Part shown: in pieces, positions 1-64,000 of the stretch
Numbering within the stretch: position 1 is the stretch's first letter
Layout of the letters: each line of letters begins with the position of its first letter
Origin: an uncultured bacterium
GTDB lineage: Bacteria > B130-G9
DNA: 64,000 nt
NCBI GenBank assembly: GCA_965372715.1
Contig: CBDVDH010000013.1
Span: 1-64,000, forward strand
Direction of reading: 5' to 3'
Notes under the pieces: model-generated
Told to the model about the DNA's origin: nothing
What the model saw: the letters and a program-made list of their open reading frames with translations, nothing else
The model's database searches: none
Position numbers and translations under genes: made by a program

Positions 1-95
1 CCGCCCTCAATATCGCGTACCGCAGACAAAGGGCGGCTCGTGAGCCGCCCCTACATGGATTCCCCTTTTCCCCTTTCCCCCTTGGGGAAACTCCC

Positions 96-956
96 CTACA
101 TGTATTTATCAATCAAAAGGCCGAGCCGCCTCCGGATGTCGTCCGATATGTGCTCGCGGCCTGTTATTATCGCGTATTTCAGCGCCTCACGACACGCACA
201 TCGCCGCGCCTCGTCAATCCTCGGGACCACGTCCCTAATCACGGCCATCGCGGCGCCAACATTCTTCTGAAGATTTGCGATGACCTCCTGAATCGTTACG
301 TCCTCGCTCGCCTCCCGCCACACATCGTAGTCTGTAACACACGCAATCGTCGCATAACACATCTCGGCCTCACGAGCCAGCCGCGCCTCCTGCACGTTCG
401 TCATCCCAATCACGTCGAAGCCAAGCTGACGAAACGCCTCGGACTCGGCCCGCGTCGAGAACTGCGGGCCCTCGATGCAGACGTAGGTCCCGCCGTCGTG
501 AACGCGAACGTCGATCCGCTTGCAGGCTTCAACCAGAAGGTTGCGAAGGTTCGGGCAAAAAGGCTCCGCCATGGAGGTGTGAGCCACGATGCCGTCCCCG
601 AAGAACGTCCCGACGCGGCGGAACGTCCGGTCGAACAGCTGGTCGATGATGACGAAATCGAGCGGCCTGATCTCCTCCTTTAGGCTCCCTGTGGCCGTAA
701 CGCCGACGACCGCGTCAACGCCGAGGCTCTTTAATGCGTAGATGTTCGCCCGGAAGTTGATCTCGGTCGGCATTATCCTATGCCCGACGCCGTGCCTCGG
801 CAGAAAAGCGACCTTCACGCCGGCCAGCGTGCCCAAGACGAGCTCGTCAGAAGGGTCCCCGAACGGCGTGTTCACCGAGACCCGCTCGACGTCCGTCAGG
901 CCCTCCATCTTGTAAAGGCCGCTCCCGCCAATCACGCCAACCGTTGCTCTCGCCAT
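96..956 (-). CDS. mtnP: S-methyl-5'-thioadenosine phosphorylase
   Basis: GVIGGSGLY N-terminus, FLPRHGVGH, IEGPQFSTRAES, GMTNVQEA and VTDYD motifs of MTAP. Confidence 0.95.
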   Translation of the reverse strand: MARATVGVIGGSGLYKMEGLTDVERVSVNTPFGDPSDELVLGTLAGVKVAFLPRHGVGHRIMPTEINFRANIYALKSLGVDAVVGVTATGSLKEEIRPLDFVIIDQLFDRTFRRVGTFFGDGIVAHTSMAEPFCPNLRNLLVEACKRIDVRVHDGGTYVCIEGPQFSTRAESEAFRQLGFDVIGMTNVQEARLAREAEMCYATIACVTDYDVWREASEDVTIQEVIANLQKNVGAAMAVIRDVVPRIDEARRCACREALKYAIITGREHISDDIRRRLGLLIDKYM

Positions 957-1111
957 CTATCCCTCCAAACTCAATCCATTTCGCCGCATCATGCTCTTGC
1001 CAAAACGCGCCCGGACGAGGCGCAGACGGGACAGTAACGATACTTGCGGCCGCCAACCTTGTCAAATCAGGACCCGGGGCGAAATCAGATTGGCGTATTG
1101 CATGTAGGACA

Positions 1112-1290
1112 TTTTGGAGTGCGGTGACCTGGCACCGCTTTCGTTGGTGGTGACCCGGCGCCGCCTTCTGATAGACTGCCCCTTCGACCTTGCAGGTAGC
1201 GATTCGGAGATCTGTACGTTAATCGATACGAGCCGGTGCCGCGTCAGGCCGCGGCGAATGAAAGCGGTGCCAGGTCACCGCACTCCAAAG
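1112..1290. repeat. REP-like inverted repeat pair (TTTGGAGTGCGG family)
   Basis: tttggagtgcggtgacctggcaccgcttt (~1113-1141) is the reverse complement of aaagcggtgccaggtcaccgcactccaaa (1261-1289); relatives at ~21190-21335, ~44280-44480 and ~61800-61855. Confidence 0.85.
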
Positions 1291-1576
1291 CACCAACGGG
1301 TGCGACTCACAAGCCGACCGCCTTCGCGACAATCACCCGCTGAAAAAGCTAACCGATTTGAGGTCACGATGGCCATTGCCGTCAACCTGATTATTAGGGG
1401 CCGCAAATAGGAGTTGACAACCACAGCGGACTTTGATATGAAGAGTTCGGAAAATACGCAAACGGGGTCGGAAACGACGATAGGGCGCAGGCTCCAGCTG
1501 TCGCCTATCAGCTTTTCCTCTCGCGGATAGTCAATCCGCAGACTCCCCCTTGCTTGACGGTTTGTCGTTGTGATTC

Positions 1577-1697
1577 GTAGGGGCAGCGCTTGCCCTGCCC
1601 AGATTAGGATTGTAGGGGCAGTGCTTGCCCTGCCCAGATTAGGATTGTAGGGGCGATTCACAAAGCGGTAGCGCGACGGAACGTCAAATCGCCCTAA
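1577..1697. repeat. tandem GTAG-type REP-like palindromes
   Basis: gtaggggcagYgcttgccctgcccagattaggatt twice in tandem plus a third gtaggggcgattc...aatcgccc; relatives at ~31-54, ~3912-3940, 41443-41548, 45584-45643 and 46214-46240. Confidence 0.8.
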
Positions 1698-1714
1698 AGA
1701 CCAGGAGAAGAGAG

Positions 1715-3742
1715 ATGTACTCACGACGAAAGATGAGATTGGCGCTCGCCACCGCGATCACGGTCCTCGCGATCATGGTAGCCGGCGCCTATGCGGGTAA
1801 CATTTACGTTGACGACGATGCCACTTATCCGGGTGGCGGGACACTGCTCGATCCATACAAGAGGATAACTACAGCGTTGGCAGTTGCCACGTATGGCGAC
1901 ACAATCCACGTCGCAGCCGGCCTCTACAACGTTACGCGCAACGGCGAGAGTTTCCCACTGACCATGATAGATGGTGTGTCCCTATCGGGGGAGAACCGGG
2001 ACACAACCACCCTCGACGCAGAAGGTCAGGATTACACCTCATATCACGTCATCTACTGCGATGGGGTGGATGACTTGACCATCGAGGGATTCACGATAAC
2101 CGGTGGTAAGGCGGATGGGACTCAGCGCCCCGACAACGCCGGCGGCGGGATACACTGCCGTACCAACTCTTCGCCCACAATTCAGAATAACACGATCACG
2201 GGCAACTCAGCCGATTACTGCGGGGGCGGGATATTCTGTTACGGGAGTTCACCGACAATCGAAAACAACACGGTCAACAGTAACTCGGCAGAGGCCGGCG
2301 GCGGGATATCCTGCTATGTTAATAGCTCGCCGACCGTTGAAAACAACACGATCAAGGACAACTGCGCAGTAACATTCGGTGGCGGGATAGCTTGCCACCA
2401 CAACAGTTCACCAGCGATCACGAGCAACACAATAAGGGGCAACTCGGCAGGTTCTCACGGCGGTGGGGCGATAGGTTGTCTCTACAGTTCGCCAACCATA
2501 TCAGACAACATAATAACAGAGAACACATCAGACTATTGGGGCGGAGGAATACTCTCCCAGACGAGTTCACCGACAATCCAAAACAATACAGTCAACGGTA
2601 ACTCGGCGCAAGCCGGCGGGGGCATCCACTGCAGAGCTGACTCTTCCCCGATAATCACGAATTGCATCGTCAATGAGAACAGCGCCTATCATGGCGGTGG
2701 CATCTACTGCAATGAGAGTTCGCCCACTGTGGAGGACTGCGCGATTGCTGACAACACTGCCGTCGATGATGGGGGCGGCATCAAGGCCATCTCTCTCTGC
2801 GAATTGACGATCTTGAATTGCCTGGTGACGGGCAACGAGGCGGGTCGGGCCGGCGGCGGCATCCACTGCTGGTACAACTATTGGGTGACGTTGACCAACT
2901 GCACGTTCGCGGACAACATCGCCCGGTGGCCTGCTGTTGGCGGAGCGATCTATAGGGCCGGTACGGTTACAGTCACGAACTGCATTCTTTGGGGTGATTC
3001 GCCGAACGAGGTTACGAGCATGGGGAGCGATGTCGTCGGTGTAACATACTCAGATGTAGATCAGGATGGATACGCCGGGAGCAACGGCAACATCCGCGCG
3101 AATCCCCAGTTCCGAAGCATTGGCTTGGACGACATGCCATACGATGGCTATTTCCTGTATCACGAAACAAACACTACGGGCAGCCCGTGCATCGACGCTG
3201 GTCATCCCAGCGACAATCCGTTTGGAGGCGCAAGCAACTCAGACTACTCCACGGACCATCGCAACAACGCCAGCCCTCTAATGGACACAAACCGCGTCGA
3301 TATGGGCTACCACTACAAGCGCTGGGGCTGCACGTTCATTGAGCTCATCTCCTTTCAGGCGAAGCCGAAGGGCGGTTGCATTGTGCTGACGTGGGAGACG
3401 GGCGCGGAGATTGACAACGCGGGGTTTGTGCTGTTCAGGATCGTTGCGGGCGCGAGCGACTACGTCCAGCTGAGCGATCTGATCGCTGCCGAGGGCACGC
3501 CAGCGGCCGGGGCGTCATACTCGTTCGTTGAGAGCGACGTTGAGCCGGGCGTTACATACAACTACTGGCTGATTGACATCGAGACAAGCGGCAAGTGGAG
3601 GGTTCACGGCCCTGCATCAGCAAGCGTCTCATTCGGGACACAACCCAGGGAATCAGCAACCGTGGGCAAGACACGTGAGATGTTCGGTGATTCAGGCTCT
3701 GTCTGGTCGTTAGGTGATGCGAGGGGTAGAGCAACGAGGTAG
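1715..3742 (+). CDS. secreted right-handed parallel beta-helix protein (DUF1565-like N-terminus)
   Basis: signal peptide, YVDDD...PYKRIT, many GGGIxC..SSPTIxNNTIxxN repeats, SPCIDAG, C-terminal WETGAEIDNAGF domain; aggag RBS. Confidence 0.88.
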   Translation: MYSRRKMRLALATAITVLAIMVAGAYAGNIYVDDDATYPGGGTLLDPYKRITTALAVATYGDTIHVAAGLYNVTRNGESFPLTMIDGVSLSGENRDTTTLDAEGQDYTSYHVIYCDGVDDLTIEGFTITGGKADGTQRPDNAGGGIHCRTNSSPTIQNNTITGNSADYCGGGIFCYGSSPTIENNTVNSNSAEAGGGISCYVNSSPTVENNTIKDNCAVTFGGGIACHHNSSPAITSNTIRGNSAGSHGGGAIGCLYSSPTISDNIITENTSDYWGGGILSQTSSPTIQNNTVNGNSAQAGGGIHCRADSSPIITNCIVNENSAYHGGGIYCNESSPTVEDCAIADNTAVDDGGGIKAISLCELTILNCLVTGNEAGRAGGGIHCWYNYWVTLTNCTFADNIARWPAVGGAIYRAGTVTVTNCILWGDSPNEVTSMGSDVVGVTYSDVDQDGYAGSNGNIRANPQFRSIGLDDMPYDGYFLYHETNTTGSPCIDAGHPSDNPFGGASNSDYSTDHRNNASPLMDTNRVDMGYHYKRWGCTFIELISFQAKPKGGCIVLTWETGAEIDNAGFVLFRIVAGASDYVQLSDLIAAEGTPAAGASYSFVESDVEPGVTYNYWLIDIETSGKWRVHGPASASVSFGTQPRESATVGKTREMFGDSGSVWSLGDARGRATR

Positions 3743-4004
3743 CCGTGCGCGGTCTGTAACGCGCGGGCAATAGCTGGCGGATGGATTATGTCGATGAGCG
3801 CGGTCGCCGCCGCGAATCGAGGGGAACGACCTGAAACCGGGACAAGGAAAGGTAGATCAGATTTGCTCGATCACCGGGTCCGAAGCGCTGTATCTGATTA
3901 AATCGCCATAGGCGGGCGGGTCAGAGACCGCGCCCCTACAGAGACTCAGACCGAGCTAAAGGGCAGGCTCGAAGGCTAAGGAAACAGGCAGGCGCCGGCT
4001 GAGG

Positions 4005-4685
4005 CTATTCTTCTTTCTTGCGTTTCTTGCGCGGCGCCTTCTTTTTGGGCTTCTCTTCGGGTTCCGGAGCCTCTTCAGGCTTTGCCTCCTCTGCCTCCTC
4101 AGTAGGCGCTTCTTCCGGAGCCTCTTCAGGCTCTTTCTCGTCCGCCTCGTCGGCTTCCGGTGCAGGCTCCGCGGCCTGTGGCGCTACCGCTGCCCTAGCT
4201 TTCACCTCGGGCTCTTTCTCTTCAGGCTGTTCGGCCTCTTCAGCCGGTTCCGGCGCTGGCTCTTCCGCTACCTCTGCGGCTGGCTCAGGGGCAACTTCCT
4301 CGAGAGCCTCCTCGACTGGCTCGACTACCGCCTTCTCGATGACCTCGGGTTTGGGCTTAGGGGCAGGCTTAGGCTTCTTGGGCTTGGGATGCTGGGCAGC
4401 GAGCCACTCGGGGCCCATGACCTTGTTGACCGCTTTGGTGAGGCGCGCGATCTTCCTTGCAGCGGTGTTGTTGTGGATTGTGCCCTTACTCGACGTCTTG
4501 GCAACGGTTGAAACGGCTGCCCTGTAAAGGCCTAAAACCTTCTCTTTGTCGGGACCTTGCTTGTCGCTGATTGCGATTCTGAGGGCCTTGATCGCGGCCT
4601 TCATGTGGCTCTTTCGCGCGCGGTTGCGCAGCCTGCGTTCCTTGCTCTGCAGTAGCCGCTTTATTGCAGACTTGTGTTTCGGCAC
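4005..4685 (-). CDS. rpsT: 30S ribosomal protein S20 with long Glu/Pro/Ala-rich C-terminal extension
   Basis: PKHKSAIKR...RRLRNRARKS...KGTIHNNTAARKIARL; GTG start with aggag RBS. Confidence 0.93.
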   Translation of the reverse strand: MPKHKSAIKRLLQSKERRLRNRARKSHMKAAIKALRIAISDKQGPDKEKVLGLYRAAVSTVAKTSSKGTIHNNTAARKIARLTKAVNKVMGPEWLAAQHPKPKKPKPAPKPKPEVIEKAVVEPVEEALEEVAPEPAAEVAEEPAPEPAEEAEQPEEKEPEVKARAAVAPQAAEPAPEADEADEKEPEEAPEEAPTEEAEEAKPEEAPEPEEKPKKKAPRKKRKKEE

Positions 4686-4740
4686 GTATTATCTCCTGTC
4701 CATTCTCGCTGTCCGCCAATACATATCGCTTGAAAGCTTA

Positions 4741-4812
4741 AGCCGGCGATAGGATTTGAACCTACGACCTGCTGATTACGAATCAGCTGCTCTACCACTG
4801 AGCTACGCCGGC
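4741..4812 (-). tRNA. tRNA-Thr(CGT), CCA not encoded
   Basis: reverse complement GCCGGCG TA GCTCAGTGGTAGAGC A GCTGA TTCGTAA TCAGC AGGTC GTAGG TTCAAAT CCTAT CGCCGGC T. Confidence 0.96.
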
Positions 4813-4830
4813 GCGCTGTTGTCGCTATTG

Positions 4831-5043
4831 TCAGAACCCCGGCACGTGATCTATGCACCACATCGAGGCGCTATTGAGCCAGCTTCCGGGGATGATGATG
4901 ACGCAAAGCAGCAATATCACAATGATAACGAGCACTACAATGTCGAGCCTGCGCTCAAGCTCGGGATCGATCTGCACCGAGGTCTCAGCAGCCGCCGCTT
5001 CTCTTGCGGGACGAGTCCCCTTCTTGCTGGCTCCCTTTTTCAT
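4831..5043 (-). CDS. small hypothetical membrane protein
   Basis: 70 aa ORF, one hydrophobic helix, co-oriented between the PPIase and tRNA-Thr. Confidence 0.5.
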   Translation of the reverse strand: MKKGASKKGTRPAREAAAAETSVQIDPELERRLDIVVLVIIVILLLCVIIIPGSWLNSASMWCIDHVPGF

Positions 5044-5063
5044 CCGTCCGTTAAAGGTTGAGG

Positions 5064-6500
5064 TTACCTTGGTCTAAAGACGTCGCGGATGTCGCTCGAC
5101 GAGGGTTCGGCGGACTCGGCGCCGGTCACTTTGTCCTCAAAGACCTCACAGCTGTATTTCTGCTTGAGCGCGTCCATGGACTCCTTTTGGGAGCTCTCGC
5201 GCATCTCGCGGCGCAGCTTGTTGGTAATAAGCGTCTTAACGCGGTCGAGAGGCTTCAGCTGCGACGCCTCCTTCTTCTCGACGTAGAAGATGCTCCAGCC
5301 CTTCTTGGTCTTGATCGGCTCGCTCATCTCGTTCTGCTTGAGCTCAAAGATGACCTTCTCCACGGCAGGCTCGCGGCCGATACCGGGGATGTATCTTCCC
5401 CGGGTGATGTAGCCCAGGTAGCCGCCGTTCTTGGCATTGGTCTTGTCGATCGAGTTCTTCTTGGCGTATGCCGAGAACTTGTCGGTTGTCAGGCCCTTCA
5501 CAAGCGACGTTCTGGCTTTCTTGGCTCGGCTCTCATTCTCCAGAACGAGTATCCTGGCCTTTAGGCGCTCTTTGCTGATGAACTCGTCCTTGTGCTCCTC
5601 GTAGTATTTATTGATTTCCTCATCATTTACCAAAAGATCGTCCGCGATTCTCCGCCTCACCTCGTCTAGCGGGCGGAACGATTCAGGCTCGAGGCTCTCG
5701 ACCTTCAGAATGACTAAAGTCCCCTTCTTGGTCTTCACTATCTCGCTCATCTTGCCCTCTGCGAGCGCGAAGACAGCGCTGTTGACGCCTGGGTCCTTGC
5801 CCAGACCGCGGATGTAGCCGCCGTCCGTGACCCAGCCGAGCAGTCCGCCGCTGCCGGCGGTCGATTCGTCCTTCGACCTCGCCTTGGCAAGCTCCTCAAA
5901 CCGCTCAGGCTCCTTCTTGAGGTCTGCAAGCGTCTTCTGAGCGGCCTGCTCGTCCGAGAACACGATCATCCGGACGCGAGCCCTTGCCTTGGTCTTATAC
6001 TTGTCCTTGTTGGCCTCGTAATACTCCTTGATCTTCTCTTCCGGGACGCCGACCCTATCCTTCATGTGCGCGCGATAGTATTCGTTTTGAAGGATTTTCT
6101 TGCGCGAATCCTCGATCTTCCTCATGATGGCGGGGTCCTTATCCAGCCCGGCGTCAACGGCGGCCCTGGCCAGAAGCTCGTTCTCAACCATCTTGTTCAG
6201 AAGCTCTATCTTGCCGCTCTTGGTCTTGAACTTCGTCTGCATATACACGGGGATATCGGCGATCTCTTGCTCCAGGTCAGCGGTTGTTATCTTAACATCG
6301 CCGATCCTGGCGAGGGCCTCGCCCTCAGTTACCGGTTCGGCCCCTGGCTCGCCCGGCGCCTTTTGCACCGCTGCGGGAGCACCGCCCGAAGGCTGTTGTG
6401 GCTCCTCGCATCCCAAAAACGCAACGACTATCAGAAGCCCTGCCAGCAATGTTACGACATTGCGTATTCCTCTTCTCGATCCTCTCATGCTTTCCTCCAT
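5064..6500 (-). CDS. parvulin-type peptidyl-prolyl isomerase lipoprotein (PrsA/SurA-like, two PPIase domains)
   Basis: lipobox FLGC; two FEELAK.RS.D...GGxLGW-type rotamase domains. Confidence 0.9.
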   Translation of the reverse strand: MEESMRGSRRGIRNVVTLLAGLLIVVAFLGCEEPQQPSGGAPAAVQKAPGEPGAEPVTEGEALARIGDVKITTADLEQEIADIPVYMQTKFKTKSGKIELLNKMVENELLARAAVDAGLDKDPAIMRKIEDSRKKILQNEYYRAHMKDRVGVPEEKIKEYYEANKDKYKTKARARVRMIVFSDEQAAQKTLADLKKEPERFEELAKARSKDESTAGSGGLLGWVTDGGYIRGLGKDPGVNSAVFALAEGKMSEIVKTKKGTLVILKVESLEPESFRPLDEVRRRIADDLLVNDEEINKYYEEHKDEFISKERLKARILVLENESRAKKARTSLVKGLTTDKFSAYAKKNSIDKTNAKNGGYLGYITRGRYIPGIGREPAVEKVIFELKQNEMSEPIKTKKGWSIFYVEKKEASQLKPLDRVKTLITNKLRREMRESSQKESMDALKQKYSCEVFEDKVTGAESAEPSSSDIRDVFRPR

Positions 6501-6605
6501 GATAATAAGGACAAATTCTCAGCCCCGGTACAAGTCCCTTCGAGCCATCCCCGGGGACATTCCGGATTGCGTTAGCGTCGGCTTGCAGGATACAAGACCT
6601 TCGAT

Positions 6606-7559
6606 TCAGCTGTCAAGTTCAGAATCTTGAACCACTACGGCCGACGCCGGGTTCCGCTTTTTGTTTGAGGTCTCGTTTTCCGCCTCTTGCCTCACGTAAT
6701 CCCTTATCGTCTCAGAAACCATCCTATAGGTTATTTTGTTTGCCGCTCGTGAGATGCTCTGTATCGTATATGCCTCGAAATCGCTAAGAGCTTGCACGCA
6801 CTCCGCGTATGGCTTCTTCAGCTTCTCACTCTTGACCTTGAACTCCCCGCTGAGCTGCCTCGCGACCAGTGTGTTGTCAGACCTAATGACGACTTTGTTG
6901 AGCCCAAGCGATCGAGCCTTCTTTGCGGAGAGATACACGGCGGCATACTCTGGGATATTGGGAAGCCGTTTTCCCAAATATCTCGCATATATCGCCAGAA
7001 CCTTGTCGCCTGGTGTAACAATAACGTAAGCGGCCGCAGCATGGCCCGGCGAGCCCTTTGAACCGCCAGCGACATAGATGATCCCGTCGGGTTTGAAACT
7101 GCATTTTGATGCGCTGGTTCCCGTTTTCGTCTGGGCCTTAATCGCCTCTTGAACCATTTTGTCGGCCTCGGTATTTTCAGCGCGAGGGATATGCTCGATC
7201 CCGAAGACTGCGAACTCATCGATTTCGTCTTGGCAGGCCAGAAAAAGGCCCAGAAGCTTGGGGCTTCTGATTTTGTTCAGCCCCATCAACTGCTTCACGA
7301 TGAAATCAGCATCAGACCGAATGAGAACCTCCCTTATACCGAGCTTGTGTGCACGCTTTAGCGCCTCAAGGATTGCGGTATATTCGGCGACGTTGTTGGT
7401 CGTCTCTCCGATGTATTTGGCTTTCTTTGCGAGCGTTGTTTTCTGGTCGGGTGATTTTACGATGTAGGCAATCGCGGAGGGTCCGGGGTTTCCATGTGAA
7501 CCACCGTCAACGTATATGTAAGCAGGCCCGGAGTTCGCTGGTTCTTGTTCAGAAAGCAT
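6606..7559 (-). CDS. ribonuclease HI family protein with two tandem RNase H domains
   Basis: YVDGGSHGNPG, TNNVAEY, IRSD, HIPRAENTEAD; second degenerate copy; start taken at MLSEQ. Confidence 0.88.
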   Translation of the reverse strand: MLSEQEPANSGPAYIYVDGGSHGNPGPSAIAYIVKSPDQKTTLAKKAKYIGETTNNVAEYTAILEALKRAHKLGIREVLIRSDADFIVKQLMGLNKIRSPKLLGLFLACQDEIDEFAVFGIEHIPRAENTEADKMVQEAIKAQTKTGTSASKCSFKPDGIIYVAGGSKGSPGHAAAAYVIVTPGDKVLAIYARYLGKRLPNIPEYAAVYLSAKKARSLGLNKVVIRSDNTLVARQLSGEFKVKSEKLKKPYAECVQALSDFEAYTIQSISRAANKITYRMVSETIRDYVRQEAENETSNKKRNPASAVVVQDSELDS

Positions 7560-7572
7560 CAATCTGAGGCTG

Positions 7573-8316
7573 CTATCGGGATCGCTTTTCTTCGTGCTGC
7601 ACGTCGTAAAACAAGATCCTGGAGCAGCTCTCGCACTGGACAATCGTGCCCCCGCGCCTTATCTCGTCAAAGATTTGGGGACGAATGCTCGTGTAACAGC
7701 CCTGACATATACCTCCGTTGGCTAGAACAACGGCCATGCCGTCCCGGGCCTCGGCGATTCGTTCGAATCTCGCGAGAAGCCGAGCAGAAACCTTAGACCT
7801 CAGCCTTTTGGCACGTTGTTTGAGTTTCTCGATCTCTTTTTCGGTTTTTTCAAGGTCCCGAGTGTATTGCTCTATTTTCTTGTCGTTGTCCCCTTTGACC
7901 TGCCTGTAGGTTTCCTCCTTCTCGGCCCGGCTCTCGCGGAGCCGCTCCACCTCTTCTTCCACGTGGAATATCTGCTCCCCGGTTTCCTCATTCATGCGCT
8001 TGAGGCCGTCTATTTGTCTGAGCATAGCGGCGTATTCGATGTTGGTCTTCACTGTCAGCAGCTGCGCTTGATACTTTTTTAGCTTGGTGCCCCTGTCCTC
8101 AATATCGTTCTCATAGCTTCTCATCTGCGACTCGAGGCTCTGTTCAAGCTTCAAGTTCTGCTCGATTTCGTCCTCATATCGAGCTGTTTCGGCCTCAATC
8201 GCCTTGATATGTTGCGGAATGGTGTTCATTGATTTCTCGATGTCCCTTATCTGCGCCTGGATGCCCTGGAGCTTCACCAGTAGCTGGAGCGCGAGGGTTT
8301 GATTCTTGGGTGGCAC
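7573..8316 (-). CDS. coiled-coil C4 zinc-ribbon protein (DUF164/CT398-like)
   Basis: long coiled coil then CQGC...CESCSRILF; placed next to tRNA-Ile(CAT) and RNase HI as often seen. Confidence 0.9.
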   Translation of the reverse strand: MPPKNQTLALQLLVKLQGIQAQIRDIEKSMNTIPQHIKAIEAETARYEDEIEQNLKLEQSLESQMRSYENDIEDRGTKLKKYQAQLLTVKTNIEYAAMLRQIDGLKRMNEETGEQIFHVEEEVERLRESRAEKEETYRQVKGDNDKKIEQYTRDLEKTEKEIEKLKQRAKRLRSKVSARLLARFERIAEARDGMAVVLANGGICQGCYTSIRPQIFDEIRRGGTIVQCESCSRILFYDVQHEEKRSR

Positions 8317-8405
8317 TAATTCACCTCCTGCCTAGTCCGTGGAAGGCACAAGGCGCCTGTTTCGCAGTGCTCTTGCCCACAGCCCTCAGCAAGGTCAAGA
8401 GAACC

Positions 8406-8480
8406 TGGTGGGCCCACCTGGACTCGAACCAGGAACCTACCGGTTATGAGCCGGGGGCTCTGCCGTTGAGCTATGGGCCC
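8406..8480 (-). tRNA. tRNA with CAT anticodon, most likely tRNA-Ile2 (lysidine)
   Basis: reverse complement GGGCCCATAGCTCAACGGCAGAGCCCCCGGCTCATAACCGGTAGGTTCCTGGTTCGAGTCCAGGTGGGCCCACCA; paired 1-72 so not initiator. Confidence 0.92.
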
Positions 8481-8504
8481 TGTTTCCATAACCACAAGCG
8501 CCTT

Positions 8505-9269
8505 TCATTTGAGATTCTTACGCTCAAAAATGAAGGATGATACGATAACAAGCATTGCACAATATAGCAAACCATAAACGATGGAGCAGATGTAGAAGCC
8601 CGCGGGAATCGCGAACCCGTGAACCGCCTCGTTCTTGACATTGAACTTCGAGAGATTGGGAAGGACATAATAGAGTCCGACGGTGGTTATGTTGACGAAT
8701 ATGTTCTCAGATTGCTCGCCGAAGAACTTCAGATCATTTGACAGGTGCCCGGCTACGTAGGAAAGAAACGTGAAGACCGCGCTGAGAGTGGGCGAGGCGA
8801 AAGTCGAGAAAAGAAGAGCGAGTCCAGTAACCACCATAACTTCTACATATATAAGCAGGATTGCCAGGCCCAAGTCAAGAGACCACGTGCCACGCATTAG
8901 CCGAACCGACAGATAGAAGAAGACCGACATCACCACCATGTTCACGAGAATCGTCAGATTCAGACCTGCATACTTGCCGATTATGAACTGGTAACGATGG
9001 ATTGGCTTTGAGATGATCGTATAGACGGTTCTCTTGTCGATCTCCTTGTGGACGAGCGTCGTCCCCACGAAGATCGCCACTAAGAGGCTGAATACCGATA
9101 TGCTTCCTAGACCGAGGTCCTTCACGATCTTGATCTCCTGCCCGACCGACAGAAAGCCAAATATGCGCGAGGCAACGATCATGATGAGCGCGAATACGAC
9201 GAGCAGAATGAACACCTTGTCCCTGACCGTTTCCCTGAAGGTGTTAAGGCAGATGGCCCAGGTTTTCAT
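8505..9269 (-). CDS. ABC-2 type transporter permease
   Basis: NTFRETVRDK, EIDKRTVYTIISKPI, about six TM helices. Confidence 0.9.
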   Translation of the reverse strand: MKTWAICLNTFRETVRDKVFILLVVFALIMIVASRIFGFLSVGQEIKIVKDLGLGSISVFSLLVAIFVGTTLVHKEIDKRTVYTIISKPIHRYQFIIGKYAGLNLTILVNMVVMSVFFYLSVRLMRGTWSLDLGLAILLIYVEVMVVTGLALLFSTFASPTLSAVFTFLSYVAGHLSNDLKFFGEQSENIFVNITTVGLYYVLPNLSKFNVKNEAVHGFAIPAGFYICSIVYGLLYCAMLVIVSSFIFERKNLK

Positions 9270-9275
9270 TCTCGG

Positions 9276-10214
9276 TTACCCCTCGCCTTGTTCAGGTCCT
9301 ATGAACTCGATGAAATGGTCCTCCAGCGTTCCTCTGGTCTTCGTAAGCGAATCGATCACCCCCTTGGCTTCCATCACGATGCGCTGCATCTCGGCCAGGT
9401 TCTCCTTCCCTTCGATAAGAAGATGGACCCTGTCGTCGCGTCGCTCCAACTTGCTCGAGAGCCGAGACAAACCGTCAAGCACATCATCAGGCACGTCCGT
9501 TATGACGGCCTCGTAGGAGGCGCGTTTCGGCGTCAGCATCTCCTGAAGTCTGCCCTTGTTGACCAGACGCCCGTCCCTCAGTATCCCAACGTGGTCGCAC
9601 AGGAGCTCCGCGTCCTGAAGTATGTGTGAGCTGAAGAAAACGGTTTTGCCAGCGGACTTCAGGTCGTGGATCATTTCTCTGATTCTCCGCCTGCCGACGG
9701 GGTCGAGCCCGCTCATCGGCTCATCGAGGAAGAGAAGCTTGGGATCGTTGATTAGGCTCTGGGCAATCCCGAGCCGCTGCCTCATGCCGTGCGAGAGTTT
9801 TCTAACCTGGAGGTCGGCCGCGTGTTCGAGTCCGACCCGTGCCAAAAGGTCATTCACGCGCTTGAGGCGCTCCGTCTTGTGAATCCTGAAGAGGCGGCAG
9901 TAGAAATCCAGCAGCTCCTTGCAGGTCAGATACTCGTAGAAATACGGGTTCTCCGGTAAAAAGCCTATCTGGGCTTTGACGGAAAGGTCCCCCAACGGCT
10001 TGTTCAGGACCCGGGCTGTCCCGGACGTCGGAAACAGCAGGCCGACGAGTATCTTCAGAGTTGTGGTCTTGCCCGCGCCGTTCGGGCCCAGAAAACCAAA
10101 TATCTCGTTCTCTGCAACAGTCAGGTCCAATCCGTTCAGCGCTTTCACGCTCTTGCGGCGAACCCCCGAACGGTATGTCTTCCTCAGCCCGATTATCTCG
10201 ATCACATGTCCCAT
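9276..10214 (-). CDS. ABC transporter ATP-binding protein
   Basis: GPNGAGKTT, LSHGMRQR, LFLDEP; start taken at MGHVIE. Confidence 0.95.
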   Translation of the reverse strand: MGHVIEIIGLRKTYRSGVRRKSVKALNGLDLTVAENEIFGFLGPNGAGKTTTLKILVGLLFPTSGTARVLNKPLGDLSVKAQIGFLPENPYFYEYLTCKELLDFYCRLFRIHKTERLKRVNDLLARVGLEHAADLQVRKLSHGMRQRLGIAQSLINDPKLLFLDEPMSGLDPVGRRRIREMIHDLKSAGKTVFFSSHILQDAELLCDHVGILRDGRLVNKGRLQEMLTPKRASYEAVITDVPDDVLDGLSRLSSKLERRDDRVHLLIEGKENLAEMQRIVMEAKGVIDSLTKTRGTLEDHFIEFIGPEQGEG

Positions 10215-10222
10215 GTTAGCGA

Positions 10223-10513
10223 CTAGAACGCGGCATGAACGGCGCGGAGCATGAAGAGTCTTATAAGCATCAGAATCAGGATAGCGGCCATCGGCGAGAG
10301 ATCGAGCGGGCCCAGTCGAGGCAAGACGCGTCGCAGCGGCCGGAGCAAAGGGTCCGTAACCGCGTTCAGGAATTGAACGACGGGATTGGGAGCCGCGTAG
10401 GGATTGGGGCGGATGATCCAAGAGAGCACAACTCTGATCACGATAACATAGACCAGGAGCCTGAGCACAACGTCAACGACCTCAACCAGCGAAACTAGAA
10501 AAGCTCCGGCCAC
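10223..10513 (-). CDS. YggT family membrane protein
   Basis: RVVLSW...NPVVQFLNAVTDPLLRPLRR...LDLSP; GTG start with ggagg RBS. Confidence 0.92.
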   Translation of the reverse strand: MAGAFLVSLVEVVDVVLRLLVYVIVIRVVLSWIIRPNPYAAPNPVVQFLNAVTDPLLRPLRRVLPRLGPLDLSPMAAILILMLIRLFMLRAVHAAF

Positions 10514-10959
10514 GATAAAACCTCCATAGTGTTCCGGTAAGAATATAGCCCCTCGCCTCAACGACTGTCAACTTCACGCTGCACGGGGCCCGGCTCTTTG
10601 TTGTGGGCTATACGACTGCGCTGCCTTCCGGCCGCGTTTCATTGCCGCTGAGTAATCGCCCAGAATTGGAATCCGCACCACGCTTCAGTGGAGAGCTGGT
10701 TGGGTGGGCCCGCCACTCTCTTCAGGGCACGAGCTGGGATGATGACAGCATTTCTTGCCTGGGACCACCACGATCAGGAATGATGCTGATGCTATTGCAG
10801 CCAGGTTATCGCCGTCTCGAGGTCACGGACTGCCTGAGACACCCACGATCTTGCCGACCTCTCATTTCCGCAAGCGCCCAACGGATGACCACGAGAGGCC
10901 GGCCAGTTTAACAGGCGTGCGTTAGCCCGGGCCCCTGCCGGACAAGCCGCGGCTGAGGG

Positions 10960-11080
10960 CGTATGCCCGCCGAATGCCTCGTTGTTTTTAGGCGTGTCCG
11001 TAACGTGCATCGTGCTCCCATCGAGGCTAACCAGACGCTTGGCCCGATACCACGCCCACTTCGTTTCAGCAGTCGCAATG
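10960..11080 (-). pseudogene. IS4-family transposase fragment
   Basis: manual translation IATAETKWAWYRAKRLVSLDGSTMHVTDTPKNNEAFG resembles the N2 'DGS' region of IS4 transposases; no full ORF. Confidence 0.7.
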
Positions 11081-11265
11081 CAATTGTAGCTGATAGCTCA
11101 AGCGCGTTGAAATGCGGTGAGATGATAACAACTCTTTCACTTACAATCTAGATTCGCACCAGCCTGTGCTGGCAGGCTCTTGCGCTCAGTGTTTTGTGTT
11201 ATAGTTATCGTGAACGTCTAGATAATTCCGTCGTGTGGTTAGGCAAGTATGGGATTGAATCCATC

Positions 11266-11457
11266 ATGGAATGCAAAGAAAAAGAGAATTTGAAGAGATG
11301 CAACTGCAGCTATCCGGGTTGCGATAAGAAGGGCGTGTGCTGCGAGTGCATAGCATATCATCTGCGCCTGAGCCAACTGCCAGCGTGCTGCTTCCCCGAG
11401 GACGTTGAGAGGACCTACGATCGCTCGATAGCGCGCTTCGTCGCGCTTCATAGTTGA
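11266..11457 (+). CDS. small Cys-rich protein (DUF6485-like)
   Basis: [21 protein letters not shown]...LPACCF...TYDRS. Confidence 0.82.
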
Positions 11458-11489
11458 CATGGGAAATGATTAGGGTGCAGCAGGAGAAA

Positions 11490-12935
11490 ATGACATCACA
11501 ATCGAAGCTGTTGCGGCAAATACCGGCCGTTGAGCACCTCCTGCAAACGCCGCAGGTTAGCGCCCTTTTTTCTCAGGCCGAAAGATCGGTGGTGTCTCAT
11601 TGCGCAAGCGACGTGCTGCGGCGGGTTCGCGCCTCGATTATCTCAGGTGAGGACCAGGAGGTTTGGTTCATTCAACATGATGCTGAGAAACGGCTCGACG
11701 AGGCGGCCTTGCTTGATGCGATAGCCCGAAAGTTTGACGAGGCGGTCTCTTGCAGTATGCGGCGGGTCGTGAACGCGACGGGCGTTATCATCCATACGAA
11801 CCTGGGCCGGTCGGTCTTACCGGAGGAGGCCGTCGAGGCGGTGATGATGGCGGCGTCGGGCTATAGCAGTCTTGAGTATGACCTCGAGCAGGGAGCGCGG
11901 TCGAAGCGCTGGAAGCACGTGACGGCTCCCCTCGTGAGCCTGTCCGGCGCCGAGGACGCCCTCGTCGTCAACAACAACGCCGCCGCGGTGCTCGTTAGCC
12001 TAAACACACTTGCCAGCGGCAAGGATGTCATCGTCTCACGCGGCGAGCTGGTGGAGATAGGCGGGAGCTTTAGGATGCCGGACGTGATGGTGGCGTCAGG
12101 CGCGATCCTTCGCGAGGTCGGCTCAACCAACAAGACCAAGCTCGCCGACTACGAGCGCGCGATCACGGACAACACGGCGCTTATCCTCAAGGTCCACACG
12201 AGCAACTACAGGATTGTCGGCTTCTCGCAGGACGTCCCAAGCAAAGAGCTCTCGGCCCTGAGCAAGAGGTTCAACCTCCCGTTCATGGTCGATCTCGGCA
12301 GCGGACTCCTGGTCGGCAGAGACTCTCTGCCCTTGCCTGACGGCATGGAGCTCGACGAGCCTGTCGTGCGCGATGTCGTTGCTGATGGGGCGGACATCGT
12401 AACCTTCAGCGCCGACAAGCTGCTCGGCGCCTCGCAGGCTGGCGTCATCGTCGGCAGGGGCGAGCTCGTCCAAAGGATCGCCAAGAACCCGCTTTCAAGG
12501 GCGATGCGCATCGACAAGCTCTCGCTGGCGGCCCTCGACGCAACGCTGAGGCTTTACGTGAAATGGCCGACCCGGGTCCACAAGTTCATCCCGTCGCTCT
12601 CGATGCTTACGACGCCGCTTAGTGCCATCAAAAAGAGCGCTCAGAGAATCAGGCGCCGGATTCAGTCGGTGCTTGACGACAGATTCCGGGTCGAGATCGA
12701 GCCCGGCGCCTCGAAGGCCGGGGGCGGGTCATTGCCGCTTTTGGAGCTGCCAACGATGCTTGTTGCCGTTTCGAGCCAGGAAATATCCGCTGACGCGATT
12801 GAGAAAGCGCTTCGCGCGGCGCCAGTTCCGGTGATTGCCAGGATCGCCGAAAACAAGGTCCTGCTCGACCCAAGAACGCTGCTGGAAGACGACATTGATG
12901 CGGTAGTTGACGCATTCCGTTTCGTGACACAATAG
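11490..12935 (+). CDS. selA: L-seryl-tRNA(Sec) selenium transferase
   Basis: VNATGVIIHTNLGR, VNNNAAA, SRGELVEIGGSFR, DLGSG, FSADKLLG. Confidence 0.97.
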   Translation: MTSQSKLLRQIPAVEHLLQTPQVSALFSQAERSVVSHCASDVLRRVRASIISGEDQEVWFIQHDAEKRLDEAALLDAIARKFDEAVSCSMRRVVNATGVIIHTNLGRSVLPEEAVEAVMMAASGYSSLEYDLEQGARSKRWKHVTAPLVSLSGAEDALVVNNNAAAVLVSLNTLASGKDVIVSRGELVEIGGSFRMPDVMVASGAILREVGSTNKTKLADYERAITDNTALILKVHTSNYRIVGFSQDVPSKELSALSKRFNLPFMVDLGSGLLVGRDSLPLPDGMELDEPVVRDVVADGADIVTFSADKLLGASQAGVIVGRGELVQRIAKNPLSRAMRIDKLSLAALDATLRLYVKWPTRVHKFIPSLSMLTTPLSAIKKSAQRIRRRIQSVLDDRFRVEIEPGASKAGGGSLPLLELPTMLVAVSSQEISADAIEKALRAAPVPVIARIAENKVLLDPRTLLEDDIDAVVDAFRFVTQ

Positions 12936-13040
12936 ATCAGGAACCACGAATGAACGCGAATAAACACTAATGCAGGTCAACATGGCCCAGAGAGCTATTC
13001 GCGCAAATTCGTGTTCATTCGTGCTTTGAGCTCTGATCCT

Positions 13041-14483
13041 ATGCCTCGTCACCCGTGCGGCAAGAACCTCAAGCTGAGCTTCGAGCCAAAGATAGCCTCA
13101 ATCATTGAGGCGGTTTCCAGGGTTGCCGACGAACACGGCGTCCCATGTTTTCTCGTTGGCGGCTGTGTCAGGGACGCAATGCTCCAGAGGCCCGTGCTCG
13201 ACCTCGACGTGCTCATCGACGCCGCCAATCAGGCCGGCGTAACCGCTGAGGGCTTTTCCGAAATAGCGTCTCAGGCGCTTCATGGGTCCCGTCCCGTCTG
13301 CTTCGACCGGTTTGGCACGTTCCATTTTGTGGTAGGCGGAAAAGAGGACCGAATCGAGCTCGAAGTCGTGGGAGCGGCCCTCGACGTGTCCGAGGATTTC
13401 GAGATAGCAGACGTGAGTGACATCCTAAGGCGCGATTTCACGGTCAACACGCTGCTTTGGGGGCTTAACGACGGCAATCTCGGTCGGCTCTATGACTTGA
13501 CTGGAAGCGGCGCCGCGGACATCAAGAGGCGCATTCTGCGCTGCCCGAAGGAACCGGCCGTCACGCTCGCAGACGACCCAATCAGGATGCTCCGCGCCGT
13601 GCGGCTGTCCTGCACCTTGGGCCTTGGAATCGACGATTCGGTAGGTAAGTTCATTCGCGAAAACCCGACGCTTATTAACGAGGCAGCCGTAGAACGGGTC
13701 AGGAAAGAGCTGGAGCTCATCCTGCTCTGCGACACGCCTGCCGGAGGGTTCGAGATGCTGCACGAGCTCAACCTCTTGGGCGTGATAATGCCTGAGCTCG
13801 AGGCGCTCAGTGGCGTCATGCAGGACAAGCGGTTCCACAGCCAGGACGTCCTTCACCACACGTTCTCCGTGCTCTCGTACGTCGAACAGAGGGACCTCGC
13901 CATGCGCCTCGGCGCGCTCTTCCACGACGCCGGCAAGCGTCAGGCGAAAATGCAGAAGGAGACGAGAGTCGTATTCTACGGCCACGAGCACATCAGCGCG
14001 GCCATCGCCACTCAGCGGCTCTACGCCCTGCGGTTCCCCAACAGGCTCATCAAGGAGGTCGGCTCGCTCGTCCGCAACCACATGATCAACTACTCCGGCG
14101 AGTGGACCGACGCCGCCATCAGGAGGCTGATCAAACGTCTCGGCTCGTCCTTACCGAAACAGCTTGACCTTTACGAGGCTGACATTCGTGCGCTTCGGGA
14201 CTCTGGCGAGCTGCTCGACGCGGCATACCAGCTCCGAAAACGCATCGAGACGATCGATGAGAAGGAGCACGTGGCCAAGGTCGAATCGCCTCTCAACGGC
14301 CACGAGATATGCGAACTGCTTGGCATCAAGCCGGGCCCCTTCGTCGGTGAGTACAAGGCAAAGCTACTCGACGCTGTCCTCTCCGGCGAGCTAGCTAACG
14401 ACAAAGCCGCGGCGAGGGAGTACCTCCTCAAGCTGTGGAAGGTCGATGGTTCGCCCGCGGAAGCCCTGACAGAAGAGGGATGA
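13041..14483 (+). CDS. CCA tRNA nucleotidyltransferase with HD domain
   Basis: VGGCVRD, DLDV, RRDFTVN, DDPIRMLRA, HDAGK. Confidence 0.9.
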   Translation: MPRHPCGKNLKLSFEPKIASIIEAVSRVADEHGVPCFLVGGCVRDAMLQRPVLDLDVLIDAANQAGVTAEGFSEIASQALHGSRPVCFDRFGTFHFVVGGKEDRIELEVVGAALDVSEDFEIADVSDILRRDFTVNTLLWGLNDGNLGRLYDLTGSGAADIKRRILRCPKEPAVTLADDPIRMLRAVRLSCTLGLGIDDSVGKFIRENPTLINEAAVERVRKELELILLCDTPAGGFEMLHELNLLGVIMPELEALSGVMQDKRFHSQDVLHHTFSVLSYVEQRDLAMRLGALFHDAGKRQAKMQKETRVVFYGHEHISAAIATQRLYALRFPNRLIKEVGSLVRNHMINYSGEWTDAAIRRLIKRLGSSLPKQLDLYEADIRALRDSGELLDAAYQLRKRIETIDEKEHVAKVESPLNGHEICELLGIKPGPFVGEYKAKLLDAVLSGELANDKAAAREYLLKLWKVDGSPAEALTEEG

Positions 14484-14526
14484 ACAACCAGTGCGTCGTG
14501 GCAGGCTGGAAAGCCCGCCCCACACC

Positions 14527-15090
14527 CTAAACTACGGCGAAGGCCCTCGGCATTTTCATCGTCTCGCCGACGACGCGGCCAAACTTCTTCTGTAGCTCCT
14601 TGAAATCCATCCTCAAGAAATCGAGAAGCTCCTCGTCTCGGAACCTCTCGAGGTAGGCCTCAATCTCAATCTTGAGCCGCGCGTCGTATTCCTTCTGCGA
14701 TTTGCCGTGGGCGTAATACTTGCCGGGAAACCGCCTGATGTCCCCGTCAAACTTCGGGCTTATGTGATAAAGCTCGTGGAAGACCGTGAGTAGCTTCGTC
14801 TCGAAGCGCAGATTCTGGAACCTGGGGTAGTAGAAATACAAGACGTATAGAATCCGCCGCGAGTCAATCTCAATCGTCGGATACGCGAAGTTCCTGCCCC
14901 GATGTTCTATCCGCTGCTTCCCACCTCTGAAACGAGTGGGGTATATCTTGGCATATAGTCCGTGCAGCGATCTCTTTTTTGACTGGGCATAGCAAACCAA
15001 CAGGCCGTCCGGATTGATGTGGGAGAGTATCTCTACGTTACGGCAAATGTGAGCCGCGATGTCGGAGAGACAATCAGTAACGTTGATCAC
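14527..15090 (-). CDS. putative zinc metallopeptidase
   Basis: HELYH motif, FDGDIRRF; overlaps the upstream gene's stop. Confidence 0.75.
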   Translation of the reverse strand: MINVTDCLSDIAAHICRNVEILSHINPDGLLVCYAQSKKRSLHGLYAKIYPTRFRGGKQRIEHRGRNFAYPTIEIDSRRILYVLYFYYPRFQNLRFETKLLTVFHELYHISPKFDGDIRRFPGKYYAHGKSQKEYDARLKIEIEAYLERFRDEELLDFLRMDFKELQKKFGRVVGETMKMPRAFAVV

Positions 15091-16427
15091 TTCGCCCCCA
15101 TGTCCCGCCTCAGCATCGCGGCCGCGTTCTGGCCGAACAGAATAGAATTGCTGACGTTCCTGGTAATCGGATATATCTGCGCGGTGTTATAGACGTAGAA
15201 CCGCGGGTAAGGCGACTTATGGTCAGGCAACTGCTTCGAGTAATCGAGCGTATAGTAAGGGTCAGCGAACGGATGTCGGAAGACGAACGAAGCCTCAACC
15301 GACTCCCTGTCGAAACCAGGAAACACCTTTGAAAGCGCCTCGATATACACGTCCAGCAGCTGTTCGTCCGAAAGCTGGTTCAACCGATGATCGGCTGGCA
15401 GATAATTCGGTAGATACAGTATCGATCGGCCGTTGAACTCGGAGACGTCCCGCAGCCGCGAGTACTCGATGACGCCCGGAAAGGGCAACGAGCCGTCGCC
15501 GACATTCAGCCAAAAAAACCTCGACAGGTCCCGCTTTAGAACGAGCACCATGTTCAGAACCGTTTGATATCTTATCGACGCGAGCCTCGTCCTGTAGCCG
15601 TCCGAGAAGAACGTGGAAGCCGAGAGCAGCGAAGGCAACGGGATCGTCGAGATGACCGCCTTGTGCGCTTGCTCGCCGTCTTCAGTCTCCACCAAAAACA
15701 GACCTTCTTTTGTCCTCGAAATCCCCTTTACGGCGCAGCCGGTTCGCAGCTCACCACCGAGCTCCCCAATCCGCTTGATATACTCGTCGGTTAGAACCGC
15801 AAAGCTGCCTTTGACGTAGCCAAAATGCTCGAGCGGGCTGCCTCTTCTCTTCGACCCTGATCGCCTCTTCATTCTGGCCCACAGCCACGAAAGCGGAATC
15901 TGGTCCTCGAAGACATCGAACTTGCTCTTCATCAGGTGCGACCACACGACCTCATAACTGCGCTGGCCAGCCCACTGCTTGAGCCACCTCGACGCGGAGA
16001 CGCTCTCGAGCGGCTTCCAGTCTCTTTTGAGCCTCAACCAGAACATCGAGGCGCCCACCCGCAGCCGGGACCGGACACCGAGCGCGTCGAACCGGAGCAG
16101 GTCCGCTGGCGTCGTGAAATCAAACAGGCGGTTATGAACGAAAATGCCCATGCGGCAATCGGCCCATTGAACCAAATTGTCAAGGCCAAACTTGGCCATC
16201 TGCTTCAAGACAACCTTGTCGCTGTGGCAGATAAAATGGTGGTATTTCTCCAGCCTCGTCCCGCAGACCTCAAACGTCGCGGCAAGCCCGCCCAACTCGT
16301 TGTCCGCTTCATAGACCACCACCGGGCCCAGCTTACTCCTAAGGCAGCAATACGCGGCGGACAGACCGAGTATCCCTCCACCCAGAATCGCTATGCTTGG
16401 TCCACAGTTCGTTCTCTTGTCCGACAT
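15087..16427 (-). CDS. FAD-dependent oxidoreductase (amine oxidase/protoporphyrinogen oxidase-like)
   Basis: ILGGGILGL, EA...GGLA, EKYHH. Confidence 0.88.
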   Translation of the reverse strand: MSDKRTNCGPSIAILGGGILGLSAAYCCLRSKLGPVVVYEADNELGGLAATFEVCGTRLEKYHHFICHSDKVVLKQMAKFGLDNLVQWADCRMGIFVHNRLFDFTTPADLLRFDALGVRSRLRVGASMFWLRLKRDWKPLESVSASRWLKQWAGQRSYEVVWSHLMKSKFDVFEDQIPLSWLWARMKRRSGSKRRGSPLEHFGYVKGSFAVLTDEYIKRIGELGGELRTGCAVKGISRTKEGLFLVETEDGEQAHKAVISTIPLPSLLSASTFFSDGYRTRLASIRYQTVLNMVLVLKRDLSRFFWLNVGDGSLPFPGVIEYSRLRDVSEFNGRSILYLPNYLPADHRLNQLSDEQLLDVYIEALSKVFPGFDRESVEASFVFRHPFADPYYTLDYSKQLPDHKSPYPRFYVYNTAQIYPITRNVSNSILFGQNAAAMLRRDMGAK

Positions 16428-16438
16428 CCTAGTTCCGA

Positions 16439-17992
16439 TCAACCTTTGGGTTGTGAATTCAGAATCTCTCGAATCTTCCGCTTCAACGGCTTTCCGAGAG
16501 GCGAAAGCGGCAGCGTGTCCCAGAAATGGAGCCGCCTGGGGACCTTGTGGCCAGAAAGACGCTCGCGACAATGCGCGAGAATCGTGGCCTTCTCAAGGGA
16601 CGCGCCCTTTGCGCACTGAACGACAGCAACGGGTCGCTTCCCGAGGTTCGAGTCTGCGACACCGACCACAGCAACGTCAACGACTCCTGAAATGCCCCTT
16701 ATCAAATCTTCGATCTCGTGCGGATAGACGTTCGCGCCTTGCACGAGGATCATATCGTCCTTGCGGTCCTCAATGTAGATGTAACCATCGCGGTCTATTC
16801 TTGCCATGTCGCCCGTGTAGAGCCAGCCATCACGCATCTTGTCTCGGGTCGCGGCATCATCGCCGAAATAACCGGTCATTACGTTCGGGCCCCTGACGAG
16901 AAGCTCGCCGATCTCGTCGGGCGGTAGGTTATCGCCGCTCTCGTCAACGACGCGAACCTTAACGCCCGGCACTGGAGCGCCAATTGAGCCGGCCTTCCGA
17001 ACACCGTCGAATGGATTGAACGAGACGACTGGCGCCGCCTCGGTCAGGCCATAGCCCTCAAGCAGCGGGCCTTTGTATCGTTCTGAGAAGGCTTCAATCG
17101 TCGAGAGCGGAAGAGGCGCCGCGCCCGACACAAAGAAGCGAACAGTGTTGAAAAGCGAGGGGGTGGTCTCATCTGCCCTGGCCAGGATTCCATATAGAGC
17201 CGGTATGCCGATGAATGCGGTAACGCCGAACTGCTTGACGGCCGCGGCTATCAGCTCCTTTTTCGGGCCCGGGAGAACGACGCATGTTGACCCGAGTGCA
17301 ATAGGCAAGACCGTGCACACGGTAAAGCCGAAGGAGTGATACATCGGCAGGAAGGCTAGGAACACATCCGTGTCCGAGACAGGCATCGCGGCCCGGCAGC
17401 TCCTCGTGTTTGAGATGATGTTGCGATGCGAAAGAACGACGCCCTTGGGCCTTCCCGTGGTACCTGATGTGTAGAGTATCACTGCCGGATCGGCGGGTGT
17501 GAGGGTGCTCTGCTCAATCCCAATCGCTGCACGGCTTCCGGAGACCGAATACTGAATCTCGCCGGCCGCGTCCCAGCCTGCGGTCACCAAAACAGGGCCT
17601 ATGCCCGCCAATTTTACGCTCTCTTCAACAGCTTGCCGCATCTCCTCGGAAACTAAGCCAGCGGTGGGTTTTGAGTGATCGATCAAAGAGGCCATCTCCG
17701 TGGGCGTGAAGCTCGTCGAAAGCGGCACAGCGATTGCCCCGAGCTTGAAAGCCGCGAAGTACGAGATGACAAAAGCCGGTGAGTTGGGCATAACGATGAA
17801 CACTCGGTCGCCTTTGCCGACGCCTTGTTTAGAGAGCAAGTCTGCCAAGCGATTCACCTCGCCAAGCACGCGGCCGTAGGTGAACATCGACGACAGGTAA
17901 TAAAGAGCCGGCTTCTGACCGAAGCGCCCCGCCGACGCGCAGAGCAATTCGTAAAGCGTTTCCTCACCATTCGAGCGGATGGTCTTGTCCAT
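16439..17992 (-). CDS. long-chain fatty acid--CoA ligase
   Basis: YTSGTTGRPKG, EGYGLTE, TGD and GKP adenylation motifs. Confidence 0.92.
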   Translation of the reverse strand: MDKTIRSNGEETLYELLCASAGRFGQKPALYYLSSMFTYGRVLGEVNRLADLLSKQGVGKGDRVFIVMPNSPAFVISYFAAFKLGAIAVPLSTSFTPTEMASLIDHSKPTAGLVSEEMRQAVEESVKLAGIGPVLVTAGWDAAGEIQYSVSGSRAAIGIEQSTLTPADPAVILYTSGTTGRPKGVVLSHRNIISNTRSCRAAMPVSDTDVFLAFLPMYHSFGFTVCTVLPIALGSTCVVLPGPKKELIAAAVKQFGVTAFIGIPALYGILARADETTPSLFNTVRFFVSGAAPLPLSTIEAFSERYKGPLLEGYGLTEAAPVVSFNPFDGVRKAGSIGAPVPGVKVRVVDESGDNLPPDEIGELLVRGPNVMTGYFGDDAATRDKMRDGWLYTGDMARIDRDGYIYIEDRKDDMILVQGANVYPHEIEDLIRGISGVVDVAVVGVADSNLGKRPVAVVQCAKGASLEKATILAHCRERLSGHKVPRRLHFWDTLPLSPLGKPLKRKIREILNSQPKG

Positions 17993-18224
17993 TGCCCAAA
18001 AGTAGTCGGCCTGAAACCCAGAATCAACCCTAGACAGAGGTGAAGAGTCTCCGTCCCGTCGGTGAGTCCGCGGCAGCGCCTCGCAGACCCGGCAAACGGC
18101 GAGCGAAAACTCGTCTCCCTTTGGGTTGACATGAGTCGATGGCCAGAGCATCCTCTTCAAAGACTTGGCAAGCGGAAGGGCTCGCCATTTCGGAAAGAAG
18201 CGGTTCACGGATGAGGTAGTCAAG

Positions 18225-18683
18225 ATGATTGATGATACAAGAAGGGTTCTCGTTATTCACGGGCCGAATATGAACCTCCTGGGGCGCCGCGAGCCTAAGA
18301 CCTATGGGACGACGTCGCTTGAGGCCGTTGACCGACAGCTGGCGCAGCTCGGTCGGGAATTAGGTGTTGAGGTCAAGGCTTTCCAGTCGAACAGCGAGGG
18401 CAGTATCATCGACAGGATTCAGGCCGCCGGGCCGGAGGGATTCTCGGCGATAGTCATCAACCCGGCAGGCTACAGCAATACTAGCGTGGCTATCCGGGAC
18501 GCCATCTCCGCGTGCACATTGCCAGTAATCGAGGTTCACGTCTCCAACATCTTCAGGAGGGAGGCGTTCAGGCAGAACATGGTGACCGCCGGCGCCTGCC
18601 GAGGGATGATCTGCGGCCTCGGCGTCGATTCGTATTATCTTGCTCTCAGAGCCGCGGTTGCAATGCTCAGCGAACAAGTTTGA
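18225..18683 (+). CDS. aroQ: type II 3-dehydroquinate dehydratase
   Basis: HGPNMNLLGRREP..YG, QSNSEG, INPAG, EVHVSN. Confidence 0.96.
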   Translation: MIDDTRRVLVIHGPNMNLLGRREPKTYGTTSLEAVDRQLAQLGRELGVEVKAFQSNSEGSIIDRIQAAGPEGFSAIVINPAGYSNTSVAIRDAISACTLPVIEVHVSNIFRREAFRQNMVTAGACRGMICGLGVDSYYLALRAAVAMLSEQV

Positions 18684-18719
18684 CCTTGAACTTTCAACTT
18701 TGAACTTTGAACTTAGCTA

Positions 18720-21131
18720 ATGGCGACCGCTGCAAGGGGCCCCAAATTCTCCGTAATCATTCCGGTCTATAACGGCGAGGGCGCCATAGCTGAATGCCTC
18801 GAGGCGCTGGCCGCGCAGGACGTGCCGCGGCGAGAGTTCGAGGTGATCGTCGTCGATGACGGCTCGACGGACGGCACGGCGGCCATCGTGAAGCAATTCG
18901 ACGTCAGGTACATCTACCAAGACAACAAGGGTCCTGCGACAGCAAGGAACGCGGGCGTCAAGAATGCCCGAGGCGAGATAGTTGTGTTCACGGACGCCGA
19001 CTGCGTGCCCCAGCCGAATTGGCTGCGCGAGATGGTCAATCCGTTTGTGCGCGATTCGGATGTCGCGGGCGTGAAGGGCGCGTATCGGACGCGGCAGACG
19101 CGGCTTACGGCGCGATTTGCACAGGCGGAGTTCGAGGAGCGTTTCAAACGGCTGGCTCGCCGCCGGACCATAGATTTCGTCGATAGCTATTCAGCAGCCT
19201 TTAGGAAGAAGGTTTTTGAGCAGGTGGGGGGCTTCAACCCGCGCTACCCCAAGGCGAACAACGAGGATGTTGAGCTCTCGTTCAAGGTGGCGCAGAAGAA
19301 CCACAAGATGGTCTTCAGCCCTGACGCCATCGTTTATCACACACATCCCGACGGCATTTGGAAATACGCGAGGCTCAAGTTCACACGCGCCTACTGGCGA
19401 ACTTTCGTCTATGACAAGTTCCCGAGCAAGGTGTTCAAGGATTCTTACACGCCTCAAACGCTCAAGATACAGATTTTGCTCGCCTTTTATCTTCTCGGTG
19501 CGGTGCTTGGCTCGTTCTTGTTTCAGGAGTTTGTTGGATGGCTCCTCGCCTCCGCCGCGATCGCCTTCGTGGTGTGCTGTCTGCCTTTCTCACTCGCAAC
19601 GGCCAAGAAGGACAGAAAGCTTGCCCTTTTGGCGCCGTTCTTTCTCCTTGTGCGCTCGCTTTCCTTTGGGTTCGGTCTGCTTGCTGGCATCGCATCCCAG
19701 AAGAAAAGGAAGCTCCTATTTCCAACGATCCTGATTGCGGGCGACATCGTTGTGTGCAATCTCTCGCTCGTTCTGCTCTACTGGATCAGGAGCCACATAA
19801 ACCTCGTGCTCGATTTCCTGGGTCTCAGCCAATACGCCGGATACTTCAAGCCGGGCATCCTCCCGCCGTCAATATATTTCATGACGCTTCCGGCCATCAC
19901 CTTGCTCTGGCTCATAGTTTTCGGCGCATTTGGGCTCTACCACGCTGCAAGAAGCACGTTCAGGCCCTACCAGCTGGCGAAGGTGTTCTTCGCTGTCTCA
20001 CAGCTTGCGATCATCGCGATGGCAGCCCTGTATCTTGCCAGGATAGAGTATTCGCGCTCGATGGTGCTGCTGTTCTGGGCGATAAGCCTCGTGCTCGCCA
20101 GCCTCGAGAGATCGCTCATCTACTTCGTGCAGGCGCTCCTGCTCGGCAAGGGCTATGACAGGCTACGCGCCGTCGTGGTTGGGACAGGCGAGTCGGCCCG
20201 ACTGGTGGGCCACAAACTCCATTCGTTCCCGAAGCTCGGCTACGAAGTTGTGGGTTTCGTCGATGACACAGACCTAACGTCGCTTGAGTGGCGGGGCCAT
20301 CGCGGCCGGGTGGTCTCGATTCCGGTGCTCGGCCCGACATTCGAGCTCGATTCAATCATCGAGAAGCACAGAATCGACGAAATCTATATCTCAAAGCCTA
20401 ACCTCCCACACAGCGACGTGCTGAACCTCGTGGCACAGTGCGAGAGCGCAGACGTCGGCTTCCACATCGTGTCAGACGCCTTCTCGATAATGACTGGCAA
20501 AGTCGAGATGGGAAGCGTGGGCGACCTGCCGCTTGTCGATTTCGGGCCCTCGGAGACATCGGCCATATACCTTACCCTCAAGGCGCTGATAGACCGGGCA
20601 TTGAGCCTGCTTCTCTTTATTATCACGCTGCCTTTGACGCTGGTCATATCTATCGCAATCAGGGCCGAGACCAAAGGCCCGACCGTGCTCAGATTCGAGC
20701 GACTCGGGCTCCGCGAGCGCCCGTTCCTGCTCTACAAGTTCCGCACGTTCCACCTCCCGGAGCGGATGCAGCTGGACGGCAAGCCCATCCCGCTTACGGT
20801 TCAATACACGAAGGTAGGCAGCTTCCTCGAGCGATACCACCTTGACGAGCTCCCGCAGCTGGTCAACGTGATGAGGGGCGAGATGAGCCTCGTCGGGCCT
20901 CGCCCAGAAATACCGCTGATAGCCAGGAAATACAAGCCCTGGCAGAGGCGCCGGTTCGACGTGAAGCCCGGCCTGACCGGCCTTTGGCAGCTCGTAGGCT
21001 CCGAGATACTACCGCTTCATAAGAACATGGAATACGACTTCTACTACGTAAGGAATCGCTCGCTGCTGCTCGACTTCTCGATCCTTCTAAAGACAATTCC
21101 CGCTGTCTTCTCCAAACGAAAGCCGGGCTAG
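18720..21131 (+). CDS. fusion of a GT2 glycosyltransferase and a WcaJ-type polyprenyl-phosphate sugar transferase
   Basis: N-terminal VIIPVYN/VVDDGSTD/FTDAD; TM block; C-terminal YKFRT, LDELPQLVNV, MSLVGPRPE, KPGLTGLWQ. Confidence 0.9.
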   Translation: MATAARGPKFSVIIPVYNGEGAIAECLEALAAQDVPRREFEVIVVDDGSTDGTAAIVKQFDVRYIYQDNKGPATARNAGVKNARGEIVVFTDADCVPQPNWLREMVNPFVRDSDVAGVKGAYRTRQTRLTARFAQAEFEERFKRLARRRTIDFVDSYSAAFRKKVFEQVGGFNPRYPKANNEDVELSFKVAQKNHKMVFSPDAIVYHTHPDGIWKYARLKFTRAYWRTFVYDKFPSKVFKDSYTPQTLKIQILLAFYLLGAVLGSFLFQEFVGWLLASAAIAFVVCCLPFSLATAKKDRKLALLAPFFLLVRSLSFGFGLLAGIASQKKRKLLFPTILIAGDIVVCNLSLVLLYWIRSHINLVLDFLGLSQYAGYFKPGILPPSIYFMTLPAITLLWLIVFGAFGLYHAARSTFRPYQLAKVFFAVSQLAIIAMAALYLARIEYSRSMVLLFWAISLVLASLERSLIYFVQALLLGKGYDRLRAVVVGTGESARLVGHKLHSFPKLGYEVVGFVDDTDLTSLEWRGHRGRVVSIPVLGPTFELDSIIEKHRIDEIYISKPNLPHSDVLNLVAQCESADVGFHIVSDAFSIMTGKVEMGSVGDLPLVDFGPSETSAIYLTLKALIDRALSLLLFIITLPLTLVISIAIRAETKGPTVLRFERLGLRERPFLLYKFRTFHLPERMQLDGKPIPLTVQYTKVGSFLERYHLDELPQLVNVMRGEMSLVGPRPEIPLIARKYKPWQRRRFDVKPGLTGLWQLVGSEILPLHKNMEYDFYYVRNRSLLLDFSILLKTIPAVFSKRKPG

Positions 21132-21382
21132 GAAGTTCAAAGTTCAAAGTTGAAGGTTGAAGGTCCGAGGTTGAAAGTCGGCTGGGTGCTTTGGAGTGCG
21201 GTGGCTTGACGCGGCGCCAGCTATGATTGTGAATCTCGCGATTTTATGCCCACTGCTATGTGCAATGAGCCATCCATCGCAGGGCGGTGTCGAGCCACCG
21301 CCAACCAAAGCGGCGTCGAGCCGCCGCACTCCGAAAATCAGCCCGCTTGATTCGGGAACGCTGATTTCGTAACATCCAGCCT

Positions 21383-24313
21383 ATGACTGACGCACCGGAT
21401 ATCATGAGGCGCCTCGTCGAGAGGTTCTCGGACAATATCGGAAGCTACCGCGCCGGCGGCTATAACGAGACGCGTGTTCGCATCGAGTTCATCGACCCGA
21501 TGTTCAAGGCGCTCGGCTGGGACATGGATAATGAGGCGGGCTATGCTGAGGCCTACAAAGAGGTCATCCACGAGGACGCTATCAAGATCGGCGGCGCGAC
21601 CAAGGCGCCTGATTACTGCTTCCGCATCGGCGGCACGCGCAAGTTCTTTCTGGAGGCCAAAAAGCCCGCCGTCAGCATCCGAACCGACCCGGAGCCAGCC
21701 TATCAGCTCCGCCGCTACGCATGGTCGGCGAAGCTGCCGCTGAGTATCCTGACCGACTTTGAGGAGTTCGCGGTCTATGACTGCCGAATGCGGCCAGTGC
21801 AGCATGATAAGGCCTCGATGGGCCGCACGCTCTACCTCAAATACACGGACTACCTGGACCGCTGGGACGAGATAGCAAGCATCTTCTCAAAAGAGGCCAT
21901 TCTCAAAGGCTCGTTCGACAAATACGCCGAATCGACGCGCCGCAAGCGAGGCACGGCCGAGGTCGACGCCTCGTTTCTAGCCGAGATCGAATCCTGGCGG
22001 GATGTGCTTGCCAGAAACATCGCGCTTCGCAACAAGGACCTGGGCGTGCGAGAGCTCAACCAGGCCGTTCAGAGAACCGTTGACCGCATCCTCTTCCTGC
22101 GGATGTGCGAGGACCGAGGCGTCGAGAACTACGGGCGGCTTCAGGCGCTTCTCAACACCCAGAATGTCTATGGGCGGCTGGGCGAGCTCTTCAGTCAGGC
22201 TGACGATAAATACAACTCCGGGCTGTTTCACTTCAAAAGCGAGCGGGGCCGTGAGGACTACGACGGCTGGACGCTGGACCTCACCATCGACGACAAGGTC
22301 CTGAAGGGCATCATCAAGCGGCTCTACTACCCCGAATGCCCGTTCGAGTTCTCGGTTCTGCCCGCCGACATTCTCGGCCACATCTACGAGCAGTTCCTGG
22401 GCAAGGTCATCCGCCTCACGAAAGGCCATCAGGCGAAAGTCGAGTTCAAGCCCGAGGTCAGAAAGGCCGGCGGCGTCTATTACACGCCGACCTACATCGT
22501 GGATTACATCGTCAAGAACACCGTGGGCAAGCTTTGCGAGCAAGCCGCGCCGAAGAAGGTGGCAGAGCTGCGGATACTCGACCCAGCGTGCGGCTCCGGC
22601 TCATTCCTTTTGGGCGCGTATCAATACCTGCTCGACTGGCATCTGAAGTGGTATCTGGACAACGACCCCGAAAAGCACGCCAAAGGCAAAAAGCCCGCCA
22701 TATACGAATCCGGGGCGGAGCCGACTTCGCCCAATCAGAATGGGCTACGACGGCTAAACTGGCGGCTCACGACGGCGAGGCGCAAGGAGATACTGCTGAA
22801 CAACATCTACGGCGTTGACATCGACCAGCAGGCCGTCGAGGTAACCAAGCTCTCGCTGCTCCTGAAGGTCCTAGAAGGCCAGACCGCCGAGGGCATCAAG
22901 CAGCAGCTCGCCCTCTTCCGCGAACGCGCCTTGCCCGACCTCGCCTCGAACATCAAGTGCGGCAACAGCCTCATCGGCCCCGACTTCTACGACGGCAAGC
23001 AGATGTCGATATTCGACCAGGACGACCTCTATCGCATCAACGCCTTCGACTGGAACAAGGAGTTCCCGGAGATAATGGGAGCCGGCGGCTTTGACGCCGT
23101 CATCGGGAACCCCCCGTATGGGGCAGTCTTTTCCGAGAAACAAAGCGACTACCTGAAAAAGAGATTTGAGACGTTTGTGTGGCGGGGCGAGAGCTACCTG
23201 GCGTTTGTTGAGAAAGGTGTTCAGGCGCTGAAGCTAGGCGGGCGGTTCGGCTACATAATCCCGGACACTTATCTGAATCTCGGCTTTACCCATGGGCTGC
23301 GAAAGTTCCTGCTTGAAAGCACTAGACTGCGTCAGATTGTGTCTCTGCCTCCAAACGTGTTCCCACGCTCGACGGTTGACACGACGCTTCTATTTGTGGT
23401 CCGGGCAGCGCGGGTGCCCTCCTTTCACCATGCGGACGTCTCGGTGAAAATCCTGAGCGGGCCGGGGCCGAGATCTGCTACGGTTCACCTAACCCGTGAG
23501 TTCTCTGTCCCAACAAGCCTTTGGCACGCCCAAGACGCGTTTAATGTGCACAGTGACGCAGCTGAGACACGCCTTGTCATGCGGGTCCAGAAGGAAGGCG
23601 CGCCGCTATCCCGGTTAGCCGAGCTCTTCTATGGGATCAAGGCTTATCAGGTCGGTAAGGGGAAGCCGCCCCAGACCAAGGAAGTCCGAGAGACGAAGCC
23701 CTTCACCGCTGAGGAGAGAAAAGACAAGTCCTTCCTGCCCTTCTTTGACGGCAAGCACATCGGACGCTATCAGGTGCTGTGGACACGGAATAACTGGCTG
23801 AAGTACGGCCCCTGGCTCGCGGAGCCGCGCAGCCCAGAAAAGTACGAAGGGGAGAAGATACTGATACGCAAGATTGTTGGTCCGACGCTGGTCGCCACCT
23901 ACCTAGCAGAAACGTCGTGCTGCAATACCTTGCTGTTCGTTTTGAAGATCAGGCCCGGTGCCGGCATCGACTACCCCTGTTTGCTGGGGATCCTGAACTC
24001 CAGATTCATCGGCTGGTATTTCAGAAAGAAGTTCCAGATAAGCGCGGACCAGTTATTCCCACAAATTATGATTCGCGATGTTTTACAGTTCCCGATTGCC
24101 GCGCCCAGCAGCGCTCGTCACGATCGGATGGTTGAGTTGGTTGAGCGTATGCTTGATTTGCACAAACGCCTTCAGGTGGTGAGGACGGAGCATGACAAGG
24201 AGGTCCTGCGGCGGCAGATTGCGGGGACGGACGATGAGATCGACCGGCTGGTCTATGAGCTGTATGGGCTGACGGAGGCGGAGATTAGGATTGTGGAAGC
24301 GACCGGCAAATAG
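21383..24313 (+). CDS. Type IIG (Eco57I-like) fused restriction endonuclease/N6-adenine methyltransferase
   Basis: PDY...LEAKK nuclease, GVYYTP, ILDPACGSGSFL, IGNPPY, C-terminal TRD and DxEIDRLVYELYGL tail. Confidence 0.95.
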   Translation: MTDAPDIMRRLVERFSDNIGSYRAGGYNETRVRIEFIDPMFKALGWDMDNEAGYAEAYKEVIHEDAIKIGGATKAPDYCFRIGGTRKFFLEAKKPAVSIRTDPEPAYQLRRYAWSAKLPLSILTDFEEFAVYDCRMRPVQHDKASMGRTLYLKYTDYLDRWDEIASIFSKEAILKGSFDKYAESTRRKRGTAEVDASFLAEIESWRDVLARNIALRNKDLGVRELNQAVQRTVDRILFLRMCEDRGVENYGRLQALLNTQNVYGRLGELFSQADDKYNSGLFHFKSERGREDYDGWTLDLTIDDKVLKGIIKRLYYPECPFEFSVLPADILGHIYEQFLGKVIRLTKGHQAKVEFKPEVRKAGGVYYTPTYIVDYIVKNTVGKLCEQAAPKKVAELRILDPACGSGSFLLGAYQYLLDWHLKWYLDNDPEKHAKGKKPAIYESGAEPTSPNQNGLRRLNWRLTTARRKEILLNNIYGVDIDQQAVEVTKLSLLLKVLEGQTAEGIKQQLALFRERALPDLASNIKCGNSLIGPDFYDGKQMSIFDQDDLYRINAFDWNKEFPEIMGAGGFDAVIGNPPYGAVFSEKQSDYLKKRFETFVWRGESYLAFVEKGVQALKLGGRFGYIIPDTYLNLGFTHGLRKFLLESTRLRQIVSLPPNVFPRSTVDTTLLFVVRAARVPSFHHADVSVKILSGPGPRSATVHLTREFSVPTSLWHAQDAFNVHSDAAETRLVMRVQKEGAPLSRLAELFYGIKAYQVGKGKPPQTKEVRETKPFTAEERKDKSFLPFFDGKHIGRYQVLWTRNNWLKYGPWLAEPRSPEKYEGEKILIRKIVGPTLVATYLAETSCCNTLLFVLKIRPGAGIDYPCLLGILNSRFIGWYFRKKFQISADQLFPQIMIRDVLQFPIAAPSSARHDRMVELVERMLDLHKRLQVVRTEHDKEVLRRQIAGTDDEIDRLVYELYGLTEAEIRIVEATGK

Positions 24314-24366
24314 GCTGGGCAGCCAGCCCCCCGAGGAACCGGCTGCCCGAAAACCTGATTCGGCAT

Positions 24367-24600
24367 CTAGCCTTCCGGCGGGTAAGGATCATTGCCGAAC
24401 GTCGACTCTCTCTGGAAACGTCCTTTCTTGTCATGGACGATCAGCTGAGAAGGCGAATGCTTCTTTGCGTCCGCCCTTCCCCACTTTTCCGCGGAAGCCT
24501 TCGTTTCGAAGCACTTCCGAGCGCGGGGAGCTCCTTGGTTCTTGACCTTCCAGCCCTCGCTCTTCGAGGGAACAAGATGGGTCACTTTTCTGCTAGCCAT
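24367..24600 (-). CDS. DUF2188 family protein
   Basis: THLVP...GWKVK...RA...FETK...IVH.K.GRFQRE.TFGNDPYPPEG; aggagg RBS. Confidence 0.9.
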   Translation of the reverse strand: MASRKVTHLVPSKSEGWKVKNQGAPRARKCFETKASAEKWGRADAKKHSPSQLIVHDKKGRFQRESTFGNDPYPPEG

Positions 24601-24814
24601 ATAGCAACACCTCCTTCCTGGTGAGCATCTAGGAACGCGTGAGCTAACAGACTCACTCTGCCCTTCAGCTCTATCTAGCCGGGTAAAACCCGGGGCCGGT
24701 CAAGCGATCTGGAGCCATCGCTCCGACGCTCTTATTTTTCATTGCCGTCAATATATATGGGTATCGCCAAAAGTCAACACTCTATTTGGTATGCTCTCAG
24801 GGACTTGATGTTGC

Positions 24815-24925
24815 CGGCAGATTGTCAAGATACAGACCCGGTCGCGTTGCGGCGACGGACGCCGAGATCGACCGCCTCGTCTATGAGCTCTACGGGTTGA
24901 CGGAGGCGGAGATCGCGATTGTGGA
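24815..24925 (+). repeat. degenerate copy 1 of the Type IIG gene 3' end
   Basis: encodes AATDAEIDRLVYELYGLTEAEIAIV versus native AGTDDEIDRLVYELYGLTEAEIRIV. Confidence 0.92.
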
Positions 24926-24973
24926 TTGCGGATTGAAGCCTTCGCGTCCTTTGTGTCTTCCTGGTGTCGCTGA

Positions 24974-25245
24974 TTCTTCGTGGCTCTTGGTGTCGTTGGT
25001 GGATTCAGATTCTATTAGATATTTCGTCCACGAAGAACACGAAGGCACACGAAGGGAGAAAGAGGGGAAAGGGGCGAGTTGAGCCGGACATCCTCTCTTC
25101 TTCGTGGTTCTTGGTGTCCTTCGTGGATCCGGACTCTATTAGATATTTCGTCCACGAAGGGCACGAAGGCACACGAAGGGAGAAAGGGGGGAATTGAGCC
25201 GGACATCCTCTCTTCTTCGTGGTTCTTGGTGTCCTTCGTGGATCC
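24974..25245. repeat. about 120-bp tandem repeat (about 2.3 units) of a cacgaa-rich palindromic element
   Basis: ttcttcgtggYtcttggtgtc...ctattagatatttcgtccacgaag..cacgaaggcacacgaagggagaaag...ttgagccggacatcctctc repeated; related unit at ~27575-27685. Confidence 0.88.
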
Positions 25246-25255
25246 CCTCTTTTGA

Positions 25256-25362
25256 TGGATGCCGCGATCGACCTCGCCGGTAGGCGGAGTCTACGACGCC
25301 TGGTCTATGAGCTCTACGACCTGACGGAGGGGGAGCTCAGTATTGTGGAGGGGAGCGGATAG
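25256..25362 (+). repeat. degenerate copy 2 of the Type IIG gene 3' end
   Basis: gatgccgcgatcgacc, a short insertion, then RLVYELYDLTEGELSIVEGSG*. Confidence 0.88.
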
Positions 25363-25388
25363 GCTACAAGAACCTTTGTAAAGCTATG

Positions 25389-26519
25389 TTAGGCCGCGCC
25401 GGCGTCTGCGAAATCGAAGCGTCGCCTGAGCCCATTCAGGTGCGTGTGAGGCAGCAGTCCTTCATGGTGCAAACGACCAACTACAATGGCTGCTGAGATA
25501 CCCATCTTTCCAGCAAAGGCCGTCACAGAATCACGGCTCTTATATGCGCCAGACTCTACGAATTGCCGCCATGGTCGCAGTGGGATTAAAAAGTCGCGAC
25601 CGAATTTGTCGGCCTCCACTTCCTCAGCATTGCCTATTTGGTCCGGAGCGGGAACATCCCTATCCTTCTCCACTTCGATGAATATCCGTCTCTTTCTATG
25701 CAGGAGAATGTGCCCTGCCTCGTGAAAGAACGTGAACCAGAGGAAGTCCTCGAGTTTCCCCCGCAAACTAAGCTGAATTAGCGCCTTGTCGGAAGTAAGC
25801 CAACGAGTGGCGCCATAGACCCGAGCGCCCTTGATGGGAGGAGTGAATACCAGCGCAACACCGGCCTGGGCACAAAGATGCACCGTCTCACGCTGGAACC
25901 GCTCCGGCGTGTCCCTTGTCAGAGTACGGATATGGTCAAGTATCGTCCGGAAGTTGGCGCCATCAAATGGCCTGCACTCTATTCCGCGAGCCACAAGTTC
26001 CCCTTTGCGAAGCCAAGCGGAGCAGGCTTCCGGCTGACTGGCAAAAGCTCTCGATGCGCAGAACACGGGCTTGGGGGAAAGCCAGAGCTCCCTCCATTGC
26101 TTGGAGGATGACACGCCGAAAAACTGAAGCACAGCACTCACTTGGTCGATCTTGTGCTTGAAATCTTCAATCCATCCCATTCTGATCATCTCTCGCACCG
26201 GCATCGACTTGAGCCATACGACCTCCTGCCTCATTCGTTCTCTTCTCGCCATCCTGACCAGGCTTTCTCGGTAGCGACGCTCACGGTTGTTCCAGAAACT
26301 TGCAGGTGTTCCAACTGCCTTCTCCAGGTCTGCGGCCATGTCCGGTGTGATCGGGGCGTAGTGATTGATGATCTCACCGACGGTCTTGGGGGTCTTCCCG
26401 ATGCGCAGGGCCAGTTCCGCTTTGGTCATCCCCAAGGCGTCCAATATGTCCTGCAACGTCTCTCCGGGAGGCGTTACAACATCGGGATTGTATTCATTTC
26501 TCAGTTGATCACTCACCAT
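25389..26519 (-). CDS. HigA-type antitoxin (XRE HTH plus ImmA/IrrE-like metallopeptidase)
   Basis: PPGETL...AELA.R.G...ITPDMA..LE...FWNN; WFTFFHEAGH. Confidence 0.92.
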   Translation of the reverse strand: MVSDQLRNEYNPDVVTPPGETLQDILDALGMTKAELALRIGKTPKTVGEIINHYAPITPDMAADLEKAVGTPASFWNNRERRYRESLVRMARRERMRQEVVWLKSMPVREMIRMGWIEDFKHKIDQVSAVLQFFGVSSSKQWRELWLSPKPVFCASRAFASQPEACSAWLRKGELVARGIECRPFDGANFRTILDHIRTLTRDTPERFQRETVHLCAQAGVALVFTPPIKGARVYGATRWLTSDKALIQLSLRGKLEDFLWFTFFHEAGHILLHRKRRIFIEVEKDRDVPAPDQIGNAEEVEADKFGRDFLIPLRPWRQFVESGAYKSRDSVTAFAGKMGISAAIVVGRLHHEGLLPHTHLNGLRRRFDFADAGAA

Positions 26520-26859
26520 GATAGTCCTCCGCCAACTCGAGTATTCGTATGGCCGTCACATGGGACCAATCCAACCCGCCATCAGGCTTCTGAGGTATCG
26601 GTTCATCTGCCACCTCAAAAATCATCCGATATCCCCCATCTAGCCTGACAGCGAGCTGCCCCCTCCGACTTGCTTTCAGTTCGTGGCAACGGGCCTGTGG
26701 CATATATCGCATCACTCCAAGATTCTCTGCGGCAGCCAGATCATCAATCCGTCTTCGGACGAGCCTCGCTCTTTCCGGATGACGTCTGTATCGCTTCTCA
26801 AGCGATCCGGCTTCTGCAAACAGCTTTCTGTCCTTTTCTCTTTTGAATAGGATATCCAC
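26509..26859 (-). CDS. HigB/RelE-type killer toxin
   Basis: RCHELK..RRGQLAVRLDGGYRMIFE...DGGLDW...EDYH; overlaps the antitoxin start. Confidence 0.88.
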   Translation of the reverse strand: MDILFKREKDRKLFAEAGSLEKRYRRHPERARLVRRRIDDLAAAENLGVMRYMPQARCHELKASRRGQLAVRLDGGYRMIFEVADEPIPQKPDGGLDWSHVTAIRILELAEDYHGE

Positions 26860-26960
26860 GCCTTCTTTTCCTACCGGAAGAATGACGCCCTGTTGACAAG
26901 AAGTCAAGCCCTATTAACCCAGAAGGTTAATCCATTCCGCATCATAGAGGCTATAGCGGC

Positions 26961-27005
26961 CGGCAGATTGCGGCGACGGACGGTCAGATTGTGGATTGCG
27001 GATTG
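26961..27005 (+). repeat. degenerate copy 3 of the Type IIG 3' end fused to a heptamer repeat
   Basis: cggcagattgcggcgacggacggtcagatt (RQIAATDGQI) then gtggattgcggattg. Confidence 0.75.
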
Positions 27006-27085
27006 TAACTTGGCAGCGGACGATGGGATCATGGTTTGCAGGGATGAGCCACATCGTATAGTATGCTGGCCCTGGAGGGAATTGG

Positions 27086-27286
27086 ATGATTGTCGAGATT
27101 GATAGAGAAGAAGACGGCCGTTGGATCGCGGAAATACCTGAGCTGCCGGGCGTAATGCAATACGGCCAGACACGGGACGAGGCCATTGCAAAAGCAAAGG
27201 CCCTTGCGCTTCGCGTGTTCGCGGACCGGCTGGAGCACGGAGAACAAGTTCCGGAAGTTGGCGAGATGTTTGCGGTTGTCGTGTGA
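27086..27286 (+). CDS. HicB family antitoxin
   Basis: EEDGRWIAEIPELPGVMQYGQTRDEA. Confidence 0.92.
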   Translation: MIVEIDREEDGRWIAEIPELPGVMQYGQTRDEAIAKAKALALRVFADRLEHGEQVPEVGEMFAVVV

Positions 27287-27498
27287 GCCAATGGCCGTCT
27301 GTAAAGGCGCGACGGCTGCTGGCCGCACTGCTGCGAATAGGCTGGTCGGTCAAGCGTCAATCAGGCGGCTCGCATCGAGTCCTGTGCCGAGCCGGCTTTT
27401 CTGACTTCGTATTCGCCTTCCACGACCATGAAGAGATAGGCCCGCGGATGCTCGCAAGAATCGCCAGGCGAACCGGACTTACGCCCCAGGACCTTTGA
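27283..27498 (+). CDS. HicA family toxin
   Basis: LLRIGW..KRQSGGSHRVL...FAFHD.EEIGPRML; GTGA overlap with hicB. Confidence 0.92.
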   Translation: MSQWPSVKARRLLAALLRIGWSVKRQSGGSHRVLCRAGFSDFVFAFHDHEEIGPRMLARIARRTGLTPQDL

Positions 27499-27525
27499 CG
27501 GACCATAAGAGCGGCACAAGAGCCC

Positions 27526-27571
27526 ATTGGAGCGACGGACGACGAGATTGGGGATTGTGGATTGTGGATTG
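27526..27571 (+). repeat. degenerate copy 4 of the Type IIG 3' end fused to a heptamer repeat
   Basis: attggagcgacggacgacgagatt (IGATDDEI) then ggggattgtggattgtggattg. Confidence 0.65.
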
Positions 27572-27763
27572 AGAGCTTCGTGTCCTTTGTGGTTACCCTG
27601 ATTCTTAGTGGCTCTTGGTGTCCTTGGTGGATTCCCTGTTCTATTCGATAGATGATCCACGAAGACACACGAATGAACACGAAATAGGCAGGGCGGGCGG
27701 GTGCTCAAGTTGCAGAGCGGCTGGCAGTTGGCCGTTCCGCTTTCGCGCAAGGCTGGGGCGGCC

Positions 27764-28681
27764 CTAGTAATTGCTCCCCATTTGACATTCGCTGAACCGG
27801 CGGCGGTCGAGGCTTTCGCAAGTAGCAGCCCAGAAGCCGGCTGTCTCAAGCCTCACCACCAGCTCCTTGCCCTCATCGAGAGACGCCACGGGCGCGAAGA
27901 CTGTCGCGCCGCTGCCTGAGAGCATCGCCCGGTCTATGCCCAGGGCCGAGAACATCGCAAAGACCTCGTCGATGCGCGGATAAAGCCGCCGCGCGGCGGG
28001 CAAAAGGTCGTTGGTCATGAGCTCCCAGCGCTTTGGGCCGTGAGGGGCGTCCAGGAACGCGGCGCAGGCATTGCTGGCTGAGGCGCGTTTGTTGGCGGTT
28101 CCTCTCAGGCGCAAGGCGGCATAGACCCTTTCTGTATCAGCACGAATGCCAGGGTTGGCCAGAACGAAGGCAGTTTTCGGCAAGTCAGGCGCCGTCTGGA
28201 CTATCTCGCCTCTCCCAGTTGCCAGCGCAGTCCCTCCGACCAGAAAGAAGGAAACGTCAGAGCCGAGTCTGGAGGCGATTCGCTGGAGGTCGTCGCGGCC
28301 GATGTCCAGTCCATATTGAGCAACCAGAGCCAAAAGGACGGCGCCGGCGTTGCTGCTTCCGCCGCCGAGTCCTCCGCCGATTGGGATGTTCTTATTGATA
28401 GTAATGGCCAATCCCGCGTCAAATCCGGTCGCCTCGCGAAGCCAATGGATTGCCTGCCACACGAGGTTCTTCTCGTCAACAGGGCAGCTCATGGTATCCG
28501 TGTGAAGTTCAAAATGCCGAGCGACGGGGAGTTCCTCGATGGTGATCTCGTCGCAGAGGTCGATCGACTGCATCACGGTTCTGATGTCGTGATAGTCGTC
28601 CGCTCTCTTGCGCAGGACCTCAAGGACGAGGTTGATCTTCGCGGGGGATTTGATCTTCAGCATCGCACCAGCCAACGGCAC
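27764..28681 (-). CDS. ispE: 4-diphosphocytidyl-2-C-methyl-D-erythritol kinase
   Basis: PAKINL.L, KNIPIGGGLGGGSSNA, GSDV, MLSGSG. Confidence 0.96.
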   Translation of the reverse strand: MPLAGAMLKIKSPAKINLVLEVLRKRADDYHDIRTVMQSIDLCDEITIEELPVARHFELHTDTMSCPVDEKNLVWQAIHWLREATGFDAGLAITINKNIPIGGGLGGGSSNAGAVLLALVAQYGLDIGRDDLQRIASRLGSDVSFFLVGGTALATGRGEIVQTAPDLPKTAFVLANPGIRADTERVYAALRLRGTANKRASASNACAAFLDAPHGPKRWELMTNDLLPAARRLYPRIDEVFAMFSALGIDRAMLSGSGATVFAPVASLDEGKELVVRLETAGFWAATCESLDRRRFSECQMGSNY

Positions 28682-28692
28682 ACTCCGGGAGA

Positions 28693-29496
28693 TTATGGCC
28701 CAATCCTGAACGACGCAGGATCAAGGTCAGCGTTGACCTCAGGATCAGCAAACGAGATACGAAGCGACTCGCGGCGTTCAGGGACACTGATCGTAACGAT
28801 ACGAGGCAGGCGGCAGCGCACGCCGTCTCGCCCGGTCATATCCCTGAAGTCAACGTACAGCGCCTCGACAGCGGGTTCGTCATCGGGTGTGGACTCGAAG
28901 ACGAATCTCTCAACATCCTGCTTGCCCGGGCGCTGCTTGACCCACAACGTGATGCTCGCTTGATGGTCTTGTAGCTCAAGCCTGACTCTGTTCTTCGCCT
29001 CTCGAGATGACTTACTGACGACGACAGAATCGTGCGACAGCGGGGGAAAGCCTAAGACCATCGAGACGAGCCATTCGGGGGTCAGTCCAAGAAACGAGAG
29101 CGTTGAGCCGGACGCGTCTGCGCTTAGGAGCCGTATCTCATTGTTCTTACCGATTTCGCTGAATGTCTTGCCATCGAATGCGACGACATGACGGGGGTGT
29201 CTGAACGGGCCTAAGAACTCTATTCTGAAGCGATTGGGGCGCTGAAGAAGCACTGCGACCGAGGCCCGGTATGCCCGCCCTTGAGAGATGAGCATCAGCC
29301 TCGCAAAGGAGCGCAACGTCCTGACTTTCGCCTGGTCCGAGGCCAGTCTCTCAGCGATCAGCTGCGCCTCGTCCGTTGGGAGCCTCGCCTGTCTCTGCGT
29401 GCTCAGCAGGCTGCAACCAAGACCGAAAAGCGGAATGACGACGAATAAAACGTGAAGCCGAGTGAGGCGCACTCGCCGCCTAGCGCACCGATGCAT
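28693..29496 (-). CDS. LolA/LolB-fold lipoprotein (DUF4292-like)
   Basis: lipobox GLGC; RPNRFRIE..GPF; sits between the TPR gene and ispE where lolB usually lies. Confidence 0.7.
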   Translation of the reverse strand: MHRCARRRVRLTRLHVLFVVIPLFGLGCSLLSTQRQARLPTDEAQLIAERLASDQAKVRTLRSFARLMLISQGRAYRASVAVLLQRPNRFRIEFLGPFRHPRHVVAFDGKTFSEIGKNNEIRLLSADASGSTLSFLGLTPEWLVSMVLGFPPLSHDSVVVSKSSREAKNRVRLELQDHQASITLWVKQRPGKQDVERFVFESTPDDEPAVEALYVDFRDMTGRDGVRCRLPRIVTISVPERRESLRISFADPEVNADLDPASFRIGP

Positions 29497-30787
29497 CTTG
29501 GGAGGCGCCGGTCGCCTTTTTCTCGGACGGAATCACTGGAGATATAGAGAGCTCACGCAGGAGTTTATGGACGGCCGGGTCGTCCGATGACGCGGACTGG
29601 ACAATCTGGAGGTATTTCTTGGCTTCTTCTGATTTGCCCGCTTTGCGATAGGCGAGCGCGAGATGGCCACAGATTATTAGCTCGGAGGAAGGGTCCTTGA
29701 GGCCGGCAATCGCCTTTTCTAGGTATTCTACAGCCGCGCCTATGTCACCGAGCTTATAAAGGCCCCAGCCGAGGCTGTCCAGGAACGCGGAGTTATGAGG
29801 CTCAATTGCCAGCGCTGCCCTTACGAGCGAAATGCCCCTTCGCAGCTTCATGCCCCTGTCAATATAGATGTAGCCCAAGTAGTTAAGCGCTGCCGCGAAG
29901 CTGGGCTCAATCTTGATCAAGGTCTCCAGTTGCTCGACCGCCTCATCTATTCTGCCGGCCTGCTCCATGAAGCCGGCAAGAAAGAACCGGAACTGGGGGT
30001 CCTTGGGCAACCGGGCAACCGTCTTGTGTGCCAAGACAATTGCATCCTCGAACAGCTTACACCGCTGGTATGCCTCGAAAAGCTGGGTTGTCGTGTGTAA
30101 GTCCCCCGGGTGAGCGGCCACGACCGCCTCAAGGTGCGGAATCGCCTTTGCCGGCTCACCGATATTCAAGTATAGTCGGCCCAAGGAGAAATCCGCGCGA
30201 AGCGAATCGGGCTCAATCTTCTTCAGCTTGTTGAGCTCGAGGATCGCCTCATCATATTCTCTGGCCAGCCTGAGTAGTTCGGCTATCGTGAACCTAAGCG
30301 TTGCCTCGTCAAAGCCGAGCTCCGCGCCCCGCCGGTAATCTCGAACGGCTTCAGGGATTCTGAGGAGCATTCTGTGCGCATCGCCGCGCAGGACGTAAAC
30401 TTCTGCCATTTCAGGGGACTTGGCGATGGCGGAGTTGAGCTTCTCAATCGCGTCGTCGAGCCGGTCCTCCTCAACAAGGACGCGAGCCTGCTCGAAATCT
30501 ATATATCCGCTCTCTGGAAGGCGGGAACCAGCCTTTTGGAGTTCCTCCAAAGACTTGTCCAGCTCGCCGCGCAGTCCGAACAACTGACCATAGCAGTAGA
30601 GCGTGTATGCTTCCGCCAGCGAAACCAGCTCCGGCGAGATTGTAGAACTGCTGGCAAACTGACAGCCCCGAACCGACGAGCTCGCCGGAAGCTCCTCGGT
30701 CGGTCTGTTGAAAGACGAACAGGACATAATCACCCATGAGAGGGCGATTATGCCCAACGAAAACAATACCCTTCTTGGTCGCATCAT
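29480..30787 (-). CDS. tetratricopeptide repeat lipoprotein
   Basis: lipobox IMSC, TPR repeats, ALNYLGY...AFLDSLGW. Confidence 0.9.
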   Translation of the reverse strand: MMRPRRVLFSLGIIALSWVIMSCSSFNRPTEELPASSSVRGCQFASSSTISPELVSLAEAYTLYCYGQLFGLRGELDKSLEELQKAGSRLPESGYIDFEQARVLVEEDRLDDAIEKLNSAIAKSPEMAEVYVLRGDAHRMLLRIPEAVRDYRRGAELGFDEATLRFTIAELLRLAREYDEAILELNKLKKIEPDSLRADFSLGRLYLNIGEPAKAIPHLEAVVAAHPGDLHTTTQLFEAYQRCKLFEDAIVLAHKTVARLPKDPQFRFFLAGFMEQAGRIDEAVEQLETLIKIEPSFAAALNYLGYIYIDRGMKLRRGISLVRAALAIEPHNSAFLDSLGWGLYKLGDIGAAVEYLEKAIAGLKDPSSELIICGHLALAYRKAGKSEEAKKYLQIVQSASSDDPAVHKLLRELSISPVIPSEKKATGASQDASVR

Positions 30788-30940
30788 CCTGCAGAATCAC
30801 TTACGGGAATGGCCTGGCCTTAGAACAGATTCTTGCTGTTAACTAACGTTCACAACACATACCGCGAAAAACAAGCCCCTCACCCGGAGCTTGTGCGGCG
30901 ACTGCTCCTCTCACAGACCCTACCCACCAATAATACTATA

Positions 30941-33151
30941 CTACCTTGAAAGTTCTTTTCGTGCAACTTTTGTGTTGCCGCACGCGTCCTCTACCCGAAT
31001 CGACAAGAAATGCTCCGCACCTTCAAGCACCGGCGTCTTTATCTCGAACTTCTCCACCTTGCTGTCCAGTATTCCGTCTTTGGGCCGCAATACTCTGAAT
31101 TGACCCAGGTCGATAGCGAACGCCCCCGCCGCAATGTTGCTCGTCTCGTCCGTGATCGTGCCGGACACCAAGAACGCGCCGTCCGAAAGTCGCTTGACGC
31201 GATTGAACTTGATGACTGGGGCGGTGTTATCGACCACAAACTCGTCGCTTTCCTCGTCCGAGCACAACTTGTCCGAGGCAGGATTGCTCAGACCATCGCA
31301 GGCCACGACCTTGACGAGATACTCGCCGTCCGAGAGCACGCTCGTGTCAATCACGCTGAAAGTCAGCCGCGTCTCGTCGGTCAGCGGTTGCCAATCGCCG
31401 TCTTTGGGCCTCAAAAACACCGAGTACACAAGGTCGTCGCCGTTAGGATCGCTGGCCTGCCAGGTTACCGCTCTCAACATCTCTGTGTTGTCTATGTCCG
31501 AGAACTTGTCGAGGAGATTGAGGTTCTCATACTTGGCGGCAACCCCGTGCGCCTTGGCAGAGCGGATGACGCTGGATAGGTCCTCGCCCGCCTCGTGAAC
31601 GGCTATCTTGTCAACCTTCGGCGGCAGATTGACCTGGGTGTATGAAATAGCCGCTCTGTCTAAAGCGGGGGATGAGGCGCTTTTGCTCTTCGATAGGACT
31701 GCCTTGTACTGAATGTATCGAGCTTCGGGACTTGGGCACTCGCTGCCGCTTGCATCCTTCAATGGGCCTTCCCAATCGGTCCAGGACTCGTCAACCTCAG
31801 AGACATCTCCCGACCTCGTGAACAGCTGAACCTTCGCGCCACTCGGGACTGTCGCCTCCCAACTGACTTTGCCCCACTTGGCACGGGACGAGGCGTCCTG
31901 AACAGTGGACACGAGCTTGCCCTCCAGTTCCATCTTGGCGGGAAAGAGCTGGAACACGTGTGCTACCTCCGATGTGCCGAGCGCAAACCCGCCACCCGAC
32001 GTCCTGCACGCCGAGATGAACTTGGCATCCTCAACCGCTCGCAATAGGTCCGCGTCGCCGTCCTTGTTCATGCGCACCACGACGCCCTCGTCCTTGCGGT
32101 ATCCGAAGACTAGCAATCGCCCCTCGTGCCAATCCATGCAATAAAGCGAGCCGTTCTCGCTGGTGAATATCCGCTCGGTGCGTCCGTCCGCGTATATCCG
32201 GTAGACGGCGGATTTGCCCCTCGATGGCTTGGGAGGCTTTACCTGGGGTTTTGATTTCGGCACGCTGCTGGTGCGTTTGCTCATCGCTGCACTCATTGCG
32301 GCCTGAAGCGCCTCGGGCATAGAACTCATGTCCGGAGGCTCCGGAGGGCTTGGAGGCCCGGGAACCGGGGCGGCGGCGCCAACGCTGCCCAGCGCAAGAA
32401 CGAAGAGCTCACTGCCGTCGATAAGTATCGACCTGATCTCCGCCCCGCTCGCCTCCAGGTGCGCCTTCGGTTTGCCAGAACCCGAGAACGAATAGACGAC
32501 GCCTGACGAAGTGCCAATCAAAAGCCGTTTTCCGGAAACATCGAACGTGAGCGAGGTGATGTTGGGCGCGCCAAGCTCGAGGATTGCCTCGCCCTTGCCA
32601 GGCCCGGTTATTCTGAAGACCTTGCCATTCGGCCCGGTCCCGGCGTATATCTCGCCCTTGGGACCAGACGCAAGCGCCCAGACATATTTCTCGCCGGTCT
32701 CGAAGAGTTTCGTTGCGATGCCACTTGTGCGGTCAATTCTCAAAACGATGCCAGAAGGCCCGGTCCCGATGTAGAGCCTGTCCCGGGAATCGACGAGAAC
32801 TGAATGTATCTGTTGTTCTCCAGAGTCGTAGAGGACCTTCGGCTCGGCTCCGGGGCTCAATACGTAGAGCTTGCCCTCGTCGCCAGTGCCAGCGTATATG
32901 GCGCCGGACTTGTCGGCGGCGACCGCCCACACTTGCGATTCCTTAAGGTCGGCGGTCCTTTCGAGCTCTACCGAGAGGATTATCTTGCCCTCGTCCGTCA
33001 GCGTAACGCCGTCGAGCTCGCAGCCGTCAAATTGTCCCTTACCCTCCGTTACGAACTCGTCCGAAGAAGTTGCGTGCGCGGGAACAGCTCCAAGCAGAAG
33101 GCAGCACGTCAGGACAACGGAGCCAACGTATCTAGAACTCATCAAAGCCAT
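30941..33151 (-). CDS. secreted beta-propeller protein with C-terminal FN3/Ig-like domains
   Basis: signal peptide; repeated YAGTG..G.VY blades; TRSG...W..W, WQASDPNGD, DNTAP. Confidence 0.8.
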   Translation of the reverse strand: MALMSSRYVGSVVLTCCLLLGAVPAHATSSDEFVTEGKGQFDGCELDGVTLTDEGKIILSVELERTADLKESQVWAVAADKSGAIYAGTGDEGKLYVLSPGAEPKVLYDSGEQQIHSVLVDSRDRLYIGTGPSGIVLRIDRTSGIATKLFETGEKYVWALASGPKGEIYAGTGPNGKVFRITGPGKGEAILELGAPNITSLTFDVSGKRLLIGTSSGVVYSFSGSGKPKAHLEASGAEIRSILIDGSELFVLALGSVGAAAPVPGPPSPPEPPDMSSMPEALQAAMSAAMSKRTSSVPKSKPQVKPPKPSRGKSAVYRIYADGRTERIFTSENGSLYCMDWHEGRLLVFGYRKDEGVVVRMNKDGDADLLRAVEDAKFISACRTSGGGFALGTSEVAHVFQLFPAKMELEGKLVSTVQDASSRAKWGKVSWEATVPSGAKVQLFTRSGDVSEVDESWTDWEGPLKDASGSECPSPEARYIQYKAVLSKSKSASSPALDRAAISYTQVNLPPKVDKIAVHEAGEDLSSVIRSAKAHGVAAKYENLNLLDKFSDIDNTEMLRAVTWQASDPNGDDLVYSVFLRPKDGDWQPLTDETRLTFSVIDTSVLSDGEYLVKVVACDGLSNPASDKLCSDEESDEFVVDNTAPVIKFNRVKRLSDGAFLVSGTITDETSNIAAGAFAIDLGQFRVLRPKDGILDSKVEKFEIKTPVLEGAEHFLSIRVEDACGNTKVARKELSR

Positions 33152-33195
33152 CGTTTTGTCTCCCAGGTTGAAACAAGATGCAGCCGGTTGGCTGT

Positions 33196-35091
33196 TCAGT
33201 ATTTCCTCGGTTTGATCTGTATTGTGAGCTTCTCTTTGCCGCTTAGGTTGAAATCGGTGTCAAATGTCAGTTTTGCTAGGACCTCGAAGTTCGCCTGGTC
33301 CAGAGTCTCACTGGAAGCCGCCGACGACAATATAGCCCTGGCCGAGGCGGGTAGCTCCGGCAGCGGCTCCCGACCGCGCATGGTGAGGCGGCGCCTTCTG
33401 GCAAGAACGACCAGGAGCTCCCGGTGGCTAGGCGCCTCAACCAACATATCGACCACGTCGTCGTAGCTGTTGGCCTTGAATCTCGCCCTTGCCCGGGTGT
33501 GCTCCCACATTTGGTAGGCGTCGGCGCCAAAGACCATCAACTCGGCTTGACCAGGCTCGCAGGACTTCGGGATCGGGACCTCGAACGTCAGCGTCTCTTT
33601 CTTGCCCTCGAAAGGCTGGACGCCGACGTTCAACCGAATGCTCTCTCCCTGACGCACACGCTTCCCATCAACGTCGATGGAGACGATATTCGCTAGGTCC
33701 ACCGATTGGCTAACCTTGAGCCTCATCTCGACGCTATCCACCCGCACATCCTCGAAGCCATTGTCTATTATCGCCGCGAATGATTCTCTCAGGTAACTCC
33801 TGAGGCAGCTCGTCCAACCTCATCCGAATCCATAATCGAAGTTAGAATACGAATCGGTCAGCTCGATAGGTGCTCGATCTTTGACTGCGATCAGGATTTG
33901 CCAGTCAAGCGTCAGCATACCCGAATCATGTTGATAGGTGTAAACGCAGTAGTCGGCAACAAGGGCCAACAGAAGAGGCGTGAAGTATCGATCCCTGATA
34001 GTCTCAAAATGGAATTTGCGCGACTTATCTGAAGCCGCATTGGCAAGCCAAACTTCCGCCGGCAGCAAGTCTGGTTGTGCGCCTATCTTGCCCGCGATGG
34101 CAGAAGACCTATCCTGAGTTATCACACCCAGTGGCTGCGACGCACTGGTCATTTTATAGCTGTAAAAATAGCTTGGGAAACCTGTGTGGACGATGCCGCT
34201 GCACATCGGGTAACTCACGCTGCCCGCGTTATAGGCGGAATGTCCGTAGGCCAGGATCGTGTCGCCGTCGATGTAGGTCAGCGTCCCCATTCCAGACAGA
34301 TTCATGTCGCCGGTGACCAGGACACTGCCCAAAGGGCAGCCCGGGCAGAGCGACTCGGGAGATACCACGACCGGGTCCGGGGAGCTAGAATGAACACCTT
34401 CAAAGCCAAGGTTCCCTAGTAGATCACTAGCGCCGGCCCAGCTCGATACAAAGGAAAGAGGTATGGGGCGAAGCTTAGCGCCGGCGAGCTGGGAAAGCAG
34501 CGGGATGCCAGAAGCCAGGGCTCCCGAAATCTCAATCCCGGTGCTGTCCTGGCCAAAGTTCTTAATAGCATCCATCCGAAGAGGCAGCCGAAACCGGCCT
34601 CTCTCATCCAGGTAGGGCTCAAGACCGGCGGCCTGAGCGGCAAAAAAGCCTCCTGAGCTTCGTTTTGATTCAGACGTGACCGGCGCCTCGAGCACCCTCA
34701 ACATCTCCTCAATTGGTGTGATGCCGCCTATGGGTTCCTTCTCGGCAAATCCGCCATACGATAACGCCCCGATTAGCTTCCCGTTCACGTAACATGGGCT
34801 ACCGCTCATCCCATGAAGTATCCCGAACCTCTTGAACTTGTCGTCTGTGCCGAGGAACAGGATACCGTAACTCTGTGGCCCGGTTCCTTCCACACCCAGT
34901 ATCTCGAATGTGAGTCGCTCGGGTTCAAAGCCCTTCAGCGTCGTGAGGCAATACCCCGTCATGCCGGGCTTGATGTCGGAAACGGGCATGATGTCCACGC
35001 TTGCCGCAAGCGCCGCCGAAGCGAAGATCAGAACGCCCAGGAAAGCGCCAATCAGATTTAGAATCGGTCTGTATCCGCGTGTTGCAGCCAT
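33196..35091 (-). CDS. SpoIVB/peptidase S55-domain protein, 631 aa if the in-frame TGA at 33820-33822 is read through (possible Sec) or a nonsense pseudogene
   Basis: GMSGSP, AYGH motifs; ORFs 33820-35091 and 33196-33747 share a frame and are joined by ...YGFG*GWTSCLRSYLRESFAAIIDNGFEDVRVD with no other stop. Confidence 0.85.
33788..33804 (-). promoter_or_regulatory. candidate bacterial SECIS hairpin
   Basis: CUCAGG-AGUUA-CCUGAG perfect 6-bp stem; loop begins 21 nt after UGA with G at loop position 2 followed by U. Confidence 0.5.
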
Positions 35092-36648
35092 CTACGTTCG
35101 AGCCTCTTTGTTCGTTGGTGTGTTCTGACTAGGCGCCGGGACAGAGCCGTGCTTTGACAAACGCCTCGTGCTTTCGCTGGCACACAGCTTCGCCTGGGCC
35201 TTCGCCTCGTGCTTGACGTCTGACTTCGAGCCAAATATCCAGTGCCAGCCAATCGCGACGCCGCTCTTGAGGAACTTGACGAGCGCGTCCCAACTTTGAA
35301 TCTGTCCTAGATACGAGATGACGGTCTTCGGTCTCATATAGAATCGCCTCAGCGCGTTGCTGTATGCCTTGTCCAGCTCCTCAGCGGTCCATCCATGCGG
35401 GACAAAAACCACCTTGTGCTTGTTCATGTCGTGCCAGTCGCCGATCACCTCGCCATATCGCTCGATGCCCTCGGTGATCGGAGCGCCCGGGAACGGCACA
35501 AACAGGTGCATCTGAAAGTCATCTACGTATTCCTTGAGCGCAAACCGAACAGTCTCCTCCAGTTCGTCCTTGGTCTGCGTCGGCAGACCCGCCATGTAGT
35601 AACCTCTTGTCCTGATCCCGGCTTTGTGGGTCGCGTGAAGCGCCTGCCGCACCTTGTCGAGGTTTGTCCCCTTCTTGACGAAGTCGAGAAGCCTCGTGGA
35701 GGCAGCCTCAAGTCCATAAGAGATCTGCCAGCAGCCCGCTCTCTTGGCGAGCTTCAGCATCTCCTCGTTGACCAAATCGACCCGGGACACGCATGTCCAG
35801 GTTACGTCCATCTTCTCCCGGATCATACCCTCGCATATAGCGTGGAAACGTTCCTTGGAGAACGTCATGTTGTCGTCGTAGAACTTGAGCTCGCGTATCC
35901 CATATTCCCTGATCAGGCGCCGTATCGCCTCCAGAACGTACTCGGCGCTGAAGAACCTGATCTTGCTGCCGAAGACGTTCTTGGAGCAGAAGGTGCATCG
36001 GGCGGGACAGCCTCGCGTCGTGTAAAGCGCCGCGACCGGAAGCCTCCCGAAAGAGTGCGCCGGCGGCGTGTATATCTCAGGGAAGTGCTCTAGAAGGTCC
36101 CACGCCTGAAGCGGGAGATGATCGAGGCTGTCAAGATACTCACGAGGAGGCGTGCGATAAGTGCCGTTCTCGCCGCGCAGAATCAGGCCGTTTACGCTAT
36201 CAAATGCCCGCTCGCAACGGAACGCCTCCATCAACTCGAGTATTGTAACCTCGCCCTCGCCGATCGAGCCTACGTCAAACTCTGGGTAGCGCCGCATCGT
36301 CTCTTCGGGGACCGCGGAGAGGTGCGGGCCTCCGATTGCGACCTTCACGGTGCTGTCCGCCGCCTTGACGCCGGCCGCAAAGTTCGCCGCGTTGCTGATC
36401 GAGAGGGTGACGGCCGTAACGCCAACCACGCTCGGTTTGTGCGATAGGGCCTTCGCTATCGCCTGCTCGTAAGAAAGGCCCTGCGCCTCGGCATCGACGA
36501 TCGCCGTCTCAATACCGGCCTGCCTTGTAACGGCTGCCAGGTTCAGAAGCCCTAGAGGCGCGACATTATTGCTCGTCTGCTGGAGGTAGCAGTATTGCTC
36601 CCAGGACGTAAGGGGTGGATTTACAAGGACCAGTTCAGTCACGCTCAA
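35092..36648 (-). CDS. B12-binding domain radical SAM protein
   Basis: PLGLL, GGPH, IGEGE, TRGCPARCTFC. Confidence 0.92.
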   Translation of the reverse strand: MSVTELVLVNPPLTSWEQYCYLQQTSNNVAPLGLLNLAAVTRQAGIETAIVDAEAQGLSYEQAIAKALSHKPSVVGVTAVTLSISNAANFAAGVKAADSTVKVAIGGPHLSAVPEETMRRYPEFDVGSIGEGEVTILELMEAFRCERAFDSVNGLILRGENGTYRTPPREYLDSLDHLPLQAWDLLEHFPEIYTPPAHSFGRLPVAALYTTRGCPARCTFCSKNVFGSKIRFFSAEYVLEAIRRLIREYGIRELKFYDDNMTFSKERFHAICEGMIREKMDVTWTCVSRVDLVNEEMLKLAKRAGCWQISYGLEAASTRLLDFVKKGTNLDKVRQALHATHKAGIRTRGYYMAGLPTQTKDELEETVRFALKEYVDDFQMHLFVPFPGAPITEGIERYGEVIGDWHDMNKHKVVFVPHGWTAEELDKAYSNALRRFYMRPKTVISYLGQIQSWDALVKFLKSGVAIGWHWIFGSKSDVKHEAKAQAKLCASESTRRLSKHGSVPAPSQNTPTNKEART

Positions 36649-36701
36649 CCTCTAACACTAGCGCCGAAAACACGAATGAATTGCCAACTTGCCGCTCAAG
36701 A

Positions 36702-38249
36702 CTAGTGATAGACCGTTTCCCGACTGGCTTCCTCTTCGTAGGGAGCGTCGGCGACAATCTCGCCGGGACGGGCGTCCAACATGCCTTTATCACGAGCCTG
36801 TTCAATCAGAATGTCCATCCCATTAACATAGGTGAAGTTCTTGAGGGTATCAAACAGCTTGAAGCCGTTCCTGCGGCAGAGGGCTAGGTACCTGAAAAAC
36901 CTGATAATGAAGCGGTGCTTCTGGTACCAGAACTGCGAAAAGACCTTTCTGAGGGTAACGCCCGTGAGAACGCGGGTCTGGAACCAGCCGATCGTCCACG
37001 GGCCTATGTAGGGCGTCGTGATGAACGAGATGCGCGTTATATCGACAACCTCCTTGTCCCATCGATTGCCCATCCTGCCCCCTAGCTCCTTGAGCTTGTC
37101 AACTGCCTTCGTGCCCGGCAGTGGTTTCCACACGTGGAAGACCGTTGTCTCCGCCTTGATCCGGCGCGCGAGCTGCTTGGTTTTTCTCAGGCTCTTGCGC
37201 GTTTCCCCAGGGCCGCCAACGCAGAAATAGGTCGTGAGGGACAGGTCGTATTTGTCGCACAGATCGACTGCGTAATCAATCTGATCGTCCGATAGCTCCT
37301 TCTCATAGACCTTGTTGCGGATGAACTCGTCGCCGCTCTCGATGCCGGTCCTTACCTTCACACAGCCAGTCTCGTGGAGTAACCTCGCTCTCTCCTCGTC
37401 CAACTCATCGATACGCAAGTAGATCGAGTAGGGCAGCCTGCCAACAAGGTCGAGCCGGTCGTATTCCTCCAGGAACTTGCGCATCCACGTGCGGTTGATG
37501 GTAAACACAGGGTCCCACATCCAGGCTATCTTGAAATAAGGCCCCCGCCAGCGGTCCCAAGCCTCGCGCACCTGCCTGGCATAGACCACGGGGTCCAGGA
37601 ACCTCATCCCGATCCCCACTTTCTTCCTAATAACTGTCGCGGAGCAATACGTGCATCCGTGGGGGCAGTTCCGTTGGCCGATGAACGGGAACATCTGGAA
37701 TGTCTCAAGATGCTTGTCGAAATCACACCAGAACTTCCAGTCCGGCGCCGGAAGCTCCGCGAGGTCCTCAATGGCCGGCCTAATGGGGTTTTCCACCACA
37801 GTGTCGCCATCCCTAAACCAGACGCCTTTCAGGCCCTCGAGGCTCATCCCGGACTCGAGCCTATCAAGATACTCCTCGGCAACGTATTCGCCGTCGCCTA
37901 TACATATCGCATCGATGTCAAGCTCGTCGAAAACCTTCCGCTGCGTGATCGTAGCGTGATGTCCGCCGCCGATGACCTTGACCGAGGGATCGACCTTGCG
38001 AGCCTCACAGATGATTTCCTGTGCAGAAAAGCCGTGCGTGCTGAGCAGAGTAACGCCGATCACATCGGGCCTGAAGCGGAACATCTCTCGCCTGAGCCGC
38101 TGCCGCCAGCTGTTGCGGCAAAACGCAAAGTCCAGGATCCTTGCCTGATGGTGGGTGCGCTTCACAAGGAACGTTGCTATTGAGACCAGGCCGATGTTTA
38201 TCGTGAAATACTCGCCGCCTGTCGAAGGAGTTACTAATAGTAAACGCAT
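36702..38249 (-). CDS. B12-binding domain radical SAM protein
   Basis: GGGHHAT, CIGDGE, RNCPHGCTYC, GIESG. Confidence 0.92.
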   Translation of the reverse strand: MRLLLVTPSTGGEYFTINIGLVSIATFLVKRTHHQARILDFAFCRNSWRQRLRREMFRFRPDVIGVTLLSTHGFSAQEIICEARKVDPSVKVIGGGHHATITQRKVFDELDIDAICIGDGEYVAEEYLDRLESGMSLEGLKGVWFRDGDTVVENPIRPAIEDLAELPAPDWKFWCDFDKHLETFQMFPFIGQRNCPHGCTYCSATVIRKKVGIGMRFLDPVVYARQVREAWDRWRGPYFKIAWMWDPVFTINRTWMRKFLEEYDRLDLVGRLPYSIYLRIDELDEERARLLHETGCVKVRTGIESGDEFIRNKVYEKELSDDQIDYAVDLCDKYDLSLTTYFCVGGPGETRKSLRKTKQLARRIKAETTVFHVWKPLPGTKAVDKLKELGGRMGNRWDKEVVDITRISFITTPYIGPWTIGWFQTRVLTGVTLRKVFSQFWYQKHRFIIRFFRYLALCRRNGFKLFDTLKNFTYVNGMDILIEQARDKGMLDARPGEIVADAPYEEEASRETVYH

Positions 38250-38824
38250 CTTCTTCCCACCATACTGCTTTTGAATACTATGGGCCTATTCTGGATCTAC
38301 ATCCTCGACGTAGCCTCTTGAGCGGCCTCACGTCGAATTAGACCCGGCAGCAACCTACCCTTTTCGCCGCTGCATTGTCAAGCAACTTAGCAGGCGCAGT
38401 TTCCCCATTGGGGAAACGGGAGAAGAGGAAAAAGGGAAAAAAGGAGAAGAGGGACTGGTCTGCCCCACTGTAAAGGCTCCAAATCCCACCTCACGAACGC
38501 GGGGCGGCCTGTCGAGCGGGCCTTCTGCCAGACAGACGTATTCCAGATCGCGACGGTCCTGAACATGGTTGTGCAGGAACTCACTCAAGGATTTGAACCT
38601 CGGATTTGGGGAAACCCCTGAGTTAGCAGGTGGAGTCTCCCCGATGCGGAAGCTCCATTGGGAAATGAACCTGCCATCCTCCCGATTGATGCGAGCTTCC
38701 TGATATGTAGGTTGCTCGATCTGATTCTTCGGGTGGCTTTGTAACCTTGCGTTTGGGGTCTCGTGCCTCGTATTATGTCGCTTCATTGTATTGCATGCCC
38801 AATGCGATAAGAGCTAGTGATGAT

Positions 38825-40141
38825 ATGAAAGCGTTCTCAGACCTTTCCAGAAAGCACCGAATGTGGCTCGCTGGAATAGTGGTCGTTGGATTCGCCGCAA
38901 GGGCGGCCTGGATATTCGCCATGCCCTATTTCGCTCCTGTAAATGAGCAGGCGGACCCCTCGGAGTATAACCAGCTGGCGAAGAACCTTGTCTCCGGCAA
39001 CGGGTATTGTCTTTTGGGGATCAAAGGGCATCCTGCGACCCATCTGGCCGAGCGCCTCAAGGCGCCTACAGCAAGAAGGCCACCGCTCTATCCCTTGGTT
39101 CTCGCGGCCGTTTACCGGTTCTTCGGAGAGCGATACAGAGCAGTGTTTCTCTTGCACTGCCTCTTTGATGTTGTTACGACGCTTGCCGTCTTCCTGATGG
39201 CGAGGCGGTTATTCGGACAGGTCAGCGTCGGGCTGGTGGCCGCTGGCTTTGTGGCCTGCTATCCACCATTCTTCCAGCAAAACGTCGTCTTGATGACCGA
39301 GAGCCTCGGGACGGTTCTGATGACTCTCTGCTTTCTTTCACTCTTAGCAGCTCTTGCCAAGCAGCGACTCGGCATGTTCGCCGTGGCTGGGCTTCTGCTC
39401 GGCGCATCGGCATTGGTTCGGCCGGACGCAATCGTCCTGAGTGTGGCCATTCCGCTGGCACTCGTGTTCGTTCTTAGAGCAAATAAGTTGACATGGCGCC
39501 GCGCGGCTTTGCCGCTCGTGGCGATGTTCGTCTGCTTCTGGCTTGTGATGTCGCCCTGGGTGATAAGAAACGCAATTCTCTTTGGGCGGTTCATTCCGGG
39601 CACGACGCTTACCGGGCGCGTGATGCTTACGGGCCTTCACATGTCCACAGTTGATCCCAGATTGGGCGTCGCGCCGCTAATGCCTTCTGAGGTCGTTGAG
39701 AGGGTTAAAGACCTTGACGATGTAGAGAAGAACGAGGTCCTGATGCGAGAGTCGATCAAGTATCTCTTCAGACATCCTCTTGTCTGGCTGAGCGGCGCAC
39801 CCAGGAAGATCAACAAGATGTGGCTCAATGCCAGTGATTGGTCTGCACGCTATTTCCTTTACTATCCTACGACCCGGCGCAATCACAACGTCAACTATAG
39901 CCTGTTGCTGCCCAATCTGTTCTTGCTGATTTTCGCTTTCCTTGCGATACTCCACCACAAGGGTGGCTGGCTCAGAAAAGCTGTCCCGATATTTGTGGCA
40001 ATAATCGTTTTGACGCTTGCGGAGACGTTCCTGGAGGCGGCAGGCCGACATAGTATGAAGCTAATCCCGTCGGTCATGGTCCTTGCGGCACATGGGCTAC
40101 ACAGAACTCTCAGCAGGAGCAGAGTTGGAGGTATATCATGA
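38825..40141 (+). CDS. GT-C fold membrane glycosyltransferase (ArnT/GT39-like)
   Basis: D..EY..LA.NL..G.GY, RPPLYP, MTE, LVRP, PWVIRN; many TM helices. Confidence 0.85.
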   Translation: MKAFSDLSRKHRMWLAGIVVVGFAARAAWIFAMPYFAPVNEQADPSEYNQLAKNLVSGNGYCLLGIKGHPATHLAERLKAPTARRPPLYPLVLAAVYRFFGERYRAVFLLHCLFDVVTTLAVFLMARRLFGQVSVGLVAAGFVACYPPFFQQNVVLMTESLGTVLMTLCFLSLLAALAKQRLGMFAVAGLLLGASALVRPDAIVLSVAIPLALVFVLRANKLTWRRAALPLVAMFVCFWLVMSPWVIRNAILFGRFIPGTTLTGRVMLTGLHMSTVDPRLGVAPLMPSEVVERVKDLDDVEKNEVLMRESIKYLFRHPLVWLSGAPRKINKMWLNASDWSARYFLYYPTTRRNHNVNYSLLLPNLFLLIFAFLAILHHKGGWLRKAVPIFVAIIVLTLAETFLEAAGRHSMKLIPSVMVLAAHGLHRTLSRSRVGGIS

Positions 40142-41289
40142 GTCGTTGGTTGCTTGGGGGCCTGGCCCTTGCCTTGCTGGTCGTTTTGGTTCTCGGCGCG
40201 GAGATAGTCTTACGGCTTGGTCCTTGGGAGATTGAACCTGCCTTGCGGCTGGACTACGAGACTTTCGTCGCTGACAAGGTGGCCCACAAGGGCGCCTTCA
40301 AGTACATATACATGCGGGACAATGACCTCTTCTGGAAGGGGCGGCCGAACACGAAGTGGACCGGCGCCGTTGGGCGTGACATCCCCGTTGAGATGAACTC
40401 TCATGGTTTCCGACAGCGGGAGGTCTCCATGGCCAAGCCTGCCTCCACTTTTCGGATAGCGTGTCTGGGTGATTCCAGGACATTTGGATTGGGAGTTTCT
40501 GAGGAGGAGACCTATCCAAGGCAGCTTGAACGGGTTCTCCGCGCGCGATGCCGGGATGATAATGATATTCAGGTGTTGAATCTGGGGATAATGGGCTATA
40601 CCATGTTTCAAGGCCGGATATCACTCAACATACATGCGCCACAGATGCAGCCGGATGTGGTCACGTTCGCCTTTGGTTTCAATGATATGCTGCCGGCCAA
40701 ACACCCGGATTCGGTTTTTTACGAGAACGGTCACGGTTGGCTAGGAAGGCTTAAGCAGTTCCTGCGCAAGAGCAAGTTATTTGTCATTTATGAGAGGCTA
40801 GTGCTCAGAGTTAAGAGAGAGTTCACCGGAAAGCACGAGCCTCGTATCCTTAGGGGTGAGAAGGAAATGATCGAGGACGTTGGCCTCGTCACGCTCGACG
40901 GCGAAATAGTGATTAGGAATCGCAGGGTGGACAAGGCTGAATACGCGGAGCTGGTGCTCAAGGTAATCGAATTCTGCAAAAGGCGTGGGATTGTACCGCT
41001 CATGATCAGTATCCCGCAGGTATCGGTGAACCCACCATATATAAGAAGACCAACCTACCACCAGCCGATGGTTTCTGTCTGCAAGGAACACCAGGTTGCT
41101 GTGGTTGATCTGTTTCCGGCCTTCGTTGAGTTCATTCAGTCGGGAGAGGAAGAGGAATGGCCAACCCGAGTCAGGATGCTCCTTCATAGCAACTGTCATC
41201 CTTCAGCATACGGGCATTCGTTGATTGCCAAGGGGATAGCCAAACAACTTGAATCACTTGGCGTGCTGCCGTGCGAGGAGAGCGACTGA
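40138..41289 (+). CDS. SGNH/GDSL hydrolase or acyltransferase
   Basis: N-terminal anchor, NSHGFR, LGDSRTFG, FGFND, HPSAYGH. Confidence 0.88.
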   Translation: MSRWLLGGLALALLVVLVLGAEIVLRLGPWEIEPALRLDYETFVADKVAHKGAFKYIYMRDNDLFWKGRPNTKWTGAVGRDIPVEMNSHGFRQREVSMAKPASTFRIACLGDSRTFGLGVSEEETYPRQLERVLRARCRDDNDIQVLNLGIMGYTMFQGRISLNIHAPQMQPDVVTFAFGFNDMLPAKHPDSVFYENGHGWLGRLKQFLRKSKLFVIYERLVLRVKREFTGKHEPRILRGEKEMIEDVGLVTLDGEIVIRNRRVDKAEYAELVLKVIEFCKRRGIVPLMISIPQVSVNPPYIRRPTYHQPMVSVCKEHQVAVVDLFPAFVEFIQSGEEEEWPTRVRMLLHSNCHPSAYGHSLIAKGIAKQLESLGVLPCEESD

Positions 41290-41841
41290 GGGGCGATAGG
41301 CATAGCGCAAGTCGCCCCGGCGCGAATCGAGAGGCCAGCTATGCCCCATTTCACAGAGGCCTTGCCCGAATGATTCAAGGTCATGACTCTCATCGGTGTC
41401 GGGCGGGCTTTCTGAGGCTGGGTCATAAGTCGTTGCGGTTGTGTAGGGGCGTGGTCTCAGACCCGCCCTTTCGAATTGATGGTCGCATAAGATGCCTCGT
41501 ATCCGCAGGAATTCATGTAAGCGGGCGGGTCTGAGACACCGCCCCTACGGGCCGATTCCGACAATCGCGTCGCGAATGAAAACCGCCGCGTTGATCTTGA
41601 CAATCGGCCGTATTTCCTGTATCGTTGTTGTCTGAATGGACAGCGAAATCCTCGTCAATCGACTTATGACCCAGCCTCTTCTAGCCGGCCAAAGACAGGG
41701 TCTCGCGCGACAGAGTGTTTCGCGTGACGGATGCAGCAATCACTACGAAAGGCAGGCTGGAAAGCCCACCCCACATCTCATCGTCTCGCCTCGGGGAAGC
41801 TGTCGAAGGTCGAGGCGGCTCGGTGATCGCCGGCCTGGCGC

Positions 41842-44025
41842 CTACGGTTCGGCGAGCTGGAAGGTAGCGGTGCTTATTCCCCCTATGAACTCGGATGTCC
41901 AAGCGTCTGAAATCGCCGCCGCGAACGCATAGTATCCGGGTTCGACGATTGGTGGGAAATACGATGGCAGGTCGATCGTAATGAACGGATCGAGTGTCAT
42001 GTTGGCCCCGGAGGGGATAGTAATGCTCTCCGCCCATGGGCAAACATCCGCTTCTTGCCATCTGCCTTCGGCCGTGAAACAGTAAAGGTCGCCTGCGCCT
42101 GTGATCAGCCCAACGTAAACGTCGAGCGACCTCGTCTCGCCGGGATTTGAGAGCGAAAGCGCACAGACGAGGCTCTCGCCGGGCGTGTAGTTGGGGCTTG
42201 AGACAGACACCGCGACCTCGGGCTGGTCCTTTGGAGTGAACTCTATCCTTGTTACGCCGCCAAGAGTCGCCACCCACACGTCACCCTCGTCATCCATGCA
42301 AATGCCTTCTGCCCTGTTGTCTGCAAGCCCTTCGCCTTGGGTGAAGCTCTCAAATCTCTCGCCGTCGTAACGCGAGATGCCGCCCGGTGTGCCGAACCAG
42401 ACGTCGCCGTAAGGCCCGTAGCTGATGGCCGTCACGACAAAGCCTGCCAGCCCCTGCACCTTATCAAATGTCGTCATGCCTTCCTCGTCCCAGCGTACTG
42501 CGCCCATGCTCGTGCCCAGCCACACGACATCATCACGCTCTGCGTTCATCGAGTAGATGCTGTTGGACGGTAGCCCGTCATCAACCGTATAGTGGCGCAT
42601 TTGGCCGCCATCCAGTACCGCGAGCCCTCCCCCAGCGGAGCGATTCCCCATGAGGATAACTCCCGCCGGACTGACTGCTACGACCTCGACCGACACAAAA
42701 GGAAGGCCGTCATCTGTAGTCAGCGAATGGAAGTTCACGCCGTCAAACGCAGAAAGGCCCCCATCGGTCCCTGCAAGCACCAAATCGCCCAGCATCGCGA
42801 GCGAATGAACAGTATTGTCGCATAGCCCGTCGCTGGTGTCGAAAAAAGTCCATTCCTCGCCGTCGAGGCGCACGAGCCCAGCTTCGTTGGTTCCGGCCCA
42901 CAGTCTGCCAGCCGGGTCCTCCACGATTCCATTCACCGTGCCGAGGGGTTTTCCCGCTACATCCGAATAAGAACGCCACAGTCCACCCGATTGCACGGAC
43001 AGGCCGCCTTCGCATCCGAACCACACGTTGCCATCGGTAGTCGCCGTTACGCATTGAACGCGATTATCCAACACACCCTGGAGCGACGCGAGAAGGACGA
43101 TGTTATTCTGATGCCAGCACCAGAGCCCGCTTTTGGCTGTTCCCACATAGACGTTACCGTCCTCGTCTGCCGCGATCGACAAGAGCTGATCGTCTGGCAG
43201 ACCATCCATACGATTGAAGGATAGCCAGCTGGAGCCGCCGTAAAGCGATATGCCGATCTCCGTCACGGCCCAGACATAGCCGTGCGGGTCCGTGAAGAGG
43301 TCGGCGATGACCGAGCCTTCAATGCCGTCGCCTCCGGTGAACGTCCGCCAGTCGCTGCCATCGAAGAGACAGACCCCTTCACCGTGAGTGCCGACGAAGA
43401 GGCCGTCCAAGGACGCGGTCAGACAGTTGACGTTGTCGCTGGCAAGCCCCTCAACTGAGGTGATCTCTCCCCAGTCCGAGCCGTCGAACACCGCTAGTCC
43501 CTCGGTCGTGGCGAAGTAGAGAGCGCCTGCGTATTCTGCAATGTCCCTGACCCAATTGTCGATAAGCCCGTCCTGCGTTGTATAGCTCACAAAGTCTTGC
43601 CAGTCAAAGGCCGTGACGCCGCCCGTCGTGCCAAACCAGACGCTGCCGTCGCTCTTGACATAAACCGCCTCAACCCTCGGGCTGACCAGCCCCGTGGTCT
43701 CGTCGAAGCTGGTCCACGTCTCGTTGTATAGCCTGCTTGCGCCTCCGAAGGCCCCTGCCCACACGCCGGACGAAAGGTCTGGTGCGAGGGAGGAGACCTG
43801 GTTGTGAACCAGCCCTCTCGATGTCGTGAATATCTCGCTCGAACCATCCACCATGCACCACCGCACAAGGCCGCCGTCCGTCCCAACCCAGATGAACGGG
43901 CCCTCGACGAGTATCGCCCTTGTGATGATATTGGTGTTTGTGAAGGTCTCAAACCTCACTGCCCGCGAGAGAACCGGGAAACTCAAGACCGCCACCAGCA
44001 AGACCGAAACAACGAATCTTCTCAT
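41842..44025 (-). CDS. secreted two-component-regulator-propeller repeat protein
   Basis: signal peptide; repeated DGL..N.V...G.VWFGT.GG blades; no TM anchor or kinase domain. Confidence 0.88.
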   Translation of the reverse strand: MRRFVVSVLLVAVLSFPVLSRAVRFETFTNTNIITRAILVEGPFIWVGTDGGLVRWCMVDGSSEIFTTSRGLVHNQVSSLAPDLSSGVWAGAFGGASRLYNETWTSFDETTGLVSPRVEAVYVKSDGSVWFGTTGGVTAFDWQDFVSYTTQDGLIDNWVRDIAEYAGALYFATTEGLAVFDGSDWGEITSVEGLASDNVNCLTASLDGLFVGTHGEGVCLFDGSDWRTFTGGDGIEGSVIADLFTDPHGYVWAVTEIGISLYGGSSWLSFNRMDGLPDDQLLSIAADEDGNVYVGTAKSGLWCWHQNNIVLLASLQGVLDNRVQCVTATTDGNVWFGCEGGLSVQSGGLWRSYSDVAGKPLGTVNGIVEDPAGRLWAGTNEAGLVRLDGEEWTFFDTSDGLCDNTVHSLAMLGDLVLAGTDGGLSAFDGVNFHSLTTDDGLPFVSVEVVAVSPAGVILMGNRSAGGGLAVLDGGQMRHYTVDDGLPSNSIYSMNAERDDVVWLGTSMGAVRWDEEGMTTFDKVQGLAGFVVTAISYGPYGDVWFGTPGGISRYDGERFESFTQGEGLADNRAEGICMDDEGDVWVATLGGVTRIEFTPKDQPEVAVSVSSPNYTPGESLVCALSLSNPGETRSLDVYVGLITGAGDLYCFTAEGRWQEADVCPWAESITIPSGANMTLDPFITIDLPSYFPPIVEPGYYAFAAAISDAWTSEFIGGISTATFQLAEP

Positions 44026-44657
44026 AGCTCACTCCTTCCTCACAGAGCCATAGCTTTGGTGAATCCTCTAATCGACCTTGGCAGTGTCAAATCCAAACCG
44101 CGACCACCGGTACGGTGCGCTTCACAGTATAATCTAATCTCCTTTGTCAGGAATATCAAGCCAGAATCCCGAAAAATCAGATTGAGGGTGATAGACCTCG
44201 CGTAGTCCACTCGTTTGGCCTTCTCAGCTTGCAGTTATCGCGACTCCGGTCGGTTTCTGACCTGCAACCGTTGGGTGCCTGGGAGTGCGTTCACCGCGTC
44301 AAAGACTCGCCGAACGGAGAGGAGAACGCTTTGGCTTGACGCGGCCTGACGCGGCACGGGCTCTGGCGAGCAACGTCCTATCCTCCGGAGCGCCGCTTCC
44401 AAACGCGAAAGAGCGATCTATCAGAGAGCGGCGCCGGGTCACCGCCAATGAAGTCCGCCGCGCGGCGGACGCACTCCAAAAGGGCCGCCGCCGAGCCCGA
44501 CACCCCTCAATCTGATCCTTCGCGGTGTCACCCCTTCCTTGACAATAGGTGGCAAGCTAGTGATCATTTTGCTGATGCTTTTTTTGTAGATTGGGCTCAA
44601 AGCCGGGGGACATACTTACCCTGGCCGGGAGCACCGAACGATAATAAGGAAGAGAAA

Positions 44658-45587
44658 TTGGCAGACAATGTGGCCATCTCTAAGAAGGATTTAGAGAGCT
44701 CCCTGAAAGAGGGCGAGAGACCGGGCGTGCTGATCCTTACAGGCCAGGACCTTCAGGGAATCAGCGTTGAGCAAGCAGACCTGAGGCAGGCCTTCTTGGA
44801 CAACAACGATTTTCGGGGCGCCGACCTCAAAATGACAGATATGAGCTTCTCGCGGCTGACCTTCTGCGCTCTCGATTTTGCGGACCTTTCCGCTGCCAAC
44901 CTCACTCACGCGGATTTCTGCGGCTCTTCGCTTCGCCACGCGCGCCTCGTTGCGACGTTCTTGCCTAGCGCGAATTTCCAGAAAACTGATTTGGGTGCCG
45001 CCGACCTAAAACACTCCTATGCGGCCAGCGCAATCTTCAAGGACGCCAATTTGAAGTTCTCGGTCATGTCCTTCTGCGATCTCTCAGACGCCATCCTGGA
45101 CGGAGCCAACCTCACCGGCTGTACGCTCAGGGAATCGTCGCTCAAAGCGGCCCACCTGATTGGCGCGTTTCTTCGCGGGACTGATCTCAGAGGCACCAAC
45201 TTGAAGGGCGCAGTTATGGATCGCTCGCTCGTTCTTAGCTGTGACCTGAGAGGCGCAACGTTACTTGGCATCTCGCTCAAAGGGGCCACGCTTCGCAACG
45301 TGGTTACGGAAAAGGCCAATCTGGCGGGAGCCTCCCTCGTTGGTTCTCGGATTGCGGGATGTGATTTCTCCAAATCGAACCTATCAAGGGCCAATTTCGC
45401 ATCGGCGGAGATAACCGACACCCAATTCGACGGGGACTATCTCAATTTCTCGTCTTTTGCCGGCGCTGAACTCAAGAACTGCTCATTCTCGGAGGCACAT
45501 CTCGAGAACGCGGATTTCACCGGGGCCAGGCTCTCAAATGTCGATTTCCACGGGGTCAACTTGAGCACCGTGAAGGGCCTTATGTAG
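44658..45587 (+). CDS. pentapeptide repeat protein
   Basis: continuous A[DN]LxX repeats; TTG start after aagga RBS. Confidence 0.9.
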   Translation: MADNVAISKKDLESSLKEGERPGVLILTGQDLQGISVEQADLRQAFLDNNDFRGADLKMTDMSFSRLTFCALDFADLSAANLTHADFCGSSLRHARLVATFLPSANFQKTDLGAADLKHSYAASAIFKDANLKFSVMSFCDLSDAILDGANLTGCTLRESSLKAAHLIGAFLRGTDLRGTNLKGAVMDRSLVLSCDLRGATLLGISLKGATLRNVVTEKANLAGASLVGSRIAGCDFSKSNLSRANFASAEITDTQFDGDYLNFSSFAGAELKNCSFSEAHLENADFTGARLSNVDFHGVNLSTVKGLM

Positions 45588-45720
45588 GGGTGCTGCTTGG
45601 CCGCACCCCCTTGCTCTTAGGGCGGGGCAAGCGCCGCCCCTACACGACGGGGATGCCCCTGCAGTGGCAGGCTGGAAAAGCCCGGCCCCACATGCGATCG
45701 GAACCCCGAACCGGAGCCGT

Positions 45721-46134
45721 TCAGTCCCCTCCTGCAGCATAGGGCGTGGTCGCAATTGCGATTCGCTCAAATCCGACCTGTTTGGCCGTGTCCATCACGC
45801 GCACTACTGAGCCGTGCTTCACGTTTTCGTCCGCCTTTATGACGAGCAGACCTTGCTCAGTGCGCTTTCGTTCGTGAGTGAGAGCGGCGGCGAGACCCTC
45901 CCACTTGACCTTCTCGTCGCCGACGAAGACTAGCCCGGCTGCCGTCACGGTCAATCGCGTCGCATCTCCATGAGATGTATCCGAGGTTTTCGCCTGAGGC
46001 AACCTGATGCTTATCCCGGGCTGAGCGACGAAACTCGTGGAGATCATGAAGAAAATCAGAAGCAGAAGCACCACGTCAATCAGCTGGGTCAGGTTTATCT
46101 CCGGCCTCGGCGGCCCCGTCGCTCCGAAATCCAA
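45721..46134 (-). CDS. exbD: ExbD/TolR biopolymer transport protein
   Basis: INLTQLIDVVLLLLIFFMI, KAD..V.HG.VV.VMD. Confidence 0.92.
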   Translation of the reverse strand: MDFGATGPPRPEINLTQLIDVVLLLLIFFMISTSFVAQPGISIRLPQAKTSDTSHGDATRLTVTAAGLVFVGDEKVKWEGLAAALTHERKRTEQGLLVIKADENVKHGSVVRVMDTAKQVGFERIAIATTPYAAGGD

Positions 46135-46246
46135 TCACAATCCTCCTCTTCTAAGCAGGCATTCTCACAATTAGAGGCTCCGCTGTCAAACCACGAGCGA
46201 ACGCGGCAATCCTGTAGGGGCAGGCCCCCGTGCCTGCCCTCCTACC

Positions 46247-47944
46247 TCAACCGCCAACCGCCCCAACGTTCTGAACAAGCGTGTCGATGACGCTCTTCCG
46301 TATGGCCTCAGAGAGCGTCTTGCACGCGGCCAAGAGCTCGTCAGCCTCGGCCTTTGTCTTTTCTACGAAATCCTTGTCCTCGATGCCGGCCAGGTTGATT
46401 ACCACGTTCATATAGGCGCCCTCGGCCGCGGCGTAGCCCATGAGCGCGGAGACGCCGGCGTCGCTGAGCGAGTTGACGTTGCCCCGCTCCGCCACAGTCT
46501 TTGAGAGCTTCAGCGCATCGAGCGACTTCCTCAGCACAGAGAGCGGAACCAGCGTCGCCTCCTTGGTCGCCTCCTGAATCGCCTCGTTCCGCGCCTCCTT
46601 CTGCTCGGGCGTCTTTTTCTTCATGCGCATCTTCGCCATGACGTTGTCGAAGGCCTCGGCGTCCGCGTCAATCGTCTGAAGGAACTCGTCCTTCATCGGC
46701 TGCCCAGCGAGCGCGACCTCGGCCATCTCGTCGTTCTTGTCTTCGTAGCCCTTCTTGCCGTGCGTCAGGTTCGCAACCATCGCCGCAAGCGAGGCGCACA
46801 TGGCGCCAGCGAGCGCTGCGACGCTTCCGCCGCCGGGCGCCGGCGAATCGGTCGAGAGCTCGTCCGCGAAATCGCAGAGCGTCATGGCCCTGAGAGCGTT
46901 CTCATCGTCGGCGAACTGATACTCGATGATCTTCTCCTTCGGATTGAAAGGCGCGACCTCGCTCATGCCCAGCGACTGCGCCGCGATGCGGATCAGCTCT
47001 TTCTCCGGCTGGCCGGGGCATTTGCCCTGCTTTTCGAGGTAGTAGCGGCCAGCTGCGAGCATCGCCGCCTTCGGGATGAGGCCGACGAGCTCGGTTCCCG
47101 TTACGACCAGCCCCCGCTTCAGCGCCTCCTCACGGCAGACCTCAACCGCGAGATGATGCGGCGTCACCTTGTAGTTGGTCAGGTTCATCGAAATCTGCGC
47201 CATCGAATACTCGTCGATGTACCAGCCCGTGCCCTTGCAGAACGTCAGCCGGCCTGGAACATTGATCGCCTTGCCGTTCTTGTCCCGGACGATCTTGCCG
47301 TTCTCGTCGCGCTTGGAGCGGCCCGCCTCGCGGATGCTCATCGCGATATCTCTTGCCTTCTTTCCGTCCCGGGTATTCAGGTTGACGTTGTAGGCGATTA
47401 GAAACTCCCTTGCCCCTATCGTCGTGAGGCCGGACTTGGCGTTGAAAACTGGCGCCCCGAAGTCAGGCGCCCACTCCGGGTCCTTGAGCTTCTCAGGCAG
47501 CCCCTCGTATTCACCCTTGCGGCAGTTCGCTAAGTTCTGCCGTTCAGGCTTCTGAGCCGCCTCCTCATATAGATAGACTGGAATGCCGAGCTCATCCGCC
47601 ACGCGCTTTCCGACCTCCTTCGCTATCTCAACGCAGTCGTCCATCGTAACGCCCGCCACAGGGACGAAAGGGCACACGTCGGTTGCGCCCATCCGGCCGT
47701 GAGCACCCTTGTGCTTGCTCATGTCGATGAGCTGCTGCGCCTTTTTGATCGCCTTGAAAGCCGCCTCTTTGGCAGCTTCCGGCGTCCCAATGAACGTTAC
47801 GACCGTGCGATTTGTGTCCGCGCCCGGGTCAACGTCGAGGAGCTTAACGCCCGCCGTATCCGCAATCTCGCCCGTTATCTCGTCGATGACCGCCCTGTCC
47901 CGGCCCTCGCTGAAATTCGGCACACACTCCACAAGCTTCAACAT
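46247..47944 (-). CDS. ftcD: glutamate formimidoyltransferase / formiminotetrahydrofolate cyclodeaminase
   Basis: ECVPNFSEGR, H.RMGATDVCPF, PAPGGGS. Confidence 0.96.
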   Translation of the reverse strand: MLKLVECVPNFSEGRDRAVIDEITGEIADTAGVKLLDVDPGADTNRTVVTFIGTPEAAKEAAFKAIKKAQQLIDMSKHKGAHGRMGATDVCPFVPVAGVTMDDCVEIAKEVGKRVADELGIPVYLYEEAAQKPERQNLANCRKGEYEGLPEKLKDPEWAPDFGAPVFNAKSGLTTIGAREFLIAYNVNLNTRDGKKARDIAMSIREAGRSKRDENGKIVRDKNGKAINVPGRLTFCKGTGWYIDEYSMAQISMNLTNYKVTPHHLAVEVCREEALKRGLVVTGTELVGLIPKAAMLAAGRYYLEKQGKCPGQPEKELIRIAAQSLGMSEVAPFNPKEKIIEYQFADDENALRAMTLCDFADELSTDSPAPGGGSVAALAGAMCASLAAMVANLTHGKKGYEDKNDEMAEVALAGQPMKDEFLQTIDADAEAFDNVMAKMRMKKKTPEQKEARNEAIQEATKEATLVPLSVLRKSLDALKLSKTVAERGNVNSLSDAGVSALMGYAAAEGAYMNVVINLAGIEDKDFVEKTKAEADELLAACKTLSEAIRKSVIDTLVQNVGAVGG

Positions 47945-48041
47945 GCTCTCACCTCTTAATCTCAAATGCTGATTCGTCTGCTAATGGCCCAAAATTGCAG
48001 TCTATAATAATATGCGAGGGACGGGGGAGGTCAAGGAGGCA
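47918..48041. repeat. direct repeat copy A (ftcD promoter, RBS and first codons)
   Basis: closely matches 48503-48621. Confidence 0.9.
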
Positions 48042-48069
48042 GTTCTAATTGCGGATTGCGGATTGGGGA

Positions 48070-48429
48070 TTACTGGTGTAAGCGGGCTGTCTTGATGGAA
48101 CTGACGACCATCGAGAGGATTTCATTTGCCTCTTTCTTGAGATCGGCGACTCGGCTTTCATCCACCAGGCCAGCCTCGACGATCAGCTCCATCCAATAGA
48201 CCGCCTCGTCGCATTCCTCCTCGACGATTGCCATTTTCGCGACGAAATCTTTGGGGGATTTGGCTCGGCAAGATGCTCGGTAATTCGCCCCGACCGACGT
48301 CCCGCATCGAATTAGCTGTCTACCGGTAACATCTGCCGTCCGCGACTTAGGCAATGCCTCAACGAGCCGAATCACGCTCAGGGCAAATGCCTTCGTCCTG
48401 TTCCTGAATTCCTCAGCATTCATAGCCAA
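48070..48429 (-). CDS. four helix bundle protein (23S rRNA IVP family)
   Basis: RTKAFA, QLIRCGTSVGANYR..CRAKS..DF..K..IVEEE.DE..YWME. Confidence 0.94.
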   Translation of the reverse strand: MAMNAEEFRNRTKAFALSVIRLVEALPKSRTADVTGRQLIRCGTSVGANYRASCRAKSPKDFVAKMAIVEEECDEAVYWMELIVEAGLVDESRVADLKKEANEILSMVVSSIKTARLHQ

Positions 48430-48502
48430 AATAATATGGATAATCTCTCAATTCCGCAATCCGAAATCCCCAATCCGCAATCCGAAATCCCCAATCCGAA
48501 AT

Positions 48503-48621
48503 CGGCACGCTCCACAAGCCTCAACATACTTCCACCTCTTAATCTCAAACGCTGATTCGTCTGGTAACAGCCCCAAATCGCAGTCTATAATATGCGAGGG
48601 GAGGGCGAGGTCAAGGAGGCA
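48503..48621. repeat. direct repeat copy B (duplicated ftcD promoter and start)
   Basis: cacctcttaatctcaaaYgctgattcgtctg...gcagtctataa...tatgcgaggg...gaggtcaaggaggca is shared with copy A. Confidence 0.9.
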
Positions 48622-48861
48622 ATCGGCACCCCACAATCCGCGGCCTACACCAAAGGCCACCCAACCGACGCTATGACCATTCTCCGGACTCCGCCTGTCA
48701 CTTCTTTTTCAGACACCGTGCGGTCGAGGCGAGGTTAAAGCAGGATCCTGTCCCGATTCGCATTTGTTATGCCACTTGAGTTCATGGTAGAGTTGACAGA
48801 GCCGGACGACGGCTTAATTCGCTGCCAGTAGACATCAGATAGCGAACATAGGAGTGACAGC

Positions 48862-49995
48862 TTGAGGGTCGAATCCGTGGATGTTCTCCAGAACACGTTG
48901 GCTGACTCCGTCTTTCATTACGCCTCGGATCGCAAGAAGGCGGCCGGTCGCGCGCTGGGCACGCTCGTGGAACTCGTAACGTTCTACACGCTGCGCGCCT
49001 GGGGTCTTTGTGACCACATCGTAATCGAACGCTCGATACCTGAGTTTGCCAATCCGGATATTCTGCATAATGTCGAGTTCTCGCTGCACCCAATCACCGC
49101 ACGGTACGCGGTTGTCGTCGATCCCCTGCATCTGCCACTCACCCCCGCGAAACTCAGAGGACACATCGTTCACCTGAATACAAGAAGACTCAAGTCTGTG
49201 CAACTCGTTTCCACGGATAACGTGAAACGTAACGCTTGCGTGCTTGTGGAGGACGAAGCGGGCATCGTCGTCGCCAATGTCGATCAGATAGGCCCCTCCA
49301 ACTGCCATGTGACCGTGTGTGAGCTTCTGCCTCACCCGTTTGCCATATTCGAGTGTAAGCGCGTGGGGGTAGAGGAAGGGATGCGCAAAGGGCCGCAAAC
49401 CATTGAGAAGGCGAAGCAGGGCGCCTATGTAGCTCGAACAGTGTCAGCTCTTCAGAAGGTCCGTCTTCGCAATGGGTAGTTTCAGGGGGTTGTGGAATTG
49501 CCAGATCGCACGTTCCACACCGGTCCCTACTCAGCAGTGCTCAAAGAGGTAATCGAAGGCTCATGTCCAGATCTCCTTCGTGGGTTCATCCTCACTGTCG
49601 GAGTTGTCAGCAATCACGGAAACTGGTTTACCTCGGACAATCCCAACAAAGAGCTTCGGGTTCTGGCACAGTCCTACGATTGGTTGCTCTTCCTTACGGA
49701 TGAGGGATTGTCACAGTTCATCGACAGACTTCTGCTGAACCCACCGCCAGAGCTGAATCCGGCGCGAGAGGCATTCCTCGCGAGCTACTCAGGTAGAGCC
49801 GGTCACAACAGGTTTACCAAGGTTCGGATTGGGGTCCTGGCAGACGAAGCGCTGCGAAGCTATTTCGGTACTCACGAGACCGAGGTTGAGACTTGGTTCA
49901 ACGTTATTGCTCCGCGGGGGCGCAACCTCAAAGGACTGATAGCCGACCTTCGCCGGTTGGCCGGCAAGAATTGGAAGGAAGTGGGTGTAGGATGA
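48862..49995 (+). pseudogene. probable Type II restriction endonuclease interrupted by an in-frame TAG (49477-49479)
   Basis: GRALGTLVE and FECKRVG motifs; ORFs 48862-49479 and 49492-49995 share a frame; ATGA-coupled to an MTase. Confidence 0.72.
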
Positions 49996-50585
49996 CCGCA
50001 GGACGTAACACGTCGTCTCTTAGCCAGGGTTGGTGCACACCGCCGAAGTACGTGAACGCAATCCGGAGGTTCTTCGGCGGGACGATCGAGCTAGATCCGT
50101 GCTCTAACCGCCATTCAATCGTTGACGCGAACGTCGAATACATGCTACCCGAGGTGGACGGACTTGCCGCGCAATGGGACTACCGCACAGTATTTGTCAA
50201 TCCACCGTATGGCGCGGATCGACGGCGCGGGACAACGATCCGCGACTGGCTCTGCAAGTGCGCGGACGCGCACTCAAGATATGGCGCCGAGGTTCTGGCG
50301 CTCGTTCCAGTGGCTGCAAACACCCAGCACTGGAAGCTTCACGTGTGGCGTGCAGCGACAGCGGTAGCGTTTCTCTACGACACGCGCCTCCGCTTCCTCG
50401 TTGAGGGTCGAAATAGCGGCAAGGGTGCTCCGATGTCCTGTGCAATGGTGTATTGGGGGCAGCACTATGACCGCTTTGAGAAGTCCTTTCTTAGATTCGG
50501 AGCGGTGGTTGATCTACGTCACTTGCATGACAAGAACGTTGGGGTCGCTGAACACCCAAGCCTATTTGACGCGCAAGCGGTGTAA
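49992..50585 (+). CDS. DNA N6-adenine methyltransferase (phage Dam-like)
   Basis: WCTP, LDPCS, DGL...W, VFVNPPY. Confidence 0.87.
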   Translation: MTAGRNTSSLSQGWCTPPKYVNAIRRFFGGTIELDPCSNRHSIVDANVEYMLPEVDGLAAQWDYRTVFVNPPYGADRRRGTTIRDWLCKCADAHSRYGAEVLALVPVAANTQHWKLHVWRAATAVAFLYDTRLRFLVEGRNSGKGAPMSCAMVYWGQHYDRFEKSFLRFGAVVDLRHLHDKNVGVAEHPSLFDAQAV

Positions 50586-50612
50586 TCTCCCGTCTAACCT
50601 GCAATTGGGAGA

Positions 50613-50789
50613 ATGAGCATGGATTCCAAATGCGAGATCTTCTTCTGGGGTGAGGCGGACGACGCGTTTGTGGCTGAGGTTCCCGAGCTTGCAGGCTGCA
50701 TGGCCGATGGCAAGACCTATCAGGAAGCGCTCTGGAATGCCGAGCAGATCATCAAGGAGTGGATCGAGACCGCCCGATCAAACAAATAA
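50613..50789 (+). CDS. HicB family antitoxin, C-terminally truncated (58 aa, absent from ORF track)
   Basis: manual translation FW.EADDAFVAEVPELAGCMADGKTYQEAL.NAEQIIKEWIETARSNK*. Confidence 0.82.
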   Translation: MSMDSKCEIFFWGEADDAFVAEVPELAGCMADGKTYQEALWNAEQIIKEWIETARSNK

Positions 50790-50870
50790 TCCGCAATCTG
50801 AAATCCGAAATTCGCAATTGGCGGGTCGCCTTGCCCGTATCCTCGTGTGAATAGGGCGAAATCCCTTGCG

Positions 50871-51845
50871 TTAGTGTTTAGGCGCCCTTGCGGCGTATTT
50901 CCTAAGCGAGGGCGGAAGCTTGTTGTAGGTGGTCGTGGGTGATGGGACCAGGGACGGCTGGCCGTTCTTCGCCATGATCGCCGTGCCCTTGTCCTTGTCC
51001 AGCAGGAACTCGACGAATGCCAAGGCGGCCTTCGGATTGCGCGAGCTCTTCGGAATCGTCACGCCATAGACCATCGGTGCGCCTCGCTTAGCAATGGTCT
51101 CACCTGGCTTCTTACCCGTCACGTCAACGGACACAGTCCCGTACCAATCGGCCAGCTCGGAGTTCTTGAGATTGATCTCGTCGGGAAGAAGGAGGTAGTT
51201 GAGCCTGTGCTGCCGGGCGACCGAACGATACAAGAAAACGTAATCGATCGCTCCCGCCTCGAGCAGGGCAAGAAGGTCAACCTCCTTTGGCCGGATGTAT
51301 CTAACGTCCTTTCTTAGCACCTCTGCGGCCAGGCCGGGTTTTTGGTAGTATTTCTCGGCGAGTCTCATCGTCAGGACGGCTCGATAGCCGCATGGGTCGC
51401 TATTGGGGTCTGACCTGCCGAACCTGACGCCTTTTTCCATCAGGACCTCAAACCAGTTATCACGGTTGATCCTGTCTGAACCACGGGAAGAATGATGATA
51501 GACGATCGTCATCTCATTTGCGGCGAACTTGATGTTCCAGTTCGCGTGTTCAGGAATCAAGAGTGTGTCGATGACGGTATAGTCGGCGGAGGCCATCACG
51601 TCACAAGGCCGCTTTAGGTCCGAGACCTTCCGGGCGCAGGTCCTGCTGCCGGCCGCCTCACAAAGCACCTTCACGTTGGGATGCTCCTTCATAAAAGCGC
51701 CCGCGATCTGTTTGAACGGGACGGCCAGGCTCCCGGCGTGGAAGACAACCAGCTTGCCGGAAAGACGAGGCTGTTCCTGCTCACATGACGCGACTGCGCT
51801 CACGATTGTGAGCGCAAGCATCAGCAATGCGGTTGGTGTCGTCAT
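50871..51845 (-). CDS. wtpA: tungstate/molybdate ABC transporter substrate-binding lipoprotein
   Basis: FHAGSL, EAAGS, ASADY, GRSDPNSDPCGYR, RPKE, YRSVA, YGVTIP. Confidence 0.9.
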   Translation of the reverse strand: MTTPTALLMLALTIVSAVASCEQEQPRLSGKLVVFHAGSLAVPFKQIAGAFMKEHPNVKVLCEAAGSRTCARKVSDLKRPCDVMASADYTVIDTLLIPEHANWNIKFAANEMTIVYHHSSRGSDRINRDNWFEVLMEKGVRFGRSDPNSDPCGYRAVLTMRLAEKYYQKPGLAAEVLRKDVRYIRPKEVDLLALLEAGAIDYVFLYRSVARQHRLNYLLLPDEINLKNSELADWYGTVSVDVTGKKPGETIAKRGAPMVYGVTIPKSSRNPKAALAFVEFLLDKDKGTAIMAKNGQPSLVPSPTTTYNKLPPSLRKYAARAPKH

Positions 51846-51879
51846 TCTGCCCTTTTGAACGACTGTGCCGACATTCTCT

Positions 51880-52389
51880 TCACGGACCCTGCGGCGTTTC
51901 ATACCAGTCCATGTCGAGGCCATAGCCCCACAGGTAGGGACCAGTGTTGTGGCGCCACTGCTTGTTCTCGTCGAACACCGGCACGTTGCCTTGAGCGTCC
52001 GCCTTGTATTCAGCCCAACACTCGCCGCCTGTGTCCATCGCAAGCGGGAAGGTCAGTCCATGCTCGTCCCTAAACGCCGCCAGATCGTCGAAAGTCTCAT
52101 TGGCCGCGTCGATGTCAATACCCAGAACTACAACGTCTTTGTCCTTGTACGGCTGATAAACGTTCTCCTCGTAGGCCGGCGCCGCCGTGGCACACCGGCT
52201 GTCCGACGTTTCAAGCAGAAACAGCACGACGATCTTGTCGGAGTAATCCGACAGGTTGACCGTCTCATGGTCAATGCTCTCGACCGAAAAGCCCGGAGCC
52301 TGGTCCCCCTCCGCCAAGAACGCATGCCCCAAAGCGGGCGCAAGCAGCAAGACACACAACACACTGAATCCCATTGCGTTCGCTTTCAT
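51880..52389 (-). CDS. exported redoxin (AhpC/TSA-TlpA-like fold) with degenerate CxxC
   Basis: signal peptide, GDQAPGF...VNLSDY..K.VVL.F, DSRC, GLTFPLAMD. Confidence 0.78.
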   Translation of the reverse strand: MKANAMGFSVLCVLLLAPALGHAFLAEGDQAPGFSVESIDHETVNLSDYSDKIVVLFLLETSDSRCATAAPAYEENVYQPYKDKDVVVLGIDIDAANETFDDLAAFRDEHGLTFPLAMDTGGECWAEYKADAQGNVPVFDENKQWRHNTGPYLWGYGLDMDWYETPQGP

Positions 52390-52629
52390 TTCCCTCTCCC
52401 TCCTGATTTGACTTGTATAAATGCCCATCCAACTGATGGGTCGAATCAGTGGCATAACCGCAGGGGCTAACGGTCCATCCCCCTGCATCAGCTGCAGTTC
52501 CGAATCACCCCTGAATGATGGCCCCGGATTGTAGCACAACGGGAGGACGGGATGCAAATTGGATTCGTCCGCGCCGATGTGCCGGTGAGGATGAGGACCT
52601 GACTGCTTTGACCGGCGATTCACCGGGAC

Positions 52630-53307
52630 TTAGATCAGATTAAGATCTTTTAGCTCCGATTCGTACTTGGCGATTACTTCGGCCACCCATTTGCTGACCA
52701 TATCTCCGAGTGGTCCAAGATTCTTGTAATCCGTTATACCAAGGGCCTCGGCCGCTCGATGCATATCGACATGGGTGCAGTCCTTGAATGCAACGACCTT
52801 GCTGATGATGGCTTTCGAATTTGATGAATGCCTCCCAATCCGGTGCTTGAAAAAATCCGCAAATATGTCAATAACCTCAACTTCTGTACATTCCGGGTGC
52901 TTTGTCAGCGGGCTGCCCAGCCGTAGGAGACAATTTCTCCGTTGTTTACCTTTGCCTTTGCTGCATGTGGGTAGGACATGCCCTTTAGACTTTGCGTCCT
53001 TTTGCAGGCGGAAGACACCTGAGACGACCCCCGAAATCATGACTTGACACATGACAAAAGCAACGCCCAGTAGGTTCTCTACCACCTCGCATTCGTCCTC
53101 CGCAACTACGTCGAGATATTCTTGGTTTCCGCAGTCTTCTGCCTCGCGGATTGTGGCGCCGCAGTCCGTGATCGCGCTGCCGAGTGTGTCAAGAACACTC
53201 AACAAGACGTGATCCGACATTTGCATTCGAATCAACTGGAGTCTCAAGGCGTATATATTCAGGGCAGCAAAGCGCCGGGAAGGACTATTTCCTTCTGTAT
53301 TACCCAT
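52630..53307 (-). CDS. hypothetical protein
   Basis: long ORF in a lower-GC patch; start uncertain; no family recognised. Confidence 0.6.
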   Translation of the reverse strand: MGNTEGNSPSRRFAALNIYALRLQLIRMQMSDHVLLSVLDTLGSAITDCGATIREAEDCGNQEYLDVVAEDECEVVENLLGVAFVMCQVMISGVVSGVFRLQKDAKSKGHVLPTCSKGKGKQRRNCLLRLGSPLTKHPECTEVEVIDIFADFFKHRIGRHSSNSKAIISKVVAFKDCTHVDMHRAAEALGITDYKNLGPLGDMVSKWVAEVIAKYESELKDLNLI

Positions 53308-53419
53308 CTTTTGGATCCCCAAGTAAGTCTTGAGAAAAGCATGATATATGATGTCGGTTGGGGCGTGCGGTGGAGGTGCTGTCCATTGTTGCTTTCTGCT
53401 CGTTGATGTGTGGTGTTTC

Positions 53420-53611
53420 CTACTCGGAATCATGTAGCCTTGCGCTAACTTCTTCAGGCGACGCGGCTTCAAAGAAGAGCTCCAACGCTTCCTTCAGGTT
53501 GCTCCTCGCCTCGTCAACGGTGTCCCCTTGGCTTGCAACATCTACTTCGGGACACAATGCCACGTAACCGTCGCCTTCTCTCTCTATGATTGCGGTCAAT
53601 TGCCTACTCAC
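53420..53611 (-). CDS. HicB family antitoxin (orphan, possibly truncated)
   Basis: TAIIEREGDGYVALCPEVDVASQGDTVDEARSNLKEA; gaggtg RBS. Confidence 0.88.
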   Translation of the reverse strand: MSRQLTAIIEREGDGYVALCPEVDVASQGDTVDEARSNLKEALELFFEAASPEEVSARLHDSE

Positions 53612-53835
53612 GCATCACCTCTCATCGTTGCCTTATGTCGTTGTTGTGCCTTATGGCGCTCACCCTAATCGCAGCAGTCTCGATGAGGATACTGCTCCTG
53701 ATCGGCGTGCCTGTCAATCGGGTCGAGGCGAGGGTTTCGTGCTTACATTTCTGCCGACTTCTGCTATACATTGGCAATGAGCGGCGGCACCATTTGACGC
53801 CCCTATGGAAGCCAAGCGTTGGAGGAAGCAGAAAA

Positions 53836-54342
53836 GTGCCTTTGAATATCAATGATGAACTTGAATCAGTCGCGAGGTCTCTCAACGAAAGCGGCATCGC
53901 ATACGCGCTCTGCGGAGGATTGGCGGTGGCCGTTCATGGATACCCGCGAGCCACTCAGGATATCGACATGCTGATAAGAGAATCGGACCTGAATCAGGCA
54001 ATAGCCCTTCTTGGCAAAAAGGGCTATTGTCTATCGGCGGGATTTGCTCCTTTCGATGTGGGAAAGGAATCGGAATCGCGGGTCTATCGCGTCTCTAAGG
54101 CGAGCGGCGAGGACCTCCTTACCATCGACTTGGTTCTTGTCTCTCCGATTATGGAGGACGTTTGGGAGGACCGGGATACCTTCCAGGTTGACGATTATGA
54201 GATAACGGTCGTTTCTCTATCGGGATTGAAGAAGATGAAACGGCTTGCGGGAAGACCGCAAGACCTTGTAGATTTGGAGCGACTGGAAGATGTGGAGCGA
54301 GATGATGAATCCGGACAACAAGAAGATCAGTCGCGAGATTAG
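53836..54342 (+). CDS. nucleotidyltransferase family protein
   Basis: YALCGGLAVAVHGYPRATQDID, K..AGRPQDL.D; GTG start after ggagg. Confidence 0.85.
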   Translation: MPLNINDELESVARSLNESGIAYALCGGLAVAVHGYPRATQDIDMLIRESDLNQAIALLGKKGYCLSAGFAPFDVGKESESRVYRVSKASGEDLLTIDLVLVSPIMEDVWEDRDTFQVDDYEITVVSLSGLKKMKRLAGRPQDLVDLERLEDVERDDESGQQEDQSRD

Positions 54343-54505
54343 CCGGGATATGTCCCCGGAAGCGATTTCCCGGAGGCTCAGGATAGTCTCTGACCTTCGA
54401 ATCCTCTGCCTCAAGCTCGGCCGAGCGAAGAAGCTCAAACTCGAAAGGACCAGGTCCCAGCAATCGGAGCCACCGGAGCAATCCGCAGACGCGGATGCAG
54501 GATGA
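54302..54505 (+). CDS. small hypothetical protein coupled to the nucleotidyltransferase
   Basis: DMSPEAISRRLR..SDLR.LC; overlaps the NTase end. Confidence 0.6.
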   Translation: MMNPDNKKISREISRDMSPEAISRRLRIVSDLRILCLKLGRAKKLKLERTRSQQSEPPEQSADADAG

Positions 54506-54722
54506 TTTCCATCGTCGTTATGCGTGCAAAGAGAAGGGGGAACGCGATGATCGAAAAGCCCGGTGAGCTGTTCGGCAAATCTCGATTTCCGCGATGTAAA
54601 CACTCGCCCCGAAGTTAGTGATTGACAGTGGAGGCAGAAAGCCCGCTGCCGGTCAGCGCTAGTCCCTTTGCCCCTTTTTCCCTTTGTCCTTTTCTCCCCC
54701 CTCAACTGGGCGACTCGCCGTG

Positions 54723-54751
54723 TTGACGGAAAAGACCCACGCCACTATAGT
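54723..54751 (+). promoter_or_regulatory. sigma70-type promoter for tRNA-His/hisS
   Basis: TTGACG-17 nt-TATAGT. Confidence 0.65.
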
Positions 54752-54821
54752 TGTTCTGCAATTGATGCTTGCATACGGGCAGTTGGGTTTTTGCCTGACC
54801 AGCCCGCGCAATTGACAGCGT

Positions 54822-54896
54822 GCTGGCGTAGCTCAGTTCGGCTAGAGCACCTGACTGTGGATCAGGAGGTCTCGGGTTCAAGTCCCGACGCCAGTA
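54822..54896 (+). tRNA. tRNA-His(GTG), non-canonical (no G-1, G1:U72, A73), CCA not encoded
   Basis: GCTGGCG TA GCTCAGTTCGGCTAGAGC A CCTGA CTGTGGA TCAGG AGGTC TCGGG TTCAAGT CCCGA CGCCAGT A. Confidence 0.93.
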
Positions 54897-54956
54897 CTTT
54901 TGTGTATCCTTTGCCGTGGTTTCATAGTTTGCAGGGGACTGGGATTAGAGATAGTC

Positions 54957-56420
54957 ATGGACGAGAAAAACAAGCGGCCGAAGGCGAGGCTCGCGCGCGG
55001 TTTCCGTGATGTCATTGGCGCGGACCTCGTTGCCCGGTACAACATGATCGAGACGATCCGCAAGGTTTACGAGCTTTACGGCTTCATGCCGCTTGAGACG
55101 CCAACGGTCGAGTTCGCGGACATGCTCGGCAAGTTCATTCAGGAGACGGGTCTTCCCGATGAGGGTGTGTTCTCGTTCAAGGCCGACCAGCCAGACTGGC
55201 TTGCACTAAGATACGACCTCACAGCGCCTCTTTCGCGCTTTGTTGCCCAGCACAAGGACCTGCCCAAGCCGTTCAGGCGCTATCAGATCGGGTCGGCGTT
55301 CCGCATCGAAAAGCCGGGGCCGGGGCGGTTCCGGGAGTTCATCCAGCTTGACATCGACACGGTGGGCAGCGCGAGCATGGCGGCCGACGCGGAGATATGC
55401 TGCGCCCTCTGCGACGCCTTTGACGCGCTCGGCCTCGATGGCATGTTCGTGGTCAGGGTCGGTAACCGACGGGTCCTGAACGGCGTGCTCCAGGCGGCGG
55501 GCGTCGATACGAAGGGCGGCGGCGGCATCATCTCGACGCGGGTGATGCGCTGCATCGACAAGTTCGAGCGCCTGGGCCTGAGCGGTGTCGCGGAGCTTCT
55601 GAGGCAGGGCCGTATGGACGAATCGGGCGACTTCACGGAGGGAGCGGGTCTGACCCAGGCGCAGGCGGAGGTTGTTACAGAGTATCTGAAGGGGTCGGGA
55701 GAGAGCAGGAAAGAGGTTTGCGAGGCGCTGAGAGCGATCGTCGGCGAATCCGAGGAAGGGAGGAGCGGCGTCGATGAGCTGGTAGAGATAGACGAGTTCC
55801 TGACGGCGGCCGGTTATGACGAGCGAAAGGTGATCTTCGATCCGACAATAGTCCGAGGGCTGACATACTACACGGGGCCAGTCTATGAGGCGTCGCTTAT
55901 TGACGAGAATGGTCGCTTTTCAAGCAGTATCGCGGGGGGCGGGAGGTATGACAACCTCATCGAGCGTTTTACGGGCCAGAAGGTCCCCGCGACTGGCGCC
56001 TCAATTGGGCCTGATCGCTTGCTTGCGCTCCTGATTGGCCTTGGGAAGGTCTCGGAGTCGCTTTTGGCGCCGGTTTTTGTTACTCAGATGGACAGGGCCT
56101 GGGCGAAGGACTACCAAGCGATGACGTTCGAGCTCAGGCGCGCTGGTATCCCTGCGGAGCTCTTCCTGGGGAGGGCCAGCATTGGCAAGCAGCTGAAATA
56201 CGCCGACCAGCGTAACATGCCACTTGCGGTGATCGCTGGGGAGGACGAGTTTGCAAGCAAGACCGTCTCTATCAAGGACCTCCGCCGGGGCAAGCGGGTC
56301 GCGTCTGAAGTATCCGAGCGGTCGGAGTGGCTGAAGCACGAACAGACCCAGGAGACGGTTCCCCGCGGGCGGCTCGTCGAGCGCGTAATCGAGCTTCTGG
56401 CCAAGTATCCAGACGGCTAG
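54957..56420 (+). CDS. hisS: histidine--tRNA ligase
   Basis: LRYDLTAPL, EKPGPGRFREF.QLD, VRGLTYYTG, GGGRYD, KQLKYAD. Confidence 0.96.
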   Translation: MDEKNKRPKARLARGFRDVIGADLVARYNMIETIRKVYELYGFMPLETPTVEFADMLGKFIQETGLPDEGVFSFKADQPDWLALRYDLTAPLSRFVAQHKDLPKPFRRYQIGSAFRIEKPGPGRFREFIQLDIDTVGSASMAADAEICCALCDAFDALGLDGMFVVRVGNRRVLNGVLQAAGVDTKGGGGIISTRVMRCIDKFERLGLSGVAELLRQGRMDESGDFTEGAGLTQAQAEVVTEYLKGSGESRKEVCEALRAIVGESEEGRSGVDELVEIDEFLTAAGYDERKVIFDPTIVRGLTYYTGPVYEASLIDENGRFSSSIAGGGRYDNLIERFTGQKVPATGASIGPDRLLALLIGLGKVSESLLAPVFVTQMDRAWAKDYQAMTFELRRAGIPAELFLGRASIGKQLKYADQRNMPLAVIAGEDEFASKTVSIKDLRRGKRVASEVSERSEWLKHEQTQETVPRGRLVERVIELLAKYPDG

Positions 56421-56503
56421 GAGGGACCCCCATCCAGGACCGAATTGTGAGGAACGATAGTAAGGACAGCGGGCATCCGGATGAGCATCCCGTGCTCTAC
56501 ATT

Positions 56504-58375
56504 ATGGGTCGGCCGGTGGAGAACCCGGTCGTCATCGACCACAGCCCCGATTGCCTGACGCTGGACAAGCTCGTTGCGGTCGCGCGGGGTGACGACGAGG
56601 GGCGGCTGGCGCGCGTCGTCGTGGCAGAGGAGAGCCTCCGGCGGACCGAGCGAAGCGCGGCTATGATTCAGAAAGCGGTCGTCAAGGCTCAGAGCGAGTT
56701 TGCGTCTGCCTCGCCCGAGAACCGGCACTTATTCCTCATCTACGGCGTGAACACGGGCTTCGGCATCAATCGCGACAAGCCCGTGGAGTCCTATGCTGAC
56801 TGCTGCAAGCTCTCCGAGAATATCCTCTTCAGCCATGCGACTGGTGTTGGGTCGCCACTTCCATCCGAGATCGTCCGAGCGACGATGCTGCTTCGCTTAC
56901 GGACGTTCGCGCAGGGTCGGTCGGGCGTCAGACCCGAGTTGCTCGTTCTTCTCGCCGAGATGCTCAACCGCAAGGTTCATCCGATGGTCCCCTCTCAGGG
57001 GAGCGTTGGCTCGTCCGGCGACCTGTGCTCGCTTTCGCACCTGTCGCTCGTTCTCATCGGCGAGGGAAACGCTTGGGTTGAGCCTGATTACCCCGCCCGT
57101 ACCCCACACACATGGGACGACACGGTCGATGCGAGGCGCGGCCTGATGACAGGACGCAAGGCGCTGAGAGCGGTCGGGCTTGAGCCGCTGCGAGCGCCCG
57201 AGGTCCCGAACGGCTCTATTGCGGCAGGAATGCGCTTGGCTCCCAAGGAAGGTCTGGCTCTGACCAACGGCGCGACCGTCGCGACTGCGATTGCCGCGCT
57301 TGCCACCTACGACGCAGGTCTGCTCTTGACCTCATCCAATCTCACCGGGGTGATGACGCTTCAGGCTATGGGCGGGACAACTCGCGCATTCGAGCCGTGC
57401 GTGCACGAGGCGCGGCGCCACAAGGGTCAGAAGGCCGTCGCGGAGGAGCTCATGTCATTCATCAACAACCCCGACCCATCCGGACTCGACAACCGTGCGG
57501 CCGTCATGTTTCAGACGCAGGACGACTATAGCCTGCGAGCGATGCCTCAGGTGCACGGCGCGGCGCTATCTGCGGTATGGCACGCGCGGGAGGTGATCGA
57601 GGGGGAGATGAATGCCGTAACTGACAACCCTCTAGTCTTCTGCGAGTCGGAGGACCAGGGCCAAAAGCCCTACGACGAACGGGTGGGGCGTCAGGTGAGC
57701 CTGTGGCCCCTGTATTCGGCGGCCAACTTCCATGGGGAGCCGATAGGCCTCGTCGCGGACTACCTGAAACTCGCTGTTTCGGAACTCGCAAACATCTCCG
57801 AACGCCGCGTGCAGATGCTCTTGGACGTCAACAGAAACCGGGGCCTGCCCGCCAATCTCTCCGGGGGCAGAAGCGGCCTCGATAGCGGCTTCATGATCTT
57901 TCAATACACGGCCGCGAGCCTCGTTTCTGAGAACAAGGTGCTGTGCCATCCGGCGAGCTGCGATTCGATACCCACGTCGTCCGACGCGGAGGACCACGTG
58001 GCGATGGCCACGACCGCGGCGCGGCATCTGCGAACGGTCGTATTGAATCTCGCGAACGTGCTGGCGATTGAGTTCATCTGCGCGACCCAGGCGCTAGCGT
58101 TTCGGACCTCTAAGCGTGGTCTGCTATTGACCCTCACGGGTGCGTCTGGATGGGGCGCCAATGACCTCGCCAAGCCCACGTCTCAGGCCGCATTCCAGAT
58201 GAGCGAACCCTGTAAGGCGGCGACCGAAATGGTTCTGTCAGTCTCGCGATTTGTGGTTGACGACGGGGATTTCGCAGAACTCTCGCCCCACGTCAGGATT
58301 GAATCGGTACGGAACCTCCTCGTGTCTGGCGGTCTGCTCCGCGCGGCCACAAAAAGGCTAGGCCGAAAGCCGTAG
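56504..58375 (+). CDS. hutH: histidine ammonia-lyase (MIO enzyme); start uncertain, GTG at 56447 possible
   Basis: YGVNTGFG, SHATGVG, GSVGSSGDL, KEGLAL.NG, QDDYSLR, NFHGEP. Confidence 0.85.
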   Translation: MGRPVENPVVIDHSPDCLTLDKLVAVARGDDEGRLARVVVAEESLRRTERSAAMIQKAVVKAQSEFASASPENRHLFLIYGVNTGFGINRDKPVESYADCCKLSENILFSHATGVGSPLPSEIVRATMLLRLRTFAQGRSGVRPELLVLLAEMLNRKVHPMVPSQGSVGSSGDLCSLSHLSLVLIGEGNAWVEPDYPARTPHTWDDTVDARRGLMTGRKALRAVGLEPLRAPEVPNGSIAAGMRLAPKEGLALTNGATVATAIAALATYDAGLLLTSSNLTGVMTLQAMGGTTRAFEPCVHEARRHKGQKAVAEELMSFINNPDPSGLDNRAAVMFQTQDDYSLRAMPQVHGAALSAVWHAREVIEGEMNAVTDNPLVFCESEDQGQKPYDERVGRQVSLWPLYSAANFHGEPIGLVADYLKLAVSELANISERRVQMLLDVNRNRGLPANLSGGRSGLDSGFMIFQYTAASLVSENKVLCHPASCDSIPTSSDAEDHVAMATTAARHLRTVVLNLANVLAIEFICATQALAFRTSKRGLLLTLTGASGWGANDLAKPTSQAAFQMSEPCKAATEMVLSVSRFVVDDGDFAELSPHVRIESVRNLLVSGGLLRAATKRLGRKP

Positions 58376-58396
58376 AACCGCCGGCCGAGAGGGACT

Positions 58397-61300
58397 CTAC
58401 GGTGCAACGTGGAGTTCAGGCCAGGGGTCGCTCGTTTGCCCCAGGGTGTCGGCCGCGAGAATCTGGAGCTTGTATCGCCCAATGGGCACGTCGGTCGGAA
58501 TCTGAAACAGAGTTGAATAGATGCCGTCGCCAGCAAACGCATCCCCGGACAGGCCCTCGTCATTGAGGAGCACCCCTAATCGCATGCTGTCAAACATGAG
58601 CTCTACCAGCTGGACCGCGTTGCCGTCGCCAAACGCCTGGGGCATCGCGACCGCGTGTAGGGCGTGCCCAGGGCCCAGCATCTGCGAGTGCATGAATCCG
58701 CCCGCGAGAATCACCGGCGCCTGAGCCGACGTGTCCCTGGTCTGGAACCAGTGGGTGTCATCTCTCAGGCAGTTGCCGACAAAATCGCAAGCCGCGATCT
58801 CGAGGTCGTAGCGCGTGTCCGGAGCGAAGCCTCCGGAGGGGGTATAGGCTACTGACAGAAGGCGCTCACCGTTGATACGAGCGATCTCAGCCGAGACGCT
58901 CGTCCCGTTCACCGAAAGCTCCACCGTGCTCACGTCAACCCCAATTCCCGAATCGGCGAGCCTGAACGAAAGCGTGGTGTTGGGTGGGACTGTTGCACCC
59001 GTGTGGGGGCTCACATCAGAAAGGACGGGCGGGGCACTATCGCGAACGTAGTCTGAGAGGTAGTAGGTGCAGTTCTCGATTAGCTGGGTCCGCTGGCCTA
59101 CGTCGTCTGATACGTATGGGACCGCGAAGGTCATGTAGATGATCTGTCCACCGTCCGCGTCGATGGTGTTGTCGTCGAAGTATATTAGCCCCGGCTGGGA
59201 ATAGCGCGACCAGTTGTAGAGCACGTTGCCATCTGCCGCGGGCACGCAGACATCCCTCGTTGCGAGGAATTCTCCATAGAACCCGACCGTGGACTCGAGC
59301 GCGTGCGGGGTCGTCGCGAGAGTCGCTTCGGGGCTTCTGAGAATGAGTATGTCGCCGTAGTCGGCCTTCCAGGAATCGATGTGCAGAACGTACTGCTTCA
59401 GATCAGAGAGGGGCGTTGGATATTGCTCGCACGCGCTCCAGGCGAGGTCGCCCGCCTCTATCAGAAGCCGCCCGCCCGCGAGCACGTAATCGACGAGGCC
59501 CTCGTGGTACGCCGGCATCGGCTCGGATGCGTCGCCCAGGCAATAGACCACGATGTTGAACGGGGCGTCCGGTAGGTCCTCGCCGGGCGCGTGTGCGTTG
59601 ACCACATATCCGGCGGCCTCGAGCGTCTCCAAGAAGACACCGGCGGAATCGCCGGAGTTGTCATCTATCAGCAGCACAGACCCCAGGGACGGGACGAGGG
59701 AGAACGTGAAATAGCCCTCCTCTGGAAGGGCAGCGTGATTAGGCGTCTTCGCAACGTCGGTGGCTTCGAGGCGATACCACACGCGGTCGCCCGGCGCAAG
59801 ACCCGTCGCTGGAATCTCTCCCGAATACGCAGAGCCGCCGCCTGGTTCGAGGGTTACGGACGTCTCGTTCTGACCGCCAAAATGGTAGTAGAGCTTCACG
59901 CTGTCATCGTCCACGCCGAGGTTGTCCCAGACGATGCAGCGAATTTCAAACGCTTCCCGGCTCGCCGGCTGGCTGCTGAGTGGGGTATGCTCGATCGTCG
60001 GCGCAAACGTGTCGGCTCGCACCCAGAAGCTGTGGACGCTGTCCGGGGCGTTTGGGGGGCTTGTGGAGTAGGCCCGGGCGATGTTCTCCGCGTAGATGTA
60101 GTAGAAGACCTGCGTGTTGTCCGGCTGGCCGGGGATGGTCGCAAGATACTGATCGGGCAGCAGGCCGCGCTCGAGCGAGACGGAAGTGTAATCGTCGGCC
60201 GATTGAGATGCGCTCTCCGTTCTGAGAAGAAGTGCCGATTCTGCGAGCGGCAGCGTCGAGTGAATGAAGCAGCTTAGGTGGATTTCCTCGCCCGATTCCT
60301 CAGTGTCCGGCAGCGGCTCGAAATCGATCTGCGGGGACATCTCACCAGGGTTGTAGAAGGACCTCAAGACCTCGTCCCACAGCGTGTCAGCCGTGAAGTC
60401 GAGAAAGCCCCGGTCCCCGTCGTAACGGTCGTCGTAGCTATGCTCTTCTGACTCAAAGTAGATCGAGAGCCCGTAGCAGTAGGGTAACCCGTCCCCGGCG
60501 CGATAGTGAAAAACGAGCTCATCGTGCTCGGACGCCGCCTCTTGTGCCGCGTCTGAGACCGCGTCCGAGATGTCCTGATGGTCTAGCGCGAGCATGAAGT
60601 CCTTGAAATCAACGTAATACCAATAATCCTGCATTCTATAACTCGATATGTAGGCATCACGCACCTTGCTTTTGTTTTGCTCCATTGATGCGATGAGCAG
60701 CTGAGCAAGCTCGTCGAGTGTTGCGATAAACCCATCGCCGAACTTTGCTATATCCACTGCGGACAGGACGACGAAAGAATCGTCGCTCGGATATGGGTCC
60801 CCGTCGGTGTAAGATCGGTAGAAGTAGTCAACAATATGGACGGCGAGCTCCTTTGGACTGAGGTCTGCGCCGGGGCTGAGCTGGCTCAAGAACGCGTAGT
60901 CCCAGCCGTCCCAGGGTACCGATTCCTCCGATGCGATCAGGACTTGGCAGAGGTCCTTGAGCTGATATGCGACCTCGACCATCCCCATCAGGCAGGCGTC
61001 CATGCCGATTATGTCCAGCGTCCTACCGGTGTTCTGCTGCAACCCGGCGAGGGCGGATTGGAGCTCAGAGATGTCCATCGCGTCGTAGCCGTCGTAGCAG
61101 ATGTCTTTCGTCATCCGCCCGGCGGCGAGCTTTCTCCTCCAGCCATCCCCATGGTCCCAAAGAACGAGCGCGAGACGCTCCGCGGGGTAGCTATCGATTG
61201 CCCATTCAGAGAAGCGAAGCAGCGTGTCGGGCTCCGCGAGGTTGAGCTCGGTCAGCCCATCCCAATCAGCGTAAATGTCGCCGAGGGGAATCTGCTCTGA

Positions 61301-61621
61301 CACGAGCGAGCTGTTCTGCGGGCCCAATGCGTCGTACTCGGCCTGATATGCCCGCGTATCGCTGTTGCTAATCTGGTCAACCAGAATCAGGACGTTCGCG
61401 TCAACCGACTCAATCGCCGCCTCGACCTCGTTCATGTCGTCGAGCGCACAGTCAGAGAGGCTGTTGTCGGCGCAAATGTACAGAATGAGCGTCCAGGCCT
61501 TTTCGTCGAACGACAATGGGTCTGCTCCAAACACCATGCTCGCGGATGCGACTGTGAACAGCGCAAAAACAAGCGGCAAACATAACATTCTCAAGATTGT
61601 GCTCCCATCTATCCAATTCAT
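58397..61621 (-). CDS. secreted clostripain-family (C11) cysteine peptidase with C-terminal Ig-like domains
   Basis: WTLILY..ADN.L, WDHGDGW, MDACLMG..EVAYQ, ASEE. Confidence 0.9.
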   Translation of the reverse strand: MNWIDGSTILRMLCLPLVFALFTVASASMVFGADPLSFDEKAWTLILYICADNSLSDCALDDMNEVEAAIESVDANVLILVDQISNSDTRAYQAEYDALGPQNSSLVSEQIPLGDIYADWDGLTELNLAEPDTLLRFSEWAIDSYPAERLALVLWDHGDGWRRKLAAGRMTKDICYDGYDAMDISELQSALAGLQQNTGRTLDIIGMDACLMGMVEVAYQLKDLCQVLIASEESVPWDGWDYAFLSQLSPGADLSPKELAVHIVDYFYRSYTDGDPYPSDDSFVVLSAVDIAKFGDGFIATLDELAQLLIASMEQNKSKVRDAYISSYRMQDYWYYVDFKDFMLALDHQDISDAVSDAAQEAASEHDELVFHYRAGDGLPYCYGLSIYFESEEHSYDDRYDGDRGFLDFTADTLWDEVLRSFYNPGEMSPQIDFEPLPDTEESGEEIHLSCFIHSTLPLAESALLLRTESASQSADDYTSVSLERGLLPDQYLATIPGQPDNTQVFYYIYAENIARAYSTSPPNAPDSVHSFWVRADTFAPTIEHTPLSSQPASREAFEIRCIVWDNLGVDDDSVKLYYHFGGQNETSVTLEPGGGSAYSGEIPATGLAPGDRVWYRLEATDVAKTPNHAALPEEGYFTFSLVPSLGSVLLIDDNSGDSAGVFLETLEAAGYVVNAHAPGEDLPDAPFNIVVYCLGDASEPMPAYHEGLVDYVLAGGRLLIEAGDLAWSACEQYPTPLSDLKQYVLHIDSWKADYGDILILRSPEATLATTPHALESTVGFYGEFLATRDVCVPAADGNVLYNWSRYSQPGLIYFDDNTIDADGGQIIYMTFAVPYVSDDVGQRTQLIENCTYYLSDYVRDSAPPVLSDVSPHTGATVPPNTTLSFRLADSGIGVDVSTVELSVNGTSVSAEIARINGERLLSVAYTPSGGFAPDTRYDLEIAACDFVGNCLRDDTHWFQTRDTSAQAPVILAGGFMHSQMLGPGHALHAVAMPQAFGDGNAVQLVELMFDSMRLGVLLNDEGLSGDAFAGDGIYSTLFQIPTDVPIGRYKLQILAADTLGQTSDPWPELHVAP

Positions 61622-61979
61622 CTCGCCGGTTACAACGCCTTGCCAGGACAATATAACATAACTCAACGCGCCCAGTTGTGAAAACCCGCTATTCCCATTG
61701 TCGCAGGAGCGCCGTCTCAAGAGGTCGGCGCACAGTCGCGATTTGTGCTGTAGGTGCGGTGTTTGCCCCGCCCGTTCTATACGTTAATAGATACGAGCCG
61801 GCGCGGCGTCAAGCCGCGGCCAGCCAAAGCGGCGTCAAGCCGCCGCACTCCAAAGCGCCCAACGGGTGCAAGGCGCATCGCTACTGTATTCGACAAGATC
61901 AGCCTCGCGAATGGCTCAGGCGAGCTCAGGACACGATGTCAGGGGCCCTCAATCTGATTTTTGGGCGGTTTTTGGGTGC

Positions 61980-62008
61980 TTGACAAGCGCTATGTGTGGA
62001 ACTACATT
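61980..62008 (+). promoter_or_regulatory. sigma70-type promoter
   Basis: TTGACA-17 nt-TACATT upstream of the LysM gene. Confidence 0.65.
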
Positions 62009-62087
62009 GGTCAGTTGAGGTTCTTTGTAGGGAGTTCCAAAGAAGTAACAGTTATCTGCTGTCTGGTTCAGTAGGGAGGAAATTGCG

Positions 62088-62918
62088 ATGAAAGTGGCGC
62101 GTCAGTGTGCATTGATTCTCTTCGTTGTGGCGCTTGTTGGCTTGCAGGCTGCTTGCACTATGTTCTACAAGCGTCCTGACATGGAGTTGGAGGCGGCTTC
62201 GGCGAGCATCTCCGATTCCAAGCAGGCGTGTGGCGACATTTACGCCACGGACACATTCCAGGAGGCGCAGCGCAAGCTCGATGAGGCGCGTGTGGCCGCG
62301 GACAACAAGGAGAAGGGCGCGAAGGATTTGGCGCTCGAGGCCAAGTCGCTTGCCGAGGAATCGAAGACAGACGCGAGCAAGCGTGGCGCCGACGCTCGCG
62401 CTGTTGCGGAGAAGAATCTATCAGCTACTGGTGATTTGCTGTCCGAAGTTGAGGGAGTGCTCAGCGACTTGGGCGAGGACGAGGGCACGGCGCCGTTTTT
62501 GAGTAGGCTAGCCTCATTGCGTGAATTGCGGTCGAAAGTTGAGTCCCAGCTAGGAGGCTCGGGTTGTGATCTTCTGCTTGCAGAGGCGGGGAGCAAGACG
62601 CTTTTGGCGGACGCAAAGGAGCTGGCGGCGGACATAGAGAACTACTCAACGTCGGCCGCGGCGGTCGAGGCGTCAGTTCTGCACTCGGTCGTGAAGGGCG
62701 AGTGCTTGTGGCGTATAGCGGGCTACCCGACGGCCTATTCGGACTCTTTCCTTTGGCCGTTGATTTACAGCGCGAACAGGGATCAGATCAAGGACCCTGA
62801 CCTGATCTTCCCGGGACAGGTTTTCGAGATTGTGATGGACGCGACGGACGCGGACCTGGATCAGGCCAGATATAAGGCGCGTACTCGCGGGGCGTGGAGC
62901 CTTTACGACGGGAGGTAG
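62088..62918 (+). CDS. LysM peptidoglycan-binding lipoprotein
   Basis: lipobox QAAC; VVKGECLW.IA...W..IY.ANRDQIKDPDLIFPGQ. Confidence 0.9.
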   Translation: MKVARQCALILFVVALVGLQAACTMFYKRPDMELEAASASISDSKQACGDIYATDTFQEAQRKLDEARVAADNKEKGAKDLALEAKSLAEESKTDASKRGADARAVAEKNLSATGDLLSEVEGVLSDLGEDEGTAPFLSRLASLRELRSKVESQLGGSGCDLLLAEAGSKTLLADAKELAADIENYSTSAAAVEASVLHSVVKGECLWRIAGYPTAYSDSFLWPLIYSANRDQIKDPDLIFPGQVFEIVMDATDADLDQARYKARTRGAWSLYDGR

Positions 62919-62992
62919 TGTCCGAGGGGGCTGCGGCTTCTGTATTTCGGCGTCTGCGTTGTGCAGCGTAAGCCGCAGGTTTTCTCTTTGAG

Positions 62993-64000
62993 ATGGAAAG
63001 AGTCGTAGATTTTGCGGAAGATGAGAGCCTGAAAAGGCTTCTCGGTTCTTGCGATTCGGGTTCCAAACTTATTGAGGACGAGTTTGGTGTCGTCCTTATC
63101 TCTCGGGGCAGCAAGGTCAAGGTGCGCGGCGAGGACAGCAAGGTTCTTCTGGCCGAGGATTTCCTGCGGAAGATGGCTCCCCTCTTGGATAGGCACCCGC
63201 AGGCCGATGATTCGCTCGTTAGCGATGCGGTCTATGCGTATCTGAACGACAGTGATATCGATTTGCCTGGGCTGTTTCTTGACAAGATAAGGGTTCCCTC
63301 CCGGGCCGCGGACATATATCCCAAGACGCGGAACCAAAAGCGCTACGTTCGGCTGATGCGGACTTGCGACATAGTCTTCTCGATCGGCCCCGCCGGAACT
63401 GGGAAGACCTACCTCGCGATGGCGATTGCGGTGTCGGTCTTCTTCGCGAAGCAGGTCAAACGAATTGTTTTGACCAGGCCGGCGATTGAGGCGGGTGAGC
63501 GGCTTGGGTTCTTGCCCGGCGATTTCAAAGAGAAGATCATGCCTTATCTGAGGCCGCTCTACGACGCCCTTTATGACATGATTCCGATGAGCAAGGCGAG
63601 TTACTTGATCGAAAACGGCGCGATTGAGATTGCGCCTCTTGCGTATATGCGGGGTCGAACGCTTAATGACAGCGTCGCGATCTTGGATGAGGCGCAGAAT
63701 ACGACCCCGGAGCAGATGAAGATGTTCCTCACACGCCTGGGCAAGGGTTCGAGAGCGGTGATTACTGGGGACATCACTCAGATAGACCTCCCTGCCGGGC
63801 AGGTTTCCGGGCTTGTGCAGGTCCAATCAGTACTTTCCGCAATACGAGGGATAGAGTTTCAGTATTTCTCGTCCGCCGATGTTGTGCGGCACAACCTGGT
63901 TCAAAAGATAATCGATGCTTACGAGGTACACAGCAGGCCGGCGGAGTCGTTGCCGAAGTCGTTGGCTCAAACCTCTTTCAGCGGGGAAGAGAGTGAGAGC
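62993..64000 (+). CDS. phoH: PhoH family ATPase (open at the window end; absent from ORF track)
   Basis: manual translation IGPAGTGKTYLA, RPAIEAGERLGFLPG, LAYMRGRTL, DEAQNTT, TGDITQIDL. Confidence 0.95.
   Translation, partial: MERVVDFAEDESLKRLLGSCDSGSKLIEDEFGVVLISRGSKVKVRGEDSKVLLAEDFLRKMAPLLDRHPQADDSLVSDAVYAYLNDSDIDLPGLFLDKIRVPSRAADIYPKTRNQKRYVRLMRTCDIVFSIGPAGTGKTYLAMAIAVSVFFAKQVKRIVLTRPAIEAGERLGFLPGDFKEKIMPYLRPLYDALYDMIPMSKASYLIENGAIEIAPLAYMRGRTLNDSVAILDEAQNTTPEQMKMFLTRLGKGSRAVITGDITQIDLPAGQVSGLVQVQSVLSAIRGIEFQYFSSADVVRHNLVQKIIDAYEVHSRPAESLPKSLAQTSFSGEESES

Follow-up and report, generated by a model that had tools for sequence, protein, structure and literature searches.

The stretch of DNA analysed here (the window; 64,000 nucleotides of contig CBDVDH010000013.1, assembly GCA_965372715.1, genome G000) contains a Type IIG R-M gene followed by partial direct copies of its own 3' end, the tail, with toxin-antitoxin (TA) and defence-type genes in the intervals. 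These tail pieces may well serve as joints whose homology lets host (RecA-type) recombination add and exchange small TA and defence units without a dedicated integrase, a reading to which we assign a probability of roughly 0.58. The pieces downstream of the gene differ from the resident tail as working alleles do, which indicates that they are leftover 3' ends of other working alleles of the Type IIG gene.

The R-M gene (21383..24313, plus strand) is an unbroken frame of 976 aa with Pfam matches to HSDR_N (residues 27-135), N6_Mtase, Eco57I and TaqI_C (residues 786-905). It matches the PADLOC model REase_MTase_IIG (E 4e-186), and it retains PD..EAK, DPACGSG and NPPY, which we take to be nuclease- and MTase-type motifs. 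By its sequence the product is a Type IIG R-M enzyme, with nuclease, N6-adenine MTase, TRD and a helical C-terminus in one polypeptide, and it is predicted both to cleave and to methylate DNA in a sequence-specific manner. A PDB search with the protein returned generic MTase matches only, none of which covers the tail. The variable segment on the TRD side (residues 581-905; 23123..24097, plus strand) is 10-36% identical to three family alleles, compared with 70-95% before the segment and 72-83% after it; among relatives in the family, the TRD is swapped between conserved flanks of the gene. The coordinates and sequence of the initial annotation proved correct, the frame ending in the tail quoted there. 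This native tail (24212..24313, plus strand), the last ~100 bases of the gene, is the most conserved stretch 3' of the TRD, and folding gave no stable hairpin (z -1.7 for one strand, 0.0 for the other). Just upstream of the gene lies a dispersed palindromic repeat of a second REP-like family (21188..21335; fold z -4.3), which has many copies in the genome.

Four direct recurrences of the tail had been reported, two of which are clear copies. Copy 1 (24815..24925, plus strand) consists of a 10-nt stub at 24815, about 22 foreign nt and a 79-nt body (24847-24925) that runs into a heptamer run; the body is 86% identical to the native tail over 79 nt (E 4e-20, whole genome searched). Copy 2 (25254..25362, plus strand) comprises a 20-nt piece at 25254, an insert and a 62-nt body with its own stop codon, 81% identical over 62 nt (25297-25358; E 8e-10 by DNA match and likewise by the family profile). 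The other two are short or partial matches, and are therefore read as truncated 5' stubs on GATTG(C/T)G heptamer runs and not as full copies. Copy 3 (26956..27005, plus strand) is 88% identical over 34 nt (26956-26989, E 2e-4), has an equal fused form in the relative G002 (C132), and is, besides the native tail, the sole match in 3.56 Mb to a 28-nt probe with 6 mismatches allowed. Copy 4 (27526..27571, plus strand) is not significant on its own (27526-27547; family DNA profile E 0.48, two equally good chance matches elsewhere in the genome); it is accepted as a tail piece because its G002 homologue, also behind hicBA, keeps 32 nt of the tail (E 3e-4 within a small comparison set). The tail as a dispersed genome-wide repeat in G000 was ruled out, with one further piece found, on C47.

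That REP and heptamer repeats form part of the joints was missed in the initial annotation. Between copies 1 and 2, a GATTG(C/T)G heptamer run leads into a dispersed palindromic repeat, present there in two and a half copies (24917..25250; hairpins z -3.8 and -6.3). A further copy of the palindrome (27572..27690) follows tail copy 4 and, together with it, directly repeats 24899-25053 at 77% over 158 nt. Both palindrome and heptamers are dispersed genome-wide, the palindrome of this second interval matching about 20 other sites in G000.

The intervals had been described as self-contained units, and the domain calls for DUF2188, higBA and hicBA hold, whereas the palindromic repeat counted among them is not specific to the locus. 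The minus strand carries the DUF2188 gene (24367..24600; Pfam PF09954, PADLOC candidate PDC-S16), a HigA-type antitoxin with an IrrE/ImmA peptidase domain (25389..26519; Pfam HTH_3 and Peptidase_M78), whose homologue in G006 likewise lies between tail pieces, and a HigB-like toxin of the RelE family (26509..26859; Pfam PF05015, E 2e-5, just below cut-off). The plus strand carries a hicB-like antitoxin (27086..27286; Pfam PF15919, E 7e-6, just below cut-off) and a hicA toxin (27283..27498; Pfam PF07927), with 89-90% and 84-91% DNA identity, respectively, to the copies in G002, G005 and G006. The right boundary of the array is ispE (27764..28666, minus strand; Pfam GHMP kinase, 96% to G001). The DUF2188 gene has a sigma-70-like promoter match (24777-24750, 10/12), although such sites occur at chance level, as do the counts in the promoter and terminator scans generally. 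The initial annotation saw no integrase or intact transposase nearby, and a search of the contig confined to tyrosine recombinases and Y1 transposases gave none of the former over cut-off and none of the latter. No significant tail piece adjoins the two higBA and four hicB paralogues found elsewhere in G000; TA genes therefore spread by other routes too in this genome.

The layout recurs. In the survey of Type IIG loci that the initial annotation had called for, a downstream same-strand tail copy was found at 28 of 119 related loci (17/63 from GTDB and 11/56 from a dereplicated metagenome set) and no remnant at the other 91, about three quarters. Two loci duplicate others in sequence (L131 and L036, L052 and L031) and are therefore not independent of the family data. 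There were 35 matches in 654 kb downstream, none in 540 kb upstream and none on the opposite strand; twelve control blocks from the protein core gave at most one downstream match, a whole second gene, and a codon-blind DNA profile gave 42 tail matches, all downstream and on the same strand. The remnants reach into other phyla, always behind the R-M gene and with the same strict polarity. Genes bracketed by tail pieces include those for TIR, SIR2, PIN, SieB, DUF3800 and Nmad3 proteins. Integrases are absent from the units, and there is one IS3 pair among 46 interval ORFs.

Between 34 remnants and their resident tails, 308 of 482 differences (64%) fall at third codon positions, compared with 66% between native pairs and 33% under random change. 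Near-invariant residues are broken at 19/400 positions in remnants and 61/1675 in natives, compared with 37% under random change. This third-position bias is not due to detection bias, since 2346 of 2380 randomly changed copies still exceeded the threshold. The remnants thus differ like working alleles and therefore derive from other alleles, not from decayed duplicates. None of 33 remnants includes a TRD, and the preceding helix is clearly included in two only. The possibility that remnants are small expressed peptides was set aside, as the upstream frames are short and unrelated and four family copies are frameshifted.

Related genomes contain different TRDs and different cargo behind the tail, in line with what the initial annotation had anticipated. 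hicBA lies between tail pieces in G000, G002, G005 and G006, at differing sites, and higBA does so in G000 and G006. Among tail pieces, relBE precedes gyrB in G002 and G005, but ydjM in G006, and the ydjM site is common to G002 and G006 with different cargo. Four tail copies in two genomes have a one-base insertion (frameshift) in common. Other genera carry the R-M gene at other sites. A tail repeat dispersed through the genome and unlinked to R-M genes, which would have spoken against the original idea, is not seen in G000 and ten other genomes; in one genus of the family, however, tail pieces occur at four sites that have no R-M gene. The pieces at these sites still bound TA units, so that the idea is widened more than refuted. 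The contigs of G001 are interrupted within the R-M gene and again at the REP that precedes ispE, leaving the locus uncovered by any pair of genomes from one species. Assembled pieces from relatives in four sequencing runs (5-6% of words common; likeness 80) cover hicBA and ispE, and some of their joints place a REP directly before copy 3; as pieces at this likeness may represent other organisms or repeats, they are not counted as evidence.

A RecA-dependent route may well account for such arrays. Incoming tail-cargo-tail DNA, as a linear fragment or as a circle cut out between two tail pieces, would cross over with the resident tail or a remnant and push older units downstream. Since no remnant carries a TRD, acquiring a new one would take another crossover, within the conserved MTase core, by which the TRD would be swapped and the old one deleted. 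The original proposal, that incoming DNA with a new TRD recombines at the tail, is thus borne out as regards the tail as a recurrent joint and the variation of TRDs and cargo, but not as regards displaced TRDs. Once flanked by tail pieces, a unit would no longer depend on the R-M gene. Joints in this lineage would combine a tail piece, a heptamer run and a REP half, and homology could therefore come from any of the three. RecA is present in the genome; copies 3 and 4, at 22-34 nt, are short for RecA, which weighs against RecA joints. Homology alone does not explain how the first tail-cargo junction formed.

Three other explanations bear on the same observations. The active joints might be the dispersed REP and heptamer repeats, acting through homology or a Y1 (RAYT-like) transposase in trans, with the tails as passengers captured once at the R-M locus and travelling with the TA units since. 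Three of the four tail copies in the window run straight into heptamer runs, the 158-nt block of tail end, heptamers and REP is repeated across the array, and four Y1 transposase genes lie elsewhere in G000. Moreover, the youngest-looking event in the family, tail-hicBA-tail on C149 of G002, is bracketed not by tails but by an 85-nt heptamer/REP repeat with 84/85 positions identical, which weighs against tails as the joints, and its counterpart in G000, a nitroreductase site, has a REP alone. We nevertheless regard passenger tails as unlikely, because the strictly polar remnants behind R-M genes in other phyla would probably be left unexplained, and because the tail pieces at the family joints C127, C180 and C486 of G006 have no REP or heptamer adjoining.

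The 5' ends of the remnants bear on a recombinase or nuclease that would act in trans on a fixed site in the tail, in the manner of islands that integrate at gene 3' ends, the remnants being displaced 3' ends and the cargo integrase-less satellites. Twelve of 27 ends lie within a 12-nt stretch, 26-37 nt ahead of codon Q945 (P 5e-5 to 0.004 under a uniform null that treats related loci as independent), several family pieces start at codon R944, and 1 of 27 remnants reaches 60 nt upstream, as do 242 of 300 alignments between native tails. Such clustering is not what plain homology would predict, and G000 has four tyrosine recombinases elsewhere. However, the remaining 15 ends range from -102 to +42, the cluster falls on a variable loop at which 29 of 300 native pairs break too, junctions compared by eye have no core motif in common, and the native tail lacks a stable hairpin; we regard this explanation as improbable. 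Still more so are inert scars, by which each cargo insertion with long target duplication would have copied the resident tail, followed by decay. Such a process is described at R-M loci in PMC2853133, the resident tail is the closest of 66 for 9 of 19 remnants, as an old duplication would also give, and the window copies carry inserts and deletions. Against this, differences favour third positions and spare invariant residues, the identity of the window copies to their own tail (86% and 81%) does not exceed that to tail copies in relatives (as high as 89-90%), and the same cargo with tail flanks is found at different sites. The comparisons of codon positions and residues already largely refute target duplication; the exception would be a resident 3' end renewed following every duplication, and this explanation would then merge with recombination at RecA joints.

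If tails are indeed recombination joints, a broader and rather doubtful extension is that in this Type IIG family the gene end works as an attachment element. TA and defence units bounded by tails would then make up a mobile pool, being excised, reinserted and passed from locus to locus and from lineage to lineage, with crossover favoured at the helix-loop codons; within this bacterial family, the element would have come free of the R-M gene and have seeded R-M-free arrays beside housekeeping genes. This would amount to a cassette system on a co-opted coding sequence without an integrase of its own. The array bears on the growth of defence islands one gene at a time where mobility genes are lacking. 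The tail remnants provide a countable footprint at about a quarter of the sampled loci of one widespread R-M family, with cassette borders marked to the base, and this footprint would couple change of restriction specificity to the gain of new defence genes. Because the bracketed genes include defence types and more than half of the ORFs in the intervals lack a Pfam match, tail-bounded intervals can serve as a search rule for new defence genes. In a literature search of main texts, with few subscription journals among them, no account of tail remnants downstream of Type IIG genes came up.

Several known systems resemble this array in part. REP/REPIN elements are dispersed intergenic hairpins associated with RAYT (Y1) transposases; the interval-2 and upstream palindromes are likewise dispersed intergenic hairpins, and Y1 genes occur in G000, but REPs do not explain tail copies in other phyla. 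Integrons are polar arrays of short TA and defence units with repeats between them, which grow from one end and have IntI, attC sites and mostly co-oriented cassettes. The Type IIG array is likewise a polar series of short TA and defence units separated by repeats, but its repeat is a coding sequence and its cargo lies on both strands. A search for IntI (TIGR02249) gave nothing over cut-off in G000, which is 96% complete (best 72/265 bits; 0/14 control genomes pass either, so that there is no positive control), and folding revealed no common attC-type hairpin, copy 1 reaching z -2.9 on its bottom strand. The suggestion that the array is integron-like is therefore not supported in the strict sense. 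Integrative islands target gene 3' ends and accrete in tandem, restoring the gene end and displacing the old one downstream. To that extent the Type IIG array resembles them, but its units have no integrase, and its junctions are clustered and may not be fixed at one point.

A tRNA-targeting R-M/integrase unit is mentioned by Furuta, Abe and Kobayashi 2010 (PMC2853133), who also describe insertion with long target duplication at R-M loci and the diversity of TRDs among Type IIG alleles. Those loci and the Type IIG array have in common long direct repeats, the lack of mobility genes and TRD exchange between conserved flanks. In the published cases the inserted element is the R-M system itself, flanked by two copies of a chromosomal target. 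In the present array the R-M gene is the source of the repeat, the genes between the copies are not R-M genes, and the copies come from different alleles. Arrays of displaced rhs C-termini (Jackson et al. 2009, PMC2935791) also have a conserved coding stretch directly repeated downstream of an intact gene, and for them homologous recombination with incoming DNA is proposed and no integrase is invoked. The rhs repeat is the end of the core before a variable tip, is near-identical to the upstream gene, and is accompanied by the displaced tips. What recurs behind Type IIG genes is instead the final stretch of the gene, 3' of the variable domain, at 65-96% identity; the units are unrelated stand-alone genes, and displaced variable domains are absent.

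The Type IIG R-M gene of the window (21383-24313; 976 aa) is flanked by a glycosyltransferase gene and ispE on contig C13 of a 3.56-Mb genome that is 96% complete (G000). Pieces of its tail, the last ~100 nt (native copy 24212-24313), recur downstream at 24847-24925 (copy 1; 86% identity over 79 nt, E 4e-20), 25297-25358 (copy 2; 81% over 62 nt, E 8e-10) and 26956-26989 (copy 3; 88% over 34 nt, E 2e-4). The initial annotation listed a fourth copy at 27526, which is at chance level by itself (E 0.48); in a family relative (G002), however, its counterpart after the same hicBA unit is a longer, matching piece of tail. Inserts of ~22 nt split copies 1 (24825-24846) and 2 (25274-25296). Runs of the heptamer GATTG(C/T)G (20 in G000) continue directly from copies 1, 3 and 4, and the heptamer word is present twice within the tail itself. 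Although each interval had been described as a self-contained unit, the real cargo is DUF2188, higBA and hicBA; the second interval is a palindromic repeat alone, found at ~20 other genome sites. A 158-nt block of tail end, heptamers and dispersed palindromic repeat (REP) is duplicated within the window at 77% identity. At least two families of dispersed palindromic repeats, together with heptamer runs, colonise G000 (window sites 21188-21335, 24974-25245, 27600-27690 and 48445-48505). TTCAAAG heptamer runs in inverted orientation flank the glycosyltransferase gene (18682-18714 and 21133-21171), and in the relative G001 a GATTG-type run occupies the matching position after this gene.

The tail-remnant layout is real and general. 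In a survey of the kind suggested in the initial annotation, downstream same-strand tail matches occur at 17 of the 63 loci with an intact tail in a GTDB set of 80 (20 matches; including L119, where the match is a whole second gene, and L052, the G003 locus) and at 11 of 56 metagenome loci (15 matches; 80 loci, 68 intact, 56 after removal of duplicates; including L131, the G002 locus), figures that are counts rather than independent trials, as the loci are mutually related. Neither set contains an upstream tail match in 540 kb, or an opposite-strand one. Control searches with 12 blocks of the protein core gave one downstream match in the GTDB set (L119) and none in the metagenome set; N-terminal blocks gave upstream matches at three loci, and a block overlapping the 5' side of the tail gave six and one, respectively. 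All 42 matches to a DNA profile of the tail are downstream and on the same strand. Ten whole genomes, picked for having a remnant, contain 18 non-native tails; 15 of these are located no more than 3 kb downstream of a long ORF ending in the tail (confirmed as the R-M gene in five genomes), and three lie elsewhere. Among 46 interval ORFs, 18 have a Pfam match (E 0.001; two weak and probably spurious), including TIR (2), SIR2, PIN (2), SieB, DUF3800 (2), DUF2726, GIY-YIG, HicAB and one IS3 pair. The foreign sequence preceding the remnant is the same at two Smithella loci (L073:5708 and L117:14215), so sharing of a cassette end between genomes is not confined to the window's family. In G070, the genome of L118, three long ORFs end in a window-type tail with a remnant behind each, and two distant tail pieces are also present.

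In 34 ungapped remnants (32 from the survey, two from the window; L119, L131 and one gapped match excluded), third codon positions hold 308 of the 482 differences from the resident tail (64%), compared with 66% between native pairs and 33% under random change. Of 400 cells with near-invariant residues, 19 are broken; the corresponding figures are 61 of 1675 for natives and 37% for random change. Profile selection is not the cause, because the search threshold is reached by 2346 of 2380 copies that were randomly altered to 17% divergence. This codon pattern indicates that remnants are ends of working alleles different from the present one. However, the own tail is the closest among 66 for 9 of 19 remnants, which counts against a simple reading and means that donors are mostly close kin. 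Four family alleles are only 10-36% identical over residues 581-905, between flanks of 70-95% (1-580) and 72-83% (906-976), so the TRD side has been exchanged, as had been proposed; a displaced TRD, however, is found in none of 33 remnants, and the preceding helix is clearly included in L105 and L107 only. Twelve of the 27 remnants (of 33) aligned over the remnant itself start 26-37 nt before codon Q945, in a loop between two helices, and just one extends past -60, whereas 242 of 300 native-native alignments of similar identity do so and 29 end in the same loop. Against a uniform null, P is 5e-5 to 0.004, but this overstates the significance, as loci or history are common to some of the remnants. 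Several pieces from the family begin at R944 rather than in this zone, and simple homology would not predict the clustering.

The R-M gene itself varies in position within the family: it follows the glycosyltransferase gene in G000 and G001, adjoins dnaX in G002, precedes an rnfC-like gene in G003 (by visual reading) and lies at yet another site in G004. In G002 it is followed by an unknown gene, a remnant, REP, hicBA and a second remnant, and in G003 by a different unknown gene, then a remnant and hic fragments. A second relic in G003 (L032, G003:C130) comprises head, Nmad3, tail, hicBA and tail piece. In G005 (L034, G005:C15:804-1055) the gene is reduced to residues 1-57 joined to about 939-972, with hicBA behind; this fusion apparently formed where head and tail DNA share a short similarity. 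The tail is not a dispersed genome-wide repeat in G000, where the single further piece, a 5' half on C47 (G000:C47:22830-26750), is preceded by another gene, MTase-bearing and R-M-like (1095 aa), that adjoins dnaX; a heptamer and hic fragments come after the piece. The different occupants of the dnaX site in G002 and G000 suggest that one R-M gene was replaced by another. An unannotated gene behind the tail reads into the remnant, which forms its end, at L031:4464-5249 and L035 (G003 and G006); a pPIWI-associating nuclease gene adjoins a tail piece and higBA at L044 (G006:C452:1256-2386); and the R-M gene of G004 is preceded by pieces resembling relBE and hicB (L221, G004:C246:186-922), with no tail piece detected.

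In one genus of the family (g2), TA units bounded by tail pieces occur at sites without an R-M gene in the fetched DNA. Two in G002 are closed off by housekeeping genes on both sides (C132, between dapA and ydjM; C149, between nitroreductase and truA); others lie before gyrB (G002 C86/C106, joined by inference; G005 C145), before ydjM (G006 C452/C127, with a 27-nt overlap) and on G006 C180. Cargo at the ydjM site differs, being hic fragments in G002 and higBA with relBE in G006, in both cases behind a shared last tail copy; relBE with its tail flanks (93% identical) occupies the gyrB site in G002 but the ydjM site in G006. Four tail copies at the ydjM site (89-93% alike) have a one-base insertion in common; thus, non-coding tail copies have been copied from one another. 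G000 has no tail piece at the gyrB, truA, dapA and nitroreductase sites, and just the REP is present at the last of these; ydjM was not found in this genome.

We favor recombination by the host machinery, with tail pieces from different alleles as the partners (probability roughly 0.58). Such recombination would connect the observed anatomy, polarity, allelic origin, TRD exchange and reappearance of cargo together with its flanks through crossover between tail pieces, possibly with circles as intermediates and a role for RecA, which is present in G000. The G002 C149 unit is flanked by two copies of an 85-nt heptamer/REP repeat that differ at a single position, which, with the repeated 158-nt window block, argues against a tail-only model and favors REP/heptamer repeats as the joints, with tails riding as passengers; we consider this unlikely overall. 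A site-specific enzyme acting in trans is more doubtful still. G000 encodes four tyrosine recombinases, as well as four Y1 transposases, all on contigs other than C13, in agreement with the initial annotation that no integrase is nearby, and a profile search of G000 gave no IntI match over the cut-off, contrary to an integron-like array. That the copies are inert target duplications is very improbable beside a codon pattern pointing to different working alleles.

In the part of the literature covered by our searches, no description of tail remnants behind Type IIG genes was found. The relevant passages of a 2025 R-M review (PMC12707154) place TA genes in defence islands and do not contain a tail-joint mechanism. 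Like the window array, rhs displacement (PMC2935791) relies on a conserved coding repeat; the two differ in that no variable domain is left behind here. The window copies are not duplicates of one target, unlike those of Furuta 2010 (PMC2853133), with which the locus nevertheless has TRD exchange and long repeats in common.

Follow-up and report, generated by a model that had tools for sequence, protein, structure and literature searches.

The window analyzed here spans 64,000 nt, and a gene for an S55-like protein lies on its minus strand (33196..35091). The gene comprises 631 codons, including an in-frame UGA at codon 424 (33820..33822, minus strand; ..DYGFG-U-GWTSC..), which we propose as a selenocysteine (Sec) codon, plus a terminal TGA stop (33198..33196). 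Based on translation of the frame from 35091 to 33196, the TGA at 33822..33820 is the only internal stop, which bears out the initial annotation's description of two annotated ORFs as a single 631-codon frame broken at this position alone. The ORF listing splits the frame into 33820..35091 (423 aa) and 33196..33747 (183 aa, beginning at an internal GTG), and in all genomes of the clade, gene callers report a 423-aa protein and a separate C-terminal fragment. The gene belongs to a cluster with conserved gene order that also encodes two B12-binding radical SAM enzymes, a beta-propeller protein, and a TPR protein. The stop of the upstream radical SAM gene (35092..36648, minus strand) abuts the ATG of the S55-like gene, and the second radical SAM gene lies beyond it (36702..38249, minus strand). 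Downstream is the gene for a 736-aa beta-propeller (Reg_prop) protein (30941..33151, minus strand), and its pairing with the S55-like gene persists even in a relative with about 30% identity.

From its sequence, the gene product is predicted to be a secreted, multi-domain, serine-peptidase-like protein. Residues 1-30 (35002..35091, minus strand) resemble a signal peptide, with a hydrophobic helix at residues 8-27 evident in both the structural model and the sequence and with a putative cleavage site (..AALA/AS..). The Pfam family PF05580 matches residues 31-112 with 30.2 bits (gathering cut-off 25), over profile positions 109-192 of 210 only; positions 1-108, which precede the Ser barrel, have no sequence match in the protein. 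The Pfam search reported no PDZ domain, and the score against TIGR02860, the SpoIVB equivalog, was 22.6 bits against a cut-off of 305.25. The presumed nucleophile, Ser96 of the GMSGSP motif (codon at 34804..34806, minus strand), is invariant in 102 sequences and aligns with the mutated Ser378 (GMAGAP) in the SpoIVB S378A structure 9lnf. Comparison of the S55-like profile with this structure gave E = 1.4e-11, and structural comparison with SpoIVB gave a Foldseek probability of 1.0 over 118 columns and a VIA Z of 7.7.

The protein thus shares with SpoIVB (S55, PF05580) both the GMSGSP serine motif and the Ser-bearing beta-barrel, but it differs from SpoIVB in that only the Ser half-barrel matches, an invariant His284 follows the Ser, and about 300 extra residues extend the C-terminus. 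SpoIVB presumably has the opposite order, with a His-bearing first barrel (His236) followed by the Ser barrel (Ser378). In the homolog alignment, the invariant residues H284 (..LAYGH; codon at 34240..34242, minus strand), D262, and D327 are all C-terminal to Ser96; His284 is presumably the catalytic His, and some structural alignments reach residues about 290-330. SpoIVB also has no Sec, and the S55-like family, at roughly 600 aa, occurs in what homolog names indicate are non-sporulating lineages. The initial assignment as an S55/SpoIVB peptidase holds in part, the Ser-bearing half-barrel being the only portion with a match to PF05580 and SpoIVB. The AF2 model of the protein (pLDDT 85.6, pTM 0.84) puts residue 424 between strand 409-417 and helix 427-442 of a single uninterrupted fold, so that a chain break at this residue would split a domain. 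Structure searches with the whole model accounted only for a chymotrypsin-fold barrel at residues 30-139 (and about 250-330); matches for the Sec-bearing region 354-462 (Z 6.0) and for residues 464-630 (Z 5.8) were within the tool's noise level.

The in-frame TGA is kept among relatives. It occurs at the homologous codon, within an open frame of 631-637 codons, in three of the seven phylum genomes examined, representing two genera: the genome under study (G000), G004 from the same genus (77% identity), and G005 from another genus (64% protein identity). The metagenome contig L022 also carries the TGA, as do contigs of two public sequencing runs, one near-identical (X1) and the other 87% identical (X3). 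All DNA copies examined have TGA at the site, never TAA or TAG. Four protein homologs (89, 70, 68, and 63% identity) stop exactly at ..GFG, while 627-aa full-length homologs without any stop align across the TGA site. Relatives either retain the TGA along with the downstream hairpin described below or are without a whole 5-residue insertion at the site, and none of the contrary findings that had been named beforehand, such as an ordinary amino acid in place of the UGA or an unconserved hairpin, was observed.

A 15-nt spacer (33805..33819, minus strand) coding for variable residues (GWTSC here, SRASC in G004, and SRSSD in G005) separates the UGA from the proposed SECIS upper hairpin (33788..33804, minus strand), which also codes for LRSYLR at the start of helix 427-442. 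The hairpin is formed by a 5' stem CUCAGG (33804..33799), a loop AGUUA (33798..33794), and a 3' stem CCUGAG (33793..33788). As originally described, this is a perfect 6-bp stem, and the 5-nt loop, with G and U as its second and third bases, begins 21 nt past the UGA. The bacterial SECIS (bSECIS) model consists of a stem-loop just 3' of the UGA, with an apical loop 16-37 nt away and a G in the first two loop positions. The AGUUA hairpin conforms to this model, which also recovers the hairpin of selD. The sequence of the AGUUA hairpin is identical in G000, G004, G005, L022, and the run contigs, and it is the only one of 1815 20-nt windows in which the G000 and G005 genes agree at every base. All six hairpin codons, five of which are six-fold degenerate, are identical across G000, G004, and G005, making this the longest run of identical codons; overall, only 39% of the codons for the same amino acid are identical between G000 and G005. 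Homologs without the TGA vary in their residues at this stretch (FRDYLR, FVSYMR, FMGYMG, and others).

Within a single genome, the combination of TGA and hairpin is not beyond chance; across genomes, it is. Comparable hairpins (at least 6 bp, at most one G-U pair, loop of 3-10 nt, G in the first two positions, and loop start 16-37 nt after the stop) follow the ordinary stops of 103 of 1372 long ORFs (7.5%), or 25 of 1372 (1.8%) when no G-U pair is present. The stability of the 65-nt fold is unremarkable (z = -0.91, matched by 37 of 200 shuffled sequences). We counted against Sec the short stem, its ordinary stability, and the frequency of such hairpins after normal stops, as well as the absence of covariation in the upper stem, which never varies. 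A tentative lower stem (33773..33809, minus strand) would enclose the upper hairpin by pairing 33809..33805 with 33777..33773, with a 10-nt one-sided internal loop; in an RNAalifold prediction from three sequences, it has five pairs, of which two change on both sides yet still pair in G005 and one is broken there. An Rfam scan of 33500-34100 at permissive E-values returned no SECIS family and one chance snoRNA match (E = 7.6).

The genome encodes the machinery for Sec synthesis and insertion. As initially noted, selA (selenocysteine synthase; 11766..12881, plus strand; PF03841, 480.6 bits) lies about 21 kb from the S55-like gene, and the presence of selB, selC, and selD, which had been suggested as a check, was also established: selB scores 315 bits against a cut-off of 242, a tRNA-SeC has the anticodon tca, and selD carries its own in-frame TGA. 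Because selA and tRNA-Sec are found in all seven phylum genomes examined, the co-occurrence of the TGA form with the Sec machinery is uninformative. Two genes of the same genome, selD and a CxU cytochrome-c554 (UshA-like), served as controls, both of which belong to listed selenoprotein families (CxU and pfam13435 rows: PMC9312934).

Like the S55-like gene, both controls have a 5-6-bp hairpin 11-18 nt after the UGA (selD, AGGUC/CGGGU/GACCU, 11 nt; cytochrome-c554, CUUGCU/GGUCG/AGCAGG, 18 nt), and these hairpins are nucleotide-invariant, or nearly so, across the phylum. All three hairpins have a 5-nt loop with G at position 2. However, the control loops are G-rich (CGGGU and GGUCG), in contrast to AGUUA in the S55-like gene, and this too was counted against Sec. 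The likeness to other SECIS elements of the genome, raised as a question in the initial annotation, therefore extends to size, position, invariance, and loop length but not to a G-rich loop. The controls also differ from the S55-like gene in that the TGA is kept in all genomes that cover the site (six of six with selD and six of six for the cytochrome, compared to three of seven) and in that Sec sits in a Cys-type motif rather than an insertion. A Sec-containing FdhA is not available for comparison, since the single molybdopterin oxidoreductase of this genome has no in-frame stop. A genome-wide screen for TGA, hairpin, and coding potential on both sides, which needs a perfect hairpin of at least 5 bp and so does not represent the full selenoproteome, gave 26 candidates, of which 19 were checked by Pfam. 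Besides selD and the cytochrome-c554, none of the checked candidates looked like a selenoprotein; they resembled neighboring genes, gene fusions, or extensions lacking support.

Altogether, UGA codon 424 is most probably decoded as selenocysteine, which would give one 631-residue extracytoplasmic S55-like protein. The TGA, the hairpin, the selection on the downstream frame, and the machinery agree on this point, strengthening the initial reading of the gene as a candidate selenoprotein rather than the product of a nonsense mutation or assembly error. By analogy with established Sec decoding in bacteria, the CUCAGG/AGUUA/CCUGAG hairpin, located 15 nt past the UGA within the coding sequence, would act as the SECIS; SelB carrying Sec-tRNA(Sec) would bind the hairpin and, while the ribosome pauses at the UGA, supply it with Sec. 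Translation would then continue through the C-terminal 207 residues, with Sec insertion and its efficiency presumed from the same model.

The UGA might instead be read at low frequency by a near-cognate Trp, Cys, or Arg tRNA or serve mainly as a regulatory stop, such that a 423-residue main form is accompanied by a minor 631-residue form and the hairpin modulates termination. Such non-Sec read-through fits the hairpin, the conservation of the TGA, and the selection on codons beyond it, and the lack of a Cys homolog and the atypical loop would suit a site where residue chemistry is irrelevant. We nonetheless consider it unlikely. To our knowledge, there is no established mechanism for hairpin-driven UGA read-through without Sec in bacteria, whereas this organism has a complete Sec system and, in two other genes, uses hairpins alike in size and placement. 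In addition, the 207 codons 3' of the TGA are under purifying selection (dN/dS 0.05-0.18) akin to that on the 423 codons 5' of it. The downstream values are 0.18 (G000/G004) and 0.046 (G004/G005), and the corresponding upstream values are 0.18 and 0.08, with dS saturated in comparisons with G005. Equally low dN/dS on both sides argues that the full-length form matters.

Another alternative is a split gene, in which the UGA is a true stop and the C-terminal 200-odd residues are made from a nearby restart via AGGAG, for example at a CTG, after which the parts assemble. The hairpin does contain AGGAG, which resembles a Shine-Dalgarno sequence, with an in-frame CTG 4 nt later, and we counted this against Sec. 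Both elements are conserved in G000, G004, and G005, and restart would also account for selection on the downstream frame and for nucleotide conservation around AGGAG. However, CTG rarely serves as a start, a spacing of 4 nt is short, the stem sequesters the AGG of the supposed Shine-Dalgarno sequence in base pairs, and the conserved region is the whole 17-nt palindrome rather than AGGAG alone. The three genomes share no aligned canonical start codon after the TGA (the first lies at +25, +18, and +16 codons, respectively), and codons +14 to +23 show five synonymous changes with unchanged amino acids, which together indicate that the stretch right after the hairpin is translated. A true stop is also at odds with a site that is always TGA, even though TGA terminates only 45% of long ORFs in this genome (623 of 1372), and stop-free homologs are single chains in which the break would fall inside a folded domain.

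One further feature of the gene favors separate units. About codons 61-420 form a divergent block (33835..34911, minus strand) whose 3' edge abuts the UGA and hairpin. Nucleotide identity to G004, of the same genus, is 45-82% within the block but about 80-100% per 60-nt window, mostly >90%, in the DNA on either side (gene ends and neighbors). A divergent recombination block that ends at the TGA would suit a split gene, but weighed against the start codon, stem pairing, and stop usage, we find a split gene quite improbable. The weakest alternative, a pseudogene inactivated by a nonsense mutation or else an error of sequencing or assembly, was initially held to be quite possible and would agree with a single genome taken alone and with the gene caller's split of the frame, but it is very unlikely given that the TGA, downstream frame, and hairpin are kept in relatives: the same TGA recurs in a metagenome contig, in contigs from two runs, and in three genomes distinct at species level, and the 207-codon downstream frame is intact with dN/dS of 0.05-0.18 at saturated dS.

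The proposed Sec residue lies in a 5-residue surface-loop insertion (GFG-U-x-x-x-S-x) that is found only in this sub-lineage and is outside the catalytic barrels. Close forms without the TGA are five residues shorter at this site, and all 101 full-length homologs show a gap, and hence no Cys, at the U column; across the stretch matching residues 413-434, only one of them has a Cys. The suggested check for TGA or Cys at this position turned up the TGA in relatives but Cys in no full-length homolog. Almost all selenoproteins have Cys homologs, a point stressed in published searches (PMC12013277), and the absence of Cys, or of any residue, at the Sec column in homologs is unusual for a selenoprotein and counts against Sec. 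A bridge between Sec and the Cys five residues later, as first suggested, is not upheld: G005 has Asp where G000 and G004 have this Cys, which rules it out as a conserved partner. Cysteines that are conserved in the clade include Cys48, Cys100, Cys252, and Cys297. In a quick tree, P0002, a full-length form without the TGA, groups with the TGA clade, which indicates that the insertion is dispensable or has been lost and was counted against Sec.

The role of Sec in this protein is a matter of speculation and could be redox, metal binding, or selenium-dependent control of the amount of full-length protein. In the last case, the main function of the Sec site may be that of a selenium-dependent gate, fixing how much 423-residue truncated peptidase is made relative to the 631-residue protein; if so, this would be a regulatory, not catalytic, use of selenocysteine. 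The invariant SECIS may also be the crossover point for the exchange of divergent peptidase blocks between lineages. A reading that joins the gate and the crossover is possible but doubtful: Sec would have arisen de novo, with no Cys-to-Sec exchange, through a UGA-bearing 5-residue insertion in a surface loop of an extracytoplasmic, non-redox S55-like peptidase, with the LRSYLR codons recruited as a SECIS that serves both a selenium-dependent gate and recombination.

If confirmed, the S55-like protein would represent a new selenoprotein family from an uncultivated phylum, with a secreted S55-like serine peptidase as its scaffold, as well as a rare instance of Sec without a Cys counterpart. Searches for Cys/Sec pairs, the main SECIS-independent method, are blind to Sec genes that lack Cys homologs, which suggests that catalogues miss insertional Sec sites. 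The family would be previously unlisted within the lists searched, a scope that excludes the BSepDB family list (Table S2): PMC9312934 does not mention pfam05580, and the terms peptidase, protease, and S55 are absent from the main texts of PMC13188914, PMC12013277, and PMC13326102. Literature searches joining selenoprotein with SpoIVB returned nothing relevant, and none was found joining selenoprotein with peptidase S55 or selenocysteine with Coatesbacteria; the closest named homologs are labelled Candidatus Coatesbacteria.

The initial annotation also placed a secreted serine-peptidase selenoprotein outside known families. This holds for the S55-like scaffold, which is absent from the searched lists as far as their available parts go, but not for serine proteases in general, since the Global Ocean Sampling (GOS) metagenome study (PMC2398784) had already put forward secreted serine proteases of trypsin-like and MucD-like type as predicted Sec proteins, which are also tabulated in PMC9312934. 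The GOS proteases resemble the S55-like gene in having an in-frame UGA with a SECIS-like hairpin, a secreted serine-protease fold, and no known redox function, and both are known from sequence only. They differ in scaffold, which is trypsin (pfam00089) or HtrA in the GOS proteases and S55-like here. Sec of the GOS proteases aligns with a conserved Cys (9 Sec versus 128 Cys homologs), in contrast to 0 of 101 for the S55-like protein, and the MucD-like family has a CxxU motif, whereas Sec in the S55-like protein lies in a lineage-specific insertion.

The S55-like gene (35091..33196, minus strand) translates as a single 631-codon frame with a terminal TGA and one internal stop, an in-frame TGA at codon 424 (33822..33820; ..DYGFG-U-GWTSC..). 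A mechanical ORF listing breaks it into a first piece of 423 aa (33820..35091) and a second of 183 aa from an internal GTG start (33196..33747), both on the minus strand. The UGA is followed on that strand by a hairpin consisting of a 5' stem CUCAGG (33804..33799), a loop AGUUA (33798..33794) with G and U at loop positions 2-3, and a 3' stem CCUGAG (33793..33788). The stem begins after 15 nt counted from the UGA, and the loop therefore starts 21 nt past it. selA lies about 21 kb away at 11766-12881. Everything that the initial annotation reported seeing here is correct, and we consider it most likely that the UGA at codon 424 truly encodes Sec and that its SECIS lies within the gene.

Within the source genome (G000), the UGA and hairpin hardly rise above chance. 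By the same loose criteria, hairpins follow 103 of 1372 long-ORF stop codons (7.5%), and hairpins without G-U pairs follow 25 of the 1372; an in-frame run-on of at least 200 codons is found after 17 of 623 TGA-terminated long ORFs. The stability of the 65 nt folded at the hairpin is ordinary (z = -0.91; 37/200 shuffles equally stable), and an Rfam search at the site gave no match. The argument for a putative S55-like selenoprotein rests on comparison with relatives.

The gene is single-copy in all seven species genomes of the phylum. Three of these, G000, G004 (same genus, 77% identity to G000) and G005 (different genus, 64%), have exactly one in-frame TGA within an otherwise open 631-637-codon frame, and four have no stop. 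The alignment of close homologs called for in the initial annotation places the TGA in the contexts YGFG-U-GWTSC-LRSYLRE (G000), HGFG-U-SRASC-LRSYLRE (G004), and YGFG-U-SRSSD-LRSYLRD (G005). A conserved bridge between Sec and the Cys at +5, also proposed there, is unsupported because the +5 residue is Asp in G005. Ten metagenome loci were returned, eight of which were examined and six of which cover the site; TGA and hairpin are present in one of the six (the G004-like contig L022) and absent from the other five. Among 16 close protein homologs, a count that leaves out the window's own product, four end exactly at ..GFG (423-426 aa; 89, 70, 68, and 63% identity), and the remainder continue through the site, where they are 5 residues shorter (YSY-----xxF).

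G000 encodes selA, selB (315 bits; cut-off 242), tRNA-SeC, and selD, the last itself with an in-frame TGA, and selA and tRNA-Sec occur in 7/7 phylum genomes. A genome screen for TGA, hairpin, and coding potential on either side yielded 26 candidates, of which 19 were run against Pfam; most of those checked resemble neighbouring genes, gene fusions, or extensions that lack support. Besides the S55-like gene, the credible candidates lie outside the window: selD (C97:359-1414; ..VSGAG-U-AAKIG) and a secreted 469-aa CxU cytochrome (C18:40191-41597, minus strand; APCG-U-K, C-terminal cytochrome c554 domain) that resembles the rows "UshA-like, CxU" and "cytochrome c family, pfam13435" of a selenoprotein table (PMC9312934). 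For both control genes, the TGA is kept in 6/6 site-covering phylum genomes; selD was not found in G001 (83% complete) but was found in the other six. The selD hairpin (AGGUC/CGGGU/GACCU, 11 nt past the UGA) is invariant across the phylum save one loop change, and the cytochrome hairpin (CUUGCU/GGUCG/AGCAGG, 18 nt past the UGA) is nucleotide-invariant apart from a single G-to-A substitution, by which a U.G pair becomes U-A. The S55-like hairpin has the same build as these two, a stem of 5-6 bp and a 5-nt loop whose second position is G, and the same conservation pattern, although its loop, unlike theirs, is A/U-rich. The sole molybdopterin oxidoreductase found in G000 (C5:76054-77133, outside the window) has no in-frame stop; therefore Sec-FdhA, the commonest bacterial selenoprotein, seems to be absent from this genome, whose Sec machinery is apparently used for a small number of proteins.

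Substitution patterns argue that the part of the S55-like gene downstream of the TGA is translated. Over the 207 codons that follow the TGA, dN/dS is 0.18 (G000/G004) and 0.046 (G004/G005), compared to 0.18 and 0.08 for the 417-422 codons before it, with dS towards G005 being saturated. The earliest canonical in-frame starts past the TGA are unaligned (+25 in G000, +18 in G004, +16 in G005), and codons +14..+23, which precede the earliest possible start in G000, carry five synonymous differences in the G000/G005 comparison, the encoded residues being preserved. An AlphaFold model (pLDDT 85.6, pTM 0.84) predicts residue 424 to be interior to one continuous fold, in the loop 418-426 (pLDDT averages 62 over block 421-430), with strand 409-417 before it and helix 427-442 after. 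Non-Sec or regulatory read-through of the UGA is, in our estimate, an unlikely account of this gene.

The hairpin itself is under constraint at the RNA level. Same-amino-acid codons of the gene are identical between G000 and G005 in only 39% of cases; the hairpin codons CTC AGG AGT TAC CTG AGA, of which five have six-fold degeneracy, match in 6/6, which bears out the conservation looked for in the initial annotation, and form the gene's longest identical-codon run. CTCAGGAGTTACCTGAGAGA is the sole 100%-identical window among 1815 20-nt windows in this comparison, and the amino acids at the hairpin stretch differ among non-TGA homologs. The upper stem gives no covariation because it never varies; a possible lower stem has two compensatory pairs and one broken pair in three sequences only. 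An AGGAG inside the hairpin followed by an in-frame CTG would permit reinitiation after termination at the UGA, but this fits less well with conservation across the entire palindrome, exclusive use of TGA though TGA makes up 45% of long-ORF stops, pairing of the AGG of AGGAG in the stem, and the absence of any canonical start codon, and we regard it as quite improbable. A pseudogene or error is highly implausible: assembly error or recent nonsense mutation, a caveat of the initial annotation, is excluded because the same TGA recurs in relatives, the metagenome locus, and, intact, contigs from two public runs (one near-identical, the second ~87% identical with G004-type codons following the TGA).

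The Sec site is an insertion unique to the TGA clade. The U column is empty in 101/101 full-length homologs, so the Cys sought at this position occurs in none, and one of the 101 has a Cys anywhere nearby; a Sec site without Cys homologs is atypical of selenoproteins (PMC12013277). In a quick tree, TGA forms fall in one clade (SH-aLRT 91) together with a single non-TGA form, the full-length homolog P0002, which implies that the 5-residue insertion was either gained once and is dispensable, or was lost once. If the Sec reading is true, the gene would represent a selenoprotein family that is new but of known kind, unusual in the insertional, Cys-less origin of its Sec site. Sec in a serine-protease scaffold has a precedent, which qualifies the initial annotation: trypsin-like and MucD-like Sec proteins were predicted by the GOS analysis (PMC2398784). 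A literature search whose scope left the BSepDB family table outside found no S55-like or SpoIVB selenoprotein.

Comparison with the G004 locus (L003) reveals a divergent peptidase block (~codons 61-420; 33835-34911, minus strand) at 45-82% nucleotide identity. Identity is mostly >90% (80-100% per 60-nt window) in the flanks, which comprise the radical-SAM and propeller genes and, within the S55-like gene, its first ~60 and last 207 codons. Amino acid identity is 70% in the block vs 92-95% in the flanks, and dS is 1.19 vs 0.20. The 3' edge of the block coincides with the UGA and invariant hairpin. This mosaic divergence suggests that the peptidase module was replaced by recombination or diversified.

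The proposed S55/SpoIVB peptidase identity holds in part. After a signal-peptide-like segment (residues 1-30), residues 31-112 score 30.2 bits against PF05580 and match the SpoIVB structure 9lnf at E = 1.4e-11. The invariant GMSGSP (Ser = S96) falls on the position of SpoIVB Ser378, and in structure searches (Z 7-8.5) residues 30-139 correspond to the barrel that carries the Ser in chymotrypsin-fold proteases, e.g. HtrA/Deg and viral 3C. This partial match, invariant D262, H284, and D327 coming after the Ser, a TIGR02860 score far under cut-off, and no PDZ domain found in the protein together indicate a protein that resembles S55 peptidases without being orthologous to SpoIVB. The ~600-aa "S55 domain" family as a whole has the S96 motif ahead of these three residues, and its SpoIVB/PF05580 likeness is limited to the Ser half-barrel. 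Relative to the residue order of SpoIVB, this may be a circularly permuted S55 fold. Cys 48, 100, 252, and 297 (GYCLT, GSPCY, PGCPLG, PMCSG), which vary little or not at all within the close family and are not conserved in 25-30%-identical relatives, may be disulfide-bonded or bind a metal.

The gene sits in a conserved cluster, rSAM - rSAM - S55-like - beta-propeller - TPR (29480-38249, minus strand), in which both rSAM genes encode B12-binding radical SAM enzymes, the propeller is a 736-aa Reg_prop protein, and the radical-SAM stop adjoins the S55-like ATG. The order is common to TGA and non-TGA genomes and holds in every phylum genome and metagenome contig that extends far enough; the S55-like and propeller pair persists even in a ~30%-identical relative locus (L029).
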